A stretch of DNA of 64,000 nucleotides from Vitrella brassicaformis CCMP3155 (lineage: Eukaryota; Protista; Chromerida). The position numbers were made by a program, and so were the translations under genes. The stretch covers positions 124,001 to 188,000 of the forward strand of contig CDMY01000436.1 in assembly GCA_001179505.1 (NCBI GenBank), read 5' to 3'. Of this stretch, positions 1 through 64,000 are shown piece after piece (within the stretch, counting starts at the first letter, position 1; the number at the start of each line of letters is the position of its first letter). The notes beneath the pieces were generated by a model. The model was given only the letters and a program-made list of their open reading frames with translations. It had not been told where the DNA came from and searched no databases.

Positions 1-26
1 CATGCAAGCCACACTGTTCTGCTTAC

Positions 27-266
27 CGATGCCATGTTTGTAGAGGCCGATGCAGCAGGGGCTACCTCACTGGCGCCGCCCCCCTCGGTGACGGACGTCG
101 GAGTTTCTTCCTTCTCAGCCGGAGAGCTGGGCGCGGCCGCATCCGAATCGGCCAATGGCGGGAGAGCGCTCAGCCTGCTGTGGTCAGGGGATGGTGTGCC
201 GTTTTCTGAGCTATGGGCCGACTCAGGACGCTTAGAGTTGGTCTGACGACCAATGACTTGATGCAT
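27..266 (-). CDS. Probable first exon of a hypothetical protein (gene continues off the left edge)
   Basis: ATG at 266 opens an 80-codon S/A/P/E-rich frame (MHQVIGRQTNSKRPES...STNMAS) ending at a GTAAGC donor (plus strand gcttac 21-26). Confidence 0.45.
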
Positions 267-415
267 AAGAGGCGGCTGGAAACGACGAGAACCACATCTC
301 TAATGGCACAGAAGAAGCGCGAGTTGAGTGGCGACTCTTGACAAAGCTCGCAGGGTTTGAAACCGCTGCTGGGAGGCGAAGCATTTCATGAGGTGTGCTG
401 TCAGCGGCACAGCTC

Positions 416-1842
416 ATGTTGTGGATGCTGACACTGGCAAGCTTTGTCTTCTCCCTGGCGAGTTGGTCGCCGGCCGCCATGGTGCGTCCCGCATCGCTGG
501 ATCTGTCAGTGTTCGTCCCTCCTCCTCTTCGCCATATCACACCGACGTCGAAACGGGGCCTTCGCACAATCGCAAAAGAGGTGTGCGCGCGACGCACGCA
601 CACCTGGATATATGTGTCTATGTGATCCTTTCAGAGTGATGGCAGGATGCCGTCGCCACAGCCCAAGGAGCAGCCGATACCGAGCGACCCTGATGGTGTA
701 CCAGCAGGTGCGTCGGCGCCATCCATAACACACGAGGGAGAGAGAGGGGAATCCATCGGAACATGCCGTACTCACACACATCTGTCTGCCTGTGTGCTGA
801 TTGACCTTGTGGGCGTGCGTGTGATTCCTTCGTCGGCTTTGTTCAGGCACACCAACGAAGTGTGGTGGCTTGGAGGTTTACGGGCGGTCAGATGAGGAGG
901 TGCGCCAGGGCCTTGACCCGCTGCCCAGGGTCACGCTCCCACCAGAACTCGTCGAACGGCACAAATTCACCCTGTTCCCAGAGACTGGCCGGTGAGTGCT
1001 TCGTCACAGATCAAGCAAGAAACAGCCTTGTTGACTTGAGATCCTCTCCGTTTGCTTCGCACGTGTGTGTGTGTGCAGCTGGACTACGGGGTCTCTCAAG
1101 GACATCAATCTGCTCACGGTGGTTTTCTACGTGTGGCCGTTGTTGGAGCAGATGATATTCCGGGTCGTGTGACACAGAGAACCCACAGGGATGGGTGGGT
1201 GGATTGATTAGCGCAGTGTGTGTGTGTGTGTGTGTTGGACAGACAAACTGCGCTGATCAGGACAACGATGACGACATCTCGATGTCATTTATGGTCGGCA
1301 AGGACGGCAGGACGCCGAGGACAAGCCCATATGACTATCAGAGGCAGATATGGGTGCTGGTCGGCGATGATGAGGAGTATTATGAAGGCACAAAGGCATC
1401 GGAACAGGCCCTCAAGAGGCGCCTAGCGCGACAGGCATTGAGATACGGCTGCTATGTGGACGATGCGCTGCTCAAATGGACTTTCTACAGCTACAACGAC
1501 AAGACGTTCACCCTGGAGGAGATCAGGGAGTTTGACCACAGAAGCAGGATGTCGCAAGAGGGCCAGCCGCAGGAGATAGTGGACTTCATGGCGGAGCTCC
1601 TGCGCAGAGACGACACAAATCTGCCGTTTGCCACATGGGAAGAACTCAGGAGCCAGCAGCAGAACAGGTGCGTGTGTCGTCAGGCAGACAGACAGAGAGA
1701 GAGAGAGAGACAGATAGAGATAGAGAGAGAGGCCAGTGGGTGCGCGAGTGAATGTGTGTTCCACACATAAAAATGCGTTTGCAGATTGGAGCGTCTGCGA
1801 GAGGAGGCGGCGGAAGCAGCTGAGAGAGGTGTGGAGCCATGA
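416..1842 (+). CDS. Hypothetical multi-exon protein with N-terminal signal-peptide-like segment
   Basis: Frame-consistent GT-AG splicing: MLWMLTLASFVFSLASWSPAAMVRP...IAKE|SDGRMPSPQ...VPAG|TPTKCGGLEVYGR...|WTTGSLKDINLL...|large exon of ORF 1195-1770|LERLREEAAEAAERGVEP stop. No family recognised. Confidence 0.6.
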
Positions 1843-2321
1843 TTGACTGACGACGGATAGAGCCAGTAGATGCTTGAACTGTAGTGCGGCACAACGCATG
1901 TATGTATGCAAGTCGGCCAGCGTTTGCTTTTCGTTTTCGACCCATTCATTATGTACTCATTGTTTGTATCACTTGGCTGTATCCAGCCGGTTGGGCGTGC
2001 TTAGGATGGGACAGATCCAGTCTTCCAGACAGGCACACGACACTTGTACATAGGATGGTTAGATGGAATCATAGGGATGGGTGGGTGGACAGGCCTTCAG
2101 GCTTCAATGTGCATGCTTCGTGTGTGTCCATGCTGCCTGTGTGTATGGGTGTGCTGTGGACGCGGAAGATGTCCGATTGGTTGCTGTTTTCACCGCACTC
2201 GTGGATCGCGGGGCTTAGGGCTGATCTTCCGCTCAGACCGCGTCCTCCGATTTCTGAGTAGTCCCGATGCTCAGGCCGGACAAAGCACGGCACTAGTGTA
2301 CCATACTATCTGACAAGTATA

Positions 2322-5300
2322 ATGGAGAACCGCCATTTGTTGTACACGCTCTTGCTGACGGTCTTCACCGTGTGTACAACGAAGACCATCCCAGCGGCGT
2401 TCTTGGCAAAGTATCTGACCACCAAGGGGATTACCAACTCCAGCGTCGGTGCGGACAACGAAGTACACGCAGAGAAGCGCCGCGGAGTCGTGGATCTCTC
2501 TGTTTTGTGTTGGTTGTGTCTGCAGGAATGCTCTTTGCCTGCTTCCCTTTCGCTGGATGTAAGCCAGCACATATAAGGGACAAGCGACAACACCGATCTC
2601 GGGCATGTATGTATCGGTCGTCGATCTGTGTGTGATCAGTTGTTTTTGCGCCCATTGGCGGAGCCATTGTGCTGCGAGTCGGCCCAACTGTCTGCCTGTG
2701 TAAGAATTTGTGTAAGGCCAAATGTCACACGGTCACACACACAGCCTGCCTGAGTGTCATCAAGGTGCTCTATCGTGTGTTCAGGTGTGAGCCTGTTGGT
2801 CAGCATTTTCTGCAACGTGTTGATGGCCTTCTCGGGAGTCTATTGGCAGTACCTGGTGGTGCGCATCGTCATGGGCGTGGCCACCATAGCCTTCACCACG
2901 AGCATGTACAGCCTCTGCCCCTTCCTCTTCCCCTCACACCTGACCCTCGTCATCGGACTTGTTGGTCGGCAAGTGACCACACACACACACACTCAGACAG
3001 AAACACAAAGATCTGGTCGATCGATCCCTCCTCGTGCATATCGGTGTGTGTACCTGCAGAAACCACACTCGGGGTTGGCGCTTTCACCGGGAAATTTGTT
3101 GGTGGCGTGTTATTCCAGCTCGGTGGCTTTGCGCTTCCCTTTATCATGACGGCGTGTGTGCTCTTCCTCTGCCTCATCCTGTGTGTCCGATTCCTGCTGG
3201 CCGTGCGCACCAGGGTCAATCCGAGCGGCTCTGATGACGTACTGGTCGACCAGCGGCTGATCAGCTTGGATAAGAGGGAGCGCTCCCTGTCAGACCACCA
3301 CCACCACCACCACCTGCACCACCAGATGGATCCTCATGACGCGTCAGCGCCGTTTATGGGATTTATGGGATACGAACACGAGCACAGGAGGGAAACAGGT
3401 GAGAAGAGAGAGAGAGAGAGAGAGACGGAGCCATTGTGGATGTATGTGTCTTTCTGTGTGTATGTGTGTGTGGTGTCAGAGAGGGGCCTGGTTGCGACCA
3501 AGAGCCCTGTGAGCGGCTGGCACCACCGGGAGCAGCTCACGGCGGAGCAGATGGCCGATCTGGACACTACCGACACATATGTCGCCCCCATCGGGCCCCC
3601 CACCCTTACCCTCCCCCATCCCACAACAGACACTGAAGGATACATTCAGGTGCACACACACTCTTCAAGCATGCACACGCGCATCGCATCTGTCATCCAT
3701 CCCTTGCCTCTGTGTGTGTGTGTGTGTGTGTGTGCAGGACCTCCACACGAGCGAGGCGGCCCAGCCCTCTCCCACCACCCCTCCGCTCCACCCCCAACGA
3801 GCCGCCGACCAGTCTCCGATGTTCGCTGCCTCGCCCGTCAGGCAAGACGAGCAGCTGTCGTCCGTTCCATCCCTCGGCGGCCTCATGAGGCAGAGATACA
3901 GGCGGCGAACCGATTCAGGAGATGATCATGACCTTGGCAGGACAGCGACGGCGGGGTCGGTGAGCCCTCGCTTTGGCGGCCGGCGGGGGGGAGTGGGGTC
4001 TGTCGGAGGGCAGCACAAGGAGGGGGCGTACGGCAGTCATGTGACGTACTGGCAGGTTATGACGACTAAGGTGCTGATGACGCTGGTGGGGGTCTTCCTG
4101 ACCTGCATGTGCTATAGTTTTCCGGATCCCGTGCTGCCCCCACGGATCAACAGTTTCCTTGGTAAGCGCAGAGAGGGAGAGGGCCGCAGGGGAGCGCCAT
4201 CTGCACAGCCGCTTTGTGGTTTGCTTTGTCTCAGGCCCCCTGTCGTCCATGATCATCGGCCTCTTGATGGGGCTGCAGTCGTGCCAATACACGCTCGCAG
4301 CCCTCTTGACGGGCAGGGCAGCGCAGAAGTTTCCTCACTATACCTTTTACATGGCGCTGGGCTACCTGGCCATTCTGCTCGGCTACTGCTGCCTCGGCCC
4401 ACTGCCACCAGGTCGGCAGCCTACAGCAGCCAGCCAGCCAGCCTGCACACACAAAGGGAACGAATCTCCTGTCTGTCTGTCTGTGTGTGTGTGTGTGTAG
4501 TGGAGGCTGCGGGTGTCGTCAGGGACCACTCGCCCGCGGCGTGGGTCGTGCTGGTGAGACATCGCGAGAAAAGTGCATAGATTCACCAGGCAGGGGAGGC
4601 ATTTTGCGTGTCGATGAATGACCTGCAGGTGTTGGCTTTGTCGTTCGTCCCCTGGGGCAATGCGCTGTCGTTTGTGCCATCCATCCCGCTGCTGCATGAG
4701 GACGTCGACGAGATGGGGCCGGCAGCAAAGGAGCTGGTAAGCATGCAACACCGGGTCAGATACCCACTGTGAGTGAACACCCCATCAGTGTGTGGTGTGT
4801 GTGGTGTGTGGCAGGTGGTGAGCCTCTGCGTGTGCAGTATGAGTCTGGGTGAGACGGCAGGGCCCCTGCTCGGTGGTTCCCTCACTTCGGCGACTGGCTT
4901 CGAGTGGGCCTGCACAGCAATGGCCTTTGCCTACGGCATCTTCGGGGTGTGTTTTGTCATCGCCAAGCGGCCCTTCGCCAAGATCACTCTTTTGCGTATG
5001 CGGTACCGAGCGCAGCTGCCGACATTCCGCCTGATGCAAGTGTCGCCCCGCTCACACCGCAGGGCCGAGGCGGCCGAACCTCTTCTGTTGGAGGAGGGTG
5101 GAATGCGGGTGACGGCCGTGGGTGCGGTGCCGCCCAGCCCTGCGCCGTCGGCTCGGAGTGTGCGGACGCTGGGAGATCTGCTTGGCCAGGACCCCGTCAT
5201 CGGTCATCTCACCGTCGTCGGCAGACCCCATCGGCTGCCCAGCGAGGTCAGCTTGTCGGGAGCCGTGTGGGATTGGATGAGGTTTGTGTGTATGCGCCGT

Positions 5301-5959
5301 TCGGTGTGATGTGTGTGCAGGCGGGTACGATCGGGCGGACGGAGACAGTGGTGTCTGGCGTCACAGCGCTGTCACGGGCGTCATACTTCAGCGCACTGTC
5401 CCAGCCGGCGGCCACTCTTGTGGAGGAGCTGCCCTCCACAGGCCTGGTGCCCTTCACCAATCCCGAGATGCTCCTTGCCATCACTTCCGTCAATGCGGCG
5501 GCATCGGCACTGCTCATCAACGACGCACTCGACCGCCTCACTCTCGAGGGCGACCTCGCCGACGAGCCCGAGCGCCTCACGTCCGCACCAACACAAGCCG
5601 TCCCACAGCAGGCGGCCACCACCATGGAGGGCACCGACGATACCGCCCCTCTCTACCGCACTGTCACGGTCACAGAGGTCCCCCCAGCCGCCGTACCCAC
5701 AGCTGAGGCGCCTGTGCCGGCTCCCGTCCCGTCGGCCTTCGGTGTTGATGTGACTGGCAAGCCAATGGCTGACATTGAGGAGGGGAAGCCGCTGCAGATG
5801 GAGCCTGTGCCGCCTCTGGTGCTGGAAGGCGAGACGAGCCCTGCCAGCGGAAGGGCTGCCGGTGCGGTGCCCGACGGCGAGAGGCGGGGCGGGACGAGTG
5901 AGGGGAGCACTGAGTGGGAGGGTAGTGACAGCAGCGGGGGGAAGACCACTGCCGAGTGA
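2322..5959 (+). CDS. Major facilitator superfamily transporter (SLC18B1-like)
   Basis: Many hydrophobic helices across exons, including ETTLGVGAFTGKFVGGVLFQLGGFALPFIM and ETAGPLLGGSLTSATGFEWAC; long central loop and low-complexity C-tail; stop at 5957-5959. Confidence 0.8.
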
Positions 5960-6530
5960 CAGACAGACAGACAGACAGACTGGAGTAGCTTTGTGTCTAG
6001 TGCCATTTGTTGAGCCTTCCTTCATGGATGCCGATTTGTCGGGGTGAGGTTCTTTATGCAGCAGACAGACAGCCGTGCGACGTGGCTTACTCAGCCCTGC
6101 CAACAGACAGACTGAGATGAGCCGTGCCGTCAATCAGCGCTGTTTCTTGATGTGACTCTGTGTGTGCGTGTGTGTGTGTGTGTGTGTGTGAAACTGTGTG
6201 TGTGGTGTCGACATGGACGGACCTCAGGCTCTGTCTTTTTGTGGCTGGCTTCAGCGGTGCCGCGGCCCGGCCGACTGAAGGCAGCTAGCTTTGTGGACTG
6301 AGTGAGTGGTGTATGTGATCCGATCGATGTGGGCTTCCTTCATGTGTTGGTTGCAACCAAGGAACATTTCAAACTCTCTTGACATATATGCCATCGAATC
6401 GCTGTCTGTGTATGTACACTCACTACGAACAGAACATCTCTGTTATCTAAATCAACCAACCACTCGCATCTTATCTATCTTATCTCGCCCCTCTCCCTCT
6501 GACGCGACGCGCATTCGTTCGCACATCTAT

Positions 6531-7936
6531 CTACTTGCCGTTGTCTCCCTGGCCCCCCTGGGCCGCCTTAGTTGCGTCGTCCCTCTCCTTGATCATCTCA
6601 ACCATAGTCTGCAGCCTCAGCCCCCCCACAGCGCCCCACCCCTCCTGGCCCTTGGGGATGTCGGGCCGGAACCTCTCGTACAGCCGATACGATAGGGGGC
6701 CGGCAGACAGCTCTCCTTGTGGGTAGGCGTTGGCCAGGCGGGCCATGAGTGCGTAGACGTCGCCGATGTGAGTGCCGAATTTCTCCCCCAGTGAGTTGTA
6801 TGTGCTCTCGGGGGCGATGGGGATGCCCTTGTTGTTGAGACCGCGGAGACCTTGAGGGGTCTTCTGCACCGGCATGACCTTGCCCATCAGCTCCATCACG
6901 CTTGAGTAGTTCTCGGGGGCCTGGCGCGACGGCTGCTTCTGGTAGATGCCCAGAGACTCACCCTGACCACGCAAGCACAGCACGACACACACAAAGAAAC
7001 TGATGCGGCGAGTCGAGTCGGTAAGTGGGCATCGGTTCGGGAGTGGTCACAAAACTCCCTCCCTACCTTTGCTCGTGCGTACACAGCAGCGATGGCATTG
7101 CCCAGCGACAGCGCCTCCTCCCAGCTGTAGCCAATCCTCTCAGCCACAACACCTGACCAACACACACACACACACACACGCCCCCCCACATACCTCCCTC
7201 CCAATCCGTCCATCCATCCATCCATCCAGTGGTTCTCTGCACTCACTTGCCCAGAGCACCATCACAGGGGACCTATTGACGCTGATGACGACGTCCGTCA
7301 CGTCCTTCCCTGAGGGAGGGGGAGGTCGCAGCGACGACCGGCCGCCGCTGGAATTCTCTGCTGCCGCTGCCTTCTTGGCGGCCTGGCCTGTGTGCTCGAC
7401 TGGCCCGGCTGCCTTGCGTTTCTTGTCGGCGGGTTTGGCCTCGCTGCTGGCTGCTGCTGCTGGCGGCTTGAAGGGACGGCCGTCCTTGTACTTCTTGATG
7501 TGCAGAGCTAGCTCGGTCTCCACACTGAACGAACACACGAGTCGGACGCACACACGCAAATGCAAGACAACGACAGGACAATCCGGTGTGCCTGATGGCA
7601 TGGCAGGGACGTGTGGTTCGGTCAGTGCAGACAGACACGTGTGCAGGCCCTGTCAGTCCTGCCTAGCCTACTTGGATGGCAGGTTGCAGTCCGCCAGTTC
7701 CCCAATCTTCATGTACTTGACGTCATCCACCGTCTTGAAGCCCTTCTTCTGCAGACTTGCCGCCGCCTTCTTGGCTGCGGCGGCAGACACGCCTGCAGGC
7801 AGTGAATGAAATGACACACCGCAGCAGCGAATACACACACACAACGAGCGGAGCGGAGCAGCGCAGACGAAGCACAGACGAGATCCGTGGCCGACCTCTG
7901 ACCTGCTTCCACAATGAACGCCGTCACGTCATCCAT
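6531..7936 (-). CDS. Hypothetical protein: SAM-like N-terminus plus a conserved unknown C-terminal domain
   Basis: Spliced MDDVTAFIVEAG|VSAAAAKKAAASLQKKGFKTVDDVKYMKIGELADCNLP|SVETEL...VNRSPVMVLWA|SVVAERIGYSWEEALSLGNAIAAVYARAK|GESLGIY...LYERFRPDIPKGQEGWGAVGGLRL. Confidence 0.7.
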
Positions 7937-8028
7937 TTCGACCACATCCACTCTCCAACCGGTCCTGTTCTGTTTGGGAGCGAGATCTGCACTGCGAGCT
8001 TTCAAGCTCGCAGCAGAAGGAAAGTGCG
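7937..8028. promoter_or_regulatory. 92-bp spacer between divergent start codons, probable bidirectional promoter
   Basis: ATG at 7936 (minus) and ATG at 8029 (plus) face away from each other. Confidence 0.5.
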
Positions 8029-9308
8029 ATGTCTGAGGGCGAGGCTATCAACGGCGTCCACGGCCATGAGGCCGAGACCTCAGCTGTTCCAAAAGACGAG
8101 CATGAAGGGATGGACGTCATGGTCAAGGCGAACGGGGTGAGTGATGGCGGCGATGCCGCTGTTTCATCTGACCCTCCGACGGAGCAAGAGCCTGCATTCA
8201 AGCACATCGCCACGGTAGATCCGATGGACCGCCAAGTTGGTAAGATCATGCATGGCCATGGGAAGCAACAGGATGATGGTATGCATGTGTGGATGGCCAT
8301 GCATGGCGTGTGGTGTGGTGTGGTGTGGTGTGTCAGATCTGATCCACCAGGCGAATGGGTACAAGAAGGAGGGCAACGAGCTGTTCGGGTCGGGGAATTA
8401 TAAGGAGGCGCTCAAGAAGTACCACCATGTCTTCCTCTACGTCAATGGTCAGGGAGGGAGGGAGGCAGGCACCAACTGTTTAAGACACCTCTCACACACA
8501 CACCGGGCAACTCGCCGAATGCTCTGTCGATCTGCTGTGTGTGTCAGGTTTCGATGGCAAGAAGAAGTACGGCCACATGCTCAGCCCCGAGTTGCTGCAA
8601 GTGCGGACACACACGCCCATGCATTCTTCGTGATCTGATGACTCGTTCGTGTGTGTGTGTGTGTGTGTGTGTGTGAGCAGGACAACAAGCTGAGCGGTCC
8701 GGAGATCACCGAGAGTGAGATCGACGTGGTCAAGCAGCTCAAGGTGCTCACGTATCAGAACATGGCCGCATGTCACTTCAAGCTCGAAAACTACAGACGA
8801 TGCATCGACTGCGCCACCAGTGTAAGCAACGGACATCCAACACACCGACACATAGACAGACAGACAGGTCGACACGAGGCACTGTCCCTCTTTGCCTCTC
8901 TGCCTGCCTGCCTGCCTTGTTGTGTTGCAGGCGATTGAGCTCGACGACACGTCGGTCAAGGCGCATTTCCGTCGTGCTCAGGCGTACATCGAGCAGGGCC
9001 GGCTGGACCAGGCCATGGACGACCTCCACAAGGCCAAACAAATCGCACCAAACGACGCGTACGAACCACACTCGTGCGCATGCATGTTGGCCATGGGTAC
9101 ACGTCCGGCCCCTTGGGGTGTGTGTGTGTGTGTGCGTGCGTGCATGAGTGAGTGCAGGTCGATAGTGGCGGAGATGAAGCGTTGCAAGCAGCTGTCGAAG
9201 GAGCAGGAGGCCAAGAGCAAGGAGACCATGAAGAAGGCGTGGCAGAAGATGGAGAGGGAGAACCGCAGGAAGACGGCCAAGAAACAAGACGAACACAACC
9301 TCGATTGA
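8029..9308 (+). CDS. TPR co-chaperone-like protein (TTC9/FKBP-type TPR clamp)
   Basis: Spliced TPR motifs ANGYKKEGNELFGSGNYKEALKKYH, TYQNMAACHFKLENYRRCIDCAT, VKAHFRRAQAYIEQGRLDQAMDDLHKAKQIAPND, then a basic coiled-coil tail; all junctions GT-AG and in frame. Confidence 0.85.
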
Positions 9309-9816
9309 CTCACTCACTGACCACCCACCTGACCAGGCCAACCGATTGCATCGCATCCCCCTCCTCTCCTGCTGGTGCTTCGTTCGTGCTCCTCCTTTTC
9401 GTTAGTGATGGCATGGCCATCTACTCCCTGTTTCATCAATCGCATTTGGGTGGGCGGGGCGGGGCGAGATTGCGGTGGGCTTGGGATGGTTGTGTGTAGT
9501 GGGTGGGTGGGCGGGGTGGGTGTGGCGCACCCAGCTATGCCAGCCAGGGATGGGACCCATCGGACCACTCGGTGTTGTCTGGCGTGTGTGTATGGCTGGC
9601 TACGTTTTTGCGCAGCTGCGGCAACTAGATAGTCTTAACACGGAAAACATGAAGGCGTCTGGCACGCACGATACTTACGATACGCGTCCAACATAGACGG
9701 CAAGTCGACACGAGCATCGCACCAACACGGCAGCGCAAAATTGTCTCAACCAGTCAGCACTTAAACCATCACCATGCACACCGAGTCATGATTCTCTCAG
9801 CTACCGGGGCAATCGG

Positions 9817-11490
9817 TCAGTTGATGCCCAGCGACACCCACTGCTGGCCTGTCTGGCCGGTGACGTAGCCCAGCTGGCCCCACTGGAACTCACAGTCGTC
9901 ATTGCCCTCCTCGTTGTTGAACCCCTTGACCACCCCCTCCAGCCCGTGTTGCCGCACCTCATCCAGCCGGGCGCGATGCACCACCTCGCGAAGCCCCAGC
10001 CTCCTGTGTGTGTGCAAATGCCCCGCGTCGACAGCGAAGCACTGCAGCTGCGGCACACGCACCATCTGCCCGTCCGGCCCCCGACTCCACCCGCCCACCA
10101 CCTCCCGATTGCTGACTGTCTTGGTCGCTGCCCACTTGACGAAATGTTCAACGGCCCCCCGGACGCGCCGCTTGAGTGCCGATGCGTTGGTGAGGTAGCT
10201 GTTGATGGCGGTGAGTGCGGCGGGGGGGTCGTGCAGGAAGGCCCCGATCTTCCATGCGATGGCGGCGGCCTCCTGTGGTCCGAATGAGAGTGGGGAGGGG
10301 GAGGGCGGGTGGGGGAGGGAGGGGTCCTCGTCGTTGTGGTCCACAAAGGGCAGGATGCGCGTCATGAGGATGTTGGCATCACGCTGGGGGGCGAGGGCGG
10401 CGTTGATGGCGTCCATGACGACGAAGGGCAGCTCGTTGAGTACAACCACGTACTCCTTCAGCACCAGCTCATGCCGCTTGCGCTCAATGGGTGTGGTGGG
10501 CAGCACACTCGTCGAGAGGTCGGCTCCCGCCCGCAGCAGGGACCGCACCAGCAGCTTGAGGTTGCGAATGCCATCAGCTGTCTCGTCCAGCATGTCGTCG
10601 TCGTCGTCGTCGTTGTCGTCAAGCAGGTCTTCCAGTTCCCCTGCAGCATGCCAGAGCGGCGGGGCAACAGCCTGTGCATGGTTGATGTCAGCGGGAGTGG
10701 CAAGACGCTCGCACAGGTAGTCCACCACACAGTGGCTGCCGTGATAGGCGGCAAACCGCAGTGAAAAACGCACTGAGTCGGCCGGTATGGGGTTGCCGTG
10801 GTGCACCAGGGTGTCCATGTACTCGTAGGTGAAGGCCTTGCACAGAAGGGGTCATGAAATAGCTGCGTGGAGCACCGCACGGCCACTCAGTGACGGGTTA
10901 TGCTGCAGCAGCCGGCGGGCCACTCGGATGAGGGCATCGCCATAGGCTTGCGATGGCCGGAGGGGAGGGAAGACGGGAAGACGGAAGGATATATTGTTGA
11001 CTTGATTTGTGGCCAACAACACCTCCACTGCCTCAAAGTTGCCCGTCTCGAACGCCACACGGATCGGCCTCCTCCCGTCACCGGGGTGATGGATGTTGAC
11101 GTTGGCGCCGCAGCTGATGAGCGCCTCGAGTATGTCCCGCTGCAGTTGGCGTGACGACCACGGTGTGAGCAGCAGGGGCGTCTTGAGGTCCGAATCCATC
11201 CGCCACACAGGGGGGACGCTGCCGGTCGGGTCGTCAATCGCCAGCGACAGCAGCGGCACCCACTTGGTGCGTCGATGGACTCCAGATGCCTTCTCGCGGA
11301 GGCCGACCAGTGCGTCGGGGTCGGCTTCTTTGGTCTGGATGAGTCGTGTGGCAATGGCGGGCGTCAGCTCACGGCGCAGAATGCGGTGGACGAGCCGCTT
11401 GGTGGCGGGGCTGGTGTTGTGCTGCCAGCAGAGGTCGATGCCGTCATTCAGTAGAGGCGGCTGGGCGGTGCTATCGGGCTGCTCGGACAT
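9817..11490 (-). pseudogene. Intronless ankyrin-repeat family gene interrupted by one in-frame TGA
   Basis: ORFs 10852-11490 and 9817-10818 share a frame: ...VLHAAIS TGA PLLCKAFTYEYMDTLVHHG... Ankyrin-like motifs ILEALISCGANVN, PIRVAFETGNFEAVEVLL, LVRSLLRAGADL. Confidence 0.7.
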
Positions 11491-11760
11491 GATGGTGATG
11501 GACTACGTCTGCAACACACACAGGCAGGACAACAGGCCTCATCAGCGCTTGCCTTCATCCCTTGTTGGTATCTCACGTGCATGCATTTCGTGAAGCCTAC
11601 CTGATTGAATCAACAGTCGATGTGGTCGCCTGCTGCACTCAATGCCGTCACACAGAGCACGTCACACTGCGTGGAGGAGAAGCGCGTTGAAGATCTGAGC
11701 TAGCTCGCAAAGAGTGAGCCGGGGAGGATTTTGTCACTTTTGCAAAGAGGCTTCCTGACG

Positions 11761-14700
11761 ATGAATGTTGATGCTATCGGCCGCGCTCTTCTCCTGCCTG
11801 CAGCCGACTACCAGCGAGATGAAGCAGTCCTTCGCGCCCTGCAGCCGGCCGGTTCGTTCGACCGCTTCTTCTTCCATCCACAGGAAGACATCATCACCAT
11901 CCGGCTGCCGCGGCTCATCCCGAAGCTCTTCGACAACAACACCGACACAGCTTCGCTCGAGCAACATGGCACGCGGGAGGTGAGGATGCGGCGCGTGAGT
12001 GTGGCTGGCGAGGGGCTGCCGGCGGTGTGGGTCATCGAAGGATTCCTTGACGAGGCTGTGCTGGGGCTGCTGAGCCTGTATCTGGAGCTGATGGACAGCG
12101 AGGGCAAGTGGGAGATAGTTCAAGTCGACGGAGAGGGAGGTGGCGGGGTGAGTGAGGCAATCAACACAACACAACACAACACAACACACGAATAAGGAGA
12201 AGGCATGATTGGATGGGTCGATGGACGGACGGATCTGCACTTCTGGTTTGTCTGTGTGTGTGTCTTTCAGGAGCTGGATGAGCGGGGCTCGACAGAAGGC
12301 TGTGATGACCCGGCCAGCAGCGGCAGGGACCACCAAGTGCTGACAATGAAGGACGGCAACAAAGGCGCACACCTCGTGGCCATCGCCCTAGCCAGGTGAG
12401 CGACCATGACGCACAACTCACAAGTACATGCAGACAGACAGACAGACAATTGTGTTGTGGTGTGTATCATCTCATCACGGTCCGTCCACGATGTGATTGA
12501 TGTGTGTTGGCTGTGCTGTGCTGTGCTGTGTGTGCGGTACGGGCAGGACGGCTGCAGCGGTGTTTCAGTTGCCGGAGGACTTCATCGACCAGCCGATACA
12601 AGTTCCTCGCTACAAACATGGCGAGGTGCGGACGAATGGCTAACCTGACTGTATGTATGCTCTATGCTGTATGCTTTCTCCCTCCCCTTCTGGTATGTGT
12701 GTGTGTCAGTTCTACGACATCCACCACGACGACGGCAACGAGTTCGACCGCTTCACCCGGCCACAGCACAGAGAGGCCTTCTTCAGCGAGACCAAGAGCC
12801 CGCAGGCCAACTGGGCGAGTCTGTATGCGGCCATGAGCGAGCGGTCGGACAGGGGCCGGGTGCTGTACGAGTGGGACGACGACACAGCCATCAGGAACGG
12901 GCCGGGCACACGCATCGCAACCGTCCTCCTGGTCAGTGGATAGATTGTATGTATCAAACACAAGACACACACACACGCGGGGTGGGTGAGTCATGGGCGT
13001 GTATGGCTTGCTTCTGCATGTGTGTGTTTGTGTGCAGTACCTGAACACGCCGAGCCGTTCTGATGCAGGTGGCCGCACCGTGTTCCCTCTGGTCGCCGAC
13101 TCTGCCGGCAACCAACTCGCGGGTCGCCCGCAGCTCAACAAGGCGCTCATCTTTCCGAACATACTCAACGCCGAGGGGCAGCTCGGTGAGCAACAAAGCA
13201 GCTGCCGTCCTGTCACGTGAGTGAATGCGGGGCTGTGTGTCTGTCTGCAGACCCGCGGATGTTTCATTTCGCAGAGGAAATCACCAACAAGGACGCCGAG
13301 TGAGTGACAGGCGGAGGAACACTACACGCGACACGGACGTCACACAAGTGTCCTCTGTGTCGGGGTGTGTGTGCGTGTGTGCAGGAAGGCGGTGGTCAAC
13401 TTGTGGGTGTGCGACCGTCCGCGGGCGATGCGGATGCCCCAGAGAGAGTTCCAGTGCTACGCCCTACCCAAAGCCGACAAGTATGTGAGCACACAACACG
13501 CAACACAACACACCATAACCCAGCACAGTGCACAGCTGCTGTACCCATATGTGAATTCCTGTGTGACGTCAGGCCAGCGTTCCTGTCGAGGATCCACCAC
13601 CCCTCCTGCCCGGCCGACACGCTGTGCGAGGCGTGCGGCTTCCCGCCCTCATACTCATTCGAGAAACTGCTACAGAACGGTCGGTGGGTCAGACAAACAA
13701 ATGGATGGACCCTACACACGTAGGCTGGCACATGTGAGATGTGTGTGGATACTTGCGATGTGAGCAGCTGACGAGTGCACTTTGGACAGCAGCAGGAGTG
13801 CTGACAGGGCCATGTGGCTGGCCCGGATGACCACACGCCGAGACGGGGCCGCTGGCGAGTGGGTGCGCTGCCATGGGCAGGGGCAGGGGCCGTGTGTGCG
13901 GGGCATACACAGCTCTTGCCTGGCACTCAGGACAGGTCAGTGGACATGCACCTAACAGGGAAACAGGGGAGCATGGGCGATGTATGTTGATTGTGATTGT
14001 CCTGTCTGGCCGTACCAGGCCCGCCAAGCGGTGATGAGTGGCGATGCAGCAGATGCAGGGGCAGGGATACCAAGCCTGAACGAGAGCAGCAAGGAGGGGA
14101 GCCGGCAATGCCCAAGGCCAGCACGCGCCCACCACACCGGCCACCCAACGGGCCGCCCCGTGGCCCTCTCCCCCAGAAGCGCATCCACGAGATGCTGGGT
14201 TCCAAACAGGAGAGAGAAGCGGGGGAGGAGCGGCCGGGTGAGAGGGAGTGGCTGATGAGGGAGATCGAGGCCAAGGGCCGTGAGCTGCAGGCGGTGACCA
14301 TCTCGGCGCTGCAGGGCAACAGGGGTCACAGGCCGGTGCGGGTCAACATCCCGGCCTTCTCTCAGGCGGCCAGCCAGAGCAAGGACGTGCATGGCCTGCG
14401 AAGCACCCTCAAGCACATTCAGAAGAACATTATCAGCTTCATGCCCCCACCAGTGGCACCACCCCTCTGCCCCTCGCCCATGTCGCCTCCCTCCCCTCCC
14501 CAGCCTCCCCAGCGTCCTGCCAAGAAGCGGCGGGGATTGAAGCTACTCGATGGCGACGGCAATGTGGTCGCGCCCAAGCAGCCAGCACACGGAGACGACG
14601 CTGCTTCGTCGCCTGAGGCCGAGCAACAGCCAGAAGTGCCTGCAGCAGCAGCACCACCAGGGGCGGCTCGTCCCGCCATCGATGTCATTGATCTGGAGTC

Positions 14701-15004
14701 CCCCGCAGGAGGCGATGGGCTGAACCCACCCACACCGTCCCCTCACCCCAAGGCTGCGGCGGCTCCAGCCAAGGCTGCTGTCGAGACGTCCACGGCTGGT
14801 GCTGCCCCCCTGCCCCACCAATCGACAGGAGTGCTGGCAGCGTCCCATGGTGTCCGGGAGGCCGGCAGCCAGGCAGGAGCAGCAGGAGGTGGTGCCGTGA
14901 GAAGGGGTGGGGGCGTGATTGAGGGTGGGCAAACTGTGAAGAGGGAGCAAGGGAACGGGAAGACAATGCAGGATGCCATCAACCTTGACCTTGACGACGA
15001 TTAG
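11761..15004 (+). CDS. Prolyl-4-hydroxylase-type 2OG-Fe(II) dioxygenase fused to a PHD finger and low-complexity tail
   Basis: Spliced motifs QPIQVPRYKHGE|FYDIHHDD (HxD), RIATVLL|YLN, GGRTVFP, DPRMFHF...EKAVVNLW; then CEAC...WVRC...PCVRGIHSSCL...|GPPSGDEWRCSRC (C4HC3). Every junction checked is frame-consistent. Start uncertain. Confidence 0.8.
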
Positions 15005-15405
15005 TGTGGAGGAATGGATGGATAGATGGATGGGCGGTGGTGTGTTGTGTACAGTGTCAATTGCTCCTCGTTACTTGCTACCGAGTCATGTTTTAGTTTC
15101 ATTTCCACTCACTCACAGCCGTCTGTCTGCATTGAATGCATTACCTGCCTGCCTGACTGACCTTTGCCCTATCCTATATTTGTCACGTGTGCAGTGTACT
15201 TTTACTACCGGGCTTGCTCAAGGGGCTCCAGACAGACAGACAGACAGACGCAGCAGTGTGCTGTGCGTAGACTCGCGGGATGGATTCACATACCGTGTGC
15301 AGTGGACAGATCAGAATTCATTCCATTCATTGAATGTGAGTTCATATTGTGTGAGTCAGACGCAACCCACACAAATGTCCGTCCACTCACCCGACAGTTA
15401 GTCAG

Positions 15406-17912
15406 TTAGTTCTGCTGCCTGGCGTGCAGTGAGTGCATGACATTGTAGCCGTCCTTGTGCTGCAGTAGATACATGGCCACGGCATGAACAGGGTTGGGTG
15501 GCCGGTCCCGCTGCACCACCTCCAGTGCAGGGGTCAGCACGGGCAGCACTGTAGCGTGCAGATACTCGCGAGCTGGCAGTGCCCGCAGCTCCTCGTGCGT
15601 GAGCCGCCGTGGCCTCAACTCCCTGCACCACACGACAGGCACGCACAAAAGGCGTCATGTCATCAATGGTGGGGGTCCAACACACAGTAAACAGTAAGTA
15701 CTCGGCCGTCGCCTCTGTGGATGGCGCGGTCGTGTCTTCCACGGGCTTGGCTGTGGCCTCCCGCGCTGCATTGATGCGTCGCATCCGCTCGGCATCTGCA
15801 GCACGGATGGCCTGACAGAACGAACAGAAAGGAATGTCATGTCTGGTCTCCATCCATCCTTCCATCCATCCATATGTACGTATGTATGTATGTATGGATG
15901 TATGTATGTGTCTCGATTTGCCGCGCAGCTGACCTTGTACAAGGTGTCCGGCTCGCTGATCATCTGCACAGGGTCGAGGACAATAATGCGGTGGCCGAAC
16001 TCGTCCTCATTCGACAGCAACTCGCCCTGGTCAGGTCACAAACAGCCACATTTGTCTGCCTGTCTGCCTGTCTGTCTGTCTGTCTGTCTGCCATCCGTCC
16101 ACACACACATACCTTCACGACGTCTCGTATCTTGAGAGGGATGAAGGGACGCGATAAGCTGCACATCAACGGGCGCACCACGGGCAGTTGATGCTTGTGT
16201 AGATAGTTTCCCGCAGTCCTTACATACCTGCCGCCGACGGGGTCGTCTGCGAGGACAAAGATGTGGTGGCTGGTGGGGTCTCCGCGATCGACGAGCATGA
16301 GCCGCACGGGGCCCTTGTCGACGAGACCGACGGCATTGCCGCTGTACAGGTACTGACTCTGCACCAATGTGTAAGTAAATGAGAGACATGCCATCCGAAT
16401 CTATGTGTCTCTCATGCTTTCAGAGCACGGCCCACCTGTTCTTCCTCCTTCATGACAGCACCACTGGGTGGCCGCCCCAACAGCTGATGCACCAGCCCAA
16501 CATAGCCCTCGTGCAGCCCTCGAAATGTGACATTCGCATTCTTGAAGGAGATCTTCAGCGGAATCGTCTCCTCTGTGGCCCCCTTCTCCTCTGTGGCCTC
16601 CGCCGCCTCCTGCGCTTCCCCAGCGGTTTTTTCGCCTTCATCCCCGTTGCCGTCCTCCTCCTCCTCAGCCTCTTCCTCCTCTGCTACATCTTGGTCGGCG
16701 TCTCCCGCCGGCTGGTCCTCGAGGGGTGACGGCGGGCGGTGCGATGTGTCCATATAGCCCAGTCGATGGCTCGGCAGCTGCAGATCTCGGGCGCCCTTCT
16801 CGCCATTGAACTTCACCTGCACAGACAGGCAGGGTACGCTACAAGTTCCTTGCCCCCCGCGAGCTAATCGACCGACGCTTTGATGGATGTCTGTCTCACC
16901 AGTTTGGTGCGATTGTTGCCGTCGAAGCAAGGGTGCCTGCCTTCGCAGAATGCTTGCAACTCGTTTGCAGCCGCCTCGAGCCAGTAGAGGGCAACCGCTT
17001 CGGGTGTCTTGGTGGAGTCGCCGGTGGTCTCCTGCTCGTCTGGCTCTCGGTGGGCCTCCTCGCTGCTGTGCAGCACAACTGATGGATGGATGGATGGATG
17101 GATGGGTGAGTGACAAAGGCTTCATGCTGCGTGTGGTGTCTCTCATTCTCACTTGCAAAGTCCCGTTTGTCCTTCACCAGCTGAACGAGCAGAGTCCAGA
17201 AGCCAGGCAGAAGCGACCACACGCCGGTCTTGATACGCGACACATAGTCCCTGATGGGCTCGGCCTCCCGTCCCTCCTCCTCCCCCTCCCTCTCAGCCAG
17301 CGGGTACGATGTGAAATCCACCTTCTCAATGTCCATGGCCTTCCTCAAGTTCAGCGGCACCATCAGCCCTTTGAGAAAGGCGTCCCCGGCGGCCTTGGCC
17401 TTCTCACCGGGCTGCTTCTTCTGAGTGATGGTCTCGAGCATGGACGCCATCTCTTGCCGCTCGGGGGCCTCTTCGGCGGCCTCTGCAATGCCTGGGAAGC
17501 GGTGCAGCTGCAGGAAGGTTGAGTAGGTGATGAGACGGTCGTCGTCTTTTGGGGGAGAGAGGGAGGGGACGGGAGAGGCCAACACCCAGTCGCCCGTCTG
17601 GGGGTCAAGAGTGCCCCATACCTGCAGATAGACCAGTCAGTACACCATGACATCGACACACAGAGAGAACGCATGCCGTGCAGATTCAATGAGAGCAGTG
17701 CCACTTCATGCATGTGCCCCTCCTTTTTCGTGACGTTGTCTCACCGTCTCGCTGAGGCATCTGTTGATCCATCCCTCCACGCCTCTCTCGCCGCACAGGG
17801 GGCGGAAGTACAGCACTCGGTCCAGGTCGATATGCAGAATCAACCGCGGTCGCTGCTCCTCGGCAAGGGCTGGTGGGGCCGCACTCTCCTGGCCGTCTTG
17901 CAATGTGGTCAT
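15406..17912 (-). CDS. Hypothetical protein with HAD-like N-terminal motif and C-terminal Dpy-30 dimerisation motif
   Basis: N-terminal RPRLILHIDLDRVL (DxD after a beta strand); acidic insert; C-terminal LPAREYLHATVLPVLTPALEVVQRDRPPNPVHAVAMYLL matches the Dpy-30 motif. Confidence 0.65.
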
Positions 17913-18624
17913 CACTCAGGATCAGCACACAAGCAGCAGAGTCAAGGGAAATCGCTCAACTGCGAGCTTAAACGCTCAAACGGTACGGTTGTTTCGATCA
18001 GGGAGACTACGTTTGATTAAAGAGCGTCTTTGCAGCCAGTGGCCCAGATGTGCACATCCATGACCCATATCCATCACGTCATGCAGACAGCCATCCATCC
18101 ACCCAATCTCCGCAGAGATGGGGAGAGAGTAAGACGCAGACAGGCAGGCAGGCAGCGAGACGACAAAATTGAATGAGACAGCCAGGGTGTCCTTACGGTA
18201 CATGCAGAGTTGGATGGACGGGTAGGGCAGATGCGTTGCGTGTGCACAGCAAGGGCAAGTGACCATGACAGATCTGTGGCAAACTCCCGAGTGAAACATA
18301 ACAGCGAAAAGTGGATACCAGACAGACAGGCAGGCAGAGAGCGCATAGAGAGGTACCGAGTGCCCATGGCCAGGCCCGTGTGTTGCTTATCTACATGGCC
18401 TATCTGTTATCTGCCCACCCGGCCAAACCTTGCACTGCACGAGCCACGAAAGCAATCCGCGAAGAGGCCATACACGGAGGCGGGCGGGCGTGAGCGAGCA
18501 AACTGACCAGGCAGGCAACCCTCCCTCCCAACCAAAACAACCCACACGAAAAACCCCTACGGATGACCGGTCGGGCCACTACTTCTGTCATCCTCCGCCT
18601 GACCGCCGCCCGTCAGTCAGGCCG

Positions 18625-19550
18625 TCAGTCGGTCTTCTTAACGTCCGAGAGTCTGGGGATCTTGTTGTAGGCGTCCTTGACCTGCGTGATGGCCGTGTCG
18701 TAGTGCGGCTTCACCTCTGGCCACACCTTCGTCTGATCCATCACACACACAAACACACACAAACACACACACATGGGGTAAAACGCACCCAGACTGGATG
18801 CGCCTCGTTCGGCTGACTGGTTTGGTTTCTGACCTGGACGAAGTCGAGCAGGAAGCCGCCAAGGAAGAGCAGCCAGATGCCTGACCCACACATACACAGC
18901 ACGATGGATCAGCCGCCGGGCGTGTGGGCCGACCACCACCACACCACTGACCGATGAAGATGAGGAATGAGGTGTTGAAGAAGCGGCCAATGTACTGAGC
19001 GACGAAGGCACCGACAAGCACCTTCAGCGATAGCATCCAGTTCTTCCAAAGCAACACCTCGCGAGCCGTCCCAGCTGGACACCCACCCCACACACAAGAC
19101 AGACAGACAGGGAGCCAAGTACACACAAGTCGCCCACATGAAAGCATCATCTGCCATGGCCCATGATCTGACCGTTTGCTCACCGGCATCGTTGGTGACG
19201 TCATAGAGGTAGTCGAGGTTGTCTTTGATGGTGTTTTTGTCCACATACTCGTACTTGGGCTCCTCGGCGCCCTGCACGTCCAGGCCGAGGACGAAGCCGA
19301 TCATGATGAAGGTCATGGTCAGCCACGCCGCTATCGTCAGGAGCGAGCAGCCTCCAAAGGTCAGCAGCACCAGCAGCAGGTTGAGGGCGAACAGCGCACA
19401 GCTGCTCGTCACCTTGTTCTTCCACGTCACCAATCCCTTCAAATCCATACCGTCAAAGCTGATCGAGGCTACCGCAGGCAATCAAGAAAGGGCTTTCTTT
19501 GCTTGGCGTCTTGCGAGCTCAGATCCGATCGCACCATTTGCCAACGTCAT
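18625..19550 (-). CDS. Reticulon-like protein
   Basis: MTLAN|ASISFDGMDLKGLVTWKNKVTSSCALFALNLLL...; second hairpin REVLLWKNWMLSLKVLVGAFVAQYIGRFFNTSFLIF; C-terminal amphipathic helix ending AYNKIPRLSDVKKTD. ATG at 19550 is inferred from a short first exon. Confidence 0.8.
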
Positions 19551-19588
19551 TTTGCCGCATTCTTCTCGCTTGAGGCGTGTGATTCATC

Positions 19589-20370
19589 ATGGGTGCCAAC
19601 GCTGCTGTTGTTTCGTTTGTCTGCATTCTGCTTTGCACTGCTGCTTCAGCCGCCCGACCTCACGCACCTCCCGCTCACGACGTGTCCGGCGGGCAGACAC
19701 CCGGCTCGTCCATCGAAGCCGTGCCCAAGTAAGCCCGTGAATGAAGCGCAAACATCCATCACCCATGTTCGCCACACTGTCTGCTTTTGCGCATGCAGTG
19801 GTGCCATCCGTTCTACCCCCCGCGGCTTGGATGCTGCGGTGGTAGGTGCCTACGAGGAGGGCGAGAAGGAGGCCGAGGCTGCTTCGGAGGGCACTGACAG
19901 TAAGGGCACAGCAGATCCATGACTGCTTGTCCATCTGCACTGCACTCATTGTTTGCAGCTGACGAAGAGCCGTCCAAGATTCTCTCTGCCATGGTGAAGC
20001 AAACGTCCTTCGAGCATCCGGATCATTGCTTGTCTGGGTATCCGTATTCGATGCTGTGTGCAGCCGCGAAGCACATCGGTGTTCGGTGGATTCGTTCCTG
20101 CCGGCACGGACGACGGCGCCATCGAAAGCAGAATGTGAGTGAGCACACAGACGTGTGCTATACCTTTCGCGCTTGTCTGTCTGTCTGTGTCTGTCTGCAT
20201 GGGTAACATGTTTTATCAGCGCTGCAGCTGCGCCTGCTGTTGAGGCAGTTGAGGAGGAGCTCGAGCCAGAGGAGGAGGAAGGAGGCGTTGTCAACGGGCT
20301 GGACATTGAGGACCCATCGCGGATGTCGTCGAGGCCTCCGAGCCACCGTTCGGATGGACGCCGCAGGTGA
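19589..20370 (+). CDS. Small secreted acidic hypothetical protein
   Basis: Signal-peptide-like MGANAAVVSFVCILLCTAASAARP; four frame-consistent GT-AG introns join exons containing GAIRSTPRGLD, DEEPSKILSAM, PRSTSVFGGFVPAG and AAAAPAVEAVEEELEPEEEE. Confidence 0.6.
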
Positions 20371-21072
20371 AGGAGAAGCCAGTGACAAGCCTCAAGGACG
20401 GCGTGAGGGTGGCATGCACTGTTTCATTCCCACCCGTCAAGCCCAAGCTGCGAAAATCGACCGCGAAACGCCGACCCACGTTGACAGCAGGTACAGGAGT
20501 GGGCTGGATGTATGGCGAAGATCGGAGTGTTCTTGCTCTGTGGGTGTGTGTGTGTGTGTGTGTGGGTGTGGGTGTGGGTGTGGGTGTGTGCAGCGCTGCA
20601 GCGATTCTGATGGATACGCTAACCTGTCTCCGTGCCTGAGCAGACTTGTCCTCTCTTGCCTGAGTGAGACGACAGCAATATCAATGAGATGAATGACCAG
20701 CGAAGGTGCCGGCCAGTGCTGGGTACACACAGATCGATGAGATGTCAATCGATTCATTCACGATCATTCATTCAGAGGGATGCGTATAGATACGCGATAG
20801 ATAGATGCACAGATACATACAGATCCACATCCACCAATGTTCAGCAAGCAAGTGTTTGCGTCAGGGTCCCGTCCCCTCACGCAAGTCCTTCCTTCCTTAA
20901 CTATCCTCCAATCAGCCACCGACCCCACCCAGGCAGGCAGCCCAGCCAGTCCAAACAAACCCACCAACCACAATTAACCACGCACCCTGGCCACACACCA
21001 GATCAAATGAACCCTCACACACTCACACTCACACGCGGTGCAGCTGACTGACATGCCATGTGGATCCACTCA

Positions 21073-22241
21073 TCAGAAATGTACCGACGCGCGTCGGCTT
21101 TTGTTTTTCTCTGTCTCTTCTGCCTCGGCTGCCGCCTCCTCGATCCCACTGCCCCCCGCCACGCCCAGGCCGACCTTTTCTTGGCTGCCCGCCACGAGCC
21201 TGTCGCCCGACTTCTGCATGATGGCGTCCACCGATTGCCGCCGCACACGAGCCGCGCTGGTCTGGCCGTACTTTTGGCGTAGCGGCTTGGCCGAGGGCGT
21301 CTTGTTGTCTGTTCTGGTGTACTTCTGATGCTTGAAGCCCACCCATGAGGCGCCGTCGAGGAGGTTGTCGATCTCCTCCTCGATGGCCGCCTCGTCATAG
21401 CCGCTGTCCTTGACGCACCTGAAGAAATCTGTGAACTCATTGTGGGTGATCTAACACACACGCAAACACACACGCACACAGAAAGCCGCAAGAGTCAAGG
21501 CGAGGGGGATGGGGTCTTCCTGCCTCCCTGCCTGCCCGCCTGCCCGTGTGTCTCTGCCTGTGTGTGTGTGTGTGTGTGTGTTTGTGTGTCACCTGAGCGT
21601 CCCCGTTGACATCCATTTCGTCGAACAGGGCATGTGCATTCAGTCGGCTCCAACTCTTGAAGAAAGCCACAGCGTCATCTGCACAAAGACACACACACAC
21701 ATATCAACACACGCACCGAGACGACAGAGCCATCCATCCTTCCGTCCATGAATTCGCCGTCCCTCTCGCGTCCCCCNNNNNNNNNNNNNNNNNNNNNNNN
21801 NNNNNNNNNNNNNNNNNNNNNNNNNNNNNNNNNNNNNNNNNNNNNNNNNNNNNNNNNNNNNNNNNNNNNNNNNNNNNNNNNNNNNNNNNNNNNNNNNNNN
21901 NNNNNNNNNNNNNNNNNNNNNNNNNNNNNNNNNNNNNNNNNNNNNNNNNNNNNNNNNNNNNNNNNNNNNNNNNNNNNNNNNNNNNNNNNNNNNNNNNNNN
22001 NNNNNNNNNNNNNNNNNNNNNNNNNNNNNNNNNNNNNNNNNNNNNNNNNNNNNNNNNNNNNNNNNNNNNNNNNNNNCTCGCGTCCCCCCCCCCCTCCCCC
22101 GTCCCCCCAAATCTCACCGAAAGTGATTTTCCCCCTGTGCCTTGCGTCCAGCTGTTTCCACAGCTGCTGCAGCTTGCCCATACAGTCAGGCGACAGGCGC
22201 ACAGAGTGGAAGTTCTTGCCCTTGCCCAACCGGTTCCCCAT
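21073..22241 (-). CDS. EF-hand calcium-binding protein with possible N-myristoylation (MGN...)
   Basis: MGNRLGKGK...QLDARHRGKITF|DDAVAFF...FDEMDVNGDAQ|ITHNEFTDFF...GYDEAAIEEEIDNLLDGASWVGF; two EF-hand loops; the first intron spans the N gap. Confidence 0.8.
21777..22076. other. Assembly gap (300 N) inside an intron
   Basis: N run; ctcgcgtccccc is present on both flanks. Confidence 0.95.
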
Positions 22242-22810
22242 GGCTGCACCACTATATCCCCCAACACACCTGCTACCTCCAACACGCCGCTGAGCTGCTG
22301 CTGACGGAGCCCCCGCCGGCTGGACCGAGGGTCAGACGATGAGTGAAGAGCCCGGGACTCTTACACACGGGGCTATGGACGATTCAACACAGTTGGCTGA
22401 GCACCAAATGCCGCTGTTGGGGGTGAGTGGAGAGAGGCGCGGGCTGGCCTCTGATGTGGTGCTGATGGTCCAACGTGGTGCCCTCACGTGCTTGACGACG
22501 AAGGAAGGGTGAGGAAGGGGCGTGTGCGCTCCAACTAAAAGGCCTGCGAGCTTTTGAATCTCGCGACTCAGCTCGCGCCAATAGATCTGCGGAGGATGTG
22601 ATGGGATGGGATGAGGCGAGTCATGGCCGTTGAGGCGATTGACATGTGAGGACACATGATGAATTCATGACACAGCCTCCGCCCGTGAGAGGGATGACTG
22701 GCAGCTGCTCTCGTCGACTGCGGGGTGAGCGGGGACGACAATGAGTGAGATCTGCGGTGTGTGTGATTTGTATCTGTCTGTTCGATTGCAGGGATTGTGT
22801 TTGTCTGAGA

Positions 22811-25800
22811 ATGCAGTTGTCCAGCAGCGTCGTCGCGTTCATCGCCGCCCACACACTCACTCTGCCCCGTGTGTCTGGAAAAGGAGGAGGGCTGCAAAAC
22901 CGAGAAGGCAAGCAGCAAGACCATTGCACGCCTGAGCTGAGCAGCAGCACGCCACGCCCTTTGTGTGCTGTGCGCATGACTGACATGGAGGTGCTGTACA
23001 GATTTCTATCAGTGTGTGAGCGGTTGGATGGGTGACGGCAAGTGCGACCTCACCAACAACCACGACGAGCTGGGCTGCAACTACGACGGGGGCGACTGCT
23101 GCCAGACGACGTGCGAGGCCAGCTGTGCCGACAACCCCATCAGGTGCATCCATGGCTGCGGCATGGAGTCGGAGTACGAGTGCATCGACCCTGGTAAGTA
23201 AGACAGACAGCATAGCGATGGGCCACACTCAACACACAGATAGAGATGGATGGATGGATGGATGGATGGGTGGACGCCTCCATGATCGTGTGTTTCTCGC
23301 AGATGTGACGCTGGTGCCCGCCCCCTGGTGCATCCGGGGTCGCGAGAGGCCCCTGGGCGACTGCTACCCCAAGGAAGATGAGGAGCTTATCTCATTGGTA
23401 GAGCTGTCAGCGAGTGAGAGAGTGGATGCCGCCGAGCGGTGTGGTGACAGTGTCCGTCGTTTCATTTTGTTCCGTCCGTCAGGTCTTGTTGCAGTGTGCG
23501 CTTGACACTCGGGCGCACGGCAACGGCGATACCACCCCCAACAAGTGTGGCAACCAGGAGGGCACCTGCACCGACAACGAAATCGTAAGTGGCTTGGCCA
23601 GCCAGAACGGTCTGCCCCATCAGCCTTTCTGCCACTGCTGCATTGCACTGCTGCAGGCGTCGGGCATCGATGGGTGTCACTTGCCGCCCTCTCTGTGCAC
23701 CAAGCGGTCATGCTGTTCGGACGCTGTGCGCTACGGGTTCGTGCCAAATGTGACCGCCACGCTTGACAAGTCATTCGTCAACGTCACTAATGCCACCTAT
23801 GACGTGAGCTGTGCAAAAGGGCTCTCTCTTTTCTCTTTCTGGGATGAGATGTGCGTCTGTTCCTCATCTGTGTGTGTCTGCGTGTCGTGTATCTTGTGTG
23901 CTGTGCAGCTTGCGGACTACCTGATGGACGAAGCCAGGGCCAACTGCGCAAACAAGACGTCGCAAGAGTCAGAGGGTTGCAGGGGGAAAGGAAAGGCCTG
24001 CGTCTGCCTGTCCTGCACACTCACTCGTGTGTGTCTGAGTGTGTGTGTGTGTGCTGCAGTGACGTGCCTTGCTTCGAGTATATGTCCGACTGCCTCACCG
24101 AGAACAGACGAAAGGTCCGCATGATCAATCAGATGCGTCAACTCAGAGCAAGCCAGGTCTGCACTTTGCCCAGTGTGTGCTGCTATGCTATGGGTCAGGG
24201 GGGTGGGTGTTGCGAGTGTGAGGAGAGCTGGGGCGGTTGGCGGTGCGACCTGCCGCTGTGTCTACCGCCATGCGACAACGGCATCTGCCAGGGACCAAAC
24301 AGATGCGCGTGCGACATGCAGTGGAAAGGTATATATCTCCGTAGCAGCGATGGCGGCCTTGTTGTGTACTGTCTGTGTTATGGTGTGCAGGTCCGCGGTG
24401 CAACCACCCGGTGTGCGAGCCAGGTAGCCTGGCCAAAGGCGGCAGGTCTCTACTCTTATCTCTCTGTGGTGTGGTGTGGTTGCCATGCCCTTATCTGAGA
24501 CAGAGTGTGTGCCGGGTCAAGGCGTGTGCGTCTTCCCAAGTTGGTGACCGACGCAACGAGTGGCGTGGCATCCATGTCTAATTTATGTGTGTGTGCAGAC
24601 CACTGCGAGTGCTTCTACGGCTGGACAGGCGACACGTGCGACACACCAGTATCGGTAACAAATAGCCCACACGCACAACCAGACACACACACCACACACA
24701 GCCATGCACTCACTGCACACCCCACCCAGAACCAATGTGTGTTCATTCATCATGTAGCTGCCCGAGTGTGTCAACGGCGAGGCGGTGTTCCCCAACCGCT
24801 GCGCGTGCAATGAGGGCTGGGGCGGCCGCATATGTGACTACCCCCTCTGTCAGTCATGGCCTCTGCCCTCGCCAGAATGCGGCAAAGGATCCTGCGAGGT
24901 GCCCGCAATCAACAGAGCGGCCGCAGTGCAGTCAGCACACACGTCGGCTCTCTCTGTGTGTGTGTTTGCAGGAGCCGTATATGTGTGTCTGTGCCCCTGG
25001 ATGGGAGCAGGAAGCTCTGGTGGGTAGGTGTTGGGGAGAGAGAGAGAGAGAGAGAGAGATCGGCTCTCCCTGTCCTGCACTCCTTGCTCTACCCTCTACT
25101 CGCCCTCCAGATCGACTCATTAGGGCGACAGGTGGTGCCCGACTTCAGACGCCAACAGGTGAGGGAGGGGAGCTCACACGCACACAGCTTCCTTCGCCTT
25201 TCCGGAGGGATGGATGTGGGCATATAGGACAAGACAGTGTGGGTGTTGTCTGGTGCGCCCGAGTACGTCCAGAACGACACCAGGTTCCGGATCTCATACG
25301 ACATCGGCACCGGGATACCCATCTTCACATACGAAGTCGACAATGCACTCAAGTAATTTGCCACAAGGACAGTCTACCGACGAGCGCCGAGTGTCCGTCC
25401 GTCTGTCTCTGTCTGTCTGCAGCTGCAGCCGTCCATCCAAGTGCAGCGTCCATGCCGACCCGCGGTGTGTCCGATGCAATGACGACGGCACCTGCCTCGT
25501 CTGCGAGATGGGCTACTTCGTCCAGCCACACGACGTACGCGACCTGTCCCCCCCTCCCTCCCTGCCTGCCTCACTCACTCCACTCTCATTCTGGCCCACA
25601 CGCGCGCACATGTGTGTTTGTTGCACAATCCATCAATCAGGGTCGCTGCGAGCGCTGCAGCACAGTCCTTCCCCACTGCCTCCACTGCGACCACCACGGC
25701 ACCAGGTGCCACGCGTGCGACCCCCTCTTCGTGCTTCGAAACGGTGTCTGCGGCGCTGACGGCATCGTGGAGCTCGCCACGGCTGTGCTGTTTGTGGACG

Positions 25801-28800
25801 AGGACCACACACACGTGCGGGTGCCGCTGCAGCTGTGGGAGGAGTCGGTGGGAAGCGCGACGGAGCGGCTGGGGCCGGGGGAGCTTGGCCGCGAGATGAG
25901 TGGCATGGAGAGGCGACCTGTGGATGTGTGGGTGCACACTGGTGAGTGAGTGAGTGCACTGGTGAGTAGTGAGTGCACTGGTGGAGAGTGAGGGTGGATT
26001 GATATCAATGTGTGTGTGTTTGTCTTGTTGTTGTGTGCACTGCAGAGGAGGGTAAGGGTGTCGGTGGTGCTGTGAGCCACAGCGCCAGACACGTCGGCCG
26101 CATGGTCGACTTCGACTTCACTTACGAACCGCTGTGAGGGAGGGGAACAAAGAAAGTGCCACGAGCCTCCTCCGAGTGCGCACTCCACCGCTCGTTTGCT
26201 CTGTCTGTCTCTAGGTCCCTCACTGTCAGCAATCCCTACGCAAGCCACGACATCGCTCTCTATGAAGGTAAGCCAGCCATCCAGCACACAACATGCAAAC
26301 CTCCTTCTGTCTGTCTCTACAACGAATTCCCAGACGGTTCAGCGCACGAAGACCCCATCTTCTTCGACGTGCTGCTCACATACTCGCCCGAGAGTGTGCA
26401 GGGCAGCCCACACCCACTGCTGCCTGACTTCGACGTCAACCCCAAGAGGTACCGACCGCTCTCGTCGCCCCCCGCTCGGCCGACCAAGGAGGAGCAGACA
26501 AACCTCATCACACAGACGCGGGTGTACCTGTGGAACCGGAACTACGAGGCAATGGCCGACTGGTCAGTCAGCTCACCAAAGCGGCAAGACGTCAGTCATT
26601 TCCATCAAATGTTTGCACCCTATATGCAGCTTTCTGGTGTGGGGCGACGGAATGAACACATCCGTCAGCCCGACTGTGTATGAGGAGCAGACGATCTACC
26701 TCTCCGTCCGCGGCGTCGACCTCACCCTGCAGCCGCCAGACCCACACGACAACACCACCAACGTGACTCTCGCACTCAGCCGCACCGGCTACCACACCCC
26801 GGCTGACCTGACTGATGTGTGGGGCGACATTGATCCGCCCAACAACACGGTGCTGCTCGAGGACTGCGGGCAATGGCGGGCGGGCGTCGCGCCGGGGCCT
26901 AATGCGAGATGCAGGGTGGGCAAAGACACAGACAGAGAGGCGGGGGGCGATGTGTCGATTATATGGTGGTGTGGTTGTGGGTGTGGTTGTGGTTGTGGTT
27001 GTGGTTGTGTTTAGGAGACAGTGGTTGTGTCGTATCGGCCGGACTCGGTTGCTGGAGGCATCAGCTACCTGGGAAACGCCACAGAGTGAGTGAATAGCAA
27101 GCGGGAGCGATCTCCGCTTCACGCATTCCATCACGGCCCCATCTGACTGACGGGCCTGTGTGTCGTTGGTGTATCACCATGCCATGCAGGGCAGTGTACG
27201 TCGGCAACGGCACCTACCGCGCCTTCTACCTGCCAACCGTAGCCGGTCGGTCAGCCACACACCCACACCCACACACCACACCCAGAGGCTCCTCAGCCCC
27301 CTGTGTCAGCTTCTGCCGTGTGCATGTGTCACATACATCCAGGTGGCTATTCCGTGTTGGTGGAGAAGGGCATCCCCGGTGTATACGGCGAGTACTTCCT
27401 CTCCGACGCCGTCAAGCGGGACTCTGCCCCGGCCATCCCCGAGATCCGCCGCATCGACCGGCAGCTGACGGGCAGATGGCCCACCCGCGGCCGCGCACCC
27501 GCACTCATCCGGTGGCGGGGCTTCCTGCGCCTTTTCAGGGACCTGCACATGAACGGCAACGGCACCTCCCCATGGTCGGTCGCCATTCACGTGACCGCAG
27601 GCTGCCGGGCGTCCCTCTACTGGGGTCTTCGGCGGGACCTCGCCCTGGACCTGATCGCCCCCATTGACTTGGACGAGGAGGCTACGGCGAATATGACGGT
27701 CACGAGCACGGGGGTGCCGATTGTGGTGAATGCGAGTGTTGGTGTTGGTGACGGTGGTGCTGAGGGTGACGGTGGGGGTGAGGGTGTAGTTGTCGGTGAG
27801 GGTCGGCTGGATGTGCCGGTTGACATGGCTGAGGGCGGGGAGGACGCCCCGCCTGCAGTGCCGTTTGAGCTGGAGTTCTTCGCGCCGGACCCGTGGCCTT
27901 ACAAGGAGTTCACCGACATTGCGGTGGATGTGTTGTGGCACACGCCCAACATGAGTGCGGGCGAGTTTGTGAGGATACCGCAGGACGCCATTCTCACGCG
28001 CGGCATTCACTTCAAAGGTACACACACACATCCATTTGATCACACACCTAACCTAACCGCCGTCTGTCCGTCTGTCTGTCTGTGTGTCCTTGTTGCTGTG
28101 TGTTCTTCAGGCAGCCCGTTCATGGGGTTTGAGGCGTTGGCTGGCGATGCCAACGCCACCATGTCATCCGCCTACAACGCTGACGACGGATCAGAAGTGT
28201 TCGACACATCCGTCGGCACCGAATACAGGGTGGGTGGGGTCAGTGAGCGGCTGAGTGGGTACACATCACGGACATCACGGCCTGCCTGTCTGCCTTGGTT
28301 GATGTGGTGATGGTGTGTATGTGTGTGGATGTCAGGTGGACATCTTTCTCTTCGACAGCAGCGGTTTCCGCATCGTCAGCCCCAACTACCTCGGGTCGAT
28401 CGTCGTCCAACTCAAGGGACCTTCCGCTGCCGTCGAAGCAACCGGTCACCCCCTCCCTCTCCCCCCCCCCCCCCNNNNNNNNNNNNNNNNNNNNNNNNNN
28501 NNNNNNNNNNNNNNNNNNNNNNNNNNNNNNNNNNNNNNNNNNNNNNNNNNNNNNNNNNNNNNNNNNNNNNNNNNNNNNNNNNNNNNNNNNNNNNNNNNNN
28601 NNNNNNNNNNNNNNNNNNNNNNNNNNNNNNNNNNNNNNNNNNNNNNNNNNNNNNNNNNNNNNNNNNNNNNNNNNNNNNNNNNNNNNNNNNNNNNNNNNNN
28701 NNNNNNNNNNNNNNNNNNNNNNNNNNNNNNNNNNNNNNNNNNNNNNNNNNNNNNNNNNNNNNNNNNNNNNNNNNCTCCCCCCCCCCCCCCTTTCACACAC

Positions 28801-31800
28801 CACACACCCACATTCTCCCTCTGTGTGTGTGTGTGTGTGTGCGCGTCCACAGGTGCGGTGTCTTACAACGCCACAACGGGTGTGTACCGCGGCGCCTTCA
28901 CCCCCACGTCGACATCGATCAGTGTGTCGGGCTATGACCGCGAACTGCACGTGCTGCTGGGGCCAGACCCGTGCGCCAACTCCCCGTTGGCCGTGACGGT
29001 GAGGAGTCAGCTGTCGGACCCCAACCAGACCATCATGTACGACCATGAGGATGACTCACCCGCATTCGTCAATGAGGTCGGTGGGCAGGGAGAGAGGGAG
29101 AGGGAGGGAGGTAGGGAGAGGGAGAGACCGTCTCTCCCTTGTGTGTATGGGTGTTTGGCGGCTGTGTTTGTTGTCAGGGTAAGGAGTTCAAGTTGCAGTC
29201 GGTCGATGCGGCCGGGAACAATCGGACGGTGGGTGGGGATCTCTACGAGGTCCGATTCGAAGGACCGCAGCACGCACCCAGACCACAAACAGGTAAATAA
29301 CGACCGACCCACCCACACGCATCCATCCACCCACCTACACAAATCGCTTCTGTCCGTCCGTGTGCAGGTTGGTTCGGAGGCCCGTGCACCGACAACAGTG
29401 ACGGCACCTACACATGCGAGTTCGCCATCGTGACCCCCGGCATCTACCAGCAGCACGTCTACTACTTCTCCACAGAGATCCTCCGGCCGCCCTTCAACCG
29501 CACCATCACAGCCCAGGGCGTCATCTCACCCGAGCAGACCTACGCCACGGGGCCTGGTGTAACGGCCGCACCTGTCGACCCGGCCGACATCATCAAGGCT
29601 GGCGTGCCCACCACTTTTACCATCGTCACGGCGGATCCTTTTGGGATTCAGTACTTCGAGGGCGGCATGACGTTTGTGGTCACCATTGACGTCAATGTGA
29701 GTTGTGACATGGCTGGCCATGGGTGCACAACAGGATCCTCGATGGATGGATGGATGGACATGGATGTGTGTGTGTGACAGCCCCCCTTTCAGGTGACGCC
29801 CGTGGACAACAACGACGGCACCTACAATGTGACCTACACCATCTGCCCCGCCGGACCAACTCTCATCTACATACAAGTGATGTGACCCCCTCCACCTCCC
29901 CCCTCACACAGCACACACACCCCACACCCCACGCCCCTCCGTGTGTGTGTGCGTGTGTCTGATTCATCCCATCCACCTGAATCAGTTGAACTGCAAGATT
30001 CGCGAGTTCCAGTTCAACGAGGTGTGCGAGGCCTTCCCCTCCAACACCACCTCAACCCCGGTGCCCATCTCCGGCTCCCCCTACCCCATCACTGTCGTGC
30101 CCTACCTCGAGGACCCCGCTCAGTCGGCCATTCAGGGCCATGCACTCGTCGACCCGAGAGCCGGCGTGCCGCAAGAGTTCCAAGTAGGTGGTGTGGTGGT
30201 AGAGGAGAATATATAAGGGGGAAATCGGCATCGCATCATCAGTGTCATCTATTGTCTCCTCCTGGTCTCTCTCTCTTTGTGTCTGTTGTGTTGTGTTGTG
30301 TGTGTGCAGGTGGCCTTTGAGGACAGCTGCGGCAACATCCCTGTGGACTTCAACCGCTCCGAGTGGAGCCTCACCCTCACGGAGGACCTGACGGCCTCTC
30401 TCGTGCCCCTCTCGTGGGCCCTCGCCTCTCCCGGCCTCATCGAGGCGTCATTCACCCCCCTTCGCAGCGGCGCCTACACCCTGTCCGTCATCCTCGACAA
30501 TACCGGCACCCCAGCACACATCTCCAACTCACCCGCCACTCTCACCGTCACACAGTCGGCCGTCGTGGTGGGCACTGACTTCGTTATCGGCTCCTTCGGC
30601 GCGTCCGAGCAGTCCCTCCGAGGGCCTCTGAGTGTTAGCACAATGGACGCCGGGCAGTCGGCGACCTTCCAGGTTACGGCGCGGGACATGTACGCGGACG
30701 CTTTGCCGTTTGACAACGACACGTTTCGGGTGGGTGTGTGGGAGGGGGGCGACTGCCCGGCGAGCGTGGGGTGTGTGGGGCTGTCGGCCAAGGCCGCCAG
30801 CTGCGCCCTGCATGGTCAGAACTGCGTCGTGCGGTCCACTGACAACCTGTGTGTGCCCAGCCCGACCAATTGCCAGAGCAAGCCAGCAGTAAGCGAGCGC
30901 CAAAAGACATGCGACAAGAATCCCGCCCGCCACTCTGCCGTGTTTGTGTTTGTGTTTGTGTGTCAGGTAGTGACGTCATCGATGGCAATCGGCTTGACGG
31001 TGGTGTCGCCTGGTGTTTACGAGTACACCCTGAGCACCGCCCGCAGCGGCACCCACTACGGCGGTGTGTCTGTCTACCGCCTCGGTGGCGTGCAGGCGGC
31101 CTACTTCCGCGACCCCAGCTTCCAGTCCCCACCCCTCCACACACACATCGACAGACGATTCGACTACAACTGGTCAGTCATTCCAACCAGTGCACACAAA
31201 CAAGCAGAAACGTTGTGCATGTGTGTGTGTGTGTGTGGATGTGTGTGTTGATTGCAATGTGCACTGCTGCAGGTGGGATGTGTCGGCGTCTGCCGCTGTG
31301 TCTGGCAGCGCGAGCCTTCACGAGTTCGCTGTGCGGTGGGTGGGGCTCATCCGGCCGCCCGCGGGCACACCCGAGATGGTCCGCGCACTGCCCACTGAGA
31401 CGTACAACCTCACCATCGTCACCGATGGAGGTCGGTGCACCTCACCCACACAACAAACACACAACACAGACGAGTGCGTCGTACGTGTGTGTCCACTCCT
31501 CCCTCCTCTCTGAGTGTGCTGTGTCTGTAGGTGTGCGTCTGTACCTGGATGAGTCCCTCGTTCTCGACTGCTGGCGGTGCGGCATGTCCGAGCCCGACCG
31601 CACAGGCTGCCCACCGGCGTGTGCCGACGGCAGCACAGAGGGCGGTGAGAGCCGCAAGGGTGTGCGCGGTGTGGAGCTGCCCGTGGCAGGTTTCACCTGG
31701 TACCGTCTCGAGTACTTCCACCGCGGCCGGCTGTCGGCCTACCTGCGCATGTACTGGACCTCACTCACGCAGCGGCAAGAGGTGCTGGTGCCCTCGTCTG

Positions 31801-33957
31801 CCCTCTACTGGGAGGAGCCTTTGCTCCCAGCGTCATCACCCACATTCACCCTGACGGTCAACCCTCTGACCACCGCCACATCGGTGCAGTGGGACCCTTC
31901 CACCCCCCCGCCGTCCGCCTCAGCGGTCAGCACTCTCACCGGCCCTCTGCGAGTGTCCCTCACAGACACCTACGGCAACCTCATCCCCACTGGCGGCCGC
32001 ACGGCCGACTTTGCCGTCACCCTCACTTCGCCACTGGCCAGCGTGACGGCCACGGCGGTTGCTGACCTTGGAAATGGGTACTATGACATCACGTTCACCC
32101 CTCTCCTGGCCGGCCCTCATGTGGTGGAGGTGCGCAAGACGGCATCGACCGCCCTGCCTCTCAGGCAGGAGGTCTCGGTGACGCAGGGCGGACCTGACGC
32201 GGCACTGTCGACTCTGGCGTGCCTTCCCGCCTCCCCAATTGTTGCTGGCGGGGCCGTCACTTGCACGGTCACGAGCCGCGATGGGGGAAACAACGCCCTG
32301 CCGGTCTTGACGCACCTGATTGCGGTTTCGGTGACCGATCCCTCCGGCGACAGCTATCCCGTGTCATGGACCCCCACTCAGCAGCAGATGCCTCCAATGG
32401 GCGAGCAGGCCGCCGTGTCGAGCTTCACGTTCTTGCCAACTGAGGCTGGCGCTTGGACAGTGAGTGCGACGCTCCCGCCCGCCACAGCCCTCCCGCCTCT
32501 GGCCTACACCGTGACAGCAGCAGCAGCGGCGTCTTGCTGCTCCGACGTGGCTCTCCCGCCCCCTCCCTACCTCACTGGCGACCCATTTGTCATCACCGTC
32601 ACATCCAAAGACCGGTTCAGAAACCTGCGGACGGGCAGCGGGGATCTCTTCAGCGCCACCGTCACCGGCATTGGTGGGGTGGTTGTGGACCTCACCGTGA
32701 CGGCCAATGGCGACGGCACCTATGACCTCTCCCTCCCCTCACCGATTGCCGATGACGGCTTCGTCACGGTGGAGGTGTCTTTGGTCGCCCAGGCGGACGC
32801 CTTGTCGGTCTATGGCTTCCGGGGGGTGCTGCTGCAGTCGCTCGATTGGGGCAGCAGGACACCCAGTGACACGGAGGTCGTGACGGGGACGGTCGAGCTG
32901 ACGCCTGCCTTCCAGGGCGGGGCTTATGAGTCGGCTGTGTGGACCGCCGAGCTGCTGCCAAAGGGAGTGGGGACCAACAACTTCATCTTCTCGGTGGATG
33001 TGGTGGGCAGAGTGGAGGTGTTGGTGGACGGCCAGCTGGTGCTGTCGGCCCAGTCGCCCACAGCCGCTGTGGCAACGGGTGTGACCTCGGCCACACCGGT
33101 GGCGTTAGATGCGGCCGCGTCAGTGCCGCTGGTGGTGCTGTACTCGTTCATCCTGCCGCCCTCGTCGGTGGCGGCGTCGGGGTACCCGCCCGGGCCGACA
33201 CTCAACCTCTATTGGGAGTCGCCCGACATACCATTGGCGACGGAGATCATCCCACAGACAAATGTGTACCATCTCAAGACTGCCATGCCAGGGTGGGTGA
33301 CCGAGAGAGTCGCCTTCAAGGGTGTGGTCCATCTGTGTGTATGTGTGTGTGGTTAGGTATCCGGTTCGTCTGTCTGTGGTCAATGACCCCTCCCCCTGCA
33401 CGAGCCACGCCCTGCAGGACTACAGCGGCTACTTGCCCACTTACATCTTCCCCCGCCCCGGCGACACCAGCTACCCACCCACACATGGCACCGTCGGCCG
33501 CCCATATAGCCCCAACCTCCGATGCACTTGGACCTATAGGAAATCCAGCAACCCTGCACACAGGTCGGTCGGTGGACGGACGGGCGAGTTGCAACTGACC
33601 ATCGTACATGCCTGTGTTGTGTTGTGTGCAGGTTGCGCATCCGTGTGGTGACCTTCGATGTCGAGCAGTCCCTCGATTGCGGTAAGGACAGTTTGCGGAT
33701 CTGGCGGGGGGCCGCCCCATATGCTGGGCCGCTGGTGGGCAGCTTCTGCGGCACCCTGGCTGGTGGGTCAGAAAACACAAACAAGGACACACACGCACAC
33801 ATGACCTGGATGGATGGATGGATTGGCACATGACATACACACAGGTGGTAGTGTGTTGATGGAGGCCGGCGGTGCTGACCAGGACTACACCATAGAGTTT
33901 GTGAGCGACGCAGCCGAAGAGACGGCAGGCTTCCAGCTGGACCTGGCCATCACGTGA
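22811..33957 (+). CDS. Giant secreted multidomain protein: LNR-like, EGF repeats, furin-like Cys-rich, Calx-beta-like, multiple filamin/Ig repeats, PA14-like domains, C-terminal CUB
   Basis: GDGKCDLTNNHDELGCNYDGGDCC (LNR); CECFYGWTGDTCD and CACNEGWGGRICD (EGF); DNSDGTYTCEF, DLGNGYYDITFTPLLAG, NGDGTYDLSL (filamin); GVQAAYF...FAVRWVGLIRPP...VRLYLDESLVLDCW (PA14); YSPNLRCTW...FDVEQSLDCGKDSLRIW...GSFCG...FVSD...GF (CUB). The start is tentative. Confidence 0.8.
28475..28774. other. Assembly gap (300 N) inside an intron, flanked by poly-C
   Basis: N run with long C tracts on both sides, between a GT donor near 28445 and an acceptor near 28851. Confidence 0.95.
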
Positions 33958-34861
33958 TGCCGATGATGCCGATAAATGGATGGATTGACGTGTGTATATA
34001 TATAACTAGCTGTTGGTGTGCTAAAGGTGTATAGCTCCGTGTGTACAGACTACTGACTCCCGGCTGGTGAGAGAGAATAAATGAGTAAGTGTCCCGTTGG
34101 TTGATGCGGTGCCGATGCACCCATATGCCATGGACGGCATCGCATCTTCTCTAGACACACCATACATAGGAGCTGTCAGTCAGTTAGTTGACAAACACAC
34201 ATGACACACACACGTCACGTCAGTACCAACATGAATGGCACACTGCACACACGCACACACCTCACACTACATCATCCATCAAGGAGACCAACGACCACTA
34301 CACAGGACGAGGAGAGAACCACACTCACTCACAGCCAAACATTTCTGTAGTCACAGAAGGAGCAAGCAAGGGCAGACCGACTGGTCAGTCAGCAGCGGGT
34401 CGAGCCCAACCAAGGCTACTCAAAACACAGAATTCAGCAGCCAGACAGACAGCACCAATTATCATCTGTGTGCCTTTCGATGTCAAGTGTGTGTGTGTGT
34501 GTGTGTGTGGCCTGTCCTGTGACCTGAGCCGACTCCCATTTAGAGCTGCTACCCCTCGTGTGTCGTTGGTGCAGTGCACCCATACCTATCTATCTACCGA
34601 TGGATCTAAGTGTGTGCCGATGCGATTAAATAGCCAGCCTCCATTCCGTACGCACGCACGCAGTGAGGAAGCAAGTTGGTCAGTCTGTCAGTCAGTCGAC
34701 AAGAGAGAGCCAGGAAGGCAGACAAGACAAGCAGCGAGACATACACATACATCTATCTATCGACAGCAGGCAGGACACCAGGCAGGCAGGCAGCCGCTAG
34801 CTATGTACATCACCCACCCCCTCCCTCCCTCCCTCCCTTCGTCAATCCATCCATCCATCCC

Positions 34862-37345
34862 TCAGCACTCCCCAAATCCCCATGAACCCCCAAAGGCAGG
34901 ATTAGACCTCGCCAGCACCTCTCCATGTTTGCCGATAGCCTCCGCCTGGTACCACCAACACCGGTCAGGCGGCAGGCCCCCCTCGATCACCGTCAGGTGC
35001 TCAAAATGCCCGGCGAAGTGCGTCCGCATCAGCTGGTTTGGGTGGCGTGTTGGCCCCTGGTACACCCGCCACTGCGCGACCTCCGTGGCCCCGTTCCAGC
35101 TGTAGTGGAGCTGCGGCGGGTCTGCCTCCAGATTGAGCACCAAAGTGGGGGGCTCGACGGGCCGGCCGGTCCACGGCAGCTTCAGGGCGCGGTACGACGA
35201 CTCGTTCTTGACGAACTCGAACTCGACCAGCTTGTTGCCGGCCGCATCGACCTCGCTCCACACGGGCAGCTTGACGGGCTTCCCGACGCCGCCCCAGGCG
35301 ATCCCGAAGTTGCCGTTGTCGAAGTGCTGGACGCTCCCCGTGGCAAAAGCGAATCGCTTCTTCTCCTCCGCCACCTCCCAGACCTTCTCAGCCGTCATGC
35401 TGGCCTGGTCGACGGCGTACATGACGGCTCGTGAGTACTGCGGGCTGGCTTGATTGCCGTTGTCGAACAGGGTGATGTACTTGCCGTCAGGGGAGATGCG
35501 CACGTCGTGCTGGTGGGAGAAGGGCCGGAGGTCGTCCGTCACCTTGAAGTCGCTGTCTTTGCCGCCGAACCTCCAGACGAGTTTGCCTGTGGTGCGGTCG
35601 ACTTTGTGTGCCTGGTCGAAGTGCCTGAAGGAGATGAGGATGTTGCCGTCGGGCGTCCAGTCGATGGCATTCATGTGGATGTGGTCGACGTAGTCCTCCG
35701 TGAGCAGCTGCTTGGCCTCGGTCGTCTCAAGGCTGTCAGGCATGTAGTCCCAGCTGCGCCACTCAAAGACCTGACAAACAAACATACAAACACACCAGAG
35801 AGACACACAACACGTGTGCAAGGCCCCGACTCTCTCTCTCTCTCTCGTGTGTGTGTGGCTTACCACGTTGCCCTGTGGGTCAATCTCTTGCACAATAGCC
35901 CCCGCGACTCTCGCCTCCTTCTTGCCTCCGTCGACGACGCCAGAGAGGTCGAACATTTCGCTGTCGTATATCATGATAAGTGCGCTGCCGTCCTCCTTGA
36001 GCTGGAAGCCATGAGGGTTGGCCCAGTACCCATGGCCGGGGAAGATCTGCCGGACCTCTGTGTACGTGTCGTCGAGCTCCACAAAGGTGCCCTCGCCGAC
36101 GTCATGGTAGGTCAGGGTGTTGGAGCGGACCTGCTTCTTGAAGTCCATGATGGTCCACCCAAACATGGGATTCAGCTCCTTGTACCACACCGGCTCGCCA
36201 GTGGTGGTCTTGAGGATCATCAGGTAGGGGTGCCAGTCGACGTCCCGCGGCCAGCCGATGTTGCTCACGAACAGGTAGCCGTCGCTGATGTGTCCGTGGG
36301 GTGCAACTGTCACGTTCATCTCGGGGTAGGTGGCCGGCAGGGTCTTGTAATGAGCGGGCGGCAGGTGGAGCCTGTCGCTCTCCTCACCGGGCGGCGGTGT
36401 CGTCACCTCCGCCTCGTAAGTGACGGTGTCCTCATACTCTGCCGGGGGCGGGGTGGTCTTCTCGCCGCTGCCGGGCTTCTCGGCCACGAGCTGCCCGCTG
36501 CCATCGACGTTATCCTCGTCACCAGGGTAGATGTCATTGGCAGCGTTTGGGACGGTGTCGTCCTCCTCGATGGGCGTCTGCAGGGCGATGGCAATCAGGT
36601 TGTGGCCGTCGTCACTCACACCGACGTGAGGCTTCAGCTTGGCGCCCTGGTGGGGCTTGACCGTGTCAAAGAAGGGCTCTAGAGGGCCGTCGTCACTAGC
36701 CAGACTCCGATGCAGGTCGTTCATAGTGCGTGCGAGGGCGGCCCTCTCCTCCTTGTCAAGCGAAGACGCCGATGCGTCGAGCTGTCGTCGAGAGGTGGGC
36801 ACGCCATAGTTGCCTGGGTACTCGACCGGCATGCCATGGGGCACGCTCCCCTTGGCCATCCTCTCCCCCCTCGACACGTGTATGACGGTGCTGCGGTCCT
36901 TGCGGAAGGTGTCCAGGCTCTTCGTGGTCACCCTGAACTGCCACGTGTAGCCGTCCAGGGTCTTGCCATCCTCCGTCTGCAGGCCGGGCGACACCGTCAC
37001 CCTCACCAGCTCCCCGGGCGCCAGGGGATCCTGCGGCTCGAACAGCAGGGTCTTGTTGTCGTGTGAGAGCTTCTTCTTCCCCTTGTGCACGCCGCTCTTG
37101 TCGCCAACCACCTCAATCACTGGTCCCAGTGTCTGGGCGAAGGCCGCGCCGGCCCGAAGGGCAATGGTCGTCAAGGGGGAGACAAACGTCGCACTTGGTC
37201 GAGGGTTGACGTATGCGAAGGGGCCGAACGGGCCTCCCACTTGAACAGTGACGCCCTCGCGCAGGTCTTGCAGTGAGCGGCTCCGGAAAGATGGCGCCGC
37301 TTCGGCAGCGACCCACGCAAGGACGATTGTCACAAAGCCCCTCAT
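34862..37345 (-). CDS. Secreted arylsulfate sulfotransferase (ASST-type) with N-terminal bacterial Ig-like domain; single intron 35771-35863
   Basis: Signal peptide MRGFVTIVLAWVAAEA; YVNPRPSATFVSP...SHDNKTLLFEPQDPLAPGELVRV (Ig-like); ANPHGFQL, VFEWRSWD, DHIHMNAIDW, ILISFRH, FSHQHDVR, ITLFDNG, LHYSWNGATEVAQWRVY are typical ASST motifs. Confidence 0.85.
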   Translation of the reverse strand: MRGFVTIVLAWVAAEAAPSFRSRSLQDLREGVTVQVGGPFGPFAYVNPRPSATFVSPLTTIALRAGAAFAQTLGPVIEVVGDKSGVHKGKKKLSHDNKTLLFEPQDPLAPGELVRVTVSPGLQTEDGKTLDGYTWQFRVTTKSLDTFRKDRSTVIHVSRGERMAKGSVPHGMPVEYPGNYGVPTSRRQLDASASSLDKEERAALARTMNDLHRSLASDDGPLEPFFDTVKPHQGAKLKPHVGVSDDGHNLIAIALQTPIEEDDTVPNAANDIYPGDEDNVDGSGQLVAEKPGSGEKTTPPPAEYEDTVTYEAEVTTPPPGEESDRLHLPPAHYKTLPATYPEMNVTVAPHGHISDGYLFVSNIGWPRDVDWHPYLMILKTTTGEPVWYKELNPMFGWTIMDFKKQVRSNTLTYHDVGEGTFVELDDTYTEVRQIFPGHGYWANPHGFQLKEDGSALIMIYDSEMFDLSGVVDGGKKEARVAGAIVQEIDPQGNVVSHTHTRERERVGALHTCCVSLWCVCMFVCQVFEWRSWDYMPDSLETTEAKQLLTEDYVDHIHMNAIDWTPDGNILISFRHFDQAHKVDRTTGKLVWRFGGKDSDFKVTDDLRPFSHQHDVRISPDGKYITLFDNGNQASPQYSRAVMYAVDQASMTAEKVWEVAEEKKRFAFATGSVQHFDNGNFGIAWGGVGKPVKLPVWSEVDAAGNKLVEFEFVKNESSYRALKLPWTGRPVEPPTLVLNLEADPPQLHYSWNGATEVAQWRVYQGPTRHPNQLMRTHFAGHFEHLTVIEGGLPPDRCWWYQAEAIGKHGEVLARSNPAFGGSWGFGEC

Positions 37346-37480
37346 CTCAGCGCAGCCAGCCTTCGGAACGCTTCACGTCCCAGCTAAGGTGCTGCAGCCG
37401 ATCGACCGTTGGACAGAAATAGCAGGACATGGAAAGGAAAGTCCTAGTATTGTCGGCCACGGCGGATACTGCGAGAGAAG
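37346..37480. promoter_or_regulatory. 135-bp divergent spacer between the sulfotransferase and the lectin/TSR adhesin
   Basis: ATG at 37345 (minus) and ATG at 37481 (plus). Confidence 0.5.
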
Positions 37481-40400
37481 ATGTGGTCTCTTCTGGCAGT
37501 GCTGAGCCTGCTGTGCGCCCCTCTGCTCACCTTATCTGCAGTATACGACGCCCGCTACGGTCAGCTGACACACAGAGAATTAGAGACGAGGAAGTTCTCC
37601 AGGTGCACTTCGTTTGGGTCCTTCCTTTTGGCAACTTTCAGGTCGTCTGGACGTGACGTCTTACGTGGAGAGCGACGAGGCCCATGCCGTCAACTACTAC
37701 GAGACCACGGGCATCATGTGCGCCAGGTAAGGGAATCAGTCAGGAGGTTCGGCAAACCCAGGGTGGGGTCGGAGTGCGTCTGTCCGTCAACTACTACAGG
37801 GTCTTCTTCGAGCCCTCCTTCCAGAACACAGTCAAGCGGAAGCTCATATTCTTCACCGTCACACACTATGGCAAGGACGCCTCCCTCCCTGGCGAGCACT
37901 GTGAGTGAGCCGAGCCGTGGTCACACACACCAACAGGCCAGGCTACGCTGCTGTGGTCATCGCCTCGGTTGTGTGCGTGTTTGTGTGTGTCAGCGTCGTC
38001 AACTGCGTGGTTCGACACGGACCTGAACCCCAACCCCACGGCGAGTTTCGACATCTGTGTCAACGACAACTCCACACACAGACTCGAGAACGGACAGATG
38101 GCCGCACACCCCAACCTTCACGCTGACTGGTCGGTGGGTCGGGCGGTCGACCGAGCCGCTGGCCACAGGCACTTACTGTGGGTGCGGTGCAGCATCTGTG
38201 TGTGTGTACGTGTGTGTGTGTCATGTCATGTAGGCTTGCCTTTGAGGAGAGGCCGTTCATCGGTGCGGAGGCGGGGAGGCAGCGGTTCCCGGCGGACCTG
38301 AAGAAGAAGATGCACCGTGGTTACCACTGCGAGTGGATAGCCTTCGACCAGGCCTTCGAGGACGTCCCTCTCTTCTTCGCATCCATTGAGCACCAGGTCA
38401 TCGGCATGAACCCCTACAACCACAGGTCAGTCAGTCAGTTCGACAGACGGACACAGACAGGAAGGAGACACCCGACCCCACCCGACCTGGCTGCTGCACT
38501 GCACTTGATTTGATGCCTTTGCACCTGCCTGGCTGTCACTGCAGTGACACCCTCTGGGCAGAGCAAGTGACACCAGGGGCGGCAAAGGTGAGAACAGACC
38601 AGCTCGTTTCTTCTCCACTCAGAGGCCGACACGTGCTTCATCCATCATCATGTGATTGTTCGTCCAATCAGCTGTGTCTGCGTGACGCACCCATCTTCGA
38701 GACGACGGGCCACTTCTTCCAGCACGTCAACTGGATGGCCTTTCCCACCCACGCCATCCCATCCAACGCCCAAGGCGGCACACACCGCATATCGTGGAAG
38801 CGGCCCGCCGACCTCTCAAGGCCCTTCGACGAAGCCAGCAATGCGGTGCCCAGCAGCAAGAAGGAAAAGGTTCTCGCATGCCAAGACGTCCTGTTCAAGA
38901 CACCTTTCGAGACACTACCATACGTCCAGGCAAGCGACCTGACCTGTGCGATCGGTGCTGCCGCGAGACCATTCCCGCCTGCTGCTCATCCATTTTGTCC
39001 ATTGTCCTGCCGTCTGTCTGCAGGCGATGGTCAACCACAAGAGAAGCGGCGATGACGACGATCGGCGGTCGTTGGGGAGGGTGAGGCCGATGGTTGGGAA
39101 GGGCAAGGGTGACATGAGCGAGAGCATGCCGCCCTCCCACGAGGCGCGCGAGGAGGCCACCACGAGCTGGGTGGAGCAGATCAGCGAGAACGGCTTCAGG
39201 GTGTGTGTGGCCGAGATGTGGTACACAGCCGGCGATGGGCTGCACCGCGACCTCTATGTCGACTGGCTGGCCTACGACGACACCTTCCTCAGGGACACCA
39301 AACACCTCAAGTACACACACACCACAGGCCAACGGCCCACACAGAGATGCATCTGGGGGGTGTGCCCTCCCTGCTGTGCTGTGCTGTTCAGGGCGATGGA
39401 GTCGATATCAGCTGAGCTCAAGATGAGCAACCTTGGCGTCAAAGACTCAGAGGAGGTCAGCTATCCATCCATCCCGGTGTCTGTCTGCAGCCATTTCATT
39501 GTGTTTCCCTGTCTGTCCGTCTGGCTGCCCACCTGTGTATGTGTCTTCCCTTCCAGGCCGAAGACAAGCTGCGCGCTTCCCTGGAGGACGCCCTTGTGGA
39601 AACATCCGGTGTGTCATCTGACCGTGTGTCAGTGCAAATCGCTGAGATTCGGGGCGATGCGGCGGTGATCCACTTCAGCGTCGACCCCGTCACCAAATCC
39701 AAAAAGGTTTGTCGAGTGAGTCGTCAGGCAGTAGTGCCATCTCTCTCTCTCCATTAGTTAAGTGCACAAGTGAATTCTTTCTTGTGGTGGCTTGGCTTTG
39801 CAGGTGGAGGATGATGACGACACAGGTCCTGGGGATGCACCCCCAGAAGACGCCCTTGCCACCTTTGCAACCATGGTATCCGGCGGGCCGGGCTTGCGCG
39901 GGTCACATCACGTCAGGCAGGTCACGTGCGTGGTTGTGTGTGTCTGTGTCTGATCTGCAGCTCGCCGACAACACCAGTGACATCTACCGGACGGCCTTCG
40001 GCGCCACCTACCTCTCAGACAAGACAGAAGAGGTCACACCAACACACAACACAACACGCCTCCCCTGACATGGACATGGGAGCTTCTCTCTCTCCCCTTT
40101 GGTCTGTCTGTCTCTTCATTCATTCAGGACATGGAGCTGACATTTTCTGCCGACTGTCTGGTGTCGCCCTGGAAGGCCTCCGGCCCGTGCAGCCAAAAGA
40201 AGTGCGGTGGCACCGGGGGGCAGCTGCCCATGAAGAGGTGGGTGATCAGGGAGCCCATCAACAACGGCCGCGAGTGTCCGGCACTCAAGGTGGACCTCCA
40301 GTGCCACGCGGAGCCGTGTGCCATGCCGCCGCTGACCAAGAAGAAGGAGGAGATCGAGACCATCCAGGCGTCGTCCATCGATGATGAGGGCACCGAAGGT

Positions 40401-41159
40401 GGAACCACGGCAGAGGGCGACCGAAAGAAGGACAAAGATGGTACGTAGGTAACCAGAGAGAGACACGTGTGTGTGGGGTGCTGACGATGGATACGTACGG
40501 GGATTTGGGCGCTGGGTGTGTGTTTAGGTGCCGTGACTGTGGTCAAGACCAGCGGTGGCGGCTACCAGATCCTCTCTTTCCCCAAACCTGGCGACCAACC
40601 AGAGGTCCGCACGCGGGAGGGAGGGAGGGAGCCAGACAAGACAGACAGAGCACCCAAACCCACCTGTCTGTCTGTCCTCTTCTTTATATGCCTCGCAGGG
40701 TCGTCTGTCCGGCGGGGCCATCGCGGCCCTCATCCTCACACCCCTCATCATCATCGCAGGATGCGTTGCCTTCTGTGTAAGTTAGCCCAATAAATAAAGG
40801 ATGGATGGAGGCTTTACCCTACCCAACCACGCACACATGCACACACAATGAATGTCGCTGCTGTTATGTTGTGTGTGTATGGTATGCAGGCCTTCCGCAA
40901 GTATCGGCTGGCGGGTGACTCGTCAGGCCTCGACGGCGTGCACAGCGCGGGCCGCAGCGGGCGGGCAGCTGCTGTATCCGCAGGGGCCAGCCACGGGCAG
41001 ACGAGCATCTTCGGCAAGTCGACCGAGAGCTACCGGCCCCAGGTGGACGAGGCCACGCCCCACCACCCGTCCGACAGCTCCCGCAGCACCGTCGCCACCA
41101 AGGCCACAGACGCGGACGCCAGCCCAAACGCGCCACACAAGGCCGACATGATGGCCTGA
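37481..41159 (+). CDS. Type I membrane adhesin-like protein: H-type-lectin-like repeats, SEA-like domain, thrombospondin type 1 repeat, TM, cytoplasmic tail
   Basis: Signal MWSLLAVLSLLCAPLLTLSA; repeats TLWAEQVTPGAAKLCLRD...HVNWMAF and TSWVEQISENGFRVCVAE...YVDWLAY; LRASLEDALVETSGVSSDRVSVQ (SEA-like); DCLVSPWKASGPCSQKKCGG...RWVIREPINNGRECP...CHAEPC (TSR); TM GAIAALILTPLIIIAGCVAF. Confidence 0.75.
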
Positions 41160-42028
41160 CCTGATTGACATCAGGGAGGGAGGGGAGGGGTGTTGCAAAG
41201 CGATGGGGCGGTGGGTGGTGTGGTTCTCCCTGGGAGTTTTTTCCCTATGTCAGTCAGATTGATGCCAGGTAGTGTGGATGTGATGTGTTTTTCTGTTGTG
41301 AATTCGGTCGGGCATACCTGCGTGCCGTGCCGTCACGGCATGTGATACCTAGTCGCATAAAACCAGCTGCCTGGCTGCCTCCTTGCCTGGCTGCCTGGCT
41401 GTCAGCTGACTGACGTGTGGTGAAAACTGCTGCAGTCCATGTAGAGACTTGTAGAGCTGAGTGTGTGCGTGTGTTGTGTGTATATGGATTTTCCATACCG
41501 CTCCCTCCCGCTGAGCTTTTCTGTCCAGTCATTGGCACTCGCTTAAGGGGACATACGCACAACGAGGTGGGGTGGGGTGGGATAGGGCGATCGATCAACC
41601 ATTTAGTCGCCTCTTCCTGTCTGCCTGTCTGCCTGTCTGTCTGTCTGCCTGTCTGTGTGCACGCATTATTAGGCTGTGAATGATAGATGGGGTCAATTGA
41701 CTGACACGAATGATGTCTGTGTATATACGGTGTGTGCGGGACCACCACCGGACCGGCAGACACTGACTCACTTGTTCTTCATGATTTCCGTCCCCCCTAC
41801 CACCATGTTTGTGTCCGATCCATCCATCCATCAGACCGATGCTCACAGGGCTTTGCCTGTGTCAGCATCAAGCTGGCTGCTTACTACCGCCTCGCCACGT
41901 CAAAACTCGCCCCAGCCAAAAAATTATCACACACATCCATCCACACACACACACACACACACGTCCACGCGTCTCCAGATGACTCACTCACGCCACCTGC
42001 ACCAATGTGTCTGTCCTTCCTGCCCTAT

Positions 42029-44510
42029 CTATCGGTGTGTCATGATGCCGGGAATGAGGAAGGGGTCGCTCTGTATGATGGGCACCGACTGCGCCAAAGG
42101 GTAGTTGTGGCTCTCCCAGGCCACCCTCGGCCGCCCCTCTGTCGTCTCCTTCACTGGCCGGCGGGGCGTGCAGCACAGCGAGGAGCTCACGCAGCCCCTC
42201 TCCCGCCGTGTCTCAACACGCAGCTGCCGGGGCTGCTGCTGCTGCTGCTGCTGGGGCACCGCCAAACCACCAGGCACGGCGGTGGGCCGCACAGGTCCAC
42301 CAGGGCTGATATTCATCACCAGCCGGCTCTCAGGCACAAAGGGGGGCGGCTTCCGGGGCGTGCACGACACGCAGCCGCGGTCAGGACCATCCTCGCGCGC
42401 ATCGACGACAGGCTTTGGCGGTGCCTTCTTCTGGCAGCACATGGACCAGCCCCTTCGGAAGGCGCGCGACTGCGGCACCAGTGGGAGGGTTGGGTCGAGA
42501 AAAATCGGCACGCCCTCGATTGGCTCGTCACGGTAGAACCAGCGCACGTGCCATTCGTCTTGTGGGCCCATACGTGGGGGAGGCGGGGCGGACATCGGCT
42601 TGATGACGCTGCCCACAAGGGATGACAGCTCTGAGACACGGAGACAGACAGAGAGGCACAAGACTGTGACTGCAAATGTGTGGGTTGGTGTCGTGACTGA
42701 CGGCTGGCGAGAAGTGAGGTGACTTCGACTGGTTGGTGCTCCTCTCCTTGTGGCGGCAGGACGACGGGCACGTCCTCCTCGTAATGGTCCAGATCGAGGA
42801 CGACGTGCTGGTCTATCATGGCCTGTGAAGCCCTGCGGACCATCATGCTCGAACGACGGATCTCATGCAGCTGAGTCTCCTGACGCGCTAGCTCAGCAGC
42901 AATCTGAATTAATTAACCACACAGAGAGACACAGACACGGAGACATACGACGGCAGGTGTCTGTCTGTTGCGTGTGTGTGTGGGGGTTGTGGCTGTGCGT
43001 ACGATGGGCGGGATGGCAGGTGCGGCTGCGCCCGGCGCCTGGACCATCATCTTGCCCCTCCCCTCAGCCAACATAATCTCTTGCTGAGGGAGTGAGTGAG
43101 GAAGAAGCAGAATTCCGCAGCCAGGGTGGGATGTGTGTTACTTCAGTGGCTCATGTATGCTGTCTGACCAGCAGTTTTCGTTTCCTCTCCTGGACGGCCC
43201 GTTCCTCTTCAATGAGTTGCGTGACTTTCTTCTTGACCTTCTTGATCAACGCCTCTCGGCGGGTCCTATCGCGGTCCTTGTCCGCCAACGCAGCCTGCAC
43301 TCCACTCCATCCACGCAGAGAGAGACACGTCAGCTCATTCCGTTCCCTGGCGAGAATGCACGATTCATGGAGGATCTTTGCCCACTGACTGACCAGAAGT
43401 TGTATGAGTCTTTCTTCCTCGAGCATCCTCGCCCTCGCCAATGCAGCCGCCGTGTCACCCAGTTCCCTCATCCGCCGACGCATCTCCTCCAGATACGAGA
43501 GCCTACGGGCCTCCGCGTCACTGAATCGGGTCTGCCTAGCCTCAAGCGCACGGATTCGCTCCTCCTCGATCTTCTTTGCCCGATCGAGTGCCTCTGCCTT
43601 CTTGATAGCCGCCTCGTGCAGCTGCTTCCGCTGCCTGTCAATGGCCTGCAGCCGGCGCTGCTCGGCGGCCTCAAGCGTGCCCTCCGCTTTCTCCTGCAGA
43701 CATGGAGCGGGGAAGGGAGACGGGGACACAGAGGTGTGATTGTGTGTGTTGTGGGGGAGGGGGGAGCTCTTAAGTGGCTTGCTTGCCATGAATCTGCGCT
43801 GCCTTTCGTCTTCCAGTTCCTTTGCCCTCTGGAGTGCTTCTGCCTTGCGCTTGGCCTCCTCCTGCAGCTGCCGTTTCTGCCGCTCGATGGCCTGCAGACG
43901 CCGAGCCTCCGCATCGTCCAGCTTCGTCTCTGTCTTCTCCTGTCCAATGGCATGGCATCCATCAGTCAGTCAGACGCACCTGCTGGTTGCCGTCTCTGGC
44001 AGTCCCTCCCTCCCCGTCCCTTGACCATCCACTCACCTGTATCTTGCGCTGTCTTTCTTCCTCGATATCCTTTCCCCGCTGCAGCACCTGGCTCATCCTG
44101 CGGATGTACTGACGCTTCTCCTCCTTCACCTCATCCTGACCGATGTCGGCCTTGGGCGGCCGAGGGGTCGTCGGCCTCGGACCCGGACCACGAGCAGACA
44201 ACGCGCCCCTCGTGCCAGCAGCCGAGAGGGCGCCCTTTGTGGGCTGGCTCTTGACTGACGCCGGGGTGCGTGGCGAGACGCGGATGGATGACGCTGCAGG
44301 GCTGGAGGGCGTCGCGAGGGTGGGGTCGGCCTCGTGATTCTCCTCCCCCTGGACGTCGGCGAAACGGATGGTGCTGGGCTCTTCATTTGCAGGCGCAGAG
44401 GCGGAGAGAGCGAGGGGAGGGACGATGGCTGGCTTCGACTTGGCCTTGGGGCTCTTGGGCTTGGCTTTGCCCTTACCGGCGGCCTTGGCTTTACCAGCGG
44501 GGGAGCTCAT
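42029..44510 (-). CDS. Coiled-coil hypothetical protein with ~50-aa tandem repeats and a Pro/Cys-rich C-terminus
   Basis: MSSPAGKAKAAG...; repeats AEARRLQAIERQKRQL, AEQRRLQAIDRQRKQL, AEARRLSYLEE; spliced to ORF 42029-42661. Confidence 0.7.
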
Positions 44511-45258
44511 GATGACGGAAGCAAACGTACCCCACAAGCAAAGAAGAAAGGGCCGAGCCCCAATTTACAACAAAATGTAATGGACCCCAGACCCTCTCTT
44601 GACAAAACATCACAGGAGTGTCCCCCTCCACACGGGGGATTGGATTCATTAAGGCGTCTGTCATTGTCTGCACACACGTGACATGCCTGGGATTGGATTC
44701 GGTGGGAGACACATAAAGGCGTCCATTACATTGTCATTCATTGTCTGCACACACATGGCGCCCAAGACATGTCTCTTATCCCATGGGACGGGGGGAGTGT
44801 CATGACACCGTGTGTGCCTGCCGTGCACGGCCGGCGAAACACTTACATGTATACACAGGTAGGAGGGAGGGGTAATAGCTAGTAGCTAGCTAGTGGTCAT
44901 CAATTGCACTGCACGACAGACACAAAAAACACCACACCACCGCAAACAAACAAAACACAGCCAGCCAGCTAGCTGCGATGGATGAGTCAGATGCATTCTT
45001 ACACTTGATCGCACACACAACACAACACATGCACATCGACCCATTGATATCAGGTCGACATCAATGTCAGCTTACATACGTGATAGATATGAATGTACTC
45101 CATGTACGTCTGCACACTTGTCTGTCTGTCTGTCTGTCGGCCAGCCCCTCCACTCCATTTTCAGAGTGCGCAGACAGGACAGGCAGCAGAGGAAGGAACC
45201 CATAGACAGCCCCCCACCCTCCCACTCACCCAGTCCCCCATCGCCTCCCTCTAGCTAG

Positions 45259-47931
45259 CTATCTGTTCTTGCCCTTGCCCTTGCCCTCTTCATGTGAGAG
45301 TGCCGTGACCTCCAGCACCTCACCCTTGCCGTCGTCGGTCTTCTCCCCCTGATTCCTGCCCTCCACCCACACCTCCCCGAGAAAGCCTTCCACATAGCCT
45401 TTCTCGTCGTCATCGAGTGGCGGCACAGAGCAGATGCCCTCGGTCTTCTCGGTGTCCACTGCCCGAGTGGAGATGTCACCGTAGTGCAGGAGGGTGTCGG
45501 GGATTGACGAGTCTATCAGGTCGCCGAAGATGTTGTCGCACGACACGAGGCCAGCGATCTTGGTGTCGTCAAGGAGGTACGAGAAGAGCTTTATCTGAGA
45601 GAGGAACATGATTGAGACAGGGAAGGGAGAGTGATTCTGTGTGGAAAAGGGTGGAGGGTGTGCGTGTTGTCTGTCGTGCCTGCGCCATTTCTCCGATCAT
45701 GGTCTTGTGTGGGTAGATTCGGCCGTTGAATCGGTACTCGGTCGAGTGCCCGATCGTCAAAATGCCGAAGCGGCGGACCTTCTCACCCATCTGCAAAACA
45801 ACACACACACACACACACACCCCACATACCATCGTATCGTGTCCCTTTGTGTGCTGCGCGTCGCGTCCTGACGACCGCACCCACCGCGATGATGGTTGTG
45901 GCCATCTTGTCTCCGTTGAGGTACACACTGGTCCTTCCCGTGCTGCTCTGCCATGACACGGTCAGGTGCTTCCAGCAGCCGCCCCGCGCACACCAGTTCT
46001 TCTCATCCGGGAAAAAATTGTGGAACAGAAAAATCTGGTCCGCAACAGACACCTGACCACACACACACACACACAGGCATCCACACATTCACATACCGCC
46101 ACCGGGTGTGTCGTCGGTGTGTGTGTGCTCACCTCAAGGTCTCTGCCGACTGCCCTGATGAGCATTTCGAGCTGCCTGCCGGGCTGGCCGGGGATGCCGT
46201 AGCCGAGGAATGGCTGGACGGCCTCTGTGGGGGTGGGGTGTTGGGAGAGGGGGATGATGTTGAGCCAAGCCGAGAAGGTGAACTGGGTGAGCTGCGGGAA
46301 CCCCAGGCTGAGACTGCACGTCTGCCTCGTCTCAATGCGGCTGGTGAGGGAGGGGGGGCTGGGGAACTTGTAAACCAGACCTGACCAACGAAACAGCAGC
46401 ACACGTCACGCCTGATCCATCAAAAATCGGTGTCATTCATGTGGCTCTCCCTGTGTTCGATCACCCACCCTTTTCCGCCTCGAGGAATCGCACCGAGTCG
46501 ATCATCATGGCGGCGCCCGTGTCGTTCTCCGCGGCATCGGTGATTTGTGCGAGCGGCAGGACGTCGATGTGCAGATAGAGGACCGGGGGAAGCTCCGGGG
46601 GGATGGGCCGCCCGTCGTGCTCACTGTCAGTGGCTCCGGCGGCAGGGATGACCTCGTAGCCCTGGTTGCGGGGCTTGGTGGGGGAGCTGATCGGGGCCGC
46701 GAACAGGGTCTCGCCGTACAGCTGATGGTTCAAGCTCAGACGGATCTGACGGACGGACCACACAAACGGTTGTGTTGTGTACCGTACGCTGGGCCTCTGA
46801 GTGTTGTGTGGGGTAAATACCCCGAGAGGCGAGTAGTCGATGCCTATGGTCATGAAGTCCTCGTCCGCCTCCTGTGAGGAGTCCCCATTGAAGGCACGCA
46901 GCTCGCCAGCGGTGAACAGGCGGCTGTTGGCAATCATCGGGGACTTGTCCGCCGCAGAACCCCTCTCCCACCTGCCATTCATGATCCACAGCACAGCAGT
47001 GGCACACCCACCAAGCCCATGGGTGACGATTCCTACGCCCATTGGGTCTCATCTCATTCCCCTCTCACTTGAGGATCTTGTATCTCATTTTGCCGTCGGT
47101 GGCATTCTTGCCGTCTCCTGTGGTGGCCATCAGCACCCCAATCTCGTACTGGTCGCCATCCAGCTTCTCGGGTTTAGTCGAATCTTTGCCCTTGCCCTTG
47201 CCCTTGCCCTCGCCCTTGTCGAATCTGTCCATCGATGAGGGGTAAGGCGACGCCCATATCGACTGGAACAGCGTCGCGTTGGCGGACTTGGCCAGCTTCA
47301 TGCGCAACTCCAGATGGCCGAAGCCCAGAATGGGCTTGGTGGATGACATCCGCACCCCCTGGGTGCCTTCTGCCATGATGGCCACCTGCACAGAATCCTC
47401 CTCCCTGCCCTCGGGCACGAACTTGAGCACACCATTGTCCACCTCGGCCGCAACCTGGGTGGCAGGCTTGTCCTCAGCCTCGTCGGATGCGAGCGGGCAG
47501 CCGACCGTGAGGGCGCTCTTGTGCCTCTTGAGCACAGCGTCGGCCGAACCGGCCTGGCTGCAGTCGAGGTGAGGGACCTTCTCGCCCCTGGCCGCCTTGG
47601 CCATGTCGGTCATGGTGCCCCCGCCCTTGACGATTGGCGTCAGAGTCCACCGATCACTGTCCAGCTCATCGCCCTCAAAGTCGTCCCGCCACACGGTGGT
47701 GTAGCCGGGGAAATCTTCCCCCTTGGCACCTGCGAAACAAACAGCACAAACAAGCAATCAGGTGGTGGTCGCCTCGAGAGTGATTCGAAAGGCAGGCTAG
47801 CCAGATTCACCTGGACATTTGCCGCCCGTGTCTGTGCCACAAGACTGCTGCGCACGTGATGGTCCAGCACTGAGCGCAAGGAGCAGCAGCGATGCGGCAG
47901 CAAGCGGCCTCCTCAGACGCAGTGTAGGCAT
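45259..47931 (-). CDS. Secreted GH16-like (degenerate active site) plus pentraxin/LamG-like domain protein
   Basis: Signal MPTLRLRRPLAAASLLLLALSAGPSRA; YTTVWRDDFEGDELDSDRW, GFGHLELRMKL, FMTIGIDYSP...IRLSLN, MMIDSVRFL (GH16 fold); FTFSAWLN, CWKHLTVSWQSSTGRTSVYLNG, GILTIG, IGEMAQ (pentraxin-like). Confidence 0.75.
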
Positions 47932-48578
47932 TGTACGGCAAAGGGAAGAACCCCCCCAGGTCGCCTCTTGCTCACCGCACTGCCTATCTCAGCATCGCTC
48001 GCTCCCTTGATACGCACGCACTTCTCACCTCCTGCGCGGTTTTCGCCCTTTTCTTTTCGGAAGGCCAGGCGATCGCCCTTGCCGTTAGCGGATATGCTGG
48101 CCGCGCCACCAACCAAGAGGAGATGTGTGTGATGTGGAGAAGCCCCCTCGTTTGCCTCGTGAGCAGGACCATCTGGTGACCTAATGATTACAAAGGAGAA
48201 GGTCGCATCTGCTCAGCTGTACTTTTATTTCGAACGCAGAGACATCTGATCACGCAGTGCCACGCGATGTCCTCATTCACCAAAACACTGCAACGTCTAG
48301 CTACACAGATAGGTCTGGTGTGCACACAGAGTCAGTCACGCTACGTGAGAGAGAGGAGAGAAGCGCAGAACCACCAGAGCAGACGACACACGGTAGCCAG
48401 CCAACACTGACTGTAGCTTGTCATCATGCACGCACTAGATCGATGTGATGCAGCACGGAGAGAGACCGACAGCCCAGCCCAACGCACCACCACACCTCAA
48501 TGTGCACTGCACGCCATACAGCACAGCAACGAAGACAAAAACACGGATGGATTCACACAATACACAACAGAGACCTAT

Positions 48579-50089
48579 CTATCGCCCTCGGGCGAACGAC
48601 CGACAGCCACAATCCCACTCAATCACGCCTCCCCGGCCAGTCGACAGTGCTGCGACAGGCGACGCGACTGCTCGACATGGGGGAGATGCCCTCTGCCCCC
48701 TCTCTAGGCTCTCGGGCCCAGTTCTAGGCTTCTCTGCGCCTGGCTGACGGACGGCACTGCAGGCCGCAGAAGGCTGAACGTCATGCCGAGACTCTGCTGC
48801 AAAATGCGGAGCGACATCCTCAGGTCTTGCTGCAAACGACACGCAGAGAAGCAGGACCTCGTGAGTCAGTCGATGCTGTATGTGTAGTTTTCGTGAGTCA
48901 GTCAGTACCAGCCATGCCCCTCTCTTTGATGGTATGCGGACAATGATGGGCTTTTTCATCACCAGGCCCATCCACCCAAACACGCGAACCACATCGGTGT
49001 CCTCAGGCGCCACATTCAACACCGCTCCACCGTAACCGATGAACTCCAGCGACTCAGCAGCAGCGTGGTCGAGGGCGGGTGAGTATCTCGCCCTGATGGC
49101 CGCGCGGAAACTCTGAACGTCCTCCACGCCCTTCAGGCGGACAAACTTGGGATTGTGCCCGTACTCCAGAGCAACCCACAGCCCCCTTGGCCCTTCCTTC
49201 TCCTGCTGCTGGGGGCGGGTGAGAACATTCCTCTGTGTCCTGCGGGGCGGCGGCGCTATGGGAACACTCAACTGGACGAGTTGAGCGCCGGGATGGGAGG
49301 GGCTGGTCGCTGTCGCTTGCGGGTCAAACCGCTGCACATTCGCGATAAAACATCTGGCACTGGTGCGGCTGATACCCTGCTGCACCAGGTCACACACGGT
49401 GAGTGTTCTAAACGCGTCCCATGATGTGATCCGGAGCGCCAAGACCCCCTCTCGGAACTCGTCAGCCTGTGGATTCGACCGCAGCACGTGATCCACAGCC
49501 ACCAGGAAGGAGGTGTCACTGTTGAGGTGACAAAGGCAAACACACCACACCACACCCCGGAAAGTCGCACAGTGAGTGAAGACAGACACCGTGTCTGTCG
49601 CTCTCCTTGCCTTCCCTCCCTTTGACTGACCTGAGAGGATCCAGGAAACTCAGTGCGTAGACAACGGCTTTCGCAACACCCAGAGGAACACCAGCAGCGA
49701 CAAAGTCCTCAGCGCTGACCCGTCTGAAGTCGCTCCACGACTTGATGACAGCGGTGAACTGCTCACGATGAGCATGGAAGCTGGCGTAGGATGGATCAGC
49801 GAGAACCCGGTCAAGGGCAATATCAAACCGTGTCGAGGCCTCCTCCAAAGACAGATCTTCGTAAATCGTGTCATCAGGAACAATTGCAAGACGGGAGGAA
49901 GGTGACAGCGTCCATCCACCCGCAAACAGGGAGATGAGGAGGGCTGCGATCTAGCGAGAACCCGTTTCACGGAGCCCGACCCCATTGGTTCGGTTTCACG
50001 TACGCTCTAATCCCGCCCGCACGTTTGGGGTGTCTGACAGCACACTTACCCCAATGCCAACAGTTCTCGTCTTTCGGTTCACGTGTCAT
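48579..50089 (-). CDS. Hypothetical protein with two SAM-like helical domains and a ubiquitin-like (Crinkler-header-like) domain; ends uncertain
   Basis: SWSDFRRVSAEDFVAAGVPLGVAKAVV and TSWDAFRTLTVCDLVQQGISRTSARCFI (tandem SAM-like, joined by an in-frame intron); LWVALEYGHNPKFVRLKGVEDVQSFRAAIRARYSPALDHAAAESLEF...PIIVRIP. Upstream exon joined via a GTAAGT donor near 50050. Confidence 0.6.
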
Positions 50090-50509
50090 GAGGGCAGCAC
50101 ATGGTGACAGGTCCATGGTATGATGTCCCCGTTGCCATCGCCTTGCCCAGTGACACGCTCCCCGAAAGCCGAGAAGCAGGACGCATCGCAGCGAAACCCA
50201 GGTCACACACATGAAACTGTTTTAGTTAACGACTGTGTGTAGATCCACACAGACTGACTTGTGCGTGGCAAAACCGACAGCTAGCGCAGCGGACAGATGC
50301 GCGTGGATGGAGTGAGTGGGAACCGCGTGACTGTGATGGCGAAACCGACAGAAAAGAAAAAGATAGAGCCCGTGAGTGACTGAGTGACTGAGTGAGGGAG
50401 CACACAGACTGTTGCTCGTGGTTTCGCCCGCAACACAGTGCCCTCAAAGAAAGTCAGAACGCAGAGAGGGAGACGATCGCGAGAAAGCTTGCCTGTCTGC
50501 CCTTCCCAA

Positions 50510-50809
50510 NNNNNNNNNNNNNNNNNNNNNNNNNNNNNNNNNNNNNNNNNNNNNNNNNNNNNNNNNNNNNNNNNNNNNNNNNNNNNNNNNNNNNNNNNNN
50601 NNNNNNNNNNNNNNNNNNNNNNNNNNNNNNNNNNNNNNNNNNNNNNNNNNNNNNNNNNNNNNNNNNNNNNNNNNNNNNNNNNNNNNNNNNNNNNNNNNNN
50701 NNNNNNNNNNNNNNNNNNNNNNNNNNNNNNNNNNNNNNNNNNNNNNNNNNNNNNNNNNNNNNNNNNNNNNNNNNNNNNNNNNNNNNNNNNNNNNNNNNNN
50801 NNNNNNNNN
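50510..50809. other. Assembly gap (300 N), intergenic
   Basis: N run. Confidence 0.95.
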
Positions 50810-51185
50810 CTCTCCGCTGCTTGCCCTTCCTCTCTCCCCACGCCAGCCAGCCAGTCCGTCCGTCCGTCCGTCAGTCCGGTCGGTCGACGCACACAAAATC
50901 GGTTCTGACGTGACGTGACGTGAGTGACACCACAAGCAGCCGGCCACTCGAGTGCAGTCAGTCGTCCCATCCTTGGCAAGGCACACATCCATGCCACCCC
51001 ACCCCACCCCACCCAATCACTTCTGCATATTCAGTCAGTCGATCCAGCCAGCCAGCCACCCACCCAGCCATTCATTGATTGCAACACAGACGGAAGATAG
51101 ATATGTAGGAGGCTCTCCAAAACTTAGAGTGCGGCGGTGCCTCGCCCGAATAGGGCGACAGCCAGCCAGCCATTCAATTCAATGC

Positions 51186-51245
51186 TCGCACACACACGCA
51201 CACACACACACACGCATACACATACACATACACATACACACAGAC
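51186..51245. repeat. (CA)n/(CATACA)n microsatellite
   Basis: cacacacgcacacacacacacacgcatacacatacacatacacatacaca; one example of the simple repeats found in most introns and spacers. Confidence 0.85.
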
Positions 51246-52151
51246 AGAAACGTATAGACACCCAACAACAGGCACACCACACGGACAGAGACATCGACAT
51301 GCACACGCACACCAACAGACACCCATCGATCTATATAGCTTCCCTCCCTCAATCGACTGACTCGACGCCCCTCCCCTCTTCTCCTAGCTCTCTCTCAGCT
51401 TTGTCGTGCATTCTACCGAGTAAGGCAAGGCAGGCCATCTGGGTGGGGTGGGTGGTTGTGATGATGTGCAGGCAAAACCGAAAAAGAGCTCCATTCCGAG
51501 CACGGCCATGCTTGTGAGGCAGCCTTAAACCAGGGAAGCAACAAAGGCGAGGTCACGGCGAGAGGTAATAGAGAGGGAAGGAGGGGGGAGAGGGAGAGAG
51601 GGAACTGACTGGGTGACTGACTGGGCAAGCCGGGCAAGGAAGAGAAGACAGAGGCAGGCAGGCAGGCAGCCAGACAGATCAGGAGAGAGAGAGAGAGAGT
51701 TGAGAGAGCGGCAGGCAACACAGCCGTGCTAGGAAGGGCAAAATAGCGAGGGCTAATGTGCTGACTGACTCTATGTCTGTCTCTGGCTGGTTGTCGCTTG
51801 CTGCGTACGTGAGGAGTCCCAGGGGAAGATTCACAGGGCAGAGCTGCTAGTCCTTAGCAGTGCTACCCTGTCAACCAGCCGCAGGCGCCCCTCCCACACG
51901 GAGCACACCAGCAGCAGCCCGATCCGATACAGACAGACCATTGCAAGCACTATGTCCAAGGGAGAGACGACATACACATCCCTCCCCTACCCTGCCCCCC
52001 TGCCCTGCCCATCTCTATGCAACTATCATTGCCAAAACCCAACGACACAGCTCTAGAGGACGCAATCAGTAGCTAGTCACTCAACCATGCCATCCATCCG
52101 CCCGCCCGCCCGCTCGTTGGTCTGTCTAGTGGCGTCGTGGTGGTGGTGGTG

Positions 52152-52947
52152 TCACTGGTATGACGGTGAGTTGGCTCGAAGCAGCCCCTCGGCGGACAGC
52201 ACCTGAGCCATCAATCCATCCATCCGACACACAAGGCGAGGTCATGCAGAGTAGCGTATGTGTGGGTCAGGTCTGTGTGTCTGGCTGGCTGGCTGGCTGG
52301 CGCTCTCACGCAACGCACCTTCGGGAAGTGCGGGAAGGACTCCTTGTCTTTGGGGACAGGGTGGCCATCGCACACCTCAACCAGCTCGGCCCGAGAGCCT
52401 GACCACCACACAGCACAGACAGGCCATCCCAATCACTCACATGTGAGACGAGACATGTCTTATCTGTCTGTCCCATATGATGTGCTATCCTGTATGTGAC
52501 TCACTTACCGTTCATGGTGACTAGGTAGTCGGCCTTCCTGTTGTCCGCATCCACGACGGTCGATGCTGTGGAGATGACCGACGAGCTCGACCGCGACTTC
52601 AGCAGCAGACCACCACTGCCACAGCCACCGCCCTCCTTCTCCCCGCCGCCATAAGGCATGGCATAGCCCTTGAGGACGATCGATCTGCCGCTGGCGTCGT
52701 CGTCCATGCCCTCGAACATAAAGCGGTGCTCGAACCGCAGCACGAAGCTGTGGCCGTCGCGGGACACATTGAGGGAGGTGGAGAACACCTGCTGGTGCCC
52801 GCTCTTGAGCTGCTCGATGTCTGTGGCGGTCAGCTTGAGGTCCCGGAGGGCTGGATGTGGGGCGGGGAGAGGGGACTGGGCGGGGGAGTCGACCTCGATG
52901 GGAGACTCAGGCAGGGAGGGGCGCATCGTCAGGGTGTCCACTGACAT
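52152..52947 (-). CDS. Hypothetical protein (3 exons)
   Basis: MSVDTLTMRP...ADYLVTMN|GSRAELVEVCDGHPVPKDKESFPHFPK|VLSAEGLLRANSPSYQ stop; GT-AG junctions in frame. Confidence 0.6.
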
Positions 52948-53637
52948 ACTGATGTCTAGCGAGAGGCACTTCGAGAGGAAATCAGTGAGGTGATGTCCGA
53001 GGACGGCTGGCTAAGCAGCGGCTTAGTGTCAAGACCCTAACGCCTTCGTGAAACGCTTCGCCTCTGCCGATCCCGAGACACAGAGCTGTTTCCCGAGTTT
53101 TGGAGTTCTCTCTGGTCCTGCTGAGTGGCGAGCGGCTGTGATCTGCCTTCTGGGCGAAAAGCCATTCGACAAGCGGCTGATTTTCGGTGAGCGGCGTGAG
53201 TCGTCGAGGCAAGAGAGTCTTTCACTCGATAGGCACACGACACACAAGATGTCCACCCTATGGAAGCTCACGCAGATGTGCTGCGACATTGCCGGCAACA
53301 CTACCCGTAAGACACACACTCGGCGGCCTGCAAGGCTGTGCTGCTGGGCTGAGCTGGTCTGCGCTGGCTGACGCCCGGCCGAGGGACTGCTGGGCTGGGC
53401 GAGCGAGGCAGCGGGTGTGCCGTCCACCTGTAGCTAGATCCGTAGCCTCTGGCAGGGTGAAAGTGTAGCGCATCTGACAGCCGCATCGCATCGCTGGGAG
53501 CAACCTGACTGACCTGCAGACAGACAGGCAGGAGGGCAGGAGGCGGTGGACGTGTGTGTCCGTGGTGCCATTGTGTCTGGTGTGGTGTCTGGATGTGTGT
53601 CTGTGGGTCTCTGTGTGTGTGTGTGTGTGCAGCAACC

Positions 53638-56600
53638 ATGAACGGGCAACACATGAACGAGGAGGTAGCCAACAGCAAGGTCGCTCTCGAGGACGGTGCA
53701 ATATGTGCATGTGTGTGTGTCTATGTGTGTGCCTCCAGGTGGTGCGAGAGATGCGTCGCCAGACGTTCCGCGACTGTCGTGCGGTGAGGCCAACACACAC
53801 AAATTGATTGACACAGCTCATGTGACGGAGACGAGAGGGTGGGGGGGCTGGTGTGTCTGTCAATCCACTGTGTGTGCAGGAGTTGGCCAAGCTGATCAAC
53901 GAGACGAACTGCCACCCCATAATGGTGCGGCTGGCCTGGCATGACGCCGGCACATACGACTGCAAGACAGCCGTAAGACGCAGACACCGCACACTCGCGC
54001 TCGCTGACACAAGCCAGCAAGCCACAGACATTCTGTATGTGTGATGTGTGATGTGTGTCGGTTGCAGGTGGGCGGTGCGAACGGTTCCATTCGTTTCGAG
54101 CCCGAGATCAACCACGGTGCTAATGCGGGTCTCAAAAAGGGACTGGAGCTGCTGCAGCTCATCAAGGACAAATTCCTCGACGTGTCGTGGGCCGACCTCA
54201 TCCAAATGGCCAGCGCCACAGCCATCGAACTCGCGGGCGGCCCACGCATCCCTATGAAGTGAGCAAGGCAACCACCTCACCACCTCACCACCGCACCCAT
54301 GTGATTGATGTGTGTTCTGCACTGCACACCCTCCCTCCCTCCCTCGCGTGTCGTCTTATGTTATGTGTGTGTAAAGGTATGGGCGATTGGACGTGTTTGG
54401 CGGGGCCGACTGCCCGCCTGAGGGCAACCTGCCTGCCGGCGGTGCTCCGTGGCCCGCGGGCGCAGACGGCCCTCAGAAACACATCCGGGACATATTCTAT
54501 CGGTGAGGGAGGGAGGGCAGGGGAGGGGAGGGGAGTGGAGGGGCAGAGAGAGATCACAGAGAGAATGAGCTGCTGGATGGGAACGGGATGTGTGTGAATA
54601 TGTTTCATCAGCATGGGATTCGGTGACAAGGAGATCGTGGCCCTGTCGGGAGCGCACACACTGGGCCGCGCTCGAACGGTATACACACAAACACAACACA
54701 CACAAAGGTCGGATGACCGACCGGTATGTGAAAGTGTATGTCCTTCTCTCTCTCTCGTGTCCTGGCACGGCGCACACAACAGGATCGCAGTGGGTTTGGT
54801 GCTGGCGACGAGGGTTCCAAGTACACGGCGGGCGACGTCAAGCCACGGGGCGACGGACAGGAGGGATACGGTAGGCACATAGACACGACACACACGTGCA
54901 GAGGGAGAGTGAGTAACATCGAGACCTACCTTTCATTTGTATGGTGTGTGTCAGGCAATCCCGGCGGCAAGTCGTGGACCCCCAACTGGCTCAAGTTCGA
55001 CAACTCGTAAGCCATAAGGGAGAGAGAGCATACACACACACTTGCTTTGCTTGTGCACGCACTGCACGGAGCTGTGTGTCCCCGGGTGGGATGGGGTGAT
55101 GCAGGTACTTCACGGTGCTGAAGGACAAGATGAACGGCGACCTGCTCGCACTCGACACCGACAAGTGCCTCTTCGAAGGTGATCTGATCAGATCTGACAA
55201 CACTCACACACATATGCCAGCCGCAACACCGATGCATCCATATTTCTTTCCCTGTCAGATGCTGCCTTCAAGCCCTTCGCCGAGAAGTACGCCGCCGACG
55301 AGTCGGCATTCTTCAAAGACTACGCCATGGTCTGTTTGTCAGTGAGTCCAGCCTGCACAAGACAAGACACGCGTCCATCCCACTCTGACTGACTGACCGG
55401 TCTGTCCTTTCCTGTGCACACGCGTGTGTCAGGCCCACAAGGCGTTGAGTGAGTTGGGCAGCAAGTGGGAGCCTGCGGACGGCATGTACATCGACCCACC
55501 AACCGTCGAACGGCTCCAGGAGTGCCAGGAGGTCACACACACACACACACACACAGGAGGCACACGAGCGGCATTCAGCCTTTCCTTGCCTTGCGCATCA
55601 CTGCCGTCGCCGCGCATCCATCGTGTCGTGTTTGTCGTGTGTGCATTGCAGGTGTTGAAGAAGATGGTCGACGAGGTGAACTGCCACCCCATCCTCATCC
55701 GGCTGGCCTGGCACGACTCGGGCACGTATGACGCCAAGATGCCGGTACCTACCTGTCCTGTCACACACACGATAGACATGCACACCTGCACCCTCTCTCC
55801 TCCCCGCCCGCCACTCACTAACAATCAGATGACCGATTGGCCCAACTGCGGCGGTGCCAACGGGTCGATCCGTTTCGAGCCGGAGATCAACCACGGTGCC
55901 AACGCGGGTCTGCAGAACGCCCTGAACCTGCTGAAGCCCATCAAGGCGTCCTTCCCCGAGATCAGCTGGGCCGACCTCATGCAGATGGCCAGCGCCACAG
56001 CCATCGAGGTGGCCGGCGGCCCCAAGATTCCCATGCGGTCAGTGCAGTGGGAGGGCAGCCAGCGATGGGGGAGTGAGTGATCTGTATGTGCGTCGTTCGT
56101 GTGACGTGATGAATCAATGGGGTTGTGCAGTTATGGTCGTTTGGATGCGTGGGCTCCGAAGAACTGTCCGAAGGAGGGCAACCTGCCGGCCGGTGGGGCC
56201 CCCTGGCCGGGCAGTGCCAGCACGCCCCAGCAGCACCTGCGGGACGTCTTCCACCGCATGGGCCTCTCCGACAAGGACATCGTGGCGCTCTCGGGCGCGC
56301 ACACACTGGGACGCGCCTACAAGGTCAGAGGGAGGGAGGGAGGGAGAGAGGGAGGGAGGAGAATGGTGTGGTGTGTGGTGTGCAGTTCCGCAGTGGGTTT
56401 GGTTTGGACGAGAAGGGTTGCAAGTACACGACCGGCAAGTGCCTCGTGCGCAAGGATGGCAAGGAGGGACATGGTAAGGTCTACCGCACGCACGGCACAG
56501 CACAGCACAGCACAAGCAGGTCTGTCTGTCTCCCTTGCCCATCCGACTCTGTCTGTCGTTGTGTGCGTCTGGCTGACCAGGCCAGACGGACGGCGGTCAG

Positions 56601-58756
56601 TCCTGGACCCCCAAGTGGCTCTCCTTCGACAACTCGTAAGCACACACAGCGGCATCGCACAGGGCCCACACAAGACCGACACGTCAGTCACCTTTTGCGC
56701 GCGCACACACGCTGTTCGTTCTTGTCAGCTACTTCACCTACTGCAAGCAGAAGGGCGGCGAGGACCTGCTCTCACTCGACACCGACCAGTGCCTCTTCGA
56801 AGGTCAGTCAGTCAAACCACTCAGCAACTCACATGACATGCAGTCAGGCAGGCACCCTGCTATGTGTCCCTCCCCCCCTCCCTCCCTCCCTCCCTCCCCG
56901 TCCGTGTGTCAGATGCGGCCTTCAAGCCCTTTGCCGAGAAGTACGCCACCGACGAGTCGGCATTCTTCAAAGACTACGCCCAGTCGCACCACCTGCTGAG
57001 CGAGCTGGGCAGCAAGTTCTACCCCGCCGAGGGCATCGCCATCGACCCCCCCACCCCCGAACGACTCCGCCAGTGCAAAGAGGTGAGCACGATGGATGGC
57101 GGGGATGGTCTGGTCGCTTACGTGTCTGTCGAGCGGAGCTCTCATTTATGCGCATCTGTGTTTTTGTGGCTGCGCTGCGTGTGTCTTGTCTGCAGGCGCT
57201 GAGCAAGTTGATTGACGAGAAGAACTGCCACCCCATCATGGTGCGCCTGGGCTGGCATGACGCAGGCACATTCACCAAGGCCATCGGCGTACGCTACGCA
57301 CAGCATACACAACACAACCAACACCCCCACCCCAAAGACGCGAGCGACTCACTCATCTTGTCTTGTCTGTTGGGTGACTGTTGCCCCCCCTTGCACTGCA
57401 GATCGAGCACTGGCCTCGCTGCGGCGGTGCGAACGGGTCGATCCGTTTCGAGCCCGAGATCGCCCACGGCTGCAACGCCGGTCTGGCCAAGGCTCTGGAG
57501 CTGCTGCAGCCCATCAAGAAGGAGTTCTTCGACGTGTCCTGGGCGGACCTCATGCAGATGGCCAGCGCCACAGCCATCGAACTCGCGGGCGGCCCCAAGA
57601 TACCGATGAAGTGAGACAGACGAGGACGTTCCGCCCTCATCTGTGTGTATGTGTGTGTGTGTGTACATGTGTGTGTCAGGTATGGGCGCATCGATGCCGT
57701 GTCTGGCCGCGACTGCACCCCTGAGGGCACGTTGCCTGCCGGCGGAGCCCCCTGGCCTGGCAAGGCCAAGTCGGCTCCGGAACATCTGCGGGACATCTTC
57801 TATCGGTGAGTGAGGCAGGCAAAGAGATATTAGACAGACAGATCCTGCCTGTCCGTGTGCCATCCATCCATCCATCAGCATGGGTTTGGGCGACAAGGAG
57901 ATCGTAGCACTCTCCGGCGCACACACGATCGGACGCGCTCGAACGGTACGTGAAGTGAAGTCCATGCAGACCGGACCAGCCGAACACACACATGGCGTGT
58001 GTGGGTGTGGGTGTGGTGTGGTGTGGGTATGTGCAGGATCGCAGTGGGTTTGGTGCTGGGGACGAGTGCACCAAGTTCACCAAGGGCGGCGCCAAGCCAC
58101 GGGGCGACGGCAAACCCGGCATGGGTCAGCTCAGTCACAGCACAACAGAATAACATTATGGGGCAGGCAGCCGCCAATGTGTCTGTCGCATGTGCTGTGC
58201 TGCATGTGTGTGTGTGCGCCGCGTCGGTCAGGTCACGCTGGCGGTCAGTCCTGGACCGAGAAATGGCTGGCCTTCGACAACTCGTAAGATTCATGACAGA
58301 CAGACCACGTGTGACCATCGTGAGTGTGGTGTATGTTGGTCCACCCGTGTCATGGGTGCCTGCAGGTATTTTAAGGTAGTCAAGGACAAGGTCGACGGCG
58401 ACCTGCTCGCACTCGACACCGACAAGTGCCTTTTCGAGGGTCAGTTACGCCAGCCAAATCACATACAGAATCTCGCTCCTGTCAATGAATGCCATCCTCT
58501 CCTCCGTGGCTGGATGTGATGTGTGGTCAGATGCCGCATTCAAGCCCTTCGCCGAGAAATACGCCGCGTCACAGGATGACTTCTTCAAAGACTACGCCAT
58601 GGTCAGTGAGGCACAGCACCCCACACACCACACCACACACGCTCATCTATCATATCGGCACGTACGTGTCCCTGTCCGTCTGTCTGTCAGGCGCACAAGG
58701 CGTTGAGCGAGTTGGGGTCCAAATTCATCCCCGCCGAGGGCATCAGCATCGCGTAG
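53638..58756 (+). CDS. APX: Triple-domain ascorbate peroxidase (three tandem class I heme peroxidase domains in one reading frame)
   Basis: Three copies of NCHP...RL(A/G)[36 protein letters not shown]..(D/F)[36 protein letters not shown]; domains joined in frame through IDPPT.ERL..C.E|; a single stop at 58754-58756. Confidence 0.92.
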
Positions 58757-59168
58757 ACAGATAGACCATACACACACCGACACAGACAAGACAAGACAGA
58801 GGGGAGAGGGGGAGGCGACAGACAAACACACACGAACGTACACACGTGGTAGAGAAAGACTGACTGCTTTAGTTGGACGCCGGACAGGTCAGGTCACTCG
58901 CTGCCTGGCTGGCATCTCTGTCGTGTTTACAGCATACATACATAATCACATCACATCACATGGTGCATGTATGGCGATTTTGCCGATCGATCTCTTGTTG
59001 GTTTGGTCCTTTTGGGGTGGTTTGGTTTTGCCGGCCTGCGTCAAAGGGGAGGGAGGGAGGGAGGGCAAGGGAGCCGGGAGGGACCAGACCACGCAAGGAA
59101 GAGTCTTTTTGAGGCGGCGAGTTTTGCCTGTCTGTCCGTCCATCCGTCGGCCCATCCGTTCGTGTGCC

Positions 59169-59192
59169 TGGCCTGGCCTGGCCTGGCCTGGC
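59169..59192. repeat. (GGCCT)n pentanucleotide repeat
   Basis: tggcctggcctggcctggcctggc in the convergent intergenic region. Confidence 0.7.
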
Positions 59193-60628
59193 TGACGATC
59201 CGATCTACCACCGATCCGATCCACCTAGCTAGCGCTTACATGAACATACCCGTTTTGCTGCCTGCCGTGTGCTGCGTGGTGTGTTGTGGTGCGCTGTGTC
59301 TGTCGTGTTTCCGTGTGCTGTGTACGTCGCGGGCGCTGCACATCTTGCGCTCAAAGAGCCGAGAGAAATGGCGAAGCGACATACATAGCGACATACGCAC
59401 ATACATGACGGTAGCTATCTACATATGTAATTGGGTACCATCCCCACCAAAACACCCCCCACCCTCGATCCATCCATCCGTCAAATCCATCCATCTGTTT
59501 GTGTGTTGTGCATAGAGAGATCGACAGACACATCGGGAGGGAAGGAGTGACCGAGAAAGGGGCTGAGAGAAAGAAAGAAACCCCTGGCCTGGTGGGTGGG
59601 TTGGGTAGGAAAGTCTGTCGCATCCATCGCACTGTGCATATATAGGGGAAGAGAGAGGACTGGCGGGCGGGGAGAGAGGGCGTAGCGTAATTGACACACG
59701 GGGAAGGGACCCACCAGGCAGGCATCTAGATCTGACTGTCCTCTGGTCCACATCACAGTGTGCTCGTTTTACCTCTTCGCATCCCCAGCACTTCGATCTC
59801 GCCATCGGCCGTGTCCATGGATGGTCCCTGGCGAGTTCGAAGCGGTGGAGGAGCGAAGAGGAAATGGGCACACGGCGGGTGCACCAAATGTCGTTTGGGC
59901 AGACAGGCAAGTGACTAGAAGGAAGACACGAGCATCCGTGAGAGAGACAGCCAGGCCTTCAGCGAGTGTAGTCCAGGAGGTGATGTGTCCCTGCAATGAA
60001 TGCCATATGGAAGCAGAGAGGCTCTCCTCTTCTAACTGTTACTTACCGACGTACGGGGCGGTACGACGGCATACATGAAGTTATTGAAGGAAGGACACGG
60101 GACACCACACCCCCAGCAAGGCAAAGCAGTGAGTGACGCGAGTGGGCAGTGAGTGAGTGAGTGAGCGTTTTTGTACGTGATGGTTGATGCGATCGGTGCA
60201 CACATGGCCATGATATGATATGATATGATCCGCGAGCGAACTTTCTTCACACACATGACTCTACCTACCTACTTACATATGATCGATGGATGTGACGGAC
60301 CAGTGGCCCTTTCAGCAAGCAGCGTTGACCTGAACGAACCGTTCGAGTCCCGCGTGCCTTTATCACTGCTATATCCCCTCCCACCCACCCACAGCCAGCC
60401 GACCATCCATCCGCTTGCCCTGCCCACCCCACCCAGCGGCCACTCCACTCACACAACACATTCAAAGCATTCATTCATGTAATCTGTCCAGTCCACACCA
60501 CGCCATGCCATCCACTCAATCCACGCACTGTAATGCAACCAGCCAAACGACCTTGAAGGAACCCCTAGCAATCACGTCTTGATTGACTCTTGATTTGTCT
60601 TGATTAAGCTTCAATGGCCGCCCGCTAC

Positions 60629-63600
60629 TCATTGGTAGGAGGGCCGTGCCGTCTGAGTGAAGTTGATGGTCTTCATAGACACACACACACACACATCCAG
60701 AGAGGGAGAGACAGAGGGAACAAGGAGACACACAGGCACAGCGTCATTCAGACACACGTGTCTCTCCTCTCCCACCCAAAGCCCTTCTCCCTCCTACTTA
60801 CTGTGTTTGAGGGTCTGGGAGATGTGAAGGGTGTGGGGAAGCTCCCCTGGTAGGTGTAGGCCGGAATGGGCTGCCCCACGGCACCAGCAGCACCACCACC
60901 ATGAGTGGTCGGTGTGTGGTATGTGGGCATCGGCGCCCGGTAGGGATACGCAGCGGGTGCAGCAGGCGCAGCGTGTCCGGCAGGTGCAGCAGTGGTGGTG
61001 TATTGGGGGCGAAGCTGCTGGTACTGGTACTGGGCAGCTGAGGGCCCATACTGCTGCTGGTGCTCATACTGATACTGATACTGATACGGCTGCGGCTGCT
61101 GCTGCTGAGGGGGGTATACGGTGTATTGCGGCGTCTGATTCTGTGCGGGTCTGACATAGCCGGCCGGCAAGTTGATCTGCCGCTGGGGCGACGCCGGGGA
61201 AGGTGCCGGCAAGTATGTGATGGGGCCAACGCCAAACTGCGGCTGCTGTTGCTGCTGCTGCTGTTGCTGCCGCTGACTCGTCCAATATCCCACGGGATAC
61301 CTGGGCACGGGCCGGGTCGTCGTCTGTGGCAGTCCGCCCTGCTGGCCCGCCCCTGGTGCGATGTACTGGTGCTGCTGCGGGGCCTGGCCGCCCGCAGGCA
61401 CATAGCGCTGGGTGGAGTAGGTCGTGTATGTGGGCCCATACTGCTGCTGCTGCTGCTGCTGCGGTGCCATGTATTGAGGACGAGACTGCTGCTGCTGGTA
61501 CTGAGCAGAGGGGTGGGCCGTTGTGGGGTACTGAGATTGATGCTGCTGCTGAAGGCGGTATGTCGTGTACTGGGGCTGAGGTGCAGCTGGAGCGTATCGC
61601 TGCCGCTGCTGCCGCTGCTGCTGCCGACGCGCCGGTGGTCGCGAATGCTGTCGGCGATAGGTGGGCGGGGCCTCAAATGGCTGCGCATAGAGCGCCTCAC
61701 GGTCCGCTTCTTCCTGCAGCTGGTGGGCGTAGCGAGTACGGACGGCCTGTCGATTGTTGTAGGCGGAGTAGTTGGGGTATTCAGGCCCCAGCTCTTCGTC
61801 TGCCGAGTATCGGTGAAGCGGCAGACGCGGCCGGCGGCGGCCGGTGCCCCCGTTCTCCCGGTCCAGTCGGTCCTCCCGCTCACACCGATAGTAGTACTCA
61901 AAGGCACGATCGGTATAGTGCCGCATGTAGTCGCGCCAGGCAGCATTATGGTCTGGCACGAACTCCTCGGTCTGCGGATCCCACACGTGGTGAGACGCGG
62001 CGTCAATCACAGGCTGTGCGGAAGGCATACACACACACACACGCAGAGGTCCAGAGGCATGTCAGCAGCTCGGTTCGTCCTTCATCCCACCGGTTCGTAT
62101 TCTTCTCTGAGGTCAGGCGGCGGCTGCTCTATGGATGATCGTCTCTCCTCTTCGCCGCCGGAGAAGATACCACTCTGCACCTGCACAAACAAGATGGAAG
62201 ACATTCATCGTCTTGTGTCAGTCAGAAGGCCTTCATGATCCATCCTTCCTTCCACCATCCCCCCATCCATGCATGCGTCGTCTCACCTTTTGTGAAACCC
62301 AGTCCCGTACTCTGCGCCACAGGCCCCTGGGTGAATAGTCCCGCTCCTCCGGCCGTTGTTGTTGCAGGCGCTGCAGACGGAGGGCGGAACGAGCCGCCAT
62401 CTCCCTTTCCCGCTGGTGCTCCAGAATCTCATGGGGTGTCTTACGAGACACACACACAAGCACAGGAGGGATGAGACACAGTGTATTGTCCTCTGTATCT
62501 CTGTGTGTACCATGGACTGAGGCCGGAATCGGTATCTCTCACGGCGATTCTCGGAACCTCTGTATGGCTGGTAGCCCTCCTCCACCGAATACTGAGAATG
62601 CTGCGGGCCCACAAGGCACACAGAAGGACCAACCATGCCCAGAGACGATGGCAAAGATGAGGCACTACAGTGAATACCGGATGAACGTTTCTGTCCCTGA
62701 GAGGGCGGAATCCACTCAGACGCTCTCTGCCCGTCCAGCCAGGAGGCGGATACCCAACCTGACCCTCAGCAAACTCGCGCGATCCAGTGTCCTGCACAGA
62801 TCACACAAGTGAGCATGTCCATGGCTGTTGGTGAGTCTCATGCTTGCTTCCTCCCTCTCTCCTTCGCTCACCTGTCGTGACGGCGGCCCCCCAAGCAGAG
62901 GGTAGCCGTACATGGGACGTCCCCCAAAGGGGCTTCTGTACCACACGGGCGGCGGCACGCTTCGCGGCCTGGCCCGGCCCCACATGTCGGTCATGGACAG
63001 CGGCCCCTCCGCGACGCGCTCCATTCCCAGCCGACGGGCCAGCATCCGGTCATACTCCTTCCAGGACTCCATCGCCACACGTCGACCCGACATCTCGGGC
63101 TCTATCAGACGGGGGAACTGACCTGAGTAGTCCTTGGGCCCGATCACGCCCGGCGCGTTCTGGAAGATGCCGCGAAGACCGACGGCACGGGCGATCTCCA
63201 GCGCCTGCGGGTGGGCTGCGAGGCGAGGAGGCAGGGGTGGCAGACGGCCGGCCCTCTCTCGCGACGGGAAGGGGTACCGAAACGGCGGTCTGGTGTAGGC
63301 GTGCTTGACCTCCTCGTCTTCGGGAATGCATGGGAGGCCGCGGTAGGGCTGGCCAGGTCTGAAGGGGCGATTGGGCGTCCGGTTGGCCCCTGGCACCGCC
63401 ACGGGGCGGGTGCGATAGTCATACTCCATCAGTTCCTGACACATGGGCACACACAGAGAGAGCGAGTGGCAAGGACTGCTGGCCATTTCTCCTTGGAGCT
63501 GACTGTGTTGAAGTCGTGGACACGGGAAACGATGTCATCGAAGAGTTGCTGAGGGAAGGAGGGGAGGGAGACATGAAGGAGGGAGGCAGTGGATTGAGCA

Positions 63601-64000
63601 AGTGCCTTTGTGGTGCTCACTTGGATGCGAATGTAGTGCCCCGGCAGCCATTTCTCCCCGGTGAACTTGGCGGGGATCTCCACCGCTGAATCTCGGTCGA
63701 GAGACATCAATACCTCCATCTTCACACACAGCAAACAGCCGCAGGGCAGAGACATGACGTGAGTCAGTTCCCCGCGCTCATCTCAGTCAGGTCAGCTGCC
63801 TACGCTGTCAAATCCAGCCCGAGTGAATCTTGAAGCCACTTCCAGCGGCAGCCCGTATCGCAGGAAGAAGGCAGCGACGCGCTGGCGCTCCCTCTCCAGT
63901 TGTTTGTCTGCACGAAGGCAAGATTGTGCACGTGGGGTCCCCCCCGTCTGTCTGCGCGCCGCGGCGTACCAGCGTTGAACAGGTGGGCGAATCCCCCCAG
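60629..64000 (-). CDS. Partial gene: SAM-like domain followed by Pro/Arg-rich and Gln/Tyr/Pro-rich low-complexity regions
   Basis: Spliced VAAFFLRYGLPLEVASRFTRAGFDS|MEVLMSLDRDSAVEIPAKFTGEKWLPGHYIRIQ|QLFDDI; later exons include ORFs 62716-63486 and 60748-62040; last exon TINFTQTARPSYQ stop. The 5' end is outside the window. Confidence 0.7.

What the first reader, a model, noticed from the sequence alone, without database searches (positions are those of the whole stretch)
53638..58756. One gene, three complete ascorbate peroxidases in tandem
Seen: three full APX domains are spliced into one frame with no internal stop. The linkers ...[28 protein letters not shown]|[13 protein letters not shown] and ...[28 protein letters not shown]|[13 protein letters not shown] join the C-terminus of one domain straight to the first helix of the next. 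Each domain keeps the distal Arg/Trp/His (RLxWH), the proximal His (GAHT), the proximal Trp (SWT), the Asp (LDTD) and the ascorbate-binding Arg (RSG). Established: APX is normally a single-domain enzyme, and KatG has two domains with the second inactive. Inference: this is a three-heme enzyme, either a covalent trimer or a polyprotein like dinoflagellate luciferase or Rubisco polyproteins. I know of no description of such an enzyme, but could not search.
Basis: partly seen in the sequence, partly recalled or inferred. Interest (0 to 1): 0.85.

Follow-up and report, generated by a model that had tools for sequence, protein, structure and literature searches.

The report
Three-domain ascorbate peroxidase gene in Vitrella
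This alga (Vitrella brassicaformis) has one spliced gene that strings three complete copies of the hydrogen-peroxide-removing enzyme ascorbate peroxidase into a single protein, one more copy than the two-copy enzyme known from Euglena; the protein is already in public databases, but I found no paper on it.

Summary
Window 53249-58756 (+) holds one gene of 28 exons. It encodes three collinear, complete chloroplast-type ascorbate peroxidase (APX) units with no internal stop.

Spliced RNA contigs from three runs remove GT..AG introns that a DNA run keeps. One 399-nt contig directly joins unit 2 to unit 3 (intron 57083-57195). Another 399-nt contig has exactly the length expected if the unit 1-2 intron (55532-55651) is spliced out.

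My 886-aa model equals residues 22-907 of the public Vitrella brassicaformis protein CEM12648.1 / A0A0G4FGS3 ("unnamed protein product"). All seven key haem and ascorbate residues are intact in each unit. dN/dS between units is 0.27-0.44, and intron positions and phases are identical. The three units are each other's closest relatives, so the duplication happened in this lineage.

There is no signal peptide, and the units abut through a roughly 15-residue tail. The best reading is an unprocessed, probably cytosolic, three-haem enzyme of about 100 kDa.

Novelty is limited:
- Euglena's two-domain APX was characterised in 2010.
- Databases hold other independently duplicated two-domain proteins and a few three-domain ones (e.g. 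Nolandella).
- I found no paper describing a three-domain APX.

The parts
53249..53306 (+). Exon 1 of the public gene model (start codon 53249; 19 codons + 1 nt), followed by intron 53307-53632
   Evidence: Located by matching the first 15 residues of P0159 in the window. GT donor at 53307, acceptor CAG ending 53632. Not covered by the laid stretch. Indirect RNA support only: the spliced contig breaks exactly at 53633.
53633..53783 (+). Exons 2 and 3 (53633-53664, 53739-53783) with intron 53665-53738.
   Evidence: Frame and GT..AG sites. The left block of joint 53782->53879 is only 46 nt, so an intron ends at 53738. Identical to P0159.
53880..55531 (+). APX unit 1 (P0159 residues 46-332): 9 exons 53880-53972, 54068-54258, 54377-54502, 54612-54678, 54783-54870, 54955-55006, 55105-55178, 55259-55329, 55433-55531
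   Evidence: Profile hits collinear over h1-293. Four introns shown as RNA joints, the others by frame, GT..AG and identity to P0159. All 7 key residues present.
55532..55651 (+). Junction intron 1 (120 nt, GT..AG, phase 0; in-frame and stop-free if retained)
   Evidence: Sequence. The 399-nt RNA contig (same depth as joints 55328->55432 and 55743->55828) spans 55297-56002, which is 706 nt in the DNA contig; 706 - 103 - 120 - 84 = 399. The joint itself is among the '5 more not shown'.
55652..57082 (+). APX unit 2 (P0159 residues 333-626): 7 exons 55652-55744, 55829-56037, 56131-56323, 56386-56473, 56581-56635, 56729-56802, 56913-57082. It lacks two introns that units 1 and 3 have
   Evidence: 335 bits to tobacco chloroplast APX 1IYN over its whole length.
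57083..57195 (+). Junction intron 2 (113 nt, GT..AG, phase 0)
   Evidence: Directly shown: RNA contigs in X1, X2 and X8 join 57080->57194. X2 record 11 lies on 56951-57080 | 57194-57288 | 57402-57575. DNA run X3 keeps the intron (record 19, 56951-57575 unbroken).
57196..58756 (+). APX unit 3 (P0159 residues 627-907): 9 exons 57196-57288, 57402-57610, 57680-57805, 57879-57945, 58037-58124, 58232-58283, 58366-58439, 58531-58601, 58691-58756; stop TAG 58754-58756
   Evidence: Seven introns shown as RNA joints.. AF2 pLDDT mostly above 90 for this unit.
58757..59000 (+). 3' untranslated region (at least to the end of the laid stretch)
   Evidence: RNA contigs run unbroken 58690-59000 in X1, X2 and X8.

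Best explanation
This is a single nuclear gene of Vitrella brassicaformis (window 53249-58756, + strand, 28 exons). It is transcribed and spliced into one mRNA whose 907-codon frame encodes three complete chloroplast-type ascorbate peroxidase units placed head to tail.

Origin. The gene arose by tandem segmental duplication inside the gene. The breakpoints lay in the first coding exons and in the last exon just before the stop, so the C-terminal tail of one unit was fused in frame to the N-terminal helix segment of the next. The old first intron became the 'junction' intron. This happened twice in the Vitrella lineage.

Inferred function. The product stays in one piece as a probably cytosolic enzyme of about 100 kDa. 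It would carry three haem b groups and three ascorbate sites, each unit reducing H2O2 with ascorbate in the standard APX cycle (compound I formed with the distal Arg/Trp/His; proximal His-Asp-Trp). The units would be tethered by a flexible tail of about 15 residues. This would be a three-unit counterpart of the Euglena 'intramolecular dimer' APX. The likely benefit is more catalytic sites per transcript and/or stabilisation by built-in oligomerisation.

Shown: gene structure, splicing across both junctions, an uninterrupted frame, intact catalytic motifs, purifying selection on each unit, and lineage-specific duplication.

Inferred: haem occupancy, activity of each unit, absence of proteolytic processing, and cytosolic location.
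For: - RNA runs X1, X2 and X8 show 15 listed GT..AG intron joints that DNA run X3 lacks, including the unit 2-3 junction. The unit 1-2 junction follows from contig-length arithmetic.
- The spliced CDS has no internal stop and equals residues 22-907 of public protein CEM12648.1 / A0A0G4FGS3.
- Pfam finds three PF00141 stretches, 480 bits in total.
- The best solved relative is tobacco chloroplast APX 1IYN, 335 bits, full length, including the chloroplast-type loop and the KF.P.EG tail.
- All seven key residues are present in all three units.
- dN/dS is 0.27-0.44 for all unit pairs.
- Intron positions and phases are identical in the three units, and the junction introns sit at the same alignment column as intron 53784-53879.
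- The three units form one clade (support 100/98) that excludes the single-domain Vitrella paralog P0305 and all sampled APXs.
- The N-terminus has no hydrophobic signal-peptide core; the maximum 11-residue Kyte-Doolittle mean is 0.59.
- AF2 places the 'linker' residues ERL..C.E inside helix A of the next unit (helices 324-341 and 618-635). Only residues 310-318 and 606-612 are low-confidence coil.
- In Euglena's two-domain enzyme both domains bind haem and are active (PMC4232752, citing Ishikawa 2010).
Against: - No protein-level data exist. Haem content, activity and product size are untested.
- Contigs do not show one molecule spanning all 28 exons, and transcript ends cannot be seen in contigs.
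- The unit 1-2 joint is inferred from lengths, not listed.
- Exon 1 (53249-53306) was outside the laid stretch, so the true N-terminus, and hence the location, rests on the public annotation.
- AF2 pTM is only 0.51, so no defined arrangement of the units is supported.
- dN/dS of 0.27-0.44 is rather high for a core enzyme. Unit 2 is the most diverged and could have a modified role.
Confidence: 0.7

Rival explanations
1. Polyprotein. The 907-aa precursor is cut in the tails between units to release three separate APX monomers of about 32 kDa, as with Euglena or dinoflagellate plastid polyproteins.
For: The two junction tails are conserved with each other (..IDPPT.ERL..C.E). They include a low-confidence coil of about 9-15 residues that a protease could reach. 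Polyproteins are known in algae with complex plastids (own knowledge).
Against: There is no signal or transit peptide, whereas known algal polyproteins are plastid-targeted. Most of the 'linker' is predicted to be the start of helix A of the next unit, and the same segment precedes unit 1, so it looks structural rather than a spacer. The only characterised multi-domain APX (Euglena) is reported as an intact two-domain enzyme (PMC4232752, PMC7237987). In all other multi-domain relatives the units abut without a spacer.
Confidence: 0.15
2. Only one or two units are catalytic. The others serve as a structural scaffold or regulator, like the haem-free C-terminal domain of KatG, or unit 2 has a changed substrate or a redox-switch role.
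For: Unit 2 is the most diverged: 66-69 % identity, the longest branch, the highest dN/dS (0.38-0.44), and two extra Cys residues in its chloroplast-type loop.
Against: All seven haem and ascorbate residues are kept in every unit and dN/dS is below 1 for each pair. KatG's second domain has lost its haem ligands (PMC4232752), which is not the case here.
Confidence: 0.1
3. Three adjacent but separate APX genes or transcripts, merged by gene prediction.
For: Plant two-domain and three-domain 'APX' models in databases (Fragaria, Malus, Mucuna) probably are such merged tandem genes.
Against: Spliced RNA contigs cross both junctions using GT..AG introns of 120 and 113 nt. Units 1 and 2 have no stop codon. 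Unit 3 has no start codon before its first helix, and there is no intergenic space.
Confidence: 0.03

Closest known systems
Euglena gracilis ascorbate peroxidase (Q8LP26, 649 aa; Ishikawa et al. 2010 Biochem J 426:125, cited in PMC4232752 and PMC7237987)
   Same: Class I haem peroxidase units duplicated head to tail in one polypeptide with no spacer. Every unit keeps the haem ligands. Reported to bind haem and be active in both domains ('intramolecular dimer').
   Different: It has two units, not three. It belongs to the hybrid APX-CcP clade, and its duplication is old and shared with several environmental sequences, independent of Vitrella's. It has an N-terminal presequence of about 138 residues, which the Vitrella protein lacks.
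Tobacco chloroplast (stromal) APX, PDB 1IYN
   Same: Closest solved structure: 335 bits over the whole unit. It shares the WP..GGANGS segment, the chloroplast-type loop before QSWT and the KF.P.EG C-terminal tail.
   Different: It is a single-domain plastid protein. The Vitrella loop is 14-15 residues longer, and the protein has three units and no targeting peptide.
Catalase-peroxidase KatG
   Same: Same superfamily (PF00141); arose by tandem duplication with the copies left fused.
   Different: KatG has two domains and the C-terminal one has no haem (PMC4232752). Here all copies keep the catalytic residues, and the best PDB matches are APX, not KatG.
Nolandella sp. AFSM9 transcript ORF EP01128_P004712 (882 aa; database entry only)
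   Same: Three PF00141 units in one ORF, each with RLAWH, SGAHT.G, GPWT and LPSD motifs.
   Different: About 34 % identical. It is cytosolic or hybrid type and an independent triplication in an amoebozoan. It comes from a transcriptome assembly only and is uncharacterised.
Dinoflagellate luciferase (three catalytic domains in one chain); Euglena/dinoflagellate plastid polyproteins
   Same: Repeated complete catalytic units encoded in one frame (own knowledge; analogy only).
   Different: These are unrelated folds. Polyproteins are plastid-targeted and cleaved, and neither feature is seen here.

Membership tests
Class I haem peroxidase / ascorbate peroxidase (chloroplast-type clade) | Match to PF00141 above the gathering score, once per unit | tested here: met
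   Three stretches, 480 bits against a cut-off of 27. Single exons score 50-57 bits.
Class I haem peroxidase / ascorbate peroxidase (chloroplast-type clade) | Distal Arg-Trp-His and proximal His-Trp-Asp residues | tested here: met
   R W H / H W D present in units 1, 2 and 3.
Class I haem peroxidase / ascorbate peroxidase (chloroplast-type clade) | Ascorbate-binding Arg (pea Arg172 equivalent, RSGF motif) | tested here: met
   (D/F)RSGFG in all three units.
Class I haem peroxidase / ascorbate peroxidase (chloroplast-type clade) | Chloroplast-type loop and C-terminal KF.P.EG tail; groups with plastid-type APXs | tested here: met
   Full-length alignment to 1IYN. Sits within the clade of plastid-type APXs of algae with red-derived plastids, support 96/92.
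Class I haem peroxidase / ascorbate peroxidase (chloroplast-type clade) | Ascorbate-dependent H2O2 reduction, haem b bound | not testable with these tools
   Needs enzyme assays and haem quantification.
Euglena-type multi-domain ('intramolecular oligomer') APX | Two or more peroxidase units in one translated polypeptide, supported by mRNA | tested here: met
   Spliced contigs across both junctions; uninterrupted frame.
Euglena-type multi-domain ('intramolecular oligomer') APX | Common descent with the Euglena two-domain gene (same duplication) | tested here: not met
   The Vitrella units form their own clade far from the Euglena d1 and d2 clades. This is a convergent architecture.
Euglena-type multi-domain ('intramolecular oligomer') APX | Mature protein unprocessed, every unit haem-loaded and active | not testable with these tools
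   Needs a western blot or MS and biochemistry.
KatG (catalase-peroxidase) | Two domains with a haem-free C-terminal domain | tested here: not met
   All units keep the haem ligands. In the PDB search all 60 listed matches are ascorbate or cytochrome c peroxidases and none is a KatG.
Plastid-targeted polyprotein (Euglena/dinoflagellate type) | N-terminal signal plus transit peptide | tested here: not met
   No hydrophobic core in the first 45 residues of P0159. Caveat: the 5' exon rests on the public annotation.
Plastid-targeted polyprotein (Euglena/dinoflagellate type) | Conserved cleavable spacer between units; monomers in vivo | tested here: inconclusive
   The junction peptides are conserved but are mostly tail plus helix A. 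Cleavage cannot be tested here.

The most novel reading that the evidence does not exclude
The three covalently linked, haem-competent units form a functional assembly with properties that a monomer or dimer lacks. Examples would be cooperativity or protection from the H2O2 inactivation typical of chloroplast-type APXs, with the diverged middle unit (extra Cys pair in its loop) acting as a redox-sensing regulator. More broadly, tandem multiplication of class I peroxidase domains would be a recurrent, convergent protist strategy, with at least 7 independent events in the tree, that has gone unrecognised beyond Euglena.
Probability: 0.15. Interest if true: 0.6.

Novelty: new variant of a known kind. 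Interest (0 to 1): 0.42.

Why it matters
A 2014 review still called Euglena's two-domain enzyme unique (PMC4232752). A transcribed three-domain APX with every active site intact, plus independent two-domain and three-domain cases in an unnamed NCBI assembly (GCA_014466275.1), a chytrid, an amoebozoan and several environmental or metatranscriptome sequences, shows that in-frame multiplication of this enzyme is recurrent. It gives a natural system for asking what covalent oligomerisation does for a labile haem enzyme: stability, dosage per transcript or cooperativity. It is also a very clean example of how an intragenic tandem duplication with exon breakpoints turns an existing intron into a domain-joining intron. 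It does not open a new field. The gene model is already public, and the chemistry expected is ordinary APX chemistry.

Tried and rejected
- An exhaustive HMMER search of the 50 % representative library with one exon did not return the Vitrella protein itself. It was found only later through a length-matched query, the dinoflagellate fusion P0155.
- The AF2 model of the 907-aa public protein gave good unit folds, but pTM was 0.51. Most single-domain alignment rows stacked on unit 3. No conclusion about a compact pseudo-trimer could be drawn, so I did not run fold searches.
- I looked for a mosaic or gene-conversion pattern that would explain why the non-adjacent units 1 and 3 are sisters. Shared-residue sites are spread evenly, so there is no mosaic. 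A simple unequal crossover does not predict this order, and it stays unexplained; A-B-A-B followed by loss, or faster evolution of unit 2, are possible.
- The loose-end sequence of an abundant RNA contig at 53400-53536 was not found anywhere in the window.
- Four literature searches found no description of a three-domain APX. Schott 2019 (PMC6642578) treats Vitrella APX as an ordinary monofunctional enzyme.
- Galdieria phlegrea P0263 (three PF00141 units) turned out to be a different peroxidase type (RGAFH / SGAHSVG). The plant two-domain and three-domain models look like merged tandem genes.
- The joined spliced model was never sent to a search or fold tool. It was built from window coordinates inside scripts only and compared locally, and the identical public protein P0159 was used instead. 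Only one read-laying run of 5601 letters was available, so exon 1 and the five joints not shown could not be inspected.
Full report
**What is in the sequence**

Six-frame translation of 53400-59000 shows, on the + strand only, three collinear series of short open segments. Together they spell a complete ascorbate peroxidase three times. A profile built from the three units hits 27 exon-sized pieces in strict order h1->h293, three times over, with per-exon E-values from 8e-06 down to 7e-44. It hits nothing else in the 64-kb window above noise. Individual exons match Pfam PF00141 at 50-57 bits. This is far beyond chance.

**Gene model**

I used the GT..AG joints seen in RNA contigs, reading-frame continuity and paralogy between the units to derive 27 exons from ATG 53638 to TAG 58754-58756. 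That gives 2661 nt and 886 codons with no internal stop.

This model is identical, residue for residue, to positions 22-907 of a public protein found later: P0159 = CEM12648.1 = UniProt A0A0G4FGS3 = EukProt EP00390_P012057, Vitrella brassicaformis CCMP3155, "unnamed protein product". The public model adds one upstream exon (53249-53306, then intron 53307-53632). This fits my independent observation that the spliced RNA contig breaks exactly at an acceptor at 53633.

The full coding exon list is:
- N-terminal exons: 53249-53306, 53633-53664, 53739-53783.
- Unit 1: 53880-53972, 54068-54258, 54377-54502, 54612-54678, 54783-54870, 54955-55006, 55105-55178, 55259-55329, 55433-55531.
- Unit 2: 55652-55744, 55829-56037, 56131-56323, 56386-56473, 56581-56635, 56729-56802, 56913-57082.
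- Unit 3: 57196-57288, 57402-57610, 57680-57805, 57879-57945, 58037-58124, 58232-58283, 58366-58439, 58531-58601, 58691-58756.

All 27 introns (62-326 nt) are GT..AG.

**Is it one transcript?**

I laid four public runs on 53400-59000. Runs X1, X2 and X8 come from two studies under three organism labels. Their record calls them RNA only as a guess. However, their contigs skip 15 listed GT..AG introns, while run X3 carries the same region unspliced. So they are cDNA-derived, and X3 is the genomic control.

The unit 2-3 junction is shown directly. One 399-nt contig lies on 56951-57080 | 57194-57288 | 57402-57575 in all three RNA runs, whereas X3 has 56951-57575 unbroken.

The unit 1-2 joint was among "5 more not shown", but it follows from arithmetic. 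The RNA contig that carries joints 55328->55432 and 55743->55828 has the same depth values as record 3. It is 399 nt long and ends at 56002. The DNA contig over the same span (55297-56002) is 706 nt, and 706 - 103 - 84 = 519, so a further 120 nt must be missing. The block to the left of 55743 is only 94 nt, so it starts at the acceptor at 55652. The missing piece is therefore exactly intron 55532-55651.

Units 1 and 2 end without a stop. Unit 3 begins without a start codon. The "intergenic" spaces are introns of 120 and 113 nt. Three separate genes can be set aside.

Contigs cannot prove that a single molecule carries all 28 exons, and they cannot show transcript ends.

**Are the three units functional-looking?**

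- Unit 2 aligns over its full length with tobacco chloroplast APX 1IYN (335 bits). The alignment includes the WP..GGANGS segment, the chloroplast-type loop before QSWT and the KF.P.EG tail. Cytosolic APXs and cytochrome c peroxidases score much lower.
- In a profile alignment, all three units keep the distal Arg, Trp and His, the proximal His, Trp and Asp, and the ascorbate-binding Arg.
- Pairwise identity is 69 % (units 1-2), 75 % (1-3) and 66 % (2-3).
- Nei-Gojobori dN/dS is 0.38, 0.27 and 0.44, with dS about 0.65-0.69. Each copy has therefore been under purifying, if somewhat relaxed, selection since the duplications.

**How it arose**

Intron positions and phases fall on identical alignment columns in the three units. 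Unit 2 has simply lost two of the nine.

The two junction introns are phase 0. They sit at the same column as intron 53784-53879, which precedes unit 1.

The peptide just before each of these three introns is homologous..F-R-D-C-R-A before unit 1, and ..L-Q-E-C-Q-E and ..L-R-Q-C-K-E at the junctions.

This is the signature of an intragenic tandem duplication. Its breakpoints lay in the N-terminal exon and in the last exon just upstream of the stop. The result was a fused exon (tail of unit n plus the start of helix A of unit n+1), followed by the pre-existing intron.

Phylogenies give the three units as one clade (SH-aLRT 99 in the quick tree; 100/98 in the careful tree). Units 1 and 3 are sisters (95; 100/95). 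The clade excludes the single-domain Vitrella paralog P0305 (59 % identical) and every other sampled APX; the closest are at most 64 % identical and include several stramenopile sequences. The duplications are therefore specific to this lineage.

Why the non-adjacent units are sisters is not explained. No mosaic pattern was seen.

**How it most likely works**

The N-terminus has no hydrophobic signal-peptide core. The protein therefore lacks the bipartite leader that, to my knowledge, nuclear-encoded proteins need to enter a complex plastid. Cytosolic location is the default inference.

AF2 on the public protein gave mean pLDDT 77 and pTM 0.51. It folds each unit as the usual helical peroxidase. 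It puts the "linker" residues ERL..C.E into helix A of the next unit (helices 324-341 and 618-635; the same helix, 29-54, precedes unit 1). Only residues 310-318 and 606-612 remain as low-confidence coil.

So the units are joined by the natural chloroplast-APX tail of about 15 residues, not by a dedicated spacer. The relative arrangement of the units is unresolved.

[quoted passage not shown] By analogy, I take the Vitrella product to be an unprocessed three-haem APX of about 100 kDa (confidence about 0.7).

The alternatives are:
- a processed polyprotein (0.15);
- a protein in which some units are non-catalytic or re-purposed, unit 2 being the candidate (0.1);
- separate genes (0.03).

**Comparison with what is known, and novelty**

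The gene model has been public since the genome release, with automatic domain annotation only.

Searches of about 8.4 million papers found no description of a three-domain APX. A paper that modelled a Vitrella APX treats Vitrella APX as an ordinary monofunctional enzyme (PMC6642578). The 2014 superfamily review calls the Euglena two-domain enzyme unique (PMC4232752).

Database searches show otherwise. Two-domain proteins with intact sites occur in:
- a close environmental relative (P0211, 589 aa);
- an NCBI assembly (P0026, GCA_014466275.1; locus L001);
- the Euglena clade, with several metatranscriptome members;
- a chytrid (KAJ3100579.1);
- Symbiodinium "APX3".

Three-domain proteins occur in Nolandella sp. 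(882 aa, all sites intact) and inside a 2731-aa Prymnesium parvum fusion (sites degenerate).

In the tree each of these is an independent internal duplication.

The Vitrella enzyme is therefore a new variant (three active-looking units, chloroplast-type clade, RNA-supported) of a known kind, the tandem multi-domain APX. I score interest at 0.42. It is a tidy, testable case that corrects the view that the Euglena enzyme is unique, but it is not a new principle.

**Limits and omitted steps**

- The joined spliced model was used only inside scripts. All external searches and the fold used exon references or the public protein P0159.
- Exon 1 and transcript ends were not tested with reads.

Noticed in passing
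proteins P0160-P0183, e.g. P0168 1329 aa, P0162 Protoceratium, P0178 Symbiodinium natans 'nasB': Many dinoflagellates encode one ORF joining enolase (PF03952/PF00113), a NasB-like flavoprotein reductase (PF07992/PF00070, BFD-like 2Fe-2S PF04324, PF18267) and a C-terminal APX. Shorter forms lack the enolase. The reductase-APX pairing suggests a self-regenerating ascorbate or electron-supply module.
   Followed up: no
proteins P0202-P0207, P0203, P0264: Urate oxidase (PF01014) fused to an APX domain in many environmental sequences (one cluster has 87 members). An H2O2-producing enzyme is joined to an H2O2-removing one.
   Followed up: no
P0001 (Prymnesium parvum KAL1499200.1, 2731 aa), P0120/P0153, P0235: Giant haptophyte proteins combine a multicopper-oxidase domain, cytochrome b561, two or three peroxidase-like units with degenerate catalytic residues, and DOMON domains. 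This resembles the peroxidase-DOMON-b561 chain noted elsewhere in this genome (s1-226928).
   Followed up: partly
P0189, Nolandella sp. AFSM9 (EP01128_P004712), 882 aa: An amoebozoan transcript ORF with three class I peroxidase units, each with intact RLAWH / SGAHT.G / GPWT / LPSD motifs. It is an independent triplication.
   Followed up: partly
window 55532-55651: The 120-nt junction intron between units 1 and 2 is in frame and free of stops. Retention would give a protein with a 40-residue longer linker instead of a truncated one. The second junction intron (113 nt) would shift the frame.
   Followed up: no
window 53400-53536 (inside intron 53307-53632 of the APX gene): RNA contigs lie here at 5-10 times the depth of the APX exons in X1, X2 and X8. 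They run on at 53536 into sequence that is not in the window. This could be a repeat or part of another transcript; it is unexplained.
   Followed up: partly
window 21001-22000, 28001-29000, 50001-51000: Three 1-kb bins have G+C of 0.40-0.46 against about 0.59 elsewhere. A CA-repeat array lies at 51189-51261.
   Followed up: no
L001 5566-7503 (NCBI GCA_014466275.1, JACKZZ010009896.1): A two-domain APX in a gene-dense, intron-poor eukaryotic contig was called as two genes (118 aa + 500 aa) with a 78-nt gap between them. The organism was not identified here.
   Followed up: no
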